A program made the position numbers and the translations under genes. From positions 33,952 through 97,951 of the forward strand of contig JAVKIH010000005.1 of the NCBI GenBank assembly GCA_031459625.1: a DNA stretch of 64,000 bases, read 5' to 3'. Below are positions 1 to 64,000 of the stretch, in pieces. Source of the stretch: Candidatus Geohabitans tengchongensis (lineage in GTDB: Bacteria > Sysuimicrobiota > Sysuimicrobiia > Sysuimicrobiales > Humicultoraceae). Each line of letters starts with the position of its first letter. Within the stretch, counting starts at the first letter, position 1. A model generated the notes under the pieces. It had not been told where the DNA came from. It was given only the letters and a program-made list of their open reading frames with translations, and did no database searches.

Positions 1-10814: not shown

Positions 10815-11547
10815 CGATGCTGCGCCGAAGATTCAACGGGGCTCAAGCCACGTACCGAAGCTGCGGGTCTCGCGTCCGCTGGGACGCGGGGCGGTAGGGG
10901 AGCGTTCCGGTGTAGGTTGAAGGCGGACCGGGAGGACCGCTGGACGACCCGGAAGTGCGAATGCCGGCATGAGTAGCGAAAAGGCAGGTGAGAATCCTGC
11001 CCGCCGTAAGGCCAAGGGTTCTTACGGAAGGTTCGTCCGCGTAAGGTTAGGCGGGACCTAAGGCGAGGCCGACAGGCGTAGCCGATGGACAGCCGGTCGA
11101 CATTCCGGCCCCGCTCGTCAGCCGTCATGAGCCAAGGGGGGACGCAGGAGGGTAGGCCTACCGGGGGCTGGTCGTCCCGGGCCAAGCGGGTAGGCGGAGG
11201 CCCCAGGCAAATCCGGGGCCTCATCCAACGCCGAGACGCGAGCGCGAGCTGGGTTGCATGCCCGGCGAAGTGGCTCAGCCCACACTGCCAAGAAAAGCCT
11301 CGTGGCCAGGCTGGCGGGCGCCCGTACCGCAAACCGACACAGGTGGCCAGGCACTCAACGTGCCAAGGCGCGCGAGAGAACCCTCGTCAAGGAACTCGGC
11401 AAAATGACCCCGTAACTTCGGGACAAGGGGTGCCTCGGTAGGGTGAGGTGCGTCACGCACCGAGCCCGAGGAGGTCGCAGAGAATAGGCTCAGCCGACTG
11501 TTTAACAAAAACACAGGTCTCTGCGAAGCCGTAAGGCGACGTATAGG

Positions 11548-11583
<36 letters not shown>

Positions 11584-11655
11584 CGGGTTAGTCCGGGTTC
11601 GCCCGGGCGAAGCCCTGAACCAAAGCCCCGGTGAACGGCGGCGGTAACTATAACC

Positions 11656-12399
<744 letters not shown>

Positions 12400-12678
12400 A
12401 AGTTCCGACCTGCACGAATGGCGTAACGAGCTGAGCGCTGTCTCGACGAGGGACTCGGCGAAGTTGTGAAGCCCGTGAAGACACGGGCCACCCGCGGCTG
12501 GACGGAAAGACCCCGTGGAGCTTTACTGCAGCTTGTCATTGGATGTGGTCTTACCGTGTAGAGGATAGGTGGGAGGCGGAGAAGCCGGGGCGCCAGCCTC
12601 GGTGGAGCCACCCTTGGAATACCACCCTCGGCAAGGTTACGTCCTAACCTGGGCCCTCAGCGGGTCTGGGGACAGTGG

Positions 12679-12715
<37 letters not shown>

Positions 12716-12871
12716 CGGTAACGGAGGCGCCCAAAGGTCCCCTCAGCACGGTTGGAAACCGTGCGGCGAGTGCAAGGGCATAAGGGGGCTTGACTGCGAG
12801 GCCTACAAGCCGAGCAGGGGCGAAAGCCGGGCCTAGTGATCCTACGGCGGCAAGTGGAAGCGCCGTGGCTT

Positions 12872-12905
<34 letters not shown>

Positions 12906-12980
12906 ATAGGGCCCAAGAGTCCACATCGACGGCCCTGTTTGGCACCTCGATGTCGGCTCATCTCATCCTGGGGCTGTAGT

Positions 12981-13014
<34 letters not shown>

Positions 13015-13051
13015 AGGTACGTGAGCTGGGTTCAGAACGTCGTGAGACAGT

Positions 13052-13793
13052 AACCTGGACCGTTGCTGTCTATAAATCTGGCTATATGCTGGAAAGCCTG
13101 GGGGATCCCACGCTACCCATCCTGCAAACCCGTTGAGGATGTGCCGATAGGTAGGGATGGGTGACAATGCGATGGGTGCAGGTAACCAGCAGGGAAGGCC
13201 AGATGAGGGGATCAGCCACTACATCGCAGGTTTTGTCGACGGGGAAGGTTCGTTCCACGTGGCGGTGCAACGTCATCCCACCACCCGGTGGCGATGGCAG
13301 ATCGTGCCCGAGTTCCGGGTTTCCCAGAACGACGGTAATCAGCACGTGCTGGAGTTGATCCAGAGCGTGTTGGGCTGCGGGCACATCAAGCGGAACCACG
13401 GGAAGAGCCTGCGAGACAGAACCTGGGTGTTGGTGGTAAGACATCGCTCCGACCTGATCGGGAAGGTGATCCCGTTCTTCGAGCGGTATCGCCTGCACAC
13501 GACGAAGCGTCATGATTTCGAGCGGTTCGCGGCTGTCGTCCGGGCTGTGGCGGTGGGGCAACATCGTCACCCCGCAGGACTCCGCGAGTTGCTGCGCGTG
13601 GCCTTCGCGATGAATCAGGGTGGAGCTCGGCGACGGCTGTCGCTGGAGACGGTCCTTGCTCATCTGGAACCCTCAGAGACTGTACGCCAGACACCTCGCA
13701 CGAGGTGAAGATACAGTCCGAGCTTTCAGGCGACTGAAAGAGGCAGGCAGAAATGACCTGCCCCCTCCCCTTCCAGGAGGAGTAACAACACTG
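13052..13793 (+). mobile_element. Group I intron at 23S position L2604 (E. coli numbering), 742 nt, IB-like core
   Basis: Removal restores GTGAGACAGT|TCGGTCCCTATC; the IGS ggaccg..gctgtc pairs with both exons; P atgctggaaa, Q aaccagcagg, R tcagagactgtacg, S aagatacagtcc; terminal G. Confidence 0.93.
13157..13708 (+). CDS. Single-motif LAGLIDADG homing endonuclease (intact) in intron L2604
   Basis: [46 protein letters not shown]; start codon uncertain (13157 or 13172). Confidence 0.92.
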
Positions 13794-13925
13794 TCGGTCC
13801 CTATCCACCGCGGGCGCAGGAGACTTGAGGGGAGCTGCTCCTAGTACGAGAGGACCGGAGTGGACGGACCTCTGGTGTACCGGTTGTCCTGCCAAGGGCA
13901 CGCGCCGGGTAGCCATGTCCGGACG

Positions 13926-13958
<33 letters not shown>

Positions 13959-14301
13959 CACCCCAAGACGAGGTCTCCCACCGGGTCAACCGGGTAAGCC
14001 CCCTGGGAGATGACCAGGTTGATAGGCCGGGGGTGTAAGCGCTGAGAGGCGTTGAGCCTACCGGTACTAATCGGGCGAGGGCTTGAGCCCGTCTTAGGGG
14101 CGGCTGTACAGAGCCTGCCAGGTGCTGTCCCGGGATCGCCGGGGCTGTGATCGGAACGCCGAGTGCGTGAGTCCGCCCCGCGATCTTGGGTAGGTGTGTC
14201 CCGTCGTTGGGTGTCGCGTGCGCCTAAGCCCCCGCCGGACCTGCCGCGACACCCGACGCGGGGCCGCTTCCCTATGCCGATGTCAGGGACACCGGTCGCA
14301 T

Positions 14302-14419
14302 TCCCGGTGGCGATGCCGGAGGGGCCACACCCGTTCCCATTCCGAACACGGTCGTTAAGCCCTCCAGGGCCGATGGTACTGCGGTGGCAACGCCGTGGGA
14401 GAGTAGGTCGCTGCCGGGA
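14302..14419 (+). rRNA. rrf: 5S ribosomal RNA
   Basis: CACCCGTTCCCATTCCGAACACGG, GCCGATGGTACT, GGGAGAGTAGG; terminal helix cccggtggcga/tcgctgccggg. Confidence 0.98.
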
Positions 14420-14424
14420 GTCAC

Positions 14425-14460
14425 CGTCGCGGGAGGCTTGGGCCTCCCGCGACGTGTTTT
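14425..14460 (+). terminator. Intrinsic terminator of the 23S-5S operon
   Basis: cgtcgcgggaggc-ttgg-gcctcccgcgacg followed by tgtttt. Confidence 0.8.
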
Positions 14461-14559
14461 CCGCCCGACGGGCCAGCAAGGGTGGCCGACGGCCGGCCGG
14501 ACGTGACGGGAGCTGGCCCCCCTCAGCCATCTCCGTGGCTCACTCCGGCGCCGGAGCCC

Positions 14560-14754
14560 TCAGCGGGTCTCGTAGCCCACCGCCACCCGCACCTGGAACT
14601 CCCCGACCTCCCCATCCGTCACCACGCCCCGGATCTCGCGCACCTCGAACCACTTGGCCGTCCGCGCCCCCGCGGCCCGCACGGCCACGCGGACCGCCTC
14701 CTGAATGCTCTGCGACGAGGATCCCACCACCTCCACCATCTGCCACGGCGCCAT
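14560..14754 (-). CDS. Dodecin family flavin-binding protein
   Basis: EVVGSS..SI.EAV..AV, WFEVREIRG, FQV...VG motifs; 64 aa. Confidence 0.88.
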   Translation of the reverse strand: MAPWQMVEVVGSSSQSIQEAVRVAVRAAGARTAKWFEVREIRGVVTDGEVGEFQVRVAVGYETR

Positions 14755-14865
14755 CGCCCACCTCCCTCCGGGCGCCCTCCGCCCGCAACGAGCTTTCCCT
14801 TAGAATGACATCGACACGGCCGGGGTGGTACGGAGAGCCCGGTCACGGGACGGAGGGGACGGACG

Positions 14866-16044
14866 GTGCCGGCACGGGTGGTCGTCATCGGCGGAGGCTT
14901 CGGGGGCCTGAGCGTCGCCTACGCCCTGCGCGAAACCGCGGGCGATGCGGCCGAGCTGCTCGTGGTGGATGCCTCGCGGACCTTCCTCATGGGCCTGCGC
15001 AAGCTGTGGCTGGTGGACGGGCGCAGCACCCGCGGGGCGGGAGAGCGCGACCGGACGCGCCTGGCGGCCAGGGGCGTGCCGTTCCGGCAGGGGCGGGTGG
15101 AGGGGATCGATCCGGACGCGCGTCGGGTGCGCGTCGACGGGGAGGACCTGCGCTACGACTTCCTCGTCCTGGCCTCCGGCGCCCAGCCGCGTCCCGACCT
15201 CGTGCCCGGGATGGCGGCGGGTCGGCCGGACCTCTTCAACCTGTACGACGCCGCCGACGCGGAACGGCTGGGCGCGCGGCTGCGTGATCTCGGCGAGGGC
15301 CGGGTCGTCGTGGCCATCGCCGGCCTCCCCTACAAGTGCCCGCCCGCCCCCTACGAAGCGGCCTTTCTCATCGACGACCTGCTGCGCCGCACCGGCCGGC
15401 GCCAGCGGGTGGAGCTGGAGGTCCTCTCGCCGCAGCCCTCCTCGCTGCCCTCCGCCGGGCCGCAGGCGTGCGAGGCGGTGGAGGGGGAACTGGTGGCCCG
15501 CGGGATCCGCTTTCGCCCCCGTACGGTGGTCGAGGCGGTGGAGGACGGGCGGCTGGTGCTGAGCGGCGGTGAGCGCGTGGCCGCCGACGTCGTGGCGGTG
15601 GTGCCGCCCCACCGGCCGGCGCCGACGGTAGCCGCCAGCGGTCTCGCCGGCGAGGGCGGCTGGGTGCACGTCGACCCGGCCACCCTGGCGACGACGGACG
15701 AGCGGGTCTTCGCGGTGGGCGACGTGGTGGCGCTGCAGACGGGCGCGGGGCTGCCCTTCCCCAAGGCGGGCATCTTCGCGGAGCGTCAGGGGGCCGTCGT
15801 GGGACGGAACCTCGCCGCTCTGCTGGCCGGCCGGTCCCCGTCGGAGACCTTCGACGGGTACGGCTACTGCTTCATCGAGGTGGGGGGAGGGCTGGCCACG
15901 CGGGTCGAGGGGAACTTCTTCACCGCGCCACCCCAGGTGCGCGTGGGGGAACCCCGCCCGGAGCACCTCCAGGAGAAGGTCGCCTTCGAGCGCGAGCGCC
16001 TGGCGCGGTGGTTCCCGGACGCCGCAGGGGCGCCGGGGGCCTGA
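14866..16044 (+). CDS. FAD-dependent oxidoreductase, sulfide:quinone oxidoreductase/FCSD-like
   Basis: GGGFGG, YKCPPAPYE, VFAVGD, PKAGIFA, FDGYGYCFIE (two active-site Cys). Confidence 0.85.
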   Translation: MPARVVVIGGGFGGLSVAYALRETAGDAAELLVVDASRTFLMGLRKLWLVDGRSTRGAGERDRTRLAARGVPFRQGRVEGIDPDARRVRVDGEDLRYDFLVLASGAQPRPDLVPGMAAGRPDLFNLYDAADAERLGARLRDLGEGRVVVAIAGLPYKCPPAPYEAAFLIDDLLRRTGRRQRVELEVLSPQPSSLPSAGPQACEAVEGELVARGIRFRPRTVVEAVEDGRLVLSGGERVAADVVAVVPPHRPAPTVAASGLAGEGGWVHVDPATLATTDERVFAVGDVVALQTGAGLPFPKAGIFAERQGAVVGRNLAALLAGRSPSETFDGYGYCFIEVGGGLATRVEGNFFTAPPQVRVGEPRPEHLQEKVAFERERLARWFPDAAGAPGA

Positions 16045-16153
16045 GCGCGGCCGCTACGGCCGTAGACCGGACCGACGAAGACCCCCAGGTCGGCCGCCGC
16101 GAGACCCCCAGGGCTGCCCTGGCCGCACCCGCGTGCAGGTGGCGGGCATGCGC

Positions 16154-17050
16154 CTACCCGCGCCCGGTGCGCAGCCGGGGGTCCAGGACGTCGCGGATCC
16201 CGTCCCCCAGCAGGTTGAAGCCCAGCACGACCAGCGAGATGGCCAGGCCCGGGAAGGTGGCCAGCCACCACTGTCCGGGGACGTAGTTGCGCCCCTCCGA
16301 GATCATCAAGCCCCACTCGGGGGTGGGCGGCTGGGCGCCGAAGCCGATGAAGCCCAGCCCGGCGGCGGTGAGGATGATCCCGCCCATGTCCAGGCTCACC
16401 TGGATGATCACCGGGCTGACCACGCCGGGCAGCACGTGGCGGGTGAGGATGCGCCAGGCGCTGGCGCCCAGCGCGCGCGCCGCCTCGATGTAGACCTCCT
16501 CGCGGATGGCCAGGGCCATGGAGCGGGCCAGGCGGGCGTAGATGGGCCACCCGGCCAGCGAGATGGCGAGGATGACGTTCTCCAGCGAGGGGCGCAGCGC
16601 GGCGGCGATGGCCATGGCCAGGATGAGCCGGGGGAACGCCATGAACATGTCGGTGAGTCGCATCAGCAGGTCGTCGGTGCGTCCGCGGAAGTAGCCGGAG
16701 AGCACGCCCACGGGCAGCCCGATGGCGGTGGCCACCACCGCGGTGAGGATGGCGATGCGCAGCGTGATCCGCGCGCCGTGGAGGACGCGGCTGAGGACGT
16801 CGCGGCCGAGCTGGTCGGTGCCGAAGGGGTGGGCGCGGCTCGGGGGCTGTAGGCGCGCGGTCATCTCGGTGCGCAGCGGGTCGGAGGGGGCGAGCACGGG
16901 GGCCAGGAGCGCGGTGAGGACGAGGGCGGCGATGAGCCCGAGCCCCGCCAGGGAGAGCGGATTGCGCAGCGTGCGCCAGGCCAGCCGCCAGGTGCGCGAG
17001 GTGCTCATCGCCGCGGCCGCCCGCGCGACGGCCGCCCCGGCCTCACTCAT
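16154..17050 (-). CDS. dppC: Peptide/nickel ABC transporter permease (DppC-like)
   Basis: HPFGTDQLGRD, EAARALGAS loop, PPTPEWG. Confidence 0.9.
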   Translation of the reverse strand: MSEAGAAVARAAAAMSTSRTWRLAWRTLRNPLSLAGLGLIAALVLTALLAPVLAPSDPLRTEMTARLQPPSRAHPFGTDQLGRDVLSRVLHGARITLRIAILTAVVATAIGLPVGVLSGYFRGRTDDLLMRLTDMFMAFPRLILAMAIAAALRPSLENVILAISLAGWPIYARLARSMALAIREEVYIEAARALGASAWRILTRHVLPGVVSPVIIQVSLDMGGIILTAAGLGFIGFGAQPPTPEWGLMISEGRNYVPGQWWLATFPGLAISLVVLGFNLLGDGIRDVLDPRLRTGRG

Positions 17051-18050
17051 AGCGGATCCGTGGGTTGAGCAGCGCGTAGGTCAGGTCGACGACCAGGTTC
17101 GCCAGGGAGAAGACGAGCGCAATGAGGATGGTGAAGCCCATGATGGCGGCGAAGTCCTGGGAGAGGATGGCGCTGGTGGCGTAGCGGCCCAGCCCCGGCC
17201 AGGCGAAGACGGTCTCGGTGAGGACCGCCCCCTCCAGGAGGCTGCCGTAGTAGACGCCGATCACGGTGACGATGGGCAGCAGGGCGTTGCGCAGGGCGTG
17301 GCGCACGATCACGGTGCGGCGGGCCAGCCCCTTGGCGTGGGCCGTCTTGATGTACTCCTGCCCGAGCACCTCGAGCATGCTCGCCCGGGTGATGCGGGCG
17401 ATCCCGACCAGGGCGTGGGAGCCCAGCACCAGCGCGGGCAGGACGAGGTGGCCCATGGCGTTGCGGAAGGTGGCCAGGTCGCCGGCCAGCAGGGCGTCCA
17501 CCGTGACCAGCCCGGTGACCCGCGGCGGCCGCGCCAGGTAGACGTCGAGCTGGCCGGGCCCGGGCAGCCACCCCAGCGCGTAGTAGAAGAGCAGCAGGGC
17601 GATGATGCCGAGCCAGAAGACCGGCATGGAGAGCCCGACCAGCGAGGCCACGCGCACCGCATGGTCGAGCCAGCTCCCCCGGGTGACCGCGGAGAGGATG
17701 CCGACGGCGAGCCCGGCTGTGGTGCCCACCAGGATGGCCGCCGTGGCCAGCTCGATGGTGGCCGGGAAGAACTCCCGCAGGTCCACCAGCACGGGGCGGT
17801 GGGTGGCCAGCGACTCCCCCAGGTCGCCGCGGACCAGGCGCCCCACGTAGCGCACGAACTGCTCGTGCAGGGGGCGGTCGAAGCCCCAGCGGTGGCGGAG
17901 CGCCTCGATCACGTCGTCGGGCGCCTGCGGCCCCAGGATGGCGGCCACGGGGTCGCCGGGGATGACGTGGGAGAGGACGAAGGTGATGACGAGGACGCCG
18001 GCGATGGCCACGGTGGCCAGCGCCAGGCGGCGGGCCAGGTAGGCGGTCAC
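17043..18050 (-). CDS. dppB: Peptide/nickel ABC transporter permease (DppB-like)
   Basis: PGDP, GDLGES, YIKTAHAKGL, HALRNAL, ETVFAWPGLG, NPRIRY; GTG start at 18050. Confidence 0.9.
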   Translation of the reverse strand: MTAYLARRLALATVAIAGVLVITFVLSHVIPGDPVAAILGPQAPDDVIEALRHRWGFDRPLHEQFVRYVGRLVRGDLGESLATHRPVLVDLREFFPATIELATAAILVGTTAGLAVGILSAVTRGSWLDHAVRVASLVGLSMPVFWLGIIALLLFYYALGWLPGPGQLDVYLARPPRVTGLVTVDALLAGDLATFRNAMGHLVLPALVLGSHALVGIARITRASMLEVLGQEYIKTAHAKGLARRTVIVRHALRNALLPIVTVIGVYYGSLLEGAVLTETVFAWPGLGRYATSAILSQDFAAIMGFTILIALVFSLANLVVDLTYALLNPRIRYE

Positions 18051-18133
18051 GGGTCGCGGCGCTCCGGTCGACGCACAGACCCGAGGAGGTGGAGGGCGGG
18101 CGGCCGCGGCGGGGTCGGCCGCCCGCGGGCCGC

Positions 18134-19705
18134 CTACTCCTTGTAGGCGTCGAAGAGCTCGGTCATGGCGAAGAGCGGCGACGGCTCGAAGTTCTTCACG
18201 TTGCTGCGCAGGGCCATCTGGTTGAGCGGGTAGCCCAGGATCACGTAGGGGCCCTCCTCCAGGACCACCTTCTGGATCTGTTCGTAGAGCGCCTTGCGCT
18301 TGGCGGGGTCGAGCTCGGCCACGGCCTGCTGCACCAGCCGCTTCACCGGGTGGTCCCAGCGGTTGCGCCAGGCCAGGACGCGGGCGTCGAAGTCGGCGAA
18401 GGCCTTGGCCAGGTTGTCCGGGTCGGGGTAGTCGGCGCCCCAACGGGCGATGACCATCTGGTGGCGCTGGCCGCGGTAGATCCCCAGGAGGTCGGCGCTG
18501 CGCAGCACCCGCACCTCCGCCTGGACGTTCACGGCGGCCAGGTCCTCCTTGATCTTCGCGGCGACGTCCGGCAGCGGCGGATCCGTCCCCACCAGCAGCT
18601 CCGTGCGGAACCCGCCCTCCAGGCCGGCCTCGCGCAGCAGCGCCCGGGCGCGGGCGGGGTCGCGCCGGTAGGGGCGGTCGGCCAGGTGGCCGAACATGCG
18701 CGTGGGCACGATGGTCTGCCCCATGTCGGTGGCGCCCTCGAAGATGCCGCGGATGGCGTCGTAGTCGATGGCCCACTTCAGGGCGGTGCGCACCGGCACG
18801 CGGGTGAAGGGCTCGGTCTGGGCGTTCATGGCCAGGTAGCGCACCTGGAAGGCCGGCGTGCTGCGCACGACGATGCCCCGGGCGCGCTCCAGCTCGCGGA
18901 ACTGCCGCGGCAGCAGGTCGGTGGCGACGTCGATGTCGCCGCGCTGGAGCGCCAACAGCTGGGCGGTGGGCTCGGGCATCCCCAGGTAGATGAAGCGCCG
19001 CAGCCGCGGCGTCCCCCGCCAGTGCCCTGAGACCGCCTCCAGCTCGATCCGCACGTTGCGGCGCCAGGAGTGCAGCCGGTAGGGGCCGGAGCCGGCGGAG
19101 TTCTCCGTGAGCCACTTGTTGGCCATCGGGTCGTCGGCGGTGGCGTTGCGCTGCACCAGCGCCGGGTCGACCACCCCCGTGACCGGGTTGCTCAGCACCG
19201 AGGCCATGAGGACGTCCGGCATCGTCTGGTTGAAGGTCACCCGCACGGTGTCGGGGCTCACCGCCACGACGTCCTCGGGGCGGGCGATGAAGTCGGTGAT
19301 GATGAAGGAGGGCGCCATCTTCAGTCGGTGGGCCCGCCGGATGGAGAACTCCACGGCCCGCGCGTCCACGGGGGCGCCGCTGTGGAAGCGGACGCCCGGC
19401 CGCAGGCGGAAGGTGTAGGTCTTGCCGCCGTCGCTGACCGTCCAGGAGCGGGCCAGGCTGGGCACGGCCCGGGTGAGGTCGCGGTTGAAGTCCACCAGCG
19501 TGTCGTAGATCTGGTCCACGACCCACACCGACGTGAACTCGAAGGCCTGGGCGGGATCCAGGCTCACGGCGTCGTCGATGTTGGCGCCGACGACCAGCAC
19601 GGTGTTGGGGATCTGGCCGCGGCCGGGCACCGGCGTGCCCAGCATCAGGCTCCCCGCGACCAGGAGGGCCAGGAGGAGACTTCCCACCAGGTTCCGACGG
19701 AGCAT
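18134..19705 (-). CDS. dppA: Peptide ABC transporter substrate-binding protein (family 5)
   Basis: Signal peptide, SLDPA, YDTLV, LARSWTVSDGGKTYTFRLR, GSGPY, WGADYPDP. Confidence 0.9.
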   Translation of the reverse strand: MLRRNLVGSLLLALLVAGSLMLGTPVPGRGQIPNTVLVVGANIDDAVSLDPAQAFEFTSVWVVDQIYDTLVDFNRDLTRAVPSLARSWTVSDGGKTYTFRLRPGVRFHSGAPVDARAVEFSIRRAHRLKMAPSFIITDFIARPEDVVAVSPDTVRVTFNQTMPDVLMASVLSNPVTGVVDPALVQRNATADDPMANKWLTENSAGSGPYRLHSWRRNVRIELEAVSGHWRGTPRLRRFIYLGMPEPTAQLLALQRGDIDVATDLLPRQFRELERARGIVVRSTPAFQVRYLAMNAQTEPFTRVPVRTALKWAIDYDAIRGIFEGATDMGQTIVPTRMFGHLADRPYRRDPARARALLREAGLEGGFRTELLVGTDPPLPDVAAKIKEDLAAVNVQAEVRVLRSADLLGIYRGQRHQMVIARWGADYPDPDNLAKAFADFDARVLAWRNRWDHPVKRLVQQAVAELDPAKRKALYEQIQKVVLEEGPYVILGYPLNQMALRSNVKNFEPSPLFAMTELFDAYKE

Positions 19706-19943
19706 GAGCGTCCACCTCACCGTGGAGGAGATGGGTGCGATACTCCCCCGTTTCGCCCGGCAATCCGCGCGCACCTGCCGCGCGGCACCCGCCCCGACCG
19801 GTCTAGCGCGCCGCCGGGGTGGGCATAGAGACGGTGAACCGGCACGGCAAGGCCAGAGGCTGCATGCGCTTCCCCCCCGGCGCCTCTGGCCTTTTTCATG
19901 GGAGGGCCCTTCAGCGGCCGGACGTCATTCCGTGGGAGGATCC

Positions 19944-21020
19944 ATGGACATCCACACCCTGCTGCGGCTGGTCATCGAGCGCCAGGCCTCGGACCTGCAC
20001 CTCAAGGTGAAGACCCGACCCATGCTGCGCATCAACGGCGCACTGGTCCCGGCGGAGGAGTACCCGCCCTTCGAGGTGGGGGAGCTCCAGGCGCTCATCG
20101 AGAGCATGCTCACCCCCGAGCAGCGGGACGCCTTCCGTGAGGAGCGGGAGCTGGACTTCGCCTACAGCGTGCCCGGGCTCTCCCGCTTCCGGGTGAACAT
20201 CTTCATCCAGCGCGGCGCGCCCGGCGCGGCCATCCGGGTCATCCCCATGAAGGTGCCCACCCTGGAGGAACTGGGGCTGCCCGAGGTACTGCGCCGCTTC
20301 GCCGAGCTGCCCCGCGGGCTGGTGCTGGTCACCGGGCCGACGGGGAGCGGCAAGTCCACTACGCTGGCGGCGCTGATCAACCACATCAACCACACCCGCA
20401 CGGCCCACATCGTCACCATCGAGGACCCCATCGAGTACCTCCACCACGACGTGAAGAGCGTGATCAACCAGCGGGAGGTGGGCTCCGACACCCACTCCTT
20501 CGGCCACGCCCTGCGCCGGGTGCTGCGCCAGGACCCCGACGTCATCCTCATCGGCGAGATGCGCGACCTGGAGACCATCGCCACCGCCATCACCGCCGCC
20601 GAGACGGGGCACCTGGTCTTCGCCACCCTGCACACCCAGAGCGCCAGCCAGGCGGTGGAGCGCATCGTGGACGTCTTCCCGCCCCACCAGCAGACCCAGG
20701 TGCGCATGCAGCTCTCCCTCTCGCTGGAGGGGGTGGTCTCCCAGACGCTCCTGCCGCGGCTGGACGGCCGGGGGCGGGTGGCCGCCTGCGAGGTGCTCGT
20801 CATGACCCCGGCGGTCCGCAACCTGATCCGGGAGGGGAAGACCTTCCAGCTGCCGTCCGCCATCCAGTCGGGGGCGCGGGAGGGGATGCAGAGCCTCAAC
20901 CAGGCGCTGCGGCAGCTGGTCGAGCGCCGCCTGGTCTCCCTGGAGGAGGCCCGGGCGCGGGCCAGCAACCTGCAGGAGTTCGACCAGCTGATGGGCCGCC
21001 GCTCCGTCGGGGTGGCCTGA
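19944..21020 (+). CDS. pilT: Type IV pilus retraction ATPase
   Basis: ASDLHL, GPTGSGKSTT, TIEDPIE, LRQDPDVILIGEMRD, ETGHLVFATLH, VRNLIRE, GMQSL. Confidence 0.95.
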   Translation: MDIHTLLRLVIERQASDLHLKVKTRPMLRINGALVPAEEYPPFEVGELQALIESMLTPEQRDAFREERELDFAYSVPGLSRFRVNIFIQRGAPGAAIRVIPMKVPTLEELGLPEVLRRFAELPRGLVLVTGPTGSGKSTTLAALINHINHTRTAHIVTIEDPIEYLHHDVKSVINQREVGSDTHSFGHALRRVLRQDPDVILIGEMRDLETIATAITAAETGHLVFATLHTQSASQAVERIVDVFPPHQQTQVRMQLSLSLEGVVSQTLLPRLDGRGRVAACEVLVMTPAVRNLIREGKTFQLPSAIQSGAREGMQSLNQALRQLVERRLVSLEEARARASNLQEFDQLMGRRSVGVA

Positions 21021-21034
21021 GCCGCGCCGGGGCG

Positions 21035-21063
21035 TTGACAGGGGCATGACCCCCTGCTATAAA
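21035..21063 (+). promoter_or_regulatory. Sigma70 promoter of rpoZ
   Basis: TTGACA, 17 nt spacer, TG-extended TATAAA. Confidence 0.75.
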
Positions 21064-21123
21064 CACCGGGCCGGACACGGCAGCCGTCCGGACGTCCCCC
21101 AGTGCGCTTGAGGTGTCCAGGTC

Positions 21124-21330
21124 GTGATCAAGCCGCCGCTCGAGGCTCTGCTCGATCGCGTCGAGAACAAGTACGCGCTGGTCATCGTGGCCGCCAAGCG
21201 CGCCCGCCAGCTGAAGGAGGGCGCGCTGCCCCTCGTCGACGTGGACAGCAGCAACCCGGTGACGGTGGCGCTGGAGGAGATCGCCGCCGGGAAGATCCGC
21301 TACGAGGCCCCCCGCGCCGGCATCAAGTAG
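21124..21330 (+). CDS. rpoZ: RNA polymerase omega subunit
   Basis: NKYALVIVAAKRARQL, NPVTVALEEI. Confidence 0.96.
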   Translation: MIKPPLEALLDRVENKYALVIVAAKRARQLKEGALPLVDVDSSNPVTVALEEIAAGKIRYEAPRAGIK

Positions 21331-21587
21331 GCGCGCCGGTCTCACGCAGGGTCGTCGCGCCGCCTGCAGGCCCCCTGGGCCCACCGGTGGGCTCCCGCTG
21401 GGGCTCCACCTGCAGGGCCCGCGCTGGGGCTCCACCCGCTGGGCCCACCCGCCGGGCCCAGGCGCTCGGGAGCGGGAGTGAGGGAACCGCCCGCCGGCGG
21501 GGCCCGTAGACCGTGGGGGAGGGCCCTCCACGGCGCCTGGAGGCGCCCGCCCCGGTGCGGCCCGACCGCCGCGCCCGGAGGTGTGCT

Positions 21588-22067
21588 ATGTGGCCGGTCA
21601 TCGCCATGATCGTCCTGGGGCTCGTCGCGGCCGCATCGGGGCCGCCGCCGGAGCGGCCGTCGGTGCAGCGCACCGTGGGACCGCTCGTGCTGGAGCTGAC
21701 GCTCGACAAAACCACCTACCTGGCGGGGGAGCCGGTCGAGGCGCGCGTCGTCCTGCGGAACGCGGGGGCGACGCCGGTGACCGTGCACTTCCCCTCGGGA
21801 CAGCGCTTCGACCTGGTGGTGCGCCGCCGGGGAGCGCTGGTCTGGCGGTGGTCGCACGACAAGGCCTTCATCCAGGTGGTGCAGGACGTCACCCTAGACG
21901 CGGGGCGGGCGCTCGCCTTCAGCGCCTCCTGGCCCCAGGTCGACCTGCAGGGGCGGCGGGTGGAGCCCGGGACCTATGAGGCGGTGGGCGTCCTGACCGG
22001 GCGGCTGCCCGACGGTCCGGGGCGCGAGGTGGAGACCCCGGCCCTCACCTTCCAGATCCGCGGCTGA
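21588..22067 (+). CDS. Secreted BsuPI-domain (proteinase-inhibitor-like, Ig-fold) protein
   Basis: Signal peptide; FPSGQRFDLVV...VWRWSHDKAFIQ; PGTY. Confidence 0.8.
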   Translation: MWPVIAMIVLGLVAAASGPPPERPSVQRTVGPLVLELTLDKTTYLAGEPVEARVVLRNAGATPVTVHFPSGQRFDLVVRRRGALVWRWSHDKAFIQVVQDVTLDAGRALAFSASWPQVDLQGRRVEPGTYEAVGVLTGRLPDGPGREVETPALTFQIRG

Positions 22068-22125
22068 GCGGGTCCCCGTCCGCTGCATCTCCCCGGGCGA
22101 TCCCCTATAATGGGATGGAGCGCGT

Positions 22126-22202
22126 GGCGGCGTAGCTCAGGTGGTCAGAGCACGCGGCTCATACCCGCGGTGTCGGGAGTTCGAGTCTCCCCGCCGCCAC
22201 CA
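22126..22202 (+). tRNA. tRNA with CAT anticodon, most likely elongator tRNA-Met
   Basis: Full cloverleaf GGCGGCG...CGCCGCC-A-CCA, anticodon loop CTCATAC; TATAAT at 22106. Confidence 0.95.
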
Positions 22203-22286
22203 CCGGCCCCGACGGCCGTTTTTCCTTTTATGGCCCGTGCGACGCCGATCACCGAGGGTCGGTGGCGGCGCGGGCAGGGCGGGGCG

Positions 22287-23327
22287 ATGACCGGGCGAGG
22301 GCTGTCCCGCATCGTGGAGCGCATTCGAGCCGCCCACCTCTTCGCGGCGGGCGACGCCGTGCTGGTGGGCGTCTCCGGCGGGGGAGACTCGGTGGCCCTG
22401 CTGGTGGCCCTGCGCGCGCTGGCACCGGCGATGGGCCTGCGCCTGATTGTGGGGCACGTCGACCACGGGCTGCGGCCGGAGGCAGCCGACGACGCCCGCT
22501 TCGTGCGCGACCTGAGCGCGCAGTGGGGGCTGCCCTGCGTCGAGGAGCGCGTGACGGTGGTTGCGGGCGCGGGCCGGTCACCCGAGGCGGCGGCGCGGGC
22601 CGCCCGCTACGCCGCCCTCGAGCGGCTGGCCCTGGCCCAGGGATGTGGGAAGGTGGCGGTGGGCCACACCGCCGACGACCAGGCCGAGACGCTCCTCCTG
22701 CGGCTGCTGGGCGGCGGTCGGCTGGCCGGGATGCGGGCGACCCGGCCGCTCGGCCGGGTGGAGCTGGTGCGGCCGCTGCTCGGGGTGTGGCGCCGGGAGG
22801 CGCGCGACGTGCTCCGCGAGCAGGGCGTGGGGTGGCGCGAGGACCCCACCAACGTCGACCGGCGCTTTCTGCGCAACCGCATCCGTCATGACTTGCTGCC
22901 CCTGCTGGAGGGGCATATCCCGGGCGTCCGCTGGCGGCTGCGCGACGCGGCGGAGTGGCTGGCGGAGGAGGACGCCCTGCTGGACCGGCTGGCGCGGGAG
23001 GCGGAGGCGCGCGTCCTGCGCCTGGGAGCGGGCGTGGTGGCGCTGCGCCGTGCCGCCCTGCAGGCGGAGCCGCCCGCCCTGCAGCGGCGCCTGGTGCGCC
23101 GGGCGGTGCGCCGGGCGGGCGGGAACACCCGCCGGCTGCGCGGCGTTCACATCAGCGGGGTCCTGCGTCTGGCGCAGGAGGGACGGGAGGGCCGGCAGGT
23201 GAACCTCCCCGGTGTGGTGGCCGCCGTGGTGGGTGGCGAGATCCACCTGCGCCGTCCGGAGCCGCCGGAGGGCGGCACCACGGTCGCGGCGGGGCAGGGC
23301 GTCGCCGTGGGGGACCGCGACGGGTAA
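22287..23327 (+). CDS. tilS: tRNA(Ile)-lysidine synthetase (short form)
   Basis: SGGGDS PP-loop, HVDHGLR, ARAARY, GHTADDQAET, RPLL, RNRIR. Confidence 0.95.
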   Translation: MTGRGLSRIVERIRAAHLFAAGDAVLVGVSGGGDSVALLVALRALAPAMGLRLIVGHVDHGLRPEAADDARFVRDLSAQWGLPCVEERVTVVAGAGRSPEAAARAARYAALERLALAQGCGKVAVGHTADDQAETLLLRLLGGGRLAGMRATRPLGRVELVRPLLGVWRREARDVLREQGVGWREDPTNVDRRFLRNRIRHDLLPLLEGHIPGVRWRLRDAAEWLAEEDALLDRLAREAEARVLRLGAGVVALRRAALQAEPPALQRRLVRRAVRRAGGNTRRLRGVHISGVLRLAQEGREGRQVNLPGVVAAVVGGEIHLRRPEPPEGGTTVAAGQGVAVGDRDG

Positions 23328-23366
23328 GAGGAGAGGGGATCGGCCCTCGTCCGCTGGAGGAGCAGG

Positions 23367-25277
23367 GTGCTGAACCGCTATCTCCGCAACATGATCGTCT
23401 GGGCCGTGATCATCGCGGTCGTCGTCTACTTCTTCCTGCCCCTCTACCGCCAGCGCACGCCCCGGCAGGAGCTCCCCTACAGCGTCTTCCTCACGCGCGT
23501 CGAGCAGGGGCAGATCCAGGAAGTGACCATCAGCGATGAGCGCATCACCGGGCGGCTGCGCGACGGCGAGGAGTTCATCACCTACGGCCCCGTGGGCGAG
23601 GAGACGCTGGCCAAGCTCAGCGCCAAGCACGTGGCCATCAAGTACGAGCCGAAGTCGCGCTCCGTCTTCTGGCCGAACATCCTCTCCACGCTGCTGCCCA
23701 TCTTCCTCCTGGTGGGGCTGTGGATGCTCATGCTCCGCCAGGCCCAGAGCGGCAGCAACCAGGCCATGTCCTTCGGGAAGAGCCGGGCCCGGCTCCACAC
23801 CGACAACAAGCCGCGGGTGACCTTCGAGGACGTGGCCGGGGTGGACGAGGCCAAGGAGGAGCTCCAGGAGATCATCGAGTTCCTCAAGCACCCCAAGAAG
23901 TTCCAGGCCCTGGGCGCGAAGATCCCGCGCGGCGTCCTGCTCATCGGCCCGCCGGGCAGCGGCAAGACGCTGCTGGCCAAGGCGGTGGCCGGGGAGGCGG
24001 GGGTGCCGTTCTTCTCCATCTCGGGCTCGGAGTTCGTGGAGATGTTCGTGGGGGTGGGGGCCAGTCGTGTGCGGGACCTCTTCGACCAGGCGAAGAAGTC
24101 GGCCCCGTGCCTGGTCTTCATCGACGAGATCGACGCCGTCGGCCGACAGCGCGGCGCGGGACTGGGCGGCGGGCACGACGAGCGCGAGCAGACCCTCAAC
24201 CAGCTGCTGGTGGAGATGGACGGCTTCGACCCCAACGCCGGCATCATCGTCATCGCCGCCACCAACCGCCCCGACATCCTCGACCCGGCCCTGCTGCGCC
24301 CCGGCCGCTTTGACCGCCGCGTGGTGGTGGACAACCCCGACACCAAGGGGCGGCGGGCCATCCTGGAGGTGCACGCCCGCGGCAAGCCCATCGCCGAGGA
24401 CGTCAACCTGGACCTGCTGGCCAAGCGCACGCCCGGCTTCAGCGGAGCCGACCTGGCCAACATGATGAACGAGGCGGCGCTCCTGGCGGCGCGGCGCAAC
24501 AAGAAGCGGATCACCATGGCCGAGATGGAGGAGGCCATCGAGCGGGTCATCGCCGGCCCGCAGCGGAAGAGCCGCATCCTCAGCCCCAAGGAGCGGGAGA
24601 TCGCCGCCTACCACGAGGGCGGGCACGCCCTGCTGGCCAAGCTGCTGCCGTCCGCGGACCCGCCGCACAAGGTGACGATCCTCCCCCGCGGGATGGCGCT
24701 CGGCTACGTCATCTCAGCCCCGCCCGAGGACAAGTACAACTACACCCGCGGCGAGATCCTGGACCGCATCACCGTGGCCCTGGGCGGGCGGGTGGCCGAG
24801 GAGCTGGTCTTCGGCGAGGTCACTACCGGGGCGCAGAACGACTTCGAGCAGGCCACCGAGCTGGCCCGCAAGATGGTCACCGAGTTCGGGATGAGCGAGA
24901 AGCTGGGGCCGCTGTCGCTGGGCAAGCGCCACGGACCGGTCTTCCTCGGGCGGGACCTGGTGGAGAGCCGCAACTACTCCGAGGAGATCGCCTACGAGAT
25001 CGACAAGGAGATCCGCCGCATCATCGACGAGTGCTACGAGCGGGCGCGGGCGACCCTGATGGAGCACCGCGACCAGCTCGAGCGGCTCGCCCGGACCCTG
25101 CTGGAGCGGGAGAGCCTGGAAGCCGAGGAGCTGGAGCGGGTGCTGGCGGGCCTGCCCCTGGAGCCGCCCGGGCCCGCGCCGGCCCCGCCGGCCCCCGCCG
25201 CGGAGGCGCCCGCGGAGGCCAAGGCGCGGCCCGAGCCGGGGCTGCCGCGCCTGCGGCCCAAGCCCGAGACCTCGTAG
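23367..25277 (+). CDS. ftsH: ATP-dependent zinc metalloprotease FtsH
   Basis: Two TMs, [29 protein letters not shown]. Confidence 0.98.
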
Positions 25278-25282
25278 CCGCC

Positions 25283-25984
25283 ATGGCCGCGCCGGAAGCC
25301 CGCGCGGGGTCCGTCACGCTGGAGGCGCCCGGGCAGGCGCCGGGGGTCGCGGTGGCGGAGCCCGCCCCGGCGACGGTGGAGGTTCCCGCCTACCAGCTGG
25401 AGCCGGAGGTCCGGGTCGACCCCGCGCGCACGGCCCTCATCGTCGTCGACATGCAGAACGACTTCGTGAAGCCGGGCGGCGCCCTGGTCGTGCCAACGGC
25501 GGAGGCGACCATCCCGGCCATCCAGCGGCTCCTCGGCTTCGCCCGGGAGCACAGGATGCGCGTCTTCTTCACCCAGGACACCCACCGAGAGGGGGACCCC
25601 GAGTTCCCCATCTGGGGGCGGCACGTCCTCCACGGCACCTGGGGGTGGCAGATCGTGGACGAGCTCCGCCCCCGGCCCGAGGAGCGCGTCATCGAGAAGC
25701 TGCGCTATGACGGCTTCTTCGGCACGCCGCTCGACCACGAGCTGCGCCTGGCCGGCCAGGAGGCGGTGATCGTCTGCGGCACGGTGGCCAACATCTGCGT
25801 CCTGCACACCGCCGGGAGCGCCGCCCTGCACGGCTACCGCGTCATCCTGCCGGTGGACGCCATCTCGGCGCTGGTGCCGTTCGACCTGCACGCCGCTATC
25901 CGCCAGGTCGCCTTCCTGTACCGCGGCACCATCACGACGAGCGAGGCCATCCGCGCCGCCCCGGACGCGCGCCGCGCCGGGTGA
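25283..25984 (+). CDS. Isochorismatase-family cysteine hydrolase (nicotinamidase-like)
   Basis: ALIVVDMQNDF, TQDTH, EKLRYDGF, GTVANICV (Asp-Lys-Cys triad). Confidence 0.9.
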   Translation: MAAPEARAGSVTLEAPGQAPGVAVAEPAPATVEVPAYQLEPEVRVDPARTALIVVDMQNDFVKPGGALVVPTAEATIPAIQRLLGFAREHRMRVFFTQDTHREGDPEFPIWGRHVLHGTWGWQIVDELRPRPEERVIEKLRYDGFFGTPLDHELRLAGQEAVIVCGTVANICVLHTAGSAALHGYRVILPVDAISALVPFDLHAAIRQVAFLYRGTITTSEAIRAAPDARRAG

Positions 25985-26050
25985 CGGGCGGCGCGCGACG
26001 ACCCCGGGCATCGCCGCGCCGGCACGATGCGGCCGAGGGGAGGTGGAGCA

Positions 26051-26539
26051 GTGGTCCGTGACCGCGCCGGGCGACTGCAGCGCAGGACGGGCTTGAGCCT
26101 GGGGCCCATCGTGGCCTTCCTGGCGGTGGCGCTCGTCGCCGGGGCGGGGCTCTTCACCTGGGACTACCTGTGGCGCCAGCAGCAGGAGGCCGCCCGCCGC
26201 CCCGCCCCGCCCGAGGTCATCGCCCGCAACCTGGTGGAGAACATCATCGGCCGCAACACCGTCAAGGCCTCCCAGGTGGACGCCGCCACCGGCGTGGCCG
26301 CGGTGACCTTCGAGTCGGCCACCTTCAAGCCCGAGCCGGCGCAGTCGAAGCAGAACTCCCGCGAGTTCCTCACCGCCGAGGCCGAACTGGCCAGCCAGGC
26401 GATCCTGGCGCAGCTGGAGCAGGTGCGCCGCGTGAACCTCACCATCGTCGACCCCAAGAGCGGCGCCACTCTGGCCACGGCCACGGCCGTACGTGACCGT
26501 CCGGTCCAGATGACCTACGTCGACCCGCGCCTCCGCTAG
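26051..26539 (+). CDS. Hypothetical membrane-anchored protein
   Basis: SD GGAGG before GTG; N-terminal TM; native codon bias. Confidence 0.7.
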
Positions 26540-26549
26540 CCGCCCGGGC

Positions 26550-28091
26550 ATGGCCGAGGAGCCCGGCGTGGCCGTGGGAGCGGTCCTCACCCCGGAGGAC
26601 GTGGGACGCGTCGCCTACGGCCGGGTACCGGTGCGCCTGGCCCCGGGCGCGCGCGAACGGGTACGGCGGGCCCGGGCGCTGGTCGAGGACCTGGTGGCCG
26701 GGGGCGCCGCCGTCTACGGCATCACCACCGGTGTGGGGGCGCTCGCCGGACGGCGTATCTCGCCCGAGCAGAGTGCCGCCCTCCAGGCCAACATCGTGCG
26801 CAGCCACGCCGCCGGGGTGGGCCCACCGCTGGCGCCGCCCGAGGTGCGGGCGATGCTCCTGCTGCGGGCCCACACGCTGGCCCTGGGCCACTCCGGCATC
26901 CGCCCCGAGACGCTCGACCTGATGGTGGCCATGCTCAACCACGACCTCCTGCCGGTGATCCCCTCCCAGGGGTCGGTGGGGGCGAGCGGCGACCTGGCCC
27001 CGCTGGCCCACCTGGCCCTGGCGCTCATGGGGGAAGGGTGGGTGGTGCAGGAGGGCCACCGGCGCCCCGCGGCGGAGGCGCTGCGCGCCGCCGGGCTGAC
27101 GCCGCGGCGGCTCGACGCCAAGGAGGGCGTGGCCCTCATCAACGGGACCCAGATGATGACGGCCGTCGGGACGCTGGCCCTGCTGGCCGCCGAGCGGTTG
27201 GCCCGCACGGCGGACGTCGTGGGGGCGATGACGGCGGAAGCCCTGCTGGCCCTGCCGGCGCCCTTCGACGCCGACCTCCACCGCCTGCGCCCGCAACCCG
27301 GGCAGGTGCGCAGCGCGGCCAACCTGCGCCGGCTCCTGGCCGGCAGCCGGCTGGCGCGCCCCGCCGAGCGCATCCAGGACGCCTATGCCCTGCGCTGCAT
27401 GCCCCAGGTCCACGGCGCCGCCCGCGACGGCATCGCCTTCGCCCGCACGGCGCTGGAGGTGGAGATCAACGCCGTCACCGACAACCCGGTCCTCCTGCCC
27501 GACAGCGGCCGCGTGGTCTCGGGCGGCAACTTCCATGGGCAGCCGGTGGCCCTGGCCCTGGACGTGCTGGCCGTGGCGGCGGCCGCTCTGGGGACCATCA
27601 GCGAGCGGCGCGTGGAGCGGCTGGTCAACCCGCACCTGAGCGGGCTGCCGCCCTTCCTCGCCCCGGCTGGCGGATTGCACTCGGGGCTGATGCTGGCCCA
27701 GTACACCGCCGCGGCGCTCGTGGCCGAGAACAAGGTGCTCGCCCACCCCGCCAGCGTCGACACCATCCCCACCTCGGCGAACCAGGAGGACCACGTCAGC
27801 ATGGGGGCCATCGCCGCCCGCAAAGCGGCGCAGGTGGTGGAGCACGTGGGCCGGGTGCTGGCCATCGAGGCGGTGTGCGCCGCGCAGGCGCTGGAGCTGC
27901 GCCTGGCCGGGGAGGCGGGGCCTGACGCGGCCGCGCCGGCGGTGCGGGCGGCCTGGCAGCGGCTGCGCGCGGCCGTCCCCCCCTTGCGGGAGGACCGCGT
28001 CCTGGCCGAGGACCTGGAGGCCGCCTACGCCCTGGTGCGCGAGGGGGCGCTCGTGGCCGCCGCCGAGGGCGTCGTGGGCGAGCTGCCGTGA
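26550..28091 (+). CDS. hutH: Histidine ammonia-lyase
   Basis: [20 protein letters not shown] (MIO-forming ASG), [21 protein letters not shown]. Confidence 0.97.
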
Positions 28092-28149
28092 GGCGCGGGA
28101 TGCTGGCGCGTCCTGGGCGAGTTGGTGTGAGGCGCGGGATGCTGGCGCG
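28075..28149 (+). repeat. Tandem duplication of 36 bp (period 39) covering the hutH stop region
   Basis: tgggcgagctgccgtgaggcgcgggatgctggcgcg versus tgggcgagttggtgtgaggcgcgggatgctggcgcg. Confidence 0.85.
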
Positions 28150-28166
28150 CCGGGAGGGGACGGACC

Positions 28167-29825
28167 ATGGCTGAGCCGCGTGTCGTGCGGGCGCCGCGGG
28201 GGCCGGTGCGCTCCTGTCGCGGGTGGGGGCAGGAGGCGGCGCTGCGCCTCCTCATGAACACCCTCGACCCCGAGGTGGCCGAGCGCCCCGCCGACCTGAT
28301 CGTCTACGGCGGGACGGGCAAGGCGGCGCGGAGCTGGGAGGCCTTCGACGCCCTGGTCCGCACCCTGCGCGGGCTGGCCGACGACGAGACCCTGCTCGTC
28401 CAGTCGGGCAAGCCGGTGGCGGTCTTCCGCACCCACGAGTGGGCGCCCCGGGTGCTGATCGTGAACGCCATGCTCGTCCCGGCCTGGGCCACCTGGGAGG
28501 AGTTCTGGCGCCTCGAGGCCATGGGGTTGACCATGTACGGCCAGATGACCGCGGGGTCGTGGATCTACATCGGCACCCAGGGGATCCTGCAGGGCACCTA
28601 CGAGACGTTTGCCGCGGTGGCCCGGCGCCACTTCGGCGGGACGCTGCGCGGCCGCGCGGTGCTCACGGCGGGGCTGGGCGGGATGGGCGGGGCCCAGCCG
28701 CTGGCCATCACGATGAACGAGGGGGTGGCCCTGGTCGTGGAGGTGGACCCGGCGCGCATCCACCGCCGCCGCCAGGCCGGGTGGGTGGACCGGGCCACGG
28801 ACGACCTGGACGAGGCGCTGCGGTGGGTGGAAGAGGCGCGACGGACCGGCCACCCGCTCTCGGTGGCCCTGCTGGGCAATGCCGCCGACGTGCACCCCGA
28901 GCTGCTGCGGCGCGACGCCGCCTTCGACGTCGTCACCGACCAGACCTCAGCCCACGACCCGCTCGGCGGCTACATCCCCTCAGGGGTGACGGCGGAGGAG
29001 GCGGCGGTGCTGCGCCGGCAGGACCCGGAGCGCTACGTGCGCATGGCGCGGGAGTCGATCGTCCGCCACTGCGAGGCCATGGTCACCTGGCAGCGGCGCG
29101 GGGCGGTGGTCTTCGACTACGGCAACAACCTGCGCGGGCAGGCGCGCGAGGCCGGCTACGGGGAGGCCTTCGCCTACCCGGGGTTCGTGCAGGCCTACAT
29201 CCGCCCGCTGTTCGCCCGGGGGCGCGGGCCCTTCCGCTGGGTGGCCCTCTCCGGCAACCCGCAGGACATCGCCGTCACCGACGCGGCGGTGCTGCGCCTC
29301 TTCCCCGAGGACGAGGCGCTGGCCCGCTGGCTGCGCCTGGCCCGGGAGCGCGTCCCCTTCCAGGGGCTGCCGGCGCGCATCTGCTGGCTCGGCTACGGGG
29401 AGCGGGCCCAGGCCGGGCTGGCCTTCAACGAGCTGGTGCGGACCGGCCGGGTGGAGGCGCCCATCGCCATCGGGCGGGACCACCTGGACGCCGGGTCGGT
29501 GGCCTCGCCCACCCGCGAGACCGAGGGGATGCGGGACGGCTCCGACGCCATCGCCGACTGGCCCATCCTCAACGCGCTGCTGAACGCCTGCGCCGGCGCC
29601 ACCTGGGTGGCGGTGCACCACGGCGGCGGGGTGGGCATCGGGTACTCCATCCACGCCGGGCAGGTGGTGGTGGCCGACGGAACGGCGCTGGGGGCGCAGA
29701 AGCTGGAACGGGTCCTCACCACCGACCCCGGTAGCGGCGTGGTCCGCCACGCCGACGCGGGCTACCCCGAGGCGGTGGACGCGGCCAGGCGCGGCGGCAT
29801 CGTCATGCCCATGCTGGCGGGCTGA
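28167..29825 (+). CDS. hutU: Urocanate hydratase
   Basis: [53 protein letters not shown]. Confidence 0.98.
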
Positions 29826-29957
29826 CCGGTCCCGTCGGGCCGGCCGGGGCGCGCGCCGCCTCGGCTCTGGCGCCTGCCCCGTGCGCCTCTTTACGCCGAT
29901 TCCCCGGGATGCCATGCTAGGAGGCGGTTTTCACCCCCAGTTCGAGGCACAGGACCG

Positions 29958-30350
29958 GTGTACGCCCTCAACTTCTACTCGTCGGTGTTCGGCGAGATGC
30001 TGCGCCAGGGGCGCAAGACGGCCACCATCCGCCTGGGCGACAAGCGCGACAAGTACCGCGACGGGCAGGTCGTCTGGCTGACGGTGGGCCGGCGCTTCGG
30101 GACGCGGCGCAAGGTCGGGGTGGCCATCATCGACCGGGTGGAGGTGAAGCGGCTGGCCGAGGTGACGCCGCGGGAGATCGAGCGCGACAACCCGGAGCTC
30201 CGCCGCCACGAGGACCTGATGGACTTCCTGGCCACGATCTACGGCCGGCCGGTCGGGCTGGACGACCTCGTCACCGTGATCCACTTCTCGCGCATCGTCG
30301 AGGGGGACGGTCCCCACCCGCCCACCTCCCATCACCCGCCCGGCCCGTAG
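29958..30350 (+). CDS. ASCH domain protein (PUA-like, RNA-binding)
   Basis: F..ML.QGRKTATIR (GxKxxxxR) motif. Confidence 0.85.
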   Translation: MYALNFYSSVFGEMLRQGRKTATIRLGDKRDKYRDGQVVWLTVGRRFGTRRKVGVAIIDRVEVKRLAEVTPREIERDNPELRRHEDLMDFLATIYGRPVGLDDLVTVIHFSRIVEGDGPHPPTSHHPPGP

Positions 30351-30997
30351 GCCTGCGCCCGCCGCGTCACCACCAGCGCCCGCCACCACAACCCCATGAC
30401 CACCGGGACGACGCTCAGCGCCACCAGCGTGCGCGTGAAGAGGACCCCGTCGTAGACGGCGTGGGCCAGGGCGCTCGTGCCCAGCCCCAGGGCGAGCAGC
30501 CGCGTGGCGCGGCGGGGGTGGCGGTGCGCCAGACCGATGTAGAACCCCATGAGCGCGCCGAAGCAGGCGTGGCCCGGGACGGCGAGCAGCGCCCGCAAGA
30601 CCCCCACCGCCACTCCGCCCCGCAGCACGTAGGCCAGGTTCTCCAGCGTGGCGAAGCCGAGCGAGGCCGCCACGGCATAGACGATCCCGTCGAGCGGCTC
30701 GTCGAAGGCCGGGTGGCGGTACACCGCCAGGAGGACCACCGCGAACTTCGCCGCCTCCTCGACGGTGCCGACCAGCAGGGCGGCCCCGGCCCCGTGCGGC
30801 AGGTAGGGCCCGGCCGGGTCGAGCCCGAGGAGTCGGAAGAGGGCAACTTCGACGAGTCCCGCCGCCACGGCGGAGACGGCGCCCAGCAGGAAGACCCGGC
30901 GGACGAGCCCGCGCGGCTCCGGGTGGAGGTGGTCGCGGGCCAGGAAGTACCACAGCCAGAAGATCCCCGGAGCGACGGCCAGGACGACCAGGCCCAC
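30332..30997 (-). CDS. prsW: PrsW-family intramembrane metalloprotease
   Basis: EEAAKF, DGIVYA..SLGFATLEN, PGHA, HAVYD. Confidence 0.88.
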   Translation of the reverse strand: MGLVVLAVAPGIFWLWYFLARDHLHPEPRGLVRRVFLLGAVSAVAAGLVEVALFRLLGLDPAGPYLPHGAGAALLVGTVEEAAKFAVVLLAVYRHPAFDEPLDGIVYAVAASLGFATLENLAYVLRGGVAVGVLRALLAVPGHACFGALMGFYIGLAHRHPRRATRLLALGLGTSALAHAVYDGVLFTRTLVALSVVPVVMGLWWRALVVTRRAQAYGPGG

Positions 30998-31006
30998 CGG
31001 GGCGCC

Positions 31007-31576
31007 TCAGGCCTCGACCGCCTGCACGCGGGCGGGGAGCAGGACGAAGTCGGGCGGGACGCCCGGAGTGAGGTAGAGGTGCTCGGACGCCTGGAAGAAC
31101 GCCACGCCGCGGTCGTGGGCCCGCCGCGCCAGGACGGGGACGACCAGGCCGGCCTCGCCGTGGCGTTCCAGGGCCCGCGCCGCCTCGAGCCAGGTGTCGA
31201 CCAGGTGGACGAAGCGCCGCTCGCGCGGTCGCAGCCCCGCCGCCTGCACCTCGTCCGCCTGGCGGGCGGGGAGCGCCGCATAGAGCCACTCCGGCGGCCG
31301 CACCGCCGGGCCGGGGTGCTGAAGGGGGACGGTGTGGCCGTGGCGGGCGCGGATGCGGCCGGCGCGCACCTCGAAGCGGCGCGGGTCGTGGTGGACCACG
31401 GCCAGCACGTCGGCCTCGGTCACCCCCTCCCACCCGCCGTGCCGGCGCAGCGCCGCCACCAGGGCGTCCAGGGGCACGCTCCCCTCCTCGTCGAGGGTCA
31501 GGCCGACCTCGTCGGGACGGTGGCGCAGGATCAGGGACAGGAAGCGGCTGAGCCGGAGACGACGTTCAGGCTGCAT
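31007..31576 (-). CDS. kptA: RNA 2'-phosphotransferase (Tpt1/KptA family), divergent
   Basis: LSRFLSLILRH, RRFE, IRARHGHT, RRFVHL. Confidence 0.85.
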   Translation of the reverse strand: MQPERRLRLSRFLSLILRHRPDEVGLTLDEEGSVPLDALVAALRRHGGWEGVTEADVLAVVHHDPRRFEVRAGRIRARHGHTVPLQHPGPAVRPPEWLYAALPARQADEVQAAGLRPRERRFVHLVDTWLEAARALERHGEAGLVVPVLARRAHDRGVAFFQASEHLYLTPGVPPDFVLLPARVQAVEA

Positions 31577-31712
31577 CTGGCGCCATGGCCCTTCGCCCGC
31601 GCACGGGCGCCTCCCTCCTCCCCGGCGCCCGCAGGAGCTGCGGGCACCCGGGCCCGGGCAGGCGCGGCCGATGCCGTTGAGGGGGGAGGGGGCATGGTGT
31701 AGGCTCAACGGC

Positions 31713-32609
31713 GTGAGCAGGCGCTTGCTCGAGTGTGTCCCCAACATCAGCGAGGGGCGTCGGCGCGAGGTCATCGAGGCCGTCGTCCAGGCGGTGCGGG
31801 GGGTCGAGGGCGTCCGCCTCCTCGACGTCCAGTCCGACGAGAGCCACAACCGGTCGGTCATCACCTTCGCCGGCGAACCGGAAGCGGTGGCCGAGGCCGC
31901 CTTCCGCCTGTGTGAGCGCGCGGTGGCCCTCATCGACATGAACACCCACCGGGGCGAGCACCCGCGCATCGGGGCGGTGGACGTCGTCCCCTTCGTCCCC
32001 ATCGCCGACGTGACCATGGACGAGGCCGTGGCCCTGGCCCGGGCGCTGGGGCGGCGGCTGTGGGAGCGGCTGCAGGTGCCGGTCTACTTCTACGGGGCGG
32101 CGGCCACGCGGCCGGAGCGGGTGCGCCTGCCCGACATCCGCAAGGGGGAGTACGAGGGGCTGCGCGAGAAGATGAGCGACCCGGCCTGGGCCCCCGACGT
32201 GGGGACGGCCGTCCCCCACCCCACCGCCGGGGCCACGGTGGTGGGGGGGCGGCGGCCGCTCATCGCCTACAACATCAACCTCAACACCACCGACGTGAAC
32301 GTGGCCAAGCAGGTGGCCCGGGCGGTGCGCGAGTCGAGCGGCGGGCTGGTGAACGTCCAGGCGATGGGCGTGACCTCGGAACGCGGGCAGGCCCAGGTCT
32401 CGCTCAACCTCCTCGACCACACCCGCACCCCCATCATGCGGGCCTTCGAGCTCGTCCGCGTGGAGGCCGCGCGCTTCGGGGTGGAGATCGCCGAGAGCGA
32501 GGTCGTGGGGTTGCTCCCGCTGGATGCGCTGGTGGACGTGGCCCGCTATGCCCTGCGGCTGCGCGACTTCCGGCGCGACCAGATCCTCGAGACCCGGCTG
32601 ATGGAGTAG
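31713..32609 (+). CDS. ftcd: Glutamate formiminotransferase
   Basis: ECVPNISEGR, HNRSVIT, GEHPRIGAVDVVPF, HPTAGAT. Confidence 0.95.
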   Translation: MSRRLLECVPNISEGRRREVIEAVVQAVRGVEGVRLLDVQSDESHNRSVITFAGEPEAVAEAAFRLCERAVALIDMNTHRGEHPRIGAVDVVPFVPIADVTMDEAVALARALGRRLWERLQVPVYFYGAAATRPERVRLPDIRKGEYEGLREKMSDPAWAPDVGTAVPHPTAGATVVGGRRPLIAYNINLNTTDVNVAKQVARAVRESSGGLVNVQAMGVTSERGQAQVSLNLLDHTRTPIMRAFELVRVEAARFGVEIAESEVVGLLPLDALVDVARYALRLRDFRRDQILETRLME

Positions 32610-33896
32610 GTGACCGCCGACCTCCTTGTCGTGAACATCGGCCAGCTCCTCACGCTGGCCCCGCGCCACCCGGGAGGCAACGACACCCCGCGGCGGGGGG
32701 CGGCGCTGGCCGATGTGGGGCTCGTCACCGGCGGGGCGCTGGCGGTGGCCGACGGGGTCGTGGTGGCCGCCGGGCCGGAGGCGGAGGTGCGGGAGGCGGC
32801 CGGCCGCGCCGCCGAGGTGGTCGACGCCGGCGGGCGGGTGGTGCTGCCGGGCTTCGTCGACCCCCACACCCACCTCCTCTTCGCCGGGTCGCGCGCCGAC
32901 GAGTTCGAGCAGCGCCTGCAGGGGCTGAGCTACCTGGAGATCGCCGCGCGCGGCGGGGGCATCCTCCGCACCGTCGCCCAGACGCGGGTGATGGGCGAGG
33001 CGGGGCTGGTGGAGCTCGGCGCGGCCCGCCTCGACAGCCTGCTGGCCTGCGGCACCACCACGGTGGAGGTGAAGAGCGGGTACGGCCTCACGGTGGAGGA
33101 CGAGCTGAAGCTCCTGCGCGCCGCCCACCGCCTGCACGCCCGCCACCACCTCGACATCGTCCCCACCTTCCTGGGCGCCCACGCCCTGCCGCCGGAGTTC
33201 GCCGGCGACGCCGACGGCTACGTGCGCCTGGTCATCGAGGAGATGCTCCCCGCCGTAATCGATGAGGACCTGGCCGAGTTCTGCGACGTCTTCTGCGAGC
33301 AGGGGGCCTTCACGCCCGAGCAGGCGCGCGCCATCCTGGAGGCCGGCCGCGCCGCCGGGCTCGTCCCCAAGCTGCACGCCGACGAGCTCTCCGACCTGGG
33401 CGGGGCGCGGCTGGCCGCCGAGGTGGGGGCGATCTCCGCCGACCACCTCCTCTGCGCCAGCGACGAGGGGCTGCGCGCCATGGCCGCCGCCGGCACCATC
33501 GGCGTCCTCCTCCCCGGCACCGCCTTCTTCCTCGGCCTCCCCTACGCACGGGCCCGCCACATGATCGCGCTGGGCGTCCCCATCGCCCTCGCCACCGACT
33601 TCAACCCGGGGACGTCGCCCACGTGGTCGATGCCCATGGCCATCGCCCTGGCCTGCGTGGGGATGCGTCTGCGCCCGGCGGAGGCCGTGGTGGCGGCGAC
33701 GCTGAACGCCGCCCACGCCGTCGGCATGGCGGAGGCGGTGGGCAGCCTGGAGCCGGGGAAGGTGGCCGACTTCCTCATCCTCGACGCCGACGACTACCGC
33801 GCGGTGGCGATGCACTTCGGGGTGAGCCTGGTGGACGAGGTCTACAAGCGCGGTCGCCGGGTCTACTCCAGCCGCGCCGGAGTGGTGCCGCCGTGA
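32610..33896 (+). CDS. hutI: Imidazolonepropionase
   Basis: PGFVDPHTH, GGGIL, EVKSGYGL, KLHADE, ATDFNPG. Confidence 0.97.
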   Translation: MTADLLVVNIGQLLTLAPRHPGGNDTPRRGAALADVGLVTGGALAVADGVVVAAGPEAEVREAAGRAAEVVDAGGRVVLPGFVDPHTHLLFAGSRADEFEQRLQGLSYLEIAARGGGILRTVAQTRVMGEAGLVELGAARLDSLLACGTTTVEVKSGYGLTVEDELKLLRAAHRLHARHHLDIVPTFLGAHALPPEFAGDADGYVRLVIEEMLPAVIDEDLAEFCDVFCEQGAFTPEQARAILEAGRAAGLVPKLHADELSDLGGARLAAEVGAISADHLLCASDEGLRAMAAAGTIGVLLPGTAFFLGLPYARARHMIALGVPIALATDFNPGTSPTWSMPMAIALACVGMRLRPAEAVVAATLNAAHAVGMAEAVGSLEPGKVADFLILDADDYRAVAMHFGVSLVDEVYKRGRRVYSSRAGVVPP

Positions 33897-33912
33897 GCGG
33901 AGGGATGGCGCC

Positions 33913-34578
33913 GTGAGCGTGGCGGAGCAGCGCGTGGGGGCGTGGCTCGAACAGCTGGCCTCCCGCGCCCCCGCACCGGGCGGGGGGAGTGCGGCCGCGC
34001 TCGCGGGGGCCCAGGCGGCGGCGCTGGTGGCCATGGTGGCGCGGCTGACGCTGCCCGCGGAGGCCGCAGAATCCCGGCAAGCCGGACAGGCCGCCGCAGG
34101 GGCTGCCGACGCGCCGGCGGAGGCGGCGGGGGCACTGGCCGACGCCGAGCGGCTGCGCGCGGCGCTGGTACGGGCGGCCGACGAGGACGCTCGGGCCTTC
34201 GAGGCGGTGATGGCGGCCTACCGCCTGCCGCGCTCGACCGACGAGGAGCGGGCCCGCCGGCGTGAGGCGGTGCAGGCGGCCCTGCACATGGCTACCGCCG
34301 TCCCGCTGCGGACGGCAGCGGCCGCGGTGGAGGTGCTGGAGACCGCCCGGCGCCTGGCCCCGGTGGCCAACCCCCATGCCGCCAGCGACCTGGGCGTGGC
34401 GGCGCACCTGGCGGCGGCGGCGGCCGAGGGGGCGTTGCTGAACGTGGCCATCAACCTGAAGGGCCTGCGCGACGGCGAGGAGGTCGACCGGCTGCGTCGC
34501 GAGGCCGCCGAGGTCCGGCGCCGGGCGCAGGCGCTCCGGGAGGCGGTCGTGCGCGTCGTGGAGGCGTCCCTGGCGTGA
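33913..34578 (+). CDS. Formiminotetrahydrofolate cyclodeaminase / cyclohydrolase family protein
   Basis: LAS.APAPGGGSAAA, MVARLT, SDLGVA, NVAINL; lies in the hut cluster. Confidence 0.9.
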   Translation: MSVAEQRVGAWLEQLASRAPAPGGGSAAALAGAQAAALVAMVARLTLPAEAAESRQAGQAAAGAADAPAEAAGALADAERLRAALVRAADEDARAFEAVMAAYRLPRSTDEERARRREAVQAALHMATAVPLRTAAAAVEVLETARRLAPVANPHAASDLGVAAHLAAAAAEGALLNVAINLKGLRDGEEVDRLRREAAEVRRRAQALREAVVRVVEASLA

Positions 34579-35435
34579 GCGAGGTCCGCCCCGGCACCCG
34601 GCGCTGGACGGTCCACCGCGTCGAGCACGCCACCTCGACGAACGACCTCCTGCGCACGATGGCCATGGCGGGGGCGCCATCCGGGACGGTGGTGGTGGCG
34701 CGCACCCAGAGCGCCGGGCGCGGGCGGCTGGGGCGCACCTGGGCGTCCCCGCCCGGCGGGTTGTGGTGCTCGGTGCTCCTGGAGCTGCCGGACGTCCCCT
34801 CGCGGCTGCCGCTGCTCGTGGCCGTGGCGGCGGCCGACGCGGCGCGGGCGGTGAGCGGGGCGGACGTGCGCGTGAAGTGGCCCAACGACCTCGTCCTGGC
34901 CGGGCGCAAGGTGGGCGGCATCCTGGTGGAGGCCCTCCCGCCGCACGCCGTGGTGGGGATCGGCCTGAACGTGCGCGTCGACCTGGCCGCGCTGCCGCCG
35001 GAGGTGCGCGCGGAGGCCGGCTCGCTGCTCCCGGCGGGGGGGTCACGCGAGGCGGAAGCGTCACGCCGGACGGGAGCGTACGCTCCGGCCACGGCGGAGG
35101 GTGTCGACCCGGACGAGGTGGACGAGGTGGTGGAGGCCGCGCTGGACCGACTGCTCGGTGCGCTGGCCCAAGTGCACGACGCCGAGCGCGCGGGCCGCGG
35201 CGACGAGGTGCTGGCGCGCTGGCGCCACCTGTGCGTCACGCTGGGGCAACCGGTGCGGGTGGCCACGGGCCGCGAGGTGGTGGAGGGGGAGGCGGTGGAC
35301 GTCGATCCGGCCGGTGCGCTGGTCGTGCGCACACCAGGCGGTGTGCGGCGCCTCGTCGCCGGGGAGGTCACCCAGGTGCGGCCGGGCGAGGGTGGCCACC
35401 CCGGGGGCGTCTCCCCGCGCAGCTCCCATGAGTGA
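34575..35435 (+). CDS. birA: Biotin-protein ligase (no HTH)
   Basis: STND, QSAGRGRLGRTW, KWPND, KVGGIL. Confidence 0.93.
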   Translation: MSEVRPGTRRWTVHRVEHATSTNDLLRTMAMAGAPSGTVVVARTQSAGRGRLGRTWASPPGGLWCSVLLELPDVPSRLPLLVAVAAADAARAVSGADVRVKWPNDLVLAGRKVGGILVEALPPHAVVGIGLNVRVDLAALPPEVRAEAGSLLPAGGSREAEASRRTGAYAPATAEGVDPDEVDEVVEAALDRLLGALAQVHDAERAGRGDEVLARWRHLCVTLGQPVRVATGREVVEGEAVDVDPAGALVVRTPGGVRRLVAGEVTQVRPGEGGHPGGVSPRSSHE

Positions 35436-36393
35436 CCAGGAGGGGCAGGTCTCCGTGAGTGACCACGAGGGGCTGACCGCCGTTCCAGGCATCCGCGTGG
35501 GCCACGCCACCGACCGGGACGGTGGCACCGGGTGCACGGTGGTCCTCTGCGAGGCGGGGGCGCTGGCCGCCGGCGAAGTGCGCGGGTGGGCGCCGGGGAC
35601 TCGGGAAACCGACCTCCTGCGGCCCGGGATGCTCGTGGAGCAGGTCCACGCCGTCCTCCTCACCGGTGGGAGCGCCTTCGGGCTGGCGGCGACGGACGGT
35701 GTGGTGCGGTGGCTGGAGGAGCGTGGGGTCGGCTTCGACGCCGGCGTGGCCCGGGTGCCCATCGTTCCCGCGGCCGTCCTCTTCGACCTGGCGGTGGGGC
35801 GCGCCGACGCCCGCCCGACGCCTGAGATGGCCTACGCCGCCTGCCTGGCCGCCACCGACGGACCGGTGGCGGAGGGGCGCGTGGGGGCGGGTACCGGGGC
35901 CACCGTGGGGAAGCTCCTCGGGCCGGCCGGCGCGATGCCCGGCGGGGTGGGCACGGTTGCGCTCCGCCTGGCCGGGGACGTGCGCGTGGCGGCGCTGGCG
36001 GTCGTGAACGCGTTCGGGGACGTCCGCGACCCGCACACCGGCAGGATCGTCGCCGGCGCGCGCCTGCCCGACGGCCGCTTCCTCGACACGGCCGCAGCGC
36101 TGCTGACCTGGGAGGGCGACCTGACCTTCGGCCGCCCGGGGACGAGCACGACGCTCGTGGTGGTGGCCACCGATGCCCTGCTCACGCGCGACGAAGCCAC
36201 CCGTGTCGCCGCCCAGGCGCACGACGGACTGGCCCGTGCGGTCTCCCCGGCCCACACGCTCTTCGACGGGGACGCGGTCTTCGTGCTCTCCACGGGGCGC
36301 GGACGGGCGCACCCGCTGGCGGTGGCGGCGGCCGCGGCCGAAGCGACGGCGCGGGCGATCGTGCGGGCGGTCCAGGCGGCGGCGCGGGCCTAG
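35428..36393 (+). CDS. P1/S58 family peptidase (DmpA-like)
   Basis: VPGIRVGH, PGTRETDLL, LTGGSAFGL, GAGTGA, DGDAVF; alternative GTG start at 35455. Confidence 0.9.
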   Translation: MSDQEGQVSVSDHEGLTAVPGIRVGHATDRDGGTGCTVVLCEAGALAAGEVRGWAPGTRETDLLRPGMLVEQVHAVLLTGGSAFGLAATDGVVRWLEERGVGFDAGVARVPIVPAAVLFDLAVGRADARPTPEMAYAACLAATDGPVAEGRVGAGTGATVGKLLGPAGAMPGGVGTVALRLAGDVRVAALAVVNAFGDVRDPHTGRIVAGARLPDGRFLDTAAALLTWEGDLTFGRPGTSTTLVVVATDALLTRDEATRVAAQAHDGLARAVSPAHTLFDGDAVFVLSTGRGRAHPLAVAAAAAEATARAIVRAVQAAARA

Positions 36394-36394
36394 C

Positions 36395-36431
36395 CCGTGA
36401 CGCACCGAACAGAACTGGGTCCGGGCCCGGT
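36395..36431. repeat. Palindromic intergenic element, copy 1
   Basis: ccgtgacgcACCGAACAGaACTGGGtCCGGgCCCgGT; second copy at 40500-40544. Confidence 0.7.
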
Positions 36432-36675
36432 CAATCGAGATATGGACAGTTTGTTCCCATCATGAACAGACTGCCCGCGCGCCAGTGGAGCGTCGGGCCC
36501 TCCCGTTCCGCATCCGGCTTGCCCGCGGGACACCGACGCAGTAGGCTGAACGCAGCCGGCATCCCCCAGGGAGCCGGACTGGACAGACCCGCATTCGCTG
36601 CGAGCCCTGTCCGGTATCTGCTGGAGCCGTCCCGCACGGACGGCTCGAGCGCAGAACTGGAACGGAGGGATCACC

Positions 36676-37461
36676 ATGGCCCACGCCCGCCTCGCCCCCC
36701 CGCCTGCACGCTGGGGGGTCCGCCTCACGCCCCGGGACATCACGGTGAGCGGCGCCCTCGGTGCCGTGGCCGTCGTGCTCGGGCTCGTCCCCGGGCTCGG
36801 CTTCATCCCCGCCCCCACGCCGGCCGGGAGCGCCACGACCATGCACATCCCGGTGATCATCGCCGCCGTGCTGGAAGGTCCCGTCGTGGGGGCGCTCGTC
36901 GGCGCCATCTTCGGGGCCTTCTCCTTCACCCGGGCGACCATCCCCATCTTCAAGCAGCCGCTCATCGCCTTCGGCCCGCGCATCCTCATCGGGGTGGTGG
37001 CCTTCCTGGTCTTCCGCGCGCTGGCCGCCCGGCACGCCCGCCTCTTCGCCGCGGCCGCGGTGGGCGCGGGGATCTACACGATCCTCGGCCCCGGGGCGGT
37101 GCGCTTCCTGGCCGCGCTGGCGGCGGGACGGATCCAGCCCAACTGGCTCGTGGAGGGCTACCGCACCGTGGCCGCGGCCACCGCCTCGTCGCTCTGGCTG
37201 CCGGTGGCGGCGGGGGTGGCCTCCGCCCTCCTCGCCCATGCGCTGCTGCGCGGGGAGAACGCCGCCCCGGCGGCGGCCGCGGTGGCCGGGACGCTCACCA
37301 ACACCGTGGGGGTGCTCACGCTGGCGGTGCTCTTCGGCTTCCTGCCCGCCGGCGCCGCCGTCCTCGTCGGGGCGACCCACGGCCTCCCCGAGGTGATCCT
37401 GGCCGTGCTCGTCACCGTCCCGGTCTACCGCGCCGTCACGGCCATGCGCGGCGGCGCCTGA
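36676..37461 (+). CDS. ECF transporter S component, PanT-like (probably pantothenate)
   Basis: LGFIP...ATTMHIPVIIAAVLEGP..G, PRILIG, GTLTNTVGVL; directly upstream of coaX. Confidence 0.85.
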   Translation: MAHARLAPPPARWGVRLTPRDITVSGALGAVAVVLGLVPGLGFIPAPTPAGSATTMHIPVIIAAVLEGPVVGALVGAIFGAFSFTRATIPIFKQPLIAFGPRILIGVVAFLVFRALAARHARLFAAAAVGAGIYTILGPGAVRFLAALAAGRIQPNWLVEGYRTVAAATASSLWLPVAAGVASALLAHALLRGENAAPAAAAVAGTLTNTVGVLTLAVLFGFLPAGAAVLVGATHGLPEVILAVLVTVPVYRAVTAMRGGA

Positions 37462-37487
37462 GGCCGCGCCGGGGAGGGGTCGAGCCG

Positions 37488-38303
37488 ATGGCGTCCGGGC
37501 TGCTCCTCGCGGTGAACATCAACAACACCCTGATCAAGCTGGCGCTGTACCGGGGCGCGGACCTCCTCCACCACTGGCGCATCGCCACCGACCGGCACAA
37601 GACCGCGGACGAGTACGCCATGCTGCTGCGGGCGCTCTTCACCTCCGGGGGGGCGGCCTTCGGGGACGTCGGGGGCGTGGCCATCGCCTCGGTCGTCCCG
37701 CCGCTGATGGACACGATGGAGCGCCTCTGCCGCCAGTACCTGGGGCAGGTCCCGCTGGTGGTGGGGCCCGGGGTGCGCACGGGCATGCGCATCCTCTACG
37801 AGAACCCCAAGGAGGTGGGGGCGGACCGCATCTGCAACGCCGTCGCCGCCTACGCCCGCTACGGCGGGCCGGTCATCGTCGTCGACCTGGGCACGGCCAC
37901 GACCTTCTCGGTGGTCTCGGCGGAGGGGGACTTCCTCGGCGGCGCCATCGCCCCGGGGGTGGGCATCTCCGTGGAGGCGCTGGCCGAGCACGCCGCCCAG
38001 CTCCACCGCGTGGAGCTGGTGCGGCCGCGCACGGCCATCGGCCGGTCGACGGTGGCGGCGATGCAGTCGGGGATCTTCTTCGGCTTCGTCGGGCAGGTGG
38101 AGGAGTTGCTGAGGCGCATGCAGGAGGAACTGGGTCGGCCGGCGGTGACCGTGGCCACCGGGGGGTGGGCGGAGCTGATCCTGCAGGAGTGTCGCAGCAT
38201 CATGCACCACGAGCCGCTGCTGGCCCTGGAGGGCCTGCGTCTGATCTACGAGCGCAACCGGGAACCCGCACCGGCGCGCCCCTCGGGCGAGGGGCGGCTG
38301 TGA
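37488..38303 (+). CDS. coaX: Type III pantothenate kinase
   Basis: SVVP, NPKEVGADR, VDLGTATT, GGAIAPG, ATGG, L.LEGL; the first motif is atypical (NINNT). Confidence 0.92.
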   Translation: MASGLLLAVNINNTLIKLALYRGADLLHHWRIATDRHKTADEYAMLLRALFTSGGAAFGDVGGVAIASVVPPLMDTMERLCRQYLGQVPLVVGPGVRTGMRILYENPKEVGADRICNAVAAYARYGGPVIVVDLGTATTFSVVSAEGDFLGGAIAPGVGISVEALAEHAAQLHRVELVRPRTAIGRSTVAAMQSGIFFGFVGQVEELLRRMQEELGRPAVTVATGGWAELILQECRSIMHHEPLLALEGLRLIYERNREPAPARPSGEGRL

Positions 38304-38325
38304 TCGCCGCCTGCGAGGGGCGACC

Positions 38326-39357
38326 GTGATCGCCGCCTCCCCTCCGTCCCCCGCGCCCGTCGGGGACGACGCGGCGCGGCCGCTGCGCGTGGTCTCGGTG
38401 AGCCTGGGCTCGCCCGCCCGCGACTACCGCCTCACGTTGCGGGTGCTGGGGCGCGAGGTGGTGGCCGAGCGGATCGGCGTGCCGGACCTGGCCGCCTACG
38501 GCCGGATGCTGCGTGCCCTCGACGGCCAGGTGGACGTCCTGGCCATCGGCGGGGCCAACTTGGCCCTCACGGTGGGTCACCGCCGCTACCCCATCCGCGA
38601 CATCGCCCGCCTGGTGCGGGGCCTGCGCACGCCGGTGGTGGACGGCGGGGCGCTGAAGAGCCTGCTGGAGCGCCGGCTCGTGCTGGAGTGGTTGCCGCGG
38701 GAGCACGGGGTGGACCTGCGCGGGCGGCGGGTGCTGCTGGTGAGCGCGGTCGACCGCTACGGGCTGGCCGAGGCCTTCACCCGGGCCGGCAGCGACGTGC
38801 GCTTCGGCGACCTCATGTTCGCGCTGGGCCTGCCGGTCCTGCTGCGGGGGCTGGGGACGGTGCGCGTGCTGGCGGCGCTGGCGCTGCCCGTGATCACGCG
38901 CCTGCCCTTCACCTGGCTCTACCCCACCGGCGCCCGGCAGGAGGAGATCGTCCCGCGTTTCGCCGGCGCCTACGCCTGGGCCGAGGTGCTGGCCGGGGAC
39001 TTCCTCTACATCCGCCGGCACATGCCCGAGGACCTCGGCGGGAAGCTCGTCTTCACCAACACCCTCACCGCCGCTGACGTGGAGGCGCTGCGCCGCCGCG
39101 GCGTGTGGATGGTCGTCACCTCCACGCCCGAGCTCGGCGGCGGCCGCTCGCCGGGGACGAACCTGGTGCAGGCGATCCTGGTGGCGGTCTCAGGGCGGCG
39201 GCCCGAGGAGCTCGCGCCGCAAGACTACCTGACGTTGATGGCCCGGGCGGGCTTCCGGCCGCGGGTCGAAGTGCTCAACCTGGAGCGGGCCTGGGCGCCG
39301 CAGCCCGGGACCGCGCCGGTCCGCGGGCCGCACCCGGCGGCCGGGGCGCCCTCATGA
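38326..39357 (+). CDS. Conserved hypothetical protein of unknown function
   Basis: VVSVSLGS..RD, TPVVDG..LK, SAVDRYG, GDLMFALG, AGDF.YIRRHMP, GTN; coupled to the next gene by ATGA. Confidence 0.75.
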   Translation: MIAASPPSPAPVGDDAARPLRVVSVSLGSPARDYRLTLRVLGREVVAERIGVPDLAAYGRMLRALDGQVDVLAIGGANLALTVGHRRYPIRDIARLVRGLRTPVVDGGALKSLLERRLVLEWLPREHGVDLRGRRVLLVSAVDRYGLAEAFTRAGSDVRFGDLMFALGLPVLLRGLGTVRVLAALALPVITRLPFTWLYPTGARQEEIVPRFAGAYAWAEVLAGDFLYIRRHMPEDLGGKLVFTNTLTAADVEALRRRGVWMVVTSTPELGGGRSPGTNLVQAILVAVSGRRPEELAPQDYLTLMARAGFRPRVEVLNLERAWAPQPGTAPVRGPHPAAGAPS

Positions 39358-40445
39358 CGGCACCCGGGCGCTTCGCCTTCGTCCTCCACCCGCTGCGGGT
39401 GGAGGACTTCGCCCGCAAGTTCGGCGTGCTGCGGCGCGCGCCCGGCCCGCTGCTGGAGTGGGCGGCGCGGTTCGTCCCCCCGCTGGTCGCCTCGCGCATC
39501 ACCGGGATCCGCTCGCCCACGGGGGCGACGGCGGAGGGGTGGTTCATCGGGCTGCCGCTCACCACGCGCGTCCTGCTGGCCAGCCCGCCCGAGTTCGTCT
39601 ACCGCCGTCTGGCGCAGTGCGGGGCCCTGGCCGAACGCCTGGGCGCGGGCATCATGGGGCTGGCCGCCTTCACCAAGGTGGTGGGCGACGGCGGGGTGAC
39701 GGTGGCCGAGCGCGTGCGCATCGGCGTCACCACCGGCAACGCCTACACCGCCGGGACGGCGGTGGAGGCGGCGTGGCTGGCGGCGGAGCGGCTGGGGAGG
39801 GGGCCGGCGCAGGCCCACGTGGTCATGGTGGGGGCCACGGGGGCCATCGGCGCGGCGGTGAGCCGGCTGGTGGCCCCGCAGGCGGCGCGGCTGACGCTGG
39901 TGGCGCGCACCCCCGACCGCCTGGAGGCGCTGGCCGCCGACCTGCGCAAGACGGCGCGCGACGTCGCCACCGCCGCCGACCCCCGCCGCGCGGTGCGCGA
40001 CGGCGACATCGTCTTCACCGTCACGTCGGCCACCGAGCCGCTCATCGAGCCCGAGGACCTGCGGCCCGGCGCGGTGGTCTGCGACGTGGCCCGCCCCCGC
40101 AACGTCTCCCGCCTGGTCTACGAGCGGCGGGGGGACGTGCTGGTGATCGACGGCGGCGTCATCGAGGTGCCGGGAGAGCCGGACTTCGGCCTGGACTTCG
40201 GCCTCCCGCCGCGCATGGTGGAGGCGTGCATGGCCGAGACGATGATCTTGGCGCTGGAGCGGCGGTACGCCGACTACACGGTGGGGCGGGCCATCAGCGT
40301 GGCGCAGGTGGAGGAGATCCTGGCGTTGGGGCGCCGCCACGGCTTCCGCGTCGCCGGGTTCCGCCGCTTCGAGCGGGCCATCCCGGACGAGGAGGTGGAG
40401 CGCATCCGCACCCGCGCCGTCCGCGCCTCCGGGGTGGTCGGATGA
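39354..40445 (+). CDS. NAD(P)-dependent reductase, COG5322 / acyl-ACP-reductase-like
   Basis: FAFVLHP, TTGNAYTA, GATGAIG, DVARPRN, IDGG, ACMAETMILALE. Confidence 0.8.
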   Translation: MTAPGRFAFVLHPLRVEDFARKFGVLRRAPGPLLEWAARFVPPLVASRITGIRSPTGATAEGWFIGLPLTTRVLLASPPEFVYRRLAQCGALAERLGAGIMGLAAFTKVVGDGGVTVAERVRIGVTTGNAYTAGTAVEAAWLAAERLGRGPAQAHVVMVGATGAIGAAVSRLVAPQAARLTLVARTPDRLEALAADLRKTARDVATAADPRRAVRDGDIVFTVTSATEPLIEPEDLRPGAVVCDVARPRNVSRLVYERRGDVLVIDGGVIEVPGEPDFGLDFGLPPRMVEACMAETMILALERRYADYTVGRAISVAQVEEILALGRRHGFRVAGFRRFERAIPDEEVERIRTRAVRASGVVG

Positions 40446-40499
40446 GGAGGGTGCGGGCAGGGCGCCGGTATCCACCGGGCACGTCGCGCGAGCTCCCCG

Positions 40500-40544
40500 A
40501 CCGAACAGGACTGGGCCCGGACCCAGTGGCCGTGACGCACGAAC
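40500..40544. repeat. Palindromic intergenic element, copy 2
   Basis: ACCGAACAGgACTGGGcCCGGaCCCAGT followed by ccgtgacgcacgaac. Confidence 0.7.
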
Positions 40545-40673
40545 GGCCGCGTACGCCGTCCAAGTGGCGCGCGCGCCGGGCGGAGCGGCGGATGGGGTCC
40601 CCGCGCGTCGCACAGACGAGGGAGGCGGGTCCGCGGCTGGAGAGGGTGGCCCGGCGCTGAGACCGGCCGCTGC

Positions 40674-40703
40674 TTGACGCCCGCGCGGCGCCTCGCCTAT
40701 ACT
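40674..40703 (+). promoter_or_regulatory. Sigma70 promoter of greA
   Basis: TTGACG, 18 nt spacer, TATACT. Confidence 0.65.
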
Positions 40704-40858
40704 GACCGACGCGTAGGCCCGTCCCGGGCCTACTTTCTGTTCCCCCCGGCCCGCCCGTGCACGGGTGGCCGCATCCGACGTGGCGCGCGAGCGTCACGGT
40801 CGACGTCTGCCAGGGGGAGGTCGTCCCGGGCAGGAGGGCGGGCATCCCGGTGGAGCGT

Positions 40859-41344
40859 ATGGTCGACAAGGGTGAGAAGGAGACGATCCTGACCCCGGAG
40901 GGGCTGCGCCGGCTCGAGGAAGAGCTGGAGCACCTCAAGGTCGTGCGGCGCAAGGAGATCGCCGAGCGCATCAAGGCGGCCAAGGACTTCGGCGACCTCG
41001 CCGAGAACGCCGAGTACGAGGACGCCAAGAACGAGCAGGCCTTCGTGGAGGGGCGCATCCTCCAGCTGGAGGCCATTCTGCGCAACGCCCGCGTCATCGA
41101 CGGGAACGACCGCAAGACCGACGAGGTCACCGTCGGCTGCACCGTCACCCTGCAGGACCTCAGCAACGGCGAGCGGCTCACCTACACCATCGTCGGGTCG
41201 GCGGAGGCCGACCCGACGCATGACCGGATCAGCAACGAGTCGCCCGTGGGCCGGGCCCTGCTCGGCCGGAAGAAGGGCGAGACGGTCGAGATCCAGGTTC
41301 CCGCCGGCACCCTGCGCTACACCGTCCTCGATGTGCGCGGGTGA
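40859..41344 (+). CDS. greA: Transcription elongation factor GreA
   Basis: LTPEG, GDLAENAEYEDAK, ISNESPVGRALLG. Confidence 0.97.
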   Translation: MVDKGEKETILTPEGLRRLEEELEHLKVVRRKEIAERIKAAKDFGDLAENAEYEDAKNEQAFVEGRILQLEAILRNARVIDGNDRKTDEVTVGCTVTLQDLSNGERLTYTIVGSAEADPTHDRISNESPVGRALLGRKKGETVEIQVPAGTLRYTVLDVRG

Positions 41345-41676
41345 CCCTCCCGGCCCCAGGCTCCCTCTGAGTTCCCCGGTGCTGCCTGCGACGGTGCGCG
41401 CCGCCCCCTCCCCCGAGTTGGGTATGTAGAAGGCGGGGGTGGGGAATGGGGTGGAGCGCCGGAGCGTAGTACCATAGATGATGGCGGGATCGGCTGACGG
41501 ATCTCCGTCAGGCGGTTGTGCTCGCCGGATCCGCCGTCCGATAGAGGGGCTGGCGGCAGGAGTGAACTTCGGGCACCCAGAATTCGTTGGCCTAATCGGC
41601 CGGAGCGGTCCCGGCGCCACTCCTGCCGGCTCCCCCGGGCGGGATCCCCTCCGCGCCTGGCGGAGAGGAGGACGTC

Positions 41677-44133
<2,457 letters not shown>

Positions 44134-44162
44134 CCCCCGCGGAGCCCCGCGCGCTGTGCGAC

Positions 44163-44198
44163 CGACGACCCGGGCCCACCGCCCGGGTCGTCGCTTTG
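44163..44198 (+). terminator. Probable terminator after clpC
   Basis: cgacgacccgggc-ccacc-gcccgggtcgtcg followed by cttt. Confidence 0.6.
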
Positions 44199-44261
44199 CG
44201 GCTGCGCCACGGGAGGGGAGGAAACCTGCCCCCCGCCGCCGATAGAAGGAGAGGACCGCCC

Positions 44262-45623
44262 ATGCCGACGACGCGCGTGCGCTACGCCTGCCAGGCCTGC
44301 GGCCATGTCTCGCCCAAGTGGCTGGGGCGCTGCCCCGCCTGCGGCGAGTGGAACACCTTCGTCGAGGAGCCCGCGGCCCCGGTCCCCCGGCCCCCGGTCC
44401 CGCGGCCCCCGGCCCGGGCGGCCGAGGTCGTCTCCATCACCGACGTGGCCCTCGAGCGCGAGCCGCGGGCCACCACGGGCATCGCGGAGTTCGACCGCGT
44501 GCTGGGCGGCGGCCTCGTCCCCGGCGCGCTCGTCCTCATCGGCGGCGACCCCGGGATCGGCAAGTCCACCCTGCTCACCCAGGTGGCCGCCCGCGTGGCC
44601 GCCCAGGGGCGTACCGTCCTCTACGTCACCGCCGAAGAGTCCGCCCGCCAGGCCCGTCTGCGCGCGGGGCGGCTGGGCCCGCTGCCGCGCGACCTCCTCC
44701 TCCTGGCCGAGACCGACCTGGAGGCCGTCCAGCGCGCTGTGGAGCGCCTCCGCCCCGCGCTCGTGGTGGTGGACTCGATCCAGACAGTCTACCGGCCGGA
44801 CGTCCCCTCGGCGCCGGGCAGCGTGGCGCAGGTGCGGGAGTGTGCCGCCGCGCTGCTGGGGGTGGCCAAGGGACAGGAGGTGACCGTCCTCCTGGTCGGC
44901 CACGTCACCAAGGAGGGGCAGCTGGCCGGCCCGCGGGTGCTGGAGCACCTGGTGGACACCGTGCTGGCCTTCGAGGGGGACCCGCACCACGCCTACCGCC
45001 TCCTGCGCGCCACCAAGAACCGCTTCGGCTCGACCCACGAGCTCGGGGTCTTCGAGATGGCCTCGGACGGGCTGCGCGAGGTCCCGAACCCCTCGGCGGC
45101 CTTCCTGGCCGAGCGCGCGGTGTCCGCCTCGGGGTCGGCCATCGTCTGCGCCATGGAGGGGGCCCGGCCGCTGCTGCTGGAGGTGCAGGCGCTGGTCACC
45201 CCCACGCACTTCGGGGTACCGCGGCGCACCGCCGCCGGGGTGGACTACAACCGCCTGGTGCTGCTGCTGGCGGTGCTGGAGAAGCGGGCGGGCTTGCACC
45301 TGGCCATGCACGACGTCTACGCCAGCGTGGCGGGCGGGCTGCGCGTCGCCGACCCGGCGGCCGACCTGGCCCTGGCGGCGGCCGTGGCCAGCGCCTTCCG
45401 CGACCGGCCGCTCGACCCGGGCAGCGTGGTCCTGGGCGAGGTGGGCCTGGGCGGGGAGGTGCGGACGGTGCGCCACGCCGCCCGGCGCATGGCCGAGGCG
45501 GCGCGCCTGGGCTTTGCCCGGCTGGTGGTGCCGCGGGGGAACGTCGAGGAAGCCCGCGGGGCCGGCGTGGAGGTCGCCGGCGTGGCGACCCTGGGCGAGG
45601 CGCTGGCCGTGCTGCTGGGCTAG
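44262..45623 (+). CDS. radA: DNA repair protein RadA/Sms
   Basis: C4 zinc finger, GDPGIGKST, DSIQT, KNRFG, GEVGLGGEVR. Confidence 0.97.
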   Translation: MPTTRVRYACQACGHVSPKWLGRCPACGEWNTFVEEPAAPVPRPPVPRPPARAAEVVSITDVALEREPRATTGIAEFDRVLGGGLVPGALVLIGGDPGIGKSTLLTQVAARVAAQGRTVLYVTAEESARQARLRAGRLGPLPRDLLLLAETDLEAVQRAVERLRPALVVVDSIQTVYRPDVPSAPGSVAQVRECAAALLGVAKGQEVTVLLVGHVTKEGQLAGPRVLEHLVDTVLAFEGDPHHAYRLLRATKNRFGSTHELGVFEMASDGLREVPNPSAAFLAERAVSASGSAIVCAMEGARPLLLEVQALVTPTHFGVPRRTAAGVDYNRLVLLLAVLEKRAGLHLAMHDVYASVAGGLRVADPAADLALAAAVASAFRDRPLDPGSVVLGEVGLGGEVRTVRHAARRMAEAARLGFARLVVPRGNVEEARGAGVEVAGVATLGEALAVLLG

Positions 45624-45633
45624 GCGGGCGGGG

Positions 45634-46029
45634 CTAGGTCAGGTGGAAGAGACCGAGGGCGGCGACGCGCTCGCGCTCCTTCCGCAGGATCGCGCCCAGG
45701 TCCAGGCCCGTGACGTGGCAGAGGGCGGCCAGGTAGAAGAGGGCCGTCCCCACTTCGTCCTCCAGGGTCTCGCGGCAGCGCTCGCAGGGTTCCCCCTGCA
45801 GGTGGGTGGAGAGCTGCTCCCGGACCTCTGCCAGCGAGAGGTTGGCCGGGAAGCGCTGGCGCTCCGCCGCGATCTGGACGCAGCCGCAGGAGGTCACGGC
45901 CTTGGCCAGGGCCCGGGCGATGCGGGCGGAGGACTCCACGAGCTTGCTCTGGACGTCGAGGATGCTGCGGTGGCGAATGAGGTACTGGCCGACGAGATCC
46001 TGGAACGCGGCCTGGTCGGTCTCTTTCAT
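45634..46029 (-). CDS. Conserved hypothetical Cys-rich helical protein
   Basis: RHRSILD..SK, KAVTSCGC, CERC..LEDEVG..LFYLAALC; SD AGGAGG; own promoter TTGACA-18-TACAAT (46166-46137). Confidence 0.8.
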   Translation of the reverse strand: MKETDQAAFQDLVGQYLIRHRSILDVQSKLVESSARIARALAKAVTSCGCVQIAAERQRFPANLSLAEVREQLSTHLQGEPCERCRETLEDEVGTALFYLAALCHVTGLDLGAILRKERERVAALGLFHLT

Positions 46030-46208
46030 CCCGCGCCTCCTGAGTCCGGGGTGGGGCTCCCGCTGGGGCGGGGGCGCGCCGCGGGAGCACCGGCCGCAGA
46101 CCCTGCCAGGCCGCGGATCCCGGAACGCGCAGCGCCATTGTAGGAGCGCGTTTCCGCACGTGTCAAGGCGACCGCCGTGCGGCGTGCGCGTGCTATAATC
46201 AAAGCAAC

Positions 46209-47279
46209 ATGCAGACCGCCCTGCGCGCCGTTGGGGGTCTGCTGGGCGCGCTCGTCGGGTTCCAGCTGGCCACTCAGCGTCTCGTCCTCTCGGTCTTCCC
46301 GGAAACGCTGGCCCGCATCGGCCTGGCGGTCATCGTCGCCTTGCTGGGCTGGCTGCTCAGCCCCTGGCTGTGGCGGCAGTTCGTGGCGGCCATGGACTTC
46401 GTCCTGCGCGGGCTGGCCCGCCTCTCCCTGCGCGACCTGGCCCTGGGGGTGACCGGGCTCATCGTCGGGCTGCTCATCGCCTTCCTGGTAAGCCTGCCCC
46501 TGGGCGGGCTGCCCTTCCTCGGCCCCTACCTGCGGCCGCTGGCCGCGCTGATCTTCGGCTACCTGGGCATCCACGTGGCCCTGCAGCGGCGCGAGGAGGT
46601 GACCACCATCCTCCCGCGCATCCGCAACGAGGACGAGGGGGCCGGACCCCGGGCGGTGCCCAAGGTGCTGGACACCAGCGTGATCATCGACGGGCGCATC
46701 GCCGACGTCTGCCGCACCGGCTTCGTGGACGGTCCCCTGCTCGTCCCCCGCTTCGTCCTGCAGGAGCTGCAGCGCATCGCCGACTCCGCCGACCCGATCC
46801 GGCGCGCCCGTGGGCGCCGGGGGCTCGACGTCCTGAACACCCTGCAGAAGGAGTTCGGCGCCGTGCGCGTCGTCGAGGAAGCCGGGGCGGCCGACGGCGA
46901 GGTCGACGCCCGCCTGGTGGCCTACGCCCGCAGCATCGGCGCGGCCATCCTGACCAACGACCTCAACCTCAACAAGGTGGCGGAGCTGCAGGGTGTGCGC
47001 GTCCTCAACATCAACGAGCTGGCGCAGGCGCTGCGTCCCATCCTCCTGCCGGGGGAGACCCTCTCCCTCCAAATCCTCCGGGAGGGCAAGGAGGCCGGTC
47101 AGGGGGTCGGCTACCTGGAGGACGGGACGATGGTGGTGGTGGAGGGCGGTCGGCGCCTCATCGGCGAGCAGGCCGAGGTGGTGGTGACGAGCGTCCTGCA
47201 GACCGTGGCCGGCCGCATGATCTTCGCCCGGCCCCGCAGCGAGCTCCCCGCCGGCTCCTCCACCGTGCCCCGCCGGTAG
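46209..47279 (+). CDS. yacL: Membrane PIN/TRAM domain protein (YacL-like)
   Basis: N-terminal TMs, LDTSVIIDGRI, RGRRGLD, TNDLNLNKVA, GYLEDGTMVVVE, LQTVAGRMIF. Confidence 0.92.
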   Translation: MQTALRAVGGLLGALVGFQLATQRLVLSVFPETLARIGLAVIVALLGWLLSPWLWRQFVAAMDFVLRGLARLSLRDLALGVTGLIVGLLIAFLVSLPLGGLPFLGPYLRPLAALIFGYLGIHVALQRREEVTTILPRIRNEDEGAGPRAVPKVLDTSVIIDGRIADVCRTGFVDGPLLVPRFVLQELQRIADSADPIRRARGRRGLDVLNTLQKEFGAVRVVEEAGAADGEVDARLVAYARSIGAAILTNDLNLNKVAELQGVRVLNINELAQALRPILLPGETLSLQILREGKEAGQGVGYLEDGTMVVVEGGRRLIGEQAEVVVTSVLQTVAGRMIFARPRSELPAGSSTVPRR

Positions 47280-47370
47280 GCCCCCGCCGACGGTCGCCGG
47301 GCGATCGTCGGCCGGGCCGTGCCCTCTCCTTCCCCCTCGCGGCCCCACCAGGAGTCCGCGTCCCCTGCGG

Positions 47371-47403
47371 TGAACATCTGTGCAAAGACTGATCGTTCGT
47401 TCA
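47371..47403. promoter_or_regulatory. Putative SorC/LsrR-type operator
   Basis: TGAACA-N21-CGTTCA inverted repeat in an AT-richer patch just upstream of the operon that encodes a SorC-family regulator. Confidence 0.55.
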
Positions 47404-47421
47404 CCGAGGATCCGTGAGCCC

Positions 47422-48723
47422 ATGGGGTTGCTGCCGCGGCTGCAGGCACGGGAGCGGGAGGGGCGGCCGGTCCGCGTGGCGGTGGTCGGCGTCGGGCAGA
47501 TGGGCGCCGGGGTCGCCCGTCAGGTGGCGGCCCTGGCGGGCATGCGCCTCGTCGCCCTGTGCGACGTCAGGGTGGAGCGGGCGCTCGGGGCCGCTGAGGC
47601 CGCGGGGCTCCGGGCGGCCGTGGCCGCCGACGGAGCGGAGGCTGCGCGCCTCGTCCGCGAGGGACGCGTGGCCGTGACCGCCCGGGCGGAGGGCGTCGCG
47701 GACCTGCCGGTGGACGTCCTCGTGGACGCCACGGGCGAGCCGGAGGTGGGGGCGCGTCTGGGCCTTTGCGCCCTGCGGCCCGGACGGGCGCTCGTCTCCC
47801 TGAACGTCGAGGCCGACGTCACCGTCGGCCCCCTGCTCGGGCACCTGGCCCGGCGCAGCGGGGCGGTCTACACCCTGGCCGCCGGCGACGAGCCGGCCGC
47901 GCTGGGAGAGCTGGTGGACGAGGCGCGGCTGATGGGCCTCGAGGTGATCTGCGCCGGCAAGGGCAAGAACAACCGCCTCGACCGCACCGCCACCCCGGCC
48001 CGCCTCGCCGGGGAGGCGCGCACCCGTGGGATGAGTCCGCGCATGCTCACCGCCTTCGTGGACGGCACCAAGACCATGGCTGAGCTGGCCGCCCTCGCCA
48101 ACGCCGCCGGCCTCGGGATCGACCGGCCGGGGCTGCACGGCCCCGCGGCGGATCTGGCTGACCTCCTGCACACCTTCGTCCCCGAGGGCGACGGCGGCAT
48201 TCTGCAGCGGCGGGGCGTGGTCGATTACGCCGTCGGCGACGTCGCACCCGGCGTCTTCCTCGTCGTGACCGCCCCGGAGGCGCTGCGGGGCGACCTGGCC
48301 TACCTGCGCATGGGTGACGGACCCTACTACCTGCTCCACCGTCCCTACCACCTGGCCAGCCTGGAGGTCCCCCGCTCCATCGCCCGAGCCGCGCTCGACG
48401 GCGAGGTGACGCTGGCGCCTGCGGGCCCGCCGCGGGTGGAGTGCGTGGCGGTGGCCAAGCGCGACCTCCGCCCGGAGGAGGTGCTGGACGGGATCGGCGG
48501 CGAGACTGTCTACGGGCTGGCCGAGGAGGCCGACCGCGCGTCAGCCGAGGGGCTGCTGCCCGTGGGCCTGGCGCAGGGCGCGCGGGTCCTGCGCCCGGTG
48601 GCGGCGGGGTGCCCGCTGCGCTACGCGGACGTGGTCCTGGACGAAGGCGCGGTGGTCGTGCAGGCCCGGCGCCTGCAGGACGCCCTCCTCCGGCAGGGCC
48701 TGCTGGGGGGACCGGGCGGATGA
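47422..48723 (+). CDS. Homoserine-dehydrogenase-like NAD(P) oxidoreductase with C-terminal SAF domain (COG4091-like)
   Basis: GVGQMG, NVEADVTVGP, AGDEP, AGKGKNN, FVDGTKT, RPYHL, AKRDL...LDGIGG. Confidence 0.85.
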   Translation: MGLLPRLQAREREGRPVRVAVVGVGQMGAGVARQVAALAGMRLVALCDVRVERALGAAEAAGLRAAVAADGAEAARLVREGRVAVTARAEGVADLPVDVLVDATGEPEVGARLGLCALRPGRALVSLNVEADVTVGPLLGHLARRSGAVYTLAAGDEPAALGELVDEARLMGLEVICAGKGKNNRLDRTATPARLAGEARTRGMSPRMLTAFVDGTKTMAELAALANAAGLGIDRPGLHGPAADLADLLHTFVPEGDGGILQRRGVVDYAVGDVAPGVFLVVTAPEALRGDLAYLRMGDGPYYLLHRPYHLASLEVPRSIARAALDGEVTLAPAGPPRVECVAVAKRDLRPEEVLDGIGGETVYGLAEEADRASAEGLLPVGLAQGARVLRPVAAGCPLRYADVVLDEGAVVVQARRLQDALLRQGLLGGPGG

Positions 48724-49721
48724 TGGACCACGCGCTGCTGGCCAGGGTCGCCGACCTCTACTACCTGCAGGACCTGACCCAGCAGGCCATCGCCGAGCGC
48801 CTCGGGCTCTCACGCCCCACCGTCTCGCGCCTGCTGCGGCGGGCCCGGGCGGAGGGAGTCGTGCGCATCGAGGTGGCGCGCGCGCCCGAGGCGTACCCGA
48901 AGCTGGCGCGGGCGCTCGAACGTCGGGGGGTGCGGGAAGCGGTGGTCGTGGAGGCGGCGGCCGATCCCGCCGTCACCCGGGCGGCGGTCGGCCGAGCGGG
49001 AGCCGCGCTGCTGGTCCGGCTGCTGCGCCCGGGCATGCGCCTGGGGATCTCCTGGGGCCGCTCGGTGGCCGCGGTGGTGGAGGCGCTGCCGGCCCAGCGG
49101 CGGGTACCGGTCGAGCTCGTGCCGCTCGTGGGCGGGGTAGGTCAGGTGCGCAGTGAGATCCATGCCAACGACCTCGTCCGGCGCGCCGCGGCCGCCCTCG
49201 GCGGCCGCGTCACCCTCCTGCACGCGCCGGCCGTGGCCGCCCACCCGCGGGTGCGCCAGGCCCTCCTCTCCGACCCGGCGATCCGGCGGGTCCTCGACCT
49301 GGCGCGCCGCGCCGACGTCGCGCTCGTCGGCATCGGCGCGCCGGTGCCGTCCTCCACCCTGGTCGAGAGCGGCTACTTCAGTGCCGCCGACCTGGCGGCA
49401 CTGCGCCGCCGGGGCGCCGTGGGGGACGTCTGCACCCGGTTCTTCACGGCCGAGGGCCGCCCCGCCGCGCCGGAGCTGGAGGCGCGCACCGTGGCGGTGA
49501 CGCTGGAGGAGCTGCGCCGCCTCACCACGGTGGTGGCGGTGGCGGCGGGGACGGAGAAGGCCCGGGCCATCGCCGGGGCGGTGCGCGGCGGTCTCGTGGA
49601 CGTGGTGGTGACCGACCACCGGACGGCGGCGGCGGTGGTGGAGGTGCTGGGCGGGCGCGACACCGCCGCGGGGGGCGGGCGTCGTGATCCCGGGCCGGCG
49701 GGCGCGGGAGGCGACCGATGA
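48720..49721 (+). CDS. SorC/DeoR-family sugar-binding transcriptional regulator
   Basis: [43 protein letters not shown]. Confidence 0.92.
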
Positions 49722-50686
49722 GCGCGGGAGGCCTGCCCCCGGATCGCCTGGTCGCGCTGCTGCGGACGATGCTGCTCATCCGTGCCTTCGAGGAGCTGGC
49801 CGACGAGCTGTTCGCGCAGGGCCGGGTCCACGGCACGATGCACCTGAGCGTCGGGCAGGAGGCGGTGGCGGCGGGGGTATGCGCGGCGCTGCAACCCGGC
49901 GACTACATCCTCAGCACCCACCGCGGCCATGGCCACTGCCTGGCCAAGGGCGCGGACGTGCGCCGCATGATGGCCGAGTTCCTGGGGAAGGCCACGGGGT
50001 ACTGCCGCGGCCGCGGCGGCAGCATGCACATCGCGGACGTGGCCGGCGGTAACCTGGGGGCGAACGGGATCGTGGCCGGCGGGCTGCCCATCGCCACCGG
50101 GGTAGGCCTCTCCATCCGGCTGCGCCGCTCCGGCCAGGTGTGCGTCGCCTTCTTCGGGGACGGGGCCGCCAACGAGGGGGCCTTCCACGAGGCGCTCAAC
50201 CTGGCCAGCATCTGGGAGCTGCCGGTGCTCTTCGTCTGCGAGAACAACCAGTACGCCATGTCGATGCCGGTGGGGCGGGCGATGCGTGTGGCGCGGGTGA
50301 GTGACCGGGCCGCCGCCTACGGGATGCCCGGGGTGACGGCGGACGGCATGGACGTGGTCGCGGTGTACACGGTGGCGACCGAGCTGGTGGCGCGGGCCCG
50401 CCAGGGCGGCGGACCCGCGCTGCTGGAGTGCGTGACCTACCGCTACCGGGGCCACAGCAAGAGCGATCGGCAGCGCTACCGCGCCCGGGAGGAGGTGGAG
50501 GCCTGGCGGGCCCGCGACCCCATCGACCGTCTGCGGGCGCGCCTGCTGGCGGCAGGGGTCCTCTCCGCGGCGGCGGCCAATCAGCTGGCGGCGGAGGCCC
50601 GTGCCGCCGTCGCCGCCGCGCTGGCCTTTGCCGAGGCCAGCCCCGAGCCGGACCCGGCCACCCTGCTCGAGGGGGTGTACGCGTGA
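49718..50686 (+). CDS. TPP-dependent dehydrogenase E1 alpha (acetoin/pyruvate type)
   Basis: [38 protein letters not shown]. Confidence 0.93.
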
Positions 50687-51714
50687 CGGAGCGGGCCGTG
50701 AGCACGGCGACGGGCGGGACGGAGGTGGGCGTGCGGGAGCTCTCCTATGCGGAGGCCATCCGCGAGGCGCTTCGCCAGGCCATGCACGCGGACGAGCGCG
50801 TGATCCTGCTCGGCGAGGACATCGGCGTCTACGGCGGCGCCTTCGGGGTGACCGACGGGCTGCTGGAGGAGTTCGGGCCCGAGCGCGTGCGCGACACGCC
50901 CATCTCCGAGGCGGCCATCACCGGGTGCGCCATCGGCGCGGCGGTGACCGGCCTGCGGCCGGTGGTGGAGATCCAGTTCATGGACTTCATCACTCTGGCG
51001 ATGGAGCAGCTCGTCCTCCAGGCGGCCAAGATGCGCTACATGTTCGGGGGGACGGTCACCGTCCCGATGGTCCTGCGCACGCCCGCGGGTGCGGGGACGG
51101 GTGCGGCGGCGCAGCACTCCGGGAGCCTGGAGGCCTGGTTCGCCCACGTCCCGGGACTGAAAGTGGTGGCTCCGGCGACGCCCGCCGATGCCAAAGCGCT
51201 GCTGCTCGCCGCCATCGCCGACCCCAACCCGGTCATCGTCGTCGAGCACAAGCTCCTCTACCGGACCCGCGGGCCGGTGCCGGAGGCGCCCGCGCCGGCT
51301 CCCCTCGGCGTCGCCGCCGTGCGCCGGGAAGGGCGCGACGTCACGGTGGTGGCCACCTCGGTGATGGTGCCGCGGGCCCTGACGGCGGCCGAGCGCCTGG
51401 CCGCCGAAGGGGTGGACGTGGAGGTGGTGGACCTGCGCACGCTGCGGCCGCTGGATGCGGAGACCCCCGCGGCCTCGGCGCGCAAGACCGGACGGGTGGT
51501 GGTGGTCTACGAGGCGGTGAAGACGCTGGGGATCGGCGCTGAGGTCGCGGCGCGACTGGTGGAGGGGGAGACCTTCTACCACCTGAAGGCGCCGGTGGTC
51601 CGGCTGGGCGGGGCGGAGTGTCCCATCCCATACAACCGGACGCTGGAGCGGGCGGCGGTCCCGCAGGAGGAGGATATCGTCGCCGCGGTCCGGCAGGTGC
51701 TGGCCGAGGGGTAG
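50683..51714 (+). CDS. TPP-dependent dehydrogenase E1 beta
   Basis: [40 protein letters not shown] coupling. Confidence 0.93.
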
Positions 51715-51720
51715 GAGCGC

Positions 51721-52899
51721 ATGGCCACGCCGGTGATCCTGCCCAAGTTCGACATGACGATGGCCGAGGGGACGCTCGGGCGCTGGCTGGTCGGCGAGGG
51801 CCAGGCGGTCCGGCGGGGCGACCCGCTGGTGGAAGTCATCACCGACAAGGTGACGATGGAGGTGGAGGCGCCCGCCGATGGGGTGCTGGCGGGGGTCCGC
51901 GCCCGGGAGAGGGAGCGCGTCCCGGTGGCCGCCGTCATCGCCTACATCGTGGCGCCCGGCGAGGCCCCCCCAGCCCCAGCGGCCGCCGCAGCGCCAGGGA
52001 CTCGTCCGGCGGGGGAACCGCCGGCTGCTCCGGCGGTGCGCCGTCGGGCCCGTGAGGCGGGGGTGGATCTGGCCACCCTCCGCGGCACCGGACCGGGCGG
52101 GCGCATCACCGAGCACGACCTGGAGGCGGCCCTGGCCGCGCGCAGGTCGCCCCCGGACCGGCTGCCGGCCACGCCGGGGGGTGGCCCCGCCGTCGAGCCC
52201 CACCTCCGCCCGCCGGGCGAGCGGCGGCCGCTCGACGCGCGGCGTCGCACGATCGCCGCGCGCATGGCCCAGAGTGCCCGGGAGATCCCGCACATCTACC
52301 TGAGGCGAGCGGTGGACTTCTCCGGGCTCGCACCCACCCGCGTGTACACTGCCGCCGTGGTGGCCGCCGCGGCGCGCGCCCTGCGGGCACACCCCCTGCT
52401 GCGCGCCGCCTTCCAGGAGGACGCCATCCTGGTCCACCAGGCCATCGACGTGGCCGTGGCCGTGGACACGCCGCAGGGCGTGGTCGCCCCGGTGGTGCGC
52501 GCCGCGGACGGCAAGAGTGTCCAGGCGATCCAGGCGGAGGTGGCGCTCCTGGCAGAGCGCGCGCGGGCGGGGACGCTGCGGGCCGAGGACCTCCAGGGAG
52601 CGGCCTTCACCGTCTCGAACCTCGGGGTGTTCGGCGTGGACGCCTTCACCGTGCTCATCCCCCCGGGCCAGTCGGCGCTGCTGGCGCTGGGCGCGGTCCG
52701 TCCCCGCCCGTGGGCGGTGGGGAACGCGGTGGCCGTGCGGCCGGTCGGGGAGGTGGTGCTGGCGCTCGACCATCGCGTGGCTGACGGGGCGGACGGCGCC
52801 CGCTTCCTCGACGACCTCTGCCGCCTGCTGGCGCAGGGAGGCGGCACGGACCAGGGGCCGGGGGTGGACAGGGGGCCCTCCACGCGGAGCGGACCGTGA
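51721..52899 (+). CDS. Dihydrolipoamide acyltransferase E2
   Basis: Lipoyl domain (TDKV), E3-binding GTGPGGRIT, catalytic DHRVADG. Confidence 0.92.
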   Translation: MATPVILPKFDMTMAEGTLGRWLVGEGQAVRRGDPLVEVITDKVTMEVEAPADGVLAGVRARERERVPVAAVIAYIVAPGEAPPAPAAAAAPGTRPAGEPPAAPAVRRRAREAGVDLATLRGTGPGGRITEHDLEAALAARRSPPDRLPATPGGGPAVEPHLRPPGERRPLDARRRTIAARMAQSAREIPHIYLRRAVDFSGLAPTRVYTAAVVAAAARALRAHPLLRAAFQEDAILVHQAIDVAVAVDTPQGVVAPVVRAADGKSVQAIQAEVALLAERARAGTLRAEDLQGAAFTVSNLGVFGVDAFTVLIPPGQSALLALGAVRPRPWAVGNAVAVRPVGEVVLALDHRVADGADGARFLDDLCRLLAQGGGTDQGPGVDRGPSTRSGP

Positions 52900-54104
52900 C
52901 GGTCCGGGTGCGGGAGCGGTACGAGGTCGAGCTGGCCTGCCGCCGCTGCGGGCGCCCGGCGCCGCACCTCGTCACGCCGGGCGAGGGGGGTCTCTCGCGT
53001 GTGACCTGCATCCGCTGCGGACGGGCCGTGGCCGTGGACACGCTGCGCTTCATGGAGCAGTACGTCGACGGCGTAGTGCGGCGGCTGCTGGCCAAACCCT
53101 TCGAGATCACCACCCAGTTCAACCGGAACCCGCGGGCCTTCATCGCCTCCCTGCCCGGGCGGGTGCTCACCAAGCCCTTCCGCGTCGCCGCCGAGCTGCG
53201 CACGACGATGGACATCGTCCGGCCGCGCGCCCTCCGCCCGGCGCGTGGGACGCAGCGGCGGCCGCCCGCGCTCGCCCCGGGCGAGCTCCCGCACCCGGAG
53301 CGCCGCTGCCAGGTCCTGCTGAGCGCTCCCGTGCTGTGGGCCCATCCGGCCGAAGAGATCCTGGAGGCGGCGCGCGACCTCGGCTACGACGGGGTGGAGC
53401 TGTGGGCCTACCAGCTCCTGGAAGAGGGGGCCGACCCGGCCGCGCTGGCCGCCCAGGCGGCGCGGCTGGGGCTGCGCCTGACGCTGCACACCCTGAGCTG
53501 GGACCTCAACCCCACCTCGCGGGTGGAGCCCATCCGGGAGGCGTCCCTGGCGGCCCTGCACCGCTCGGTGGAGCTGGCCGGGCAGCTGGGGGTGCGGCTC
53601 GTGGTCATGCACCCGGGGCAGACCACGGCGCCCTACGATGAGGGGGAGGCCTACTGGCCGGCGCTCGTGTCGGCGGTCCGCGAGGTGGCCGACCATGCCC
53701 GGGCGGTCGGGGCGGTGGTGGGCGTCGAGCACATGGAGGCCCGGCAACGGGAGTACGTCATCACGCCGGAGGACGCCAACCGCCTGGTGCGCGACGTGGA
53801 CCGCCCCAATGTCGGCACCGTCCTGGACGTGGCGCACATCCCCTGGGGGGAGGACGAGGCTGCCTTCCTGGGGCGGCTGCGGCACGTCGTGCACGTCCAC
53901 CTGAGCGACGCGGATCGCTCGCGACTCCACCTGCCGCTGGGGCAGGGGGAGCGGGACCTGGTGGGGGTCCTGGCGGCCCTGCGCGCCTATACGGGGACCA
54001 TCGCCATCGAAGGGTTCTCGCTGAGCGCCGGGGCGGACCTGGCCCGGTGGAACAAAGCGCAGTTCGAAGACCTGTGGCGGGCGGCGGCGGCCGCCCCGGC
54101 CTGA
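52896..54104 (+). CDS. Fusion of a Zn-ribbon/KP-repeat domain with a sugar-phosphate isomerase/epimerase (xylose-isomerase-like TIM barrel)
   Basis: CRRC...H...CIRC N-terminus; GYDGVELW, VVMHPG, VEHME, LDVAH, HVHLSD, HLPLGQG, IE. Confidence 0.82.
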   Translation: MTVRVRERYEVELACRRCGRPAPHLVTPGEGGLSRVTCIRCGRAVAVDTLRFMEQYVDGVVRRLLAKPFEITTQFNRNPRAFIASLPGRVLTKPFRVAAELRTTMDIVRPRALRPARGTQRRPPALAPGELPHPERRCQVLLSAPVLWAHPAEEILEAARDLGYDGVELWAYQLLEEGADPAALAAQAARLGLRLTLHTLSWDLNPTSRVEPIREASLAALHRSVELAGQLGVRLVVMHPGQTTAPYDEGEAYWPALVSAVREVADHARAVGAVVGVEHMEARQREYVITPEDANRLVRDVDRPNVGTVLDVAHIPWGEDEAAFLGRLRHVVHVHLSDADRSRLHLPLGQGERDLVGVLAALRAYTGTIAIEGFSLSAGADLARWNKAQFEDLWRAAAAAPA

Positions 54105-54124
54105 ACGCGACCACGCAGAGAGGG

Positions 54125-55153
54125 GTGGTGGAGGTGCGGAGACGGTCCAGGGGAGCAGTGACGGTGCTGGTGGGGCTGGCGGCGGCTCTGGTCGCGGGCG
54201 TCCCGGGGTTGGGGGCGCCGGCCGCCGTCCCGTCGGGCGAGATCACGCTCTACACCTCGGAGTCGGAGGACGACGTGAACGCCCTCGTGCAGGACTTCAC
54301 GCGCCGCACGCCGGGCGTGCGCGTGCAGATCTTCCGGGCCGGCTCGGGGCCGGTGGTCTCCAAGCTCCAGGCGGAGCTGCAGGCGGGGCGGATCCAGGCC
54401 GACGTGATCTGGTTCGCCGACATCGACTTCTTCCGGTCCCTGGCCGGCCGTGACCTGCTCCTCCCCTACCGGCCCCCGGCGGGCGCCCGCGTCCCCGCCC
54501 CGTACCACTACGAGGGGGACCGCATGCACGAGGTGCGCCTGATCTTCAACGTCGTGGCCTTCAACACCAACCACGTGCGCTTCCGCCCCTCCAGCTGGTG
54601 GGACCTCACCCTCCCCCGCTACCGCGGCCGGGTGGGGATGCCGAGCCCCTTCGTCTCCGGCGCCGCCTTCAACCACGTGGGTACCTTCGCCAGCCTGCGG
54701 GAGTTCGGGTGGGACTACTACCGCAAGCTGCGGGACAACGGCGCCGTGGTCCTGCGCAGCAACGGCGACGTAGCCCAGAAGCTCGCCTCGGGGGAGGTGA
54801 GCATCGCCCAGATTGTCGACTTCTTCGTGCGCAACCTGAAGAGGGAGGGCTCCCCCGTCGACCACATCTGGCCGCGCGAGGGGGCGCTGCTCGTCCCCAC
54901 GCCCGTGGCCATCATCAAGACGACCGGCAACGTCCCGGCGGCCCAGGCCTTCGTGAACTACCTGTACACGCCGGAGGCGCAGCGCCTCTTCGTGCAGCGC
55001 TCCTACATCCCGGTCGTCCCGGGGATCCCCTACCCCGAGGGGGTGCCGGACATCAGCGAACTGCGCGTGCTCCACCCCAACCTGGCCTACATCGACCGCC
55101 ACCGCGAGGAGATCCGCCGTATCTTCGGCGAGCTCTTCGGCGTGACCCGCTAG
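54125..55153 (+). CDS. ABC transporter substrate-binding protein (FbpA/AfuA family)
   Basis: Signal peptide, LYTS, ADVIW, SWWDL, P..SG, WPREG; start approximate. Confidence 0.87.
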   Translation: MVEVRRRSRGAVTVLVGLAAALVAGVPGLGAPAAVPSGEITLYTSESEDDVNALVQDFTRRTPGVRVQIFRAGSGPVVSKLQAELQAGRIQADVIWFADIDFFRSLAGRDLLLPYRPPAGARVPAPYHYEGDRMHEVRLIFNVVAFNTNHVRFRPSSWWDLTLPRYRGRVGMPSPFVSGAAFNHVGTFASLREFGWDYYRKLRDNGAVVLRSNGDVAQKLASGEVSIAQIVDFFVRNLKREGSPVDHIWPREGALLVPTPVAIIKTTGNVPAAQAFVNYLYTPEAQRLFVQRSYIPVVPGIPYPEGVPDISELRVLHPNLAYIDRHREEIRRIFGELFGVTR

Positions 55154-55182
55154 CGGCGGGCCGGCGGCGGACCGGCGCGGCG

Positions 55183-56906
55183 GTGCGCGAGGCCACCCTC
55201 CCTCCGGCGGCGCTCCCCGCTCTGCGGGCGACGGGGCGGGCCGTCCTGCCGGTCGCCGTGGGGGCGGTGGCGCTGCTGCTCCTCGTGCTCGTCCTCTACC
55301 CGTCGGTGGTGCTGGTGCTCAACGCCGTCACCGCCGACGGGCGGGTGACCCTGCAGCTCCTCGCCCGGGTCGCCGCGGACTCCGGCGCCCACCGCGCCCT
55401 GGTGAACAGCCTGGTCGTCTCGGGCAGCGCCACGGCCGGCGGGACGGTGCTGGGGACGGTTTTCGCCTGGCTGGTGACGCGCACCGACCTGCCGGGACGG
55501 GGACGGTGGGACACCGCCCTGCTGCTGCCCTACATGATCCCGCCCTTCATCGGGGCGATCGCCTGGGTCTACCTGCTCGGCCCGGTGGGCTACCTGAACC
55601 AGGCCTGGCGCGCCCTCACTGGAGCCCAGGAGCCGCTCCTGGTGATCTACGGGCCGGCGGGGGTCGTCGCCGTCCTCACCCTCTATGGCTACCCCATCGC
55701 CTACGCCACCATGCGCGGCGTGCTGGAACGCATGCACCCCGCGCTGGAGGAGGCGGCGCGCATCGCCGGGGCGGGACCGGCCCGGGTGCTGCGCGAGGTG
55801 ACGCTGCCGCTCATGCTGCCGGGCGTGCTGGCGGCGGCAGTGCTCCTCTTCATGTCCTCGCTGGCGAACTTCGGCATCCCCGCGGTGATCGGCTTCCCGG
55901 CGCGCTACGTCGTCCTGCCGACGAAGATCTACGACACCATCCTGAACTTCGATCTGCCCCACAACCTCCAGGTGGCGGCGGCGCTCTCGCTATGGCTCGT
56001 GGCCATCGCGGCGGTGCTGCTGTGGTCCCAGCGCCGCCTGCTGCGGCGGGCCACCTTCGCCGTGGTCACCGGCCAGGCCGGTGCCCCGACCCGCCTCACC
56101 CTGGGTCGGTGGCGCTGGCCCGCCGTGATGGGGCTGGGGGCTTTCGTGCTGGTGAGCGTGCTCCTCCCGCTCGCCGCCATCCTGCTCACGGCGCTCACCC
56201 GGGCGTACGGCCTGGCGCCCGCCCCCGAGCACCTGACGCTGGGGCACCTCCGCACGGCGCTGCTGGGCATCCCCAAGGTCCAGCGGGCCCTCGTGAACAG
56301 CGTTGGACTGGCGGCAGGGTCGGCGACGCTGGTGGTGGCGCTGGGGCTCGTGCTGGGCTACCTGGTGGAGCGGGTGCGGGTGCGCGGGGCGCCGCTGCTG
56401 GAGCTCCTGGTCACCATTCCCTACGCCGTGCCGGGGACGGTGGTGGCCCTGGCCATGATCTTGGCCTGGCTGCGCCCGGTGCCCCTGGTGGGCCTGCACC
56501 TCTACAACACCATCTGGATCCTGCTGGTGGCCTACGTCGCCCGCTTCCTCGTCTTCGGCTTCCGCACCGTCATGGCCGGGCTGGCCCAGGTGCACCCTTC
56601 CCTGGAGGAGGCGGCGCGCATCAGCGGGGCCACCGCCCGGGAGGCCTTCCAGGAGGTCGTCCTGCCCATCCTCCGCCCGAGCCTGGCCGCCGGGTGGGTG
56701 CTGGTCTTCATCCCGGCGGTGGCCGAGCTCACCCTCTCCGTCCTCCTCTACTCGGCGGGGCACGAGACCCTCGGGGTGGTGGTCTTCGGCCTGCACGAGG
56801 AGGGGAAGATCGCGCTCTCGGCCGCCGTGGCCGCGCTGGTCACCCTGCTGCTGGTGGCGCTCCACCTGGGGGTGCGCGCGGTGGCCGTGCGGGAGGTGCT
56901 GCCCTA

Positions 56907-56907
<1 letters not shown>
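55183..56907 (+). CDS. ABC transporter permease, duplicated (FbpB/AfuB family)
   Basis: Two LEEAARI.GA loops; RTDLPGR; NFGIPAVIG. Confidence 0.9.
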
Positions 56908-58085
<1,178 letters not shown>

Positions 58086-58710
58086 TCGGGCGCCGCGGCC
58101 ACCAGCGCCGCCCGATCGAGCGCGCCCCATGCTGCGCCCACCGTGAGGACCCCGGCGCGGCGGCCCGCCTCTATGTCGAGCGGGCCGTCTCCCACCATCC
58201 AGGCACCGGCCCGCGCCATCCGCAGGCAGCGCAGCGCCTCCCGCACCGGGTCGGGGGCCGGCTTCGGCGCGGCCGCGTCCTCGGCGGCCACGACCGTCTC
58301 GAGGAACGGCGCCAGCCCCAGCGCCTCCAGGTCGCGCAGCGCCGGCCCCCGCCGCTTGGAGGTCACCACCCCCAGACGCACCCCGAGGCCGGCCAGCGCG
58401 CGGACCATGGCCGGCACGCCGGGGAAGGGGCGGAGGAGGGCGGCATGGTGCGCGTCGTACCAGGCGCTGTACGCCGCCAGCAGGTCCGGCACCCGCCCGG
58501 CGTCGAGCCCGGCCAGGCGCAGGGGCAGCGGCAGTCCCCAGCGCGCCAGCACCTCCGCCTCCGTCGCCTCGCGTCCCAACACCGCCCGGCAGGCGTGGCG
58601 GAAGGCCCCGGCGATCAGGGCGAAGGAGTCGGCGAGCGTGCCGTCCAGGTCGAAGAGGATGGTGGCGGGCCGCACGCCATGTACCATAGCACTGGTGGAG
58701 GAGGGCGGAC

Positions 58711-59082
58711 GTGCGCCGGCATGAGGTACGGCTGCGCAAGGCACGGCTGGCCGTGCGGGCGGCACGGCAACTGGCCCGCCTGCGCCGCTCGCCCCGCCTG
58801 CTCCTGGTCCAGCGGGCGGCACTGCGCGAGCCGGTGGCGGTGGAGACGGCGGGGCCGCGCGCCCGCCCCACGGGGTTCTGGCGGGCGGGAGAGTTCTACA
58901 CGGTGCGCCGCGTCCTGGAGACGCGGCGGGAGTACCACGCCGCCTACTTCCGCGTGGTCACCGACCGGGGGGCGTTCGACCTCCGCCGCCTGCGCTGGCT
59001 CGACCCGTGGACGCTGCGGGTGCGGCGCACCTGGGAGCTCATCGCCGCCCACGACGTGGTCGAGGTGAGGCGCCCATTCTGA
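58711..59082 (+). CDS. Hypothetical protein, DUF6504-like
   Basis: EPV.V...P..F.....Y.V.RVLE...YFRV.T..G.FDL...W.L pattern; SD GGAGGAGG. Confidence 0.6.
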   Translation: MRRHEVRLRKARLAVRAARQLARLRRSPRLLLVQRAALREPVAVETAGPRARPTGFWRAGEFYTVRRVLETRREYHAAYFRVVTDRGAFDLRRLRWLDPWTLRVRRTWELIAAHDVVEVRRPF

Positions 59083-60596
59083 CCCTCTACAACACCCTGA
59101 CCCGGCGGCGGGAGCCCTTCACCCCGCTGGAGCCGGGGCGCGTGCGCCTCTACGTCTGCGGCCCGAACCTCTACGGCGGGCTGCACGTGGGGCACGCCCT
59201 CTCCTACGCCGTCTTCGACGTGCTGCGGCGCTACCTGGAGTACCGCGGCTACCAGGTGCGGCACGTGCAGAACTTCACCGACATCGAGGACCGCATCATC
59301 GAGCGCGCCTCCCGCGAGGGGCGGCCGGTGGCCGCCATCGCCGAGGAGCACATCGCCCGCTTCTTCCGGGAAATGGACGCGCTGGGGGTGCGGCGGGCCC
59401 ACGCCTACCCGCGCGCCTCCGAGGTGATCCCCACCATCGTGCAGGTCATCGACGGGCTGCTGGCCCGCGGCTACGCCTACACCGTCGACGGCGACGTCTA
59501 CTTCCGCGTGACCGCCTTCCCCCGCTACCTGCAGCTCTCCCACCACACGGCGGAGGAGCTGCTGGCCGGCGCGCGAGTGGAGGTGGACCCGCGCAAGGCC
59601 CACCCGATGGACTTCGCGCTGTGGAAGGCGGCGCGGCCGGGTGAGCCGTCGTGGCCGAGCCCCTGGGGGCCGGGGCGCCCCGGCTGGCACATCGAGTGCA
59701 CGGCCATGAACCTGCAGTTCCTGGGGGAGCAGATCGACATCCACGGCGGCGGGCAGGACCTGATCTTCCCCCACCACGAGAACGAGATCGCCCAGGCGGA
59801 GGCCTACACCGGCAAGGTCCCCTTTGCCCGCTACTGGGTGCACCACGCCCTGCTGCGCCCCGCCGAGGGCGAGGAGAAGATGACGCGCCACCTCGGCAAC
59901 ATCGTCTCCCTGGCGGAGGCGCTGGAGCGTCACGAGCCCGACGCCATCCGGGCCTTCCTCCTGGGGACGCACTACCGCACCCCGCTGCGCTGGACGGACG
60001 AAGCGGTGGCGGCGGCCTCCCGCGGGGTGGAGCGGCTGCGAACGGCGCTGCGCAACGCCGACGACGCCATCGCCGCCGCCCCGCCCGACGACCGGGCGAC
60101 GGCGGGGCTGGACGCGGCGACTGCGGAGGCGCGCGGGGCCTTCGAGCGCGCCATGGACGACGACCTGAACACGCCGCAGGCGCTGGCGGTGCTCTTCCGC
60201 TTGGCCGCAGAGCTCAACCGCGTCGCCGACGCCATCCTGAAGGGCACCGGACGCGGACGGGCGGGCGTGTGGGCGGCCCGGGACCTCCTGCGGGAGCTCG
60301 GCGGGGTGCTGGGGCTGCGGCTGGAAGCGGCCCCGCTGGGCCCCGAGGTGGTCGAGGGGTTGCGTACGCTGCTCGTGGAGCTCCGGGCGGAGCACCCCGC
60401 TCTCTTCCCGGACGCGGCGGGCGACGCGGACCCGGAGGTGCTGATCGGGACGCTGCTGGCCGGCCGGCAGCAGGCGCGGGCCGCCGGGGCCTACGCGCTG
60501 GCCGATCGGGTGCGGGCGCGGCTGGGGGGGCTGGGGATCGTGGTGGAGGACTTCCCGGGCGGCTCGCGCTGGCGCCTGGCCCGCCGGAGGAGCTGA
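59079..60596 (+). CDS. cysS: Cysteine--tRNA ligase, divergent motifs, non-canonical start inferred
   Basis: LYNTLTR, YVCGP, HVGH, NFTD, DFALWK, GRPGWHIEC, DIHGGG.DL.FPHHENE, DDLNT, AD.VR. Confidence 0.93.
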   Translation: MTLYNTLTRRREPFTPLEPGRVRLYVCGPNLYGGLHVGHALSYAVFDVLRRYLEYRGYQVRHVQNFTDIEDRIIERASREGRPVAAIAEEHIARFFREMDALGVRRAHAYPRASEVIPTIVQVIDGLLARGYAYTVDGDVYFRVTAFPRYLQLSHHTAEELLAGARVEVDPRKAHPMDFALWKAARPGEPSWPSPWGPGRPGWHIECTAMNLQFLGEQIDIHGGGQDLIFPHHENEIAQAEAYTGKVPFARYWVHHALLRPAEGEEKMTRHLGNIVSLAEALERHEPDAIRAFLLGTHYRTPLRWTDEAVAAASRGVERLRTALRNADDAIAAAPPDDRATAGLDAATAEARGAFERAMDDDLNTPQALAVLFRLAAELNRVADAILKGTGRGRAGVWAARDLLRELGGVLGLRLEAAPLGPEVVEGLRTLLVELRAEHPALFPDAAGDADPEVLIGTLLAGRQQARAAGAYALADRVRARLGGLGIVVEDFPGGSRWRLARRRS

Positions 60597-60599
60597 GCC

Positions 60600-61520
60600 A
60601 TCGCCCACCCCGCCCGGCACGTCCCCGCCCGGCGCGTCCCCGACCGGCGCGTCCCCGACCGGCACGTCCCCGACCCGCGCGTCGCGGCGGCGGAACCCGA
60701 CCAGGTCGAGGGACGCCGCGCCGTCCGCGAGGCGTTGCTGGCCGGCCGCCCCATCCGCAAGCTGCTGGTGGCGCGCGCCGCCCACGACCGGGCGATGCGC
60801 GAGCTCGTCGCGCTGGCGCGGGCGCGGGGGGTGCCCGTGCAGGTCGTGGAGGGGCGCTGGCTCGACCGGCGGGCGCGGACGGGCGCCCATCAGGGCGTGA
60901 TCGCCCTCGCCGCCGTCCGTCCGAGCGTCGACCTGGAGGCGCTGCTCGCGGCGGCCGCCGCGCGTGGTGAGCCGCCGCTCCTGGTCCTCCTCGACGGCAT
61001 CGAGGACCCGCAGAACACCGGGGCGATCATCCGAGTGGCGGAGGCCGCCGGGGCGCACGGTGTTGTCCTGCGCACCCGGCGGGCCAGCGGCCTCACCCCC
61101 GCGGTGGCCCGGGCCTCGGCCGGGGCGGTGGAGCACCTGCCGGTGGCGCAGGTGGCCAACCTGGCGCAGGCCATCGAGCGGCTGCAGCGCGCGGGGGTGT
61201 GGGTGGCGGGGGCGGACCTGCGCGGCGAGGACCTCTTCCGCACGCATCTGGTGCCGCCGCTGGCCCTGGTGATCGGCAGCGAGGGGCGGGGGCTCTCCCG
61301 GCTGGTGCGCGAGCGGTGCGACCGCCTGGTGCGCATCCCCATGTGGGGGCGGGTGGCGTCGCTGAACGCCGCCACTGCCTGCGCCGTCCTCCTCTACGAG
61401 ATCCGGCGGCAGATGCTGCCGGCGCCGTCGCCGCCTCCCGGCGAGGCGGGGCCGGTCGATGCGGCGCCGGCGGGCGGCGCGCCGCAGGGCGCAGCGACAG
61501 GGCGCGCACAATTTCCTTGA
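60600..61520 (+). CDS. rlmB: 23S rRNA (Gm2251) 2'-O-methyltransferase, TrmH/SpoU family; start uncertain
   Basis: EGRRAVREAL, HQGV, LDGIEDPQNTGAIIR, GSEGRG, IPM.G...SLNA. Confidence 0.92.
   Translation: MAHPARHVPARRVPDRRVPDRHVPDPRVAAAEPDQVEGRRAVREALLAGRPIRKLLVARAAHDRAMRELVALARARGVPVQVVEGRWLDRRARTGAHQGVIALAAVRPSVDLEALLAAAAARGEPPLLVLLDGIEDPQNTGAIIRVAEAAGAHGVVLRTRRASGLTPAVARASAGAVEHLPVAQVANLAQAIERLQRAGVWVAGADLRGEDLFRTHLVPPLALVIGSEGRGLSRLVRERCDRLVRIPMWGRVASLNAATACAVLLYEIRRQMLPAPSPPPGEAGPVDAAPAGGAPQGAATGRAQFP
60608..60682 (+). repeat. Five tandem copies of a 15-bp unit
   Basis: ccccg(c/a)ccggc(a/g)cgt x5; encodes PARHV-PARRV-PDRRV-PDRHV-PDPRV in the rlmB frame. Confidence 0.9.
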
Positions 61521-61545
61521 CGCTTTCCAGAGCCGTTCGTATAAT
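61517..61545 (+). promoter_or_regulatory. Sigma70 promoter of sigH
   Basis: TTGACG, 17 nt spacer, TATAAT. Confidence 0.8.
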
Positions 61546-61661
61546 TCGGGCCGACAAATGAAGAGAGCAGCTGACGGCGGAGCGACCGCCGGGAGCTCGG
61601 GCGCGGGGTCTCCGGCGAGCCCGGAGGGGCGGCCGGGCGGCTTCTGGCGGGAGGCGAGAGC

Positions 61662-62300
61662 GTGGCGCTGGCACGAAGAGAGACGCTGAGCTACACCGAC
61701 ATGCCCGATGAAGATCTCGTCGAGTCCGCCAAGCGTGGGGATGACCAGGCCGCCGAATTCCTCATCAGCAAGTACCGCAACTTCGTCCGCGTCAAAGCCA
61801 AAGCCTACTTCCTGATCGGGGCCGACCGGGAGGACATCATCCAGGAGGGGATGATCGGCCTCTACAAGGCCATCCGCGACTTCCGCGCCGACAAGCTCTC
61901 CTCGTTCCGGGCCTTCGCCGAGCTGTGCATCACCCGCCAGATCATCACGGCCATCAAGACGGCCACCCGACAGAAGCACATCCCGCTCAACTCCTACATC
62001 TCGCTGAACAAGCCCATCTACGACGAGGACTCCGACCGCACCCTGCTCGACGTCATCAGCAGCATCAAGGTCAGCGACCCCGAGGAGCTGGTGATCAACC
62101 AGGAAGCCTCGGCCAGCATGCGCGAGCGCATTCGCAAGAACCTCTCCGACCTGGAGCACAAGGTGCTCACGGCCTACCTGGAGGGGAAGTCCTACCAGGA
62201 GATGGCCACCGAGCTCAACCGCCACGTCAAGTCCATCGACAACGCCCTGCAGCGCGTCAAGCGCAAGCTCGAGCGCAACCTCGACGGCGAGGACGGCTAG
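61662..62300 (+). CDS. sigH: RNA polymerase sigma-H factor (Spo0H-like)
   Basis: YFLIGADREDIIQEGMIGLYKAIRD, TATRQKHIPLNSY, KSIDNALQRVKRKL. Confidence 0.96.
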   Translation: MALARRETLSYTDMPDEDLVESAKRGDDQAAEFLISKYRNFVRVKAKAYFLIGADREDIIQEGMIGLYKAIRDFRADKLSSFRAFAELCITRQIITAIKTATRQKHIPLNSYISLNKPIYDEDSDRTLLDVISSIKVSDPEELVINQEASASMRERIRKNLSDLEHKVLTAYLEGKSYQEMATELNRHVKSIDNALQRVKRKLERNLDGEDG

Positions 62301-62443
62301 TCTACCGGCTCACCTGCCCCCGCTGCCAGCACGTCATCCTGCGCCTGGTCCCGCTCGAGGCGGACGAGGTGGTCACCTGTCCGCGCTGCGGGGAGCGCTT
62401 CACCCCGGAGGAGGAGGAGCTGGTCGACCCCGAGGACGTCTGA
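62300..62443 (+). CDS. Small zinc-ribbon protein (about 47 aa) with acidic tail; no canonical start codon
   Basis: YRLTCPRC...VTCPRCGERF..EEEELVDPEDV; strong GC3 bias; abuts the sigH stop. Confidence 0.65.
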   Translation, partial: VYRLTCPRCQHVILRLVPLEADEVVTCPRCGERFTPEEEELVDPEDV

Positions 62444-62517
62444 GGGGCGGGCCCGCGCCTGGGGGCGGCGCCGGGTGAGGGAGTCGTGTGCGCGCTCTGG
62501 CCGCCGCGCGGGGGAGG

Positions 62518-63495
62518 TCAGCCGCCGATCTGGATCATCACGCGCTGCTGGGGGAAGAGGCGCTCGGCCAGGGCGTGGCCGAAGGGCCGCCGGTAGGCGG
62601 CGGCGCGGAAGAGCTCCCGGACCTCCTCGACGCCCGCTCCCCGCCGCAGCGGCGTCAGCAGGTCCACCTCGTCGTCGCGCAGGAGGCAGAGGCGCAGCCG
62701 CCCGTCCGCGGTCAGGCGCAGGCGGCCGCAGCGGGCGCAGAAGGGCTCGCTCACCGGGCTGATGAACCCCACCTGGCCGGGCGCGCCGGGCAGGGCGTAG
62801 GTCCGGGCGGGGTCCTCGCCCGAGAGGTCCAGCGGGTGGAGCGGGCCCAGCGCCGCCTCGATGCGCGCCCTCGTCTCCTCGCTGCGGACGATGCCGGCCT
62901 CGGCCAGGTCGGCCACGCTGCCGAAGGGCATGACCTCGATGAAGCGGACCTCCCAGGGGTGCTCCAGGGTCAGGCGGGCCAGCGGGACGACGTCCTCCTC
63001 GTTGAAGCCGCGCACCACCACGGCGTTGAGCTTGATCGGGCGCAGTCCCACCGCCTCGGCGCGGGCGATGCCGGCCAGGACCCGCTCGACGCGGCCTCCC
63101 CGAGTGATGCGCCGGAACTTGGCCGGGTCGAGGGTGTCCAGGCTGACGTTCACGCGCCGCAGGCCGGCGCGGGCCAGGTCGGCGGCCAGGTACTCGAGGA
63201 GGACGCCGTTCGTGGTCATGGCCACGTCCTCGATGCCCGGGACCGCCGCGATCTCGCGCACCAGGTCCACGATGCCCGGCCGCACGGTGGGCTCCCCGCC
63301 GGTGAGGCGGACCTTACGCACCCCCAGCTCGGCGGCGATGCGCACCAGTAGCAGCAGCTCGTCGTCCTGGAGGAGGTCCTCGGGCGGGCGGAAGGCGATC
63401 CCCTCGGCCGGCATGCAGTAGACGCACCGCAGGTTGCACCGGTCCGTCAGCGAGATCCGGAGGTCGCGCAGCTCCCGCCCGTACTGGTCGCGCAT
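62518..63495 (-). CDS. moaA: GTP 3',8-cyclase (molybdenum cofactor biosynthesis)
   Basis: LRISLTDRCNLRCVYCMP, TGGEP, FC..C.RLRLTADG...CL, C-terminal IGG. Confidence 0.97.
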   Translation of the reverse strand: MRDQYGRELRDLRISLTDRCNLRCVYCMPAEGIAFRPPEDLLQDDELLLLVRIAAELGVRKVRLTGGEPTVRPGIVDLVREIAAVPGIEDVAMTTNGVLLEYLAADLARAGLRRVNVSLDTLDPAKFRRITRGGRVERVLAGIARAEAVGLRPIKLNAVVVRGFNEEDVVPLARLTLEHPWEVRFIEVMPFGSVADLAEAGIVRSEETRARIEAALGPLHPLDLSGEDPARTYALPGAPGQVGFISPVSEPFCARCGRLRLTADGRLRLCLLRDDEVDLLTPLRRGAGVEEVRELFRAAAYRRPFGHALAERLFPQQRVMIQIGG

Positions 63496-63698
63496 CGCTG
63501 GTTCCCATGCTACCCCCTCGGCGCGGCGGAGGCCAGCCACCGGGCCGGGCCGTCGGGCCGGCCCGCCCCGTCACGGGGACCGTGCTGACCCTCGCGGACC
63601 TTCCACTTTCGGTTCTGGACGCTGGCCGGGCTGGGCGCGGCGCTGCCGGCGCTGGAGCGGCGTCGCGGCGCCTGAGCGGGGATCCGGGTCGAACGCGG

Positions 63699-63775
63699 TG
63701 GAGCCGCCGGGGGGAGTCGAACCCCCAACCCCCGCATTACAAGTGCGGTGCTCTGCCGGGTTGAGCTACAGCGGC
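63699..63775 (-). tRNA. tRNA-Thr(TGT)
   Basis: GCCGCTGTAGCTCAA...CTTGTAA...GGTTCGACTCC...CGGCGGC-T-CCA cloverleaf. Confidence 0.96.
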
Positions 63776-63813
63776 CTGCCAGGGCGAGTATAGCATTCAG
63801 GGTGCGGCTAGGG

Positions 63814-64000
63814 TGTCCTGTTTCGCATTAGTGTTGACAGTAGAGGAGGGCCATGTGACGAATCCTTCCCGCTGGAAACCAACCCCTTCCGGGTTGACGG
63901 GGAGGACCGCCCATGACCCTCACCGACAGTGTACACGCCTTCCGGCTCCGTGTGATCGCCCGGGCCCAGGCCCTGAGGAACGTCAGCCAGGCTTGCCGGG
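63814..64000 (+). mobile_element. Left end of a probable IS481-family element with the start of its transposase (63913 onward)
   Basis: Abrupt GC drop starting TGT...GTTGACA; SD GGAGG then MTLTDSVHAFRLRVIARAQALRNVSQACR (HTH-like); truncated by the window edge. Confidence 0.65.

Follow-up and report, generated by a model that had tools for sequence, protein, structure and literature searches.

A Group I Intron with an Intact LAGLIDADG Endonuclease Gene after U2604 of the 23S rRNA of Candidatus Geohabitans tengchongensis: Another Member of a Widespread Family

The 23S rRNA gene of Candidatus Geohabitans tengchongensis contains a 742-nt insertion that itself carries an open reading frame (ORF). 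Is this insertion a group I intron that would splice, would its protein still support homing, and is the site new among bacteria? We addressed these questions in a 64,000-nt stretch of contig JAVKIH010000005.1 (the window), in which all features given below lie on the forward (+) strand.

Host gene and insertion site

The host 23S rRNA gene (9562..14086) contains two introns, one after U1951 and one after U2604. It is present as a single copy in the 2.76-Mb assembly (73% G+C), and the window holds one rRNA operon. The intron after U2604 (13052..13793, 60% G+C) is preceded by a U and has G13793 as its last base; its junction is fixed with no sliding possible, the 5′ exon running to U13051 and the 3′ exon starting at 13794. 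Comparison with E. coli K-12 rrlB, in which the 16 bases 5′ of the insertion have U2604 as their last base and the following 12 are those of the 3′ exon in the window, places the insertion directly after U2604 and before U2605 in E. coli numbering, two bases past A2602, just where a sequence-only reading of this DNA had put it. That reading had also given positions 2604 and 2605 as pseudouridines in E. coli, which is confirmed by the available text of PMC3919597, where RluF and RluB make these modifications and where both positions sit in a stem-loop of the peptidyl-transferase center with A2602 bulged.

The neighboring intron after U1951 (11686..12399, 714 nt) is of group I type and has a frameshifted LAGLIDADG gene, with its N-terminal Pfam half at 11898-12134 and its C-terminal half, which extends to 12369, in a different frame. 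The frameshift may be due to decay or to an assembly error. Between the 16S gene (2319-3863) and the 23S-5S genes (9562-14419) lie ∼5.7 kb that include long ORFs, so the operon is apparently unlinked.

Ribozyme core and the gene within it

A core can be drawn with P1, P10, P3, P4, P5/P5a/P5b, P6/P6a, P7, P8, and P9-P9.2; P2 is absent. P1 (13045..13071) joins exon 13045-13051 to the internal guide 13065-13071 through 7 bp, and its last pair, U13051.G13065, puts U2604.G at the 5′ splice site. This U.G is retained in 46/46 homologues, where 319/322 P1 cells are paired; the columns are almost invariant, which leaves P1 without a covariation signal. The 5′ strand of P10 (13057..13062) forms six Watson-Crick pairs with 3′ exon 13795-13800. 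The 5′ strand of P3 (13077..13082) is 100% paired with 13686-13691, and 4/6 of its pairs are compensatory. The P4-P5 domain (13087..13191, fold z −3.1) comprises P4 (13087-92/13186-91), P5 (13096-100/13179-83), P5a (13107-13/13169-76, with 7/7 pairs compensatory), P5b (13114-21/13156-63), and an A-rich bulge (13164-68), and the Q element (13184-93) falls inside the ORF. P6 (13192-94/13670-72) and P6a (13199-207/13659-67) close the ORF-bearing loop (13192..13672), after which R (13673-84), the 3′ strand of P3, P8 (13692-98/13701-07), and S (13708-19) occupy 13673..13719. Within P7 (13676-82/13714-19), the pair G13678-C13718, at the established guanosine-binding position, is G-C in 46/46 homologues. 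The 3′ end holds P9 (13723-29/13734-40), P9.1 (13742-47/13757-62), and P9.2 (13764-68/13776-80), together spanning 13723..13780.

The Rfam model RF00028 matches the 3′ part alone, at 27.8 bits (E 1.8e-4) and under the 50-bit gathering score. A partial match is expected for a core interrupted by an ORF in P6, and given the low score we base the ribozyme call on covariation. We aligned 46 of 68 complete homologues and scored 56 pairs, named from the window; the 22 introns set aside comprised broken copies, near-duplicates, and a number of divergent introns like those of CPR bacteria (Patescibacteria) with long P1 loops. Paired cells reach 97.3% as compared with 85.1% in shuffles, and both-side changes occur in 34/56 pairs as compared with 21; for either measure, 0/500 shuffles are as high. 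Pairing stands at 100% in P3, P4, and P6 and 99.3% in P7, with compensatory changes in each of these helices. Structures slid along the alignment are 31-37% paired, in a control that favors the structure drawn from one row. For P10, exon positions +3 to +5 are pairable in 44/68 homologues against 8.3 expected, and a cruder family-wide test of the longest helix gives a weak signal (4.1 bp vs 3.7 in shuffles). The terminal G of the homologues was a selection criterion and hence is no test of the intron end. On this covariation evidence the insertion is a real group I intron with a complete core, and the clean P1/P10 pairing after U2604 seen in the sequence-only reading is borne out. We infer an IB4-like subgroup from the lack of P2, the extended P5 domain, and an IC1-like P7, a class assignment to be read with the point that the absence of P2 is also compatible with IC2 and IA1 in the available part of PMC1995217.

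ORF 13157-13708 is uninterrupted, codes for 183 aa from ATG 13157 or 178 aa from ATG 13172 (13172..13708), and gives a single PF00961 match (E 9.8e-22); together with the Q and R coordinates, this confirms the intact single-motif LAGLIDADG ORF overlapping Q and R that had been read from the letters. At E ≤ 1e-20, 794 of 1125 candidates are relatives of the protein, the closest of them being 73% identical to it. A single-sequence fold was of no use (pLDDT 40) and was replaced by an alignment-based AlphaFold2 model (pLDDT 87), which adopts the α-β-β-α-β-β-α LAGLIDADG fold. Its top structural match is I-TnaI (PDB 5gkk; E 9.4e-15, rmsd 1.7 Å, TM 0.76/0.91, 36% identity). Residues E25, Q52, and K112 (numbered from 13172), presumably the equivalents of the I-CreI catalytic residues, are invariant in 50/50 aligned proteins, and dN/dS is 0.14-0.22 against six relatives. 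By these measures the endonuclease gene is intact and under purifying selection.

I-TnaI, I-Vdi141I (3e54), I-CeuI (2ex5), and I-ShaI share the fold and motif of the window protein; identity to these enzymes is low, and its DNA specificity is therefore expected to differ. By the family rule the protein is likely a homodimer. I-ShaI, from CPR site 23IS7, cleaves its own insertion site and cross-links as a dimer, according to the available text of PMC11270868. The target does not have outstanding two-fold symmetry: the best score, 4/9 matches, is reached at 9/17 centers, and with nine centers sharing it the cut center cannot be predicted from symmetry. Thermostability is plausible, in view of one hot-spring RNA run that holds 0.63 of the words (and may contain DNA) and a 16S gene of 62% G+C. 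Among the 24 runs listed, another holds 0.22, and the other 22 have small word shares that are no evidence. A search for reverse gyrase as a sign of thermophily found none over the cutoff and one C-terminal piece near a contig start.

The central part of the ORF occupies the P6 loop; its 5′ and 3′ ends extend into P5a/P5/P4/P6 and P6/P7/P3/P8, respectively, and the stop is at the P8/S border. The true start is probably ATG 13172 and not 13157, judging from conservation and predicted pairing: the former is retained in 7/7 ORF-bearing introns of the host's order, and an in-frame start at the 13157 position occurs in 2/7 (the window and L126); pairing with the 16S tail is −10.1 kcal/mol upstream of 13172 and −3.8 for 13157. 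The likely ribosome-binding site (13159-64) and the ATG (13172-74), which together span 13159..13174, are predicted to be paired in P5b/P5a in the folded ribozyme, and most of the binding site and of the two start codons is predicted to be paired at 37-70 °C. Such overlap is usual in the family, as Q is in frame in 30/33 intact ORFs and the stop lies beyond the start of R in 29/33, the stops falling anywhere between 16 nt upstream and 147 nt downstream of that point. Start codons located 12-15 nt upstream of Q are overrepresented in ORF-bearing introns (24/33 vs 9/27, Fisher p 0.004), but we do not use this as a signal, given that kin are non-independent and that the ORF-less L129 retains the ATG as part of P5a. 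In two introns from the host's family (L124:1645-2402 and L125:1641-2398), the ORF crosses the entire 3′ intron half and reaches its stop codon 27 nt into the 3′ exon, so that the full protein could come only from unspliced precursor.

The arrangement has parallels. Thermotoga 23S group I introns, treated by Nesbo and Doolittle in 2003, are reportedly a comparable system. The Synechococcus L1917 and L1931 introns, as presented in the available part of PMC1995217, share the complex P5, the IC1-like P7, the lack of P2, and a single-motif endonuclease, and the L1917 ORF likewise spans P6 through P7, P3, and P8. The window intron differs from them in site and target, and its ORF also starts in P5a, upstream of Q. 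With the "core creep" of Edgell et al. 2011 (PMC3073962, as far as its accessible text goes), the window family shares ORF ends in core helices, a variable 3′ end, and a likely sequestered binding site; the difference is that the overlap in 2604 introns is family-wide.

Distribution of introns at site 2604

Does the site itself set this intron apart? The sequence-only reading had thought 2604 a rarely or never reported bacterial site, and this does not hold. In the available text of PMC11270868 (Tsurumaki et al. 2024), 2604 is one of six positions in CPR 23S genes that are rich in LAGLIDADG_1, listed as 1917, 1931, 1952, 2593, 2604, and 2657 (23IS6-8 and 12-14). The order of that list makes 2604 the site 23IS13, which the available text describes as unreported earlier in known bacteria and which is labeled in a figure of the supplement. 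A genome scan for the 5′ exon followed by a non-T base likewise speaks against novelty, with an estimated ∼520 filled-site stretches in GTDB genomes; many introns at 2604 were what the sequence-only reading had itself named as removing novelty. The literature that we searched, with most subscription journals outside its scope, held no report of 2604 introns outside CPR, and that literature and the structures searched held no solved or assayed endonuclease for the site. The string "2604" is absent from the main text of PMC6125680 and PMC3984707, and PMC4853749 uses a numbering other than the E. coli 2604 style. I-MG11, a thermostable meganuclease of 2026, was considered and set aside, its 23S target site being different in the available text of PMC13748971.

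From 15/64 parts of the GTDB scan we retrieved 120 loci, and 111 of these are real 2604 introns by guide and core motifs. The carriers, tallied by hand from record titles in which labels of metagenome-assembled genomes can err, are 47 Actinomycetota, 26 CPR, 12 Gammaproteobacteria/Pseudomonadota, 10 Omnitrophota, 5 Armatimonadota, and 11 others, most carriers thus bearing a non-CPR label. Ten records titled "uncultured Gammaproteobacteria" (L006, L008, L025, L032, L042, L060, L071, L078, L087, and L101) have CPR-like introns and exons, and these titles may be wrong. The scan pattern is blind to genes with 2593 filled and to introns that start with T. One of the latter is L126:1629-2374, whose first five bases repeat those with which the 3′ exon begins and mimic an empty junction; non-T scans miss it for this reason. 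A metagenome scan gave an estimated ∼1200 stretches, and 75/120 retrieved loci were real and 45 due to chance as judged by eye from the printout. Mutual exclusion of 2593 and 2604 introns was ruled out, as both sites are filled in 5/75 of these loci (L172, L219, L222, L245, and L262), with an 11-nt exon in between. Splice-site-to-guide extensions are long (∼55-140 nt where measured) in L008, L030, L078, L087, L111, and L069, and several of these P1 loops share a T-rich motif.

The window intron belongs to the CPR 23IS13 (2604) family, as judged by position, core homology, and its LAGLIDADG_1 ORF. The window protein is 41-48% identical to same-site proteins in six CPR-labeled records; 11/12 same-site proteins outscore all upstream-site proteins (31-41%), the exception being L071, and a Doudnabacteria record aligns with the window intron in the core. 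The 23IS13 introns of PMC11270868, in its available text, share with it the position, the group I class, the LAGLIDADG_1 cargo, and the mix of ORF-bearing and ORF-less members. They differ in having CPR hosts. The host of the window is non-CPR, its closest named RecA relatives being labeled Armatimonadota or Ca. Segetimicrobium, which points to the CSP1-3/Sysuimicrobiota group. The available text of PMC11270868 reports no test of a 23IS13 enzyme. The feature is thus another member of a published, widespread intron family, and its novelty is refuted.

Within the family, occupancy and cargo both vary. The set of 68 complete introns (60 from the GTDB scan, the window, and seven relatives, with loci of variant 3′ exon or too little flank dropped) includes 33 with an intact ORF, 5 with a broken one, 29 that are ORF-less, and one long intron without the motif. 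In the host's class, 11/94 genomes are filled (12 matches, one of them chance) and 24/94 are empty, the region being unassembled or the exon different in the rest, and filled and empty alleles coexist in five genera. Family f5 of the host's order is filled in 0/12 genomes. All five of its genomes checked (L274-L278, corresponding to G057, G045, G060, G051, and G048) carry G at 2604 in place of the U needed for the 5′ splice site, and in four of them C is visible at 2590; G048 apparently has an insertion at 2593. The earlier description of the target as near-universally conserved was an overstatement, with these five genomes coming from the same order.

These data bear on the role that the protein now plays. 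It could be that the intron splices and that the protein has lost homing, acting now mainly as a maturase or splicing helper or persisting as a vertically inherited passenger. In the endonuclease tree (33 rows), grouping follows host phylum, the seven proteins of the host's order form a single clade (100/97), and these rows, which include none from CPR, show no sign of recent cross-phylum transfer; intron identity to family members is ∼75%, as against 91-96% for exons, which fits long residence; and maturase activity is documented for some LAGLIDADG proteins in the available text of PMC11270868. However, the residues of active-site type are invariant, filled and empty alleles are found together within genera, and the ORF-less introns, 29/68 of the set, have kept their core, so the protein is dispensable for splicing in the family. 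We consider the loss of homing improbable. We infer that the element has long been present in the host's order, cycling through gain, ORF decay, and loss.

Predicted splicing, homing and translation

That the insertion is excised without ligation, like an RNase III intervening sequence, or is retained in the rRNA is less probable still. Simkania, said to have an unspliced 23S group I intron on record, would be the precedent for retention. The 2604 site, however, lies in the stem-loop of the peptidyl-transferase center in a single-copy 23S gene, and the intron has retained P1, P7, P10, and its terminal G. Intervening sequences, moreover, sit at other, variable sites in the available text of PMC11270868. 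An assembly or binning artefact, to which a 47-contig assembly and the proneness of rRNA regions to misassembly might point, is already refuted by independent genomes with a homologous intron, which fills the identical junction in 7/29 relatives' loci and occurs on records of chromosome length, among them OY969921.1, OZ252240.1, and CP070684.1.

We therefore favor, with a probability of about 0.88, a group I intron predicted to self-splice from the 23S precursor and likely to home through its intact LAGLIDADG endonuclease. This reading is supported by its position, its boundaries, the compensatory core, the intact gene under selection, the LAGLIDADG fold, and polymorphic occupancy. By the group I mechanism, the internal guide and the exon would form P1 with U2604.G, and a guanosine bound in P7 would attack the 5′ splice site; P10 and the terminal G would then position the 3′ exon for ligation. 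The two transesterifications would leave ligated exons and restore the 2587-2607 stem-loop, which in a one-operon genome would make splicing essential, and splicing would come before pseudouridylation of 2604 and 2605. As in other members of its protein family, the endonuclease would dimerize and cleave an intron-less allele near the junction, and repair by gene conversion would copy the intron in. Since the binding site and start codon are placed in P5b/P5a, translation would need an unfolded ribozyme, likely after excision.

A broader proposal joins four parts: that 2604 introns are common outside CPR, in Actinomycetota, Omnitrophota, and lineages labeled Armatimonadota, that their spread is gated by C2590-G2604, that the enzyme has a new specificity, and that the start buried in P5 allows protein only from unfolded or excised intron. 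Taken as a whole, we give it even odds. If true, it would widen the known range of a site described from CPR to include soil Actinomycetota as well as further phyla, with consequences for 23S annotation and primer design, and it would offer a possibly heat-tolerant meganuclease of candidate new specificity. The overall importance is modest, this being a further copy of a catalogued and widespread element; an ORF that overlaps the ribozyme core within an rRNA transcript nevertheless makes a tidy case for studying translation.
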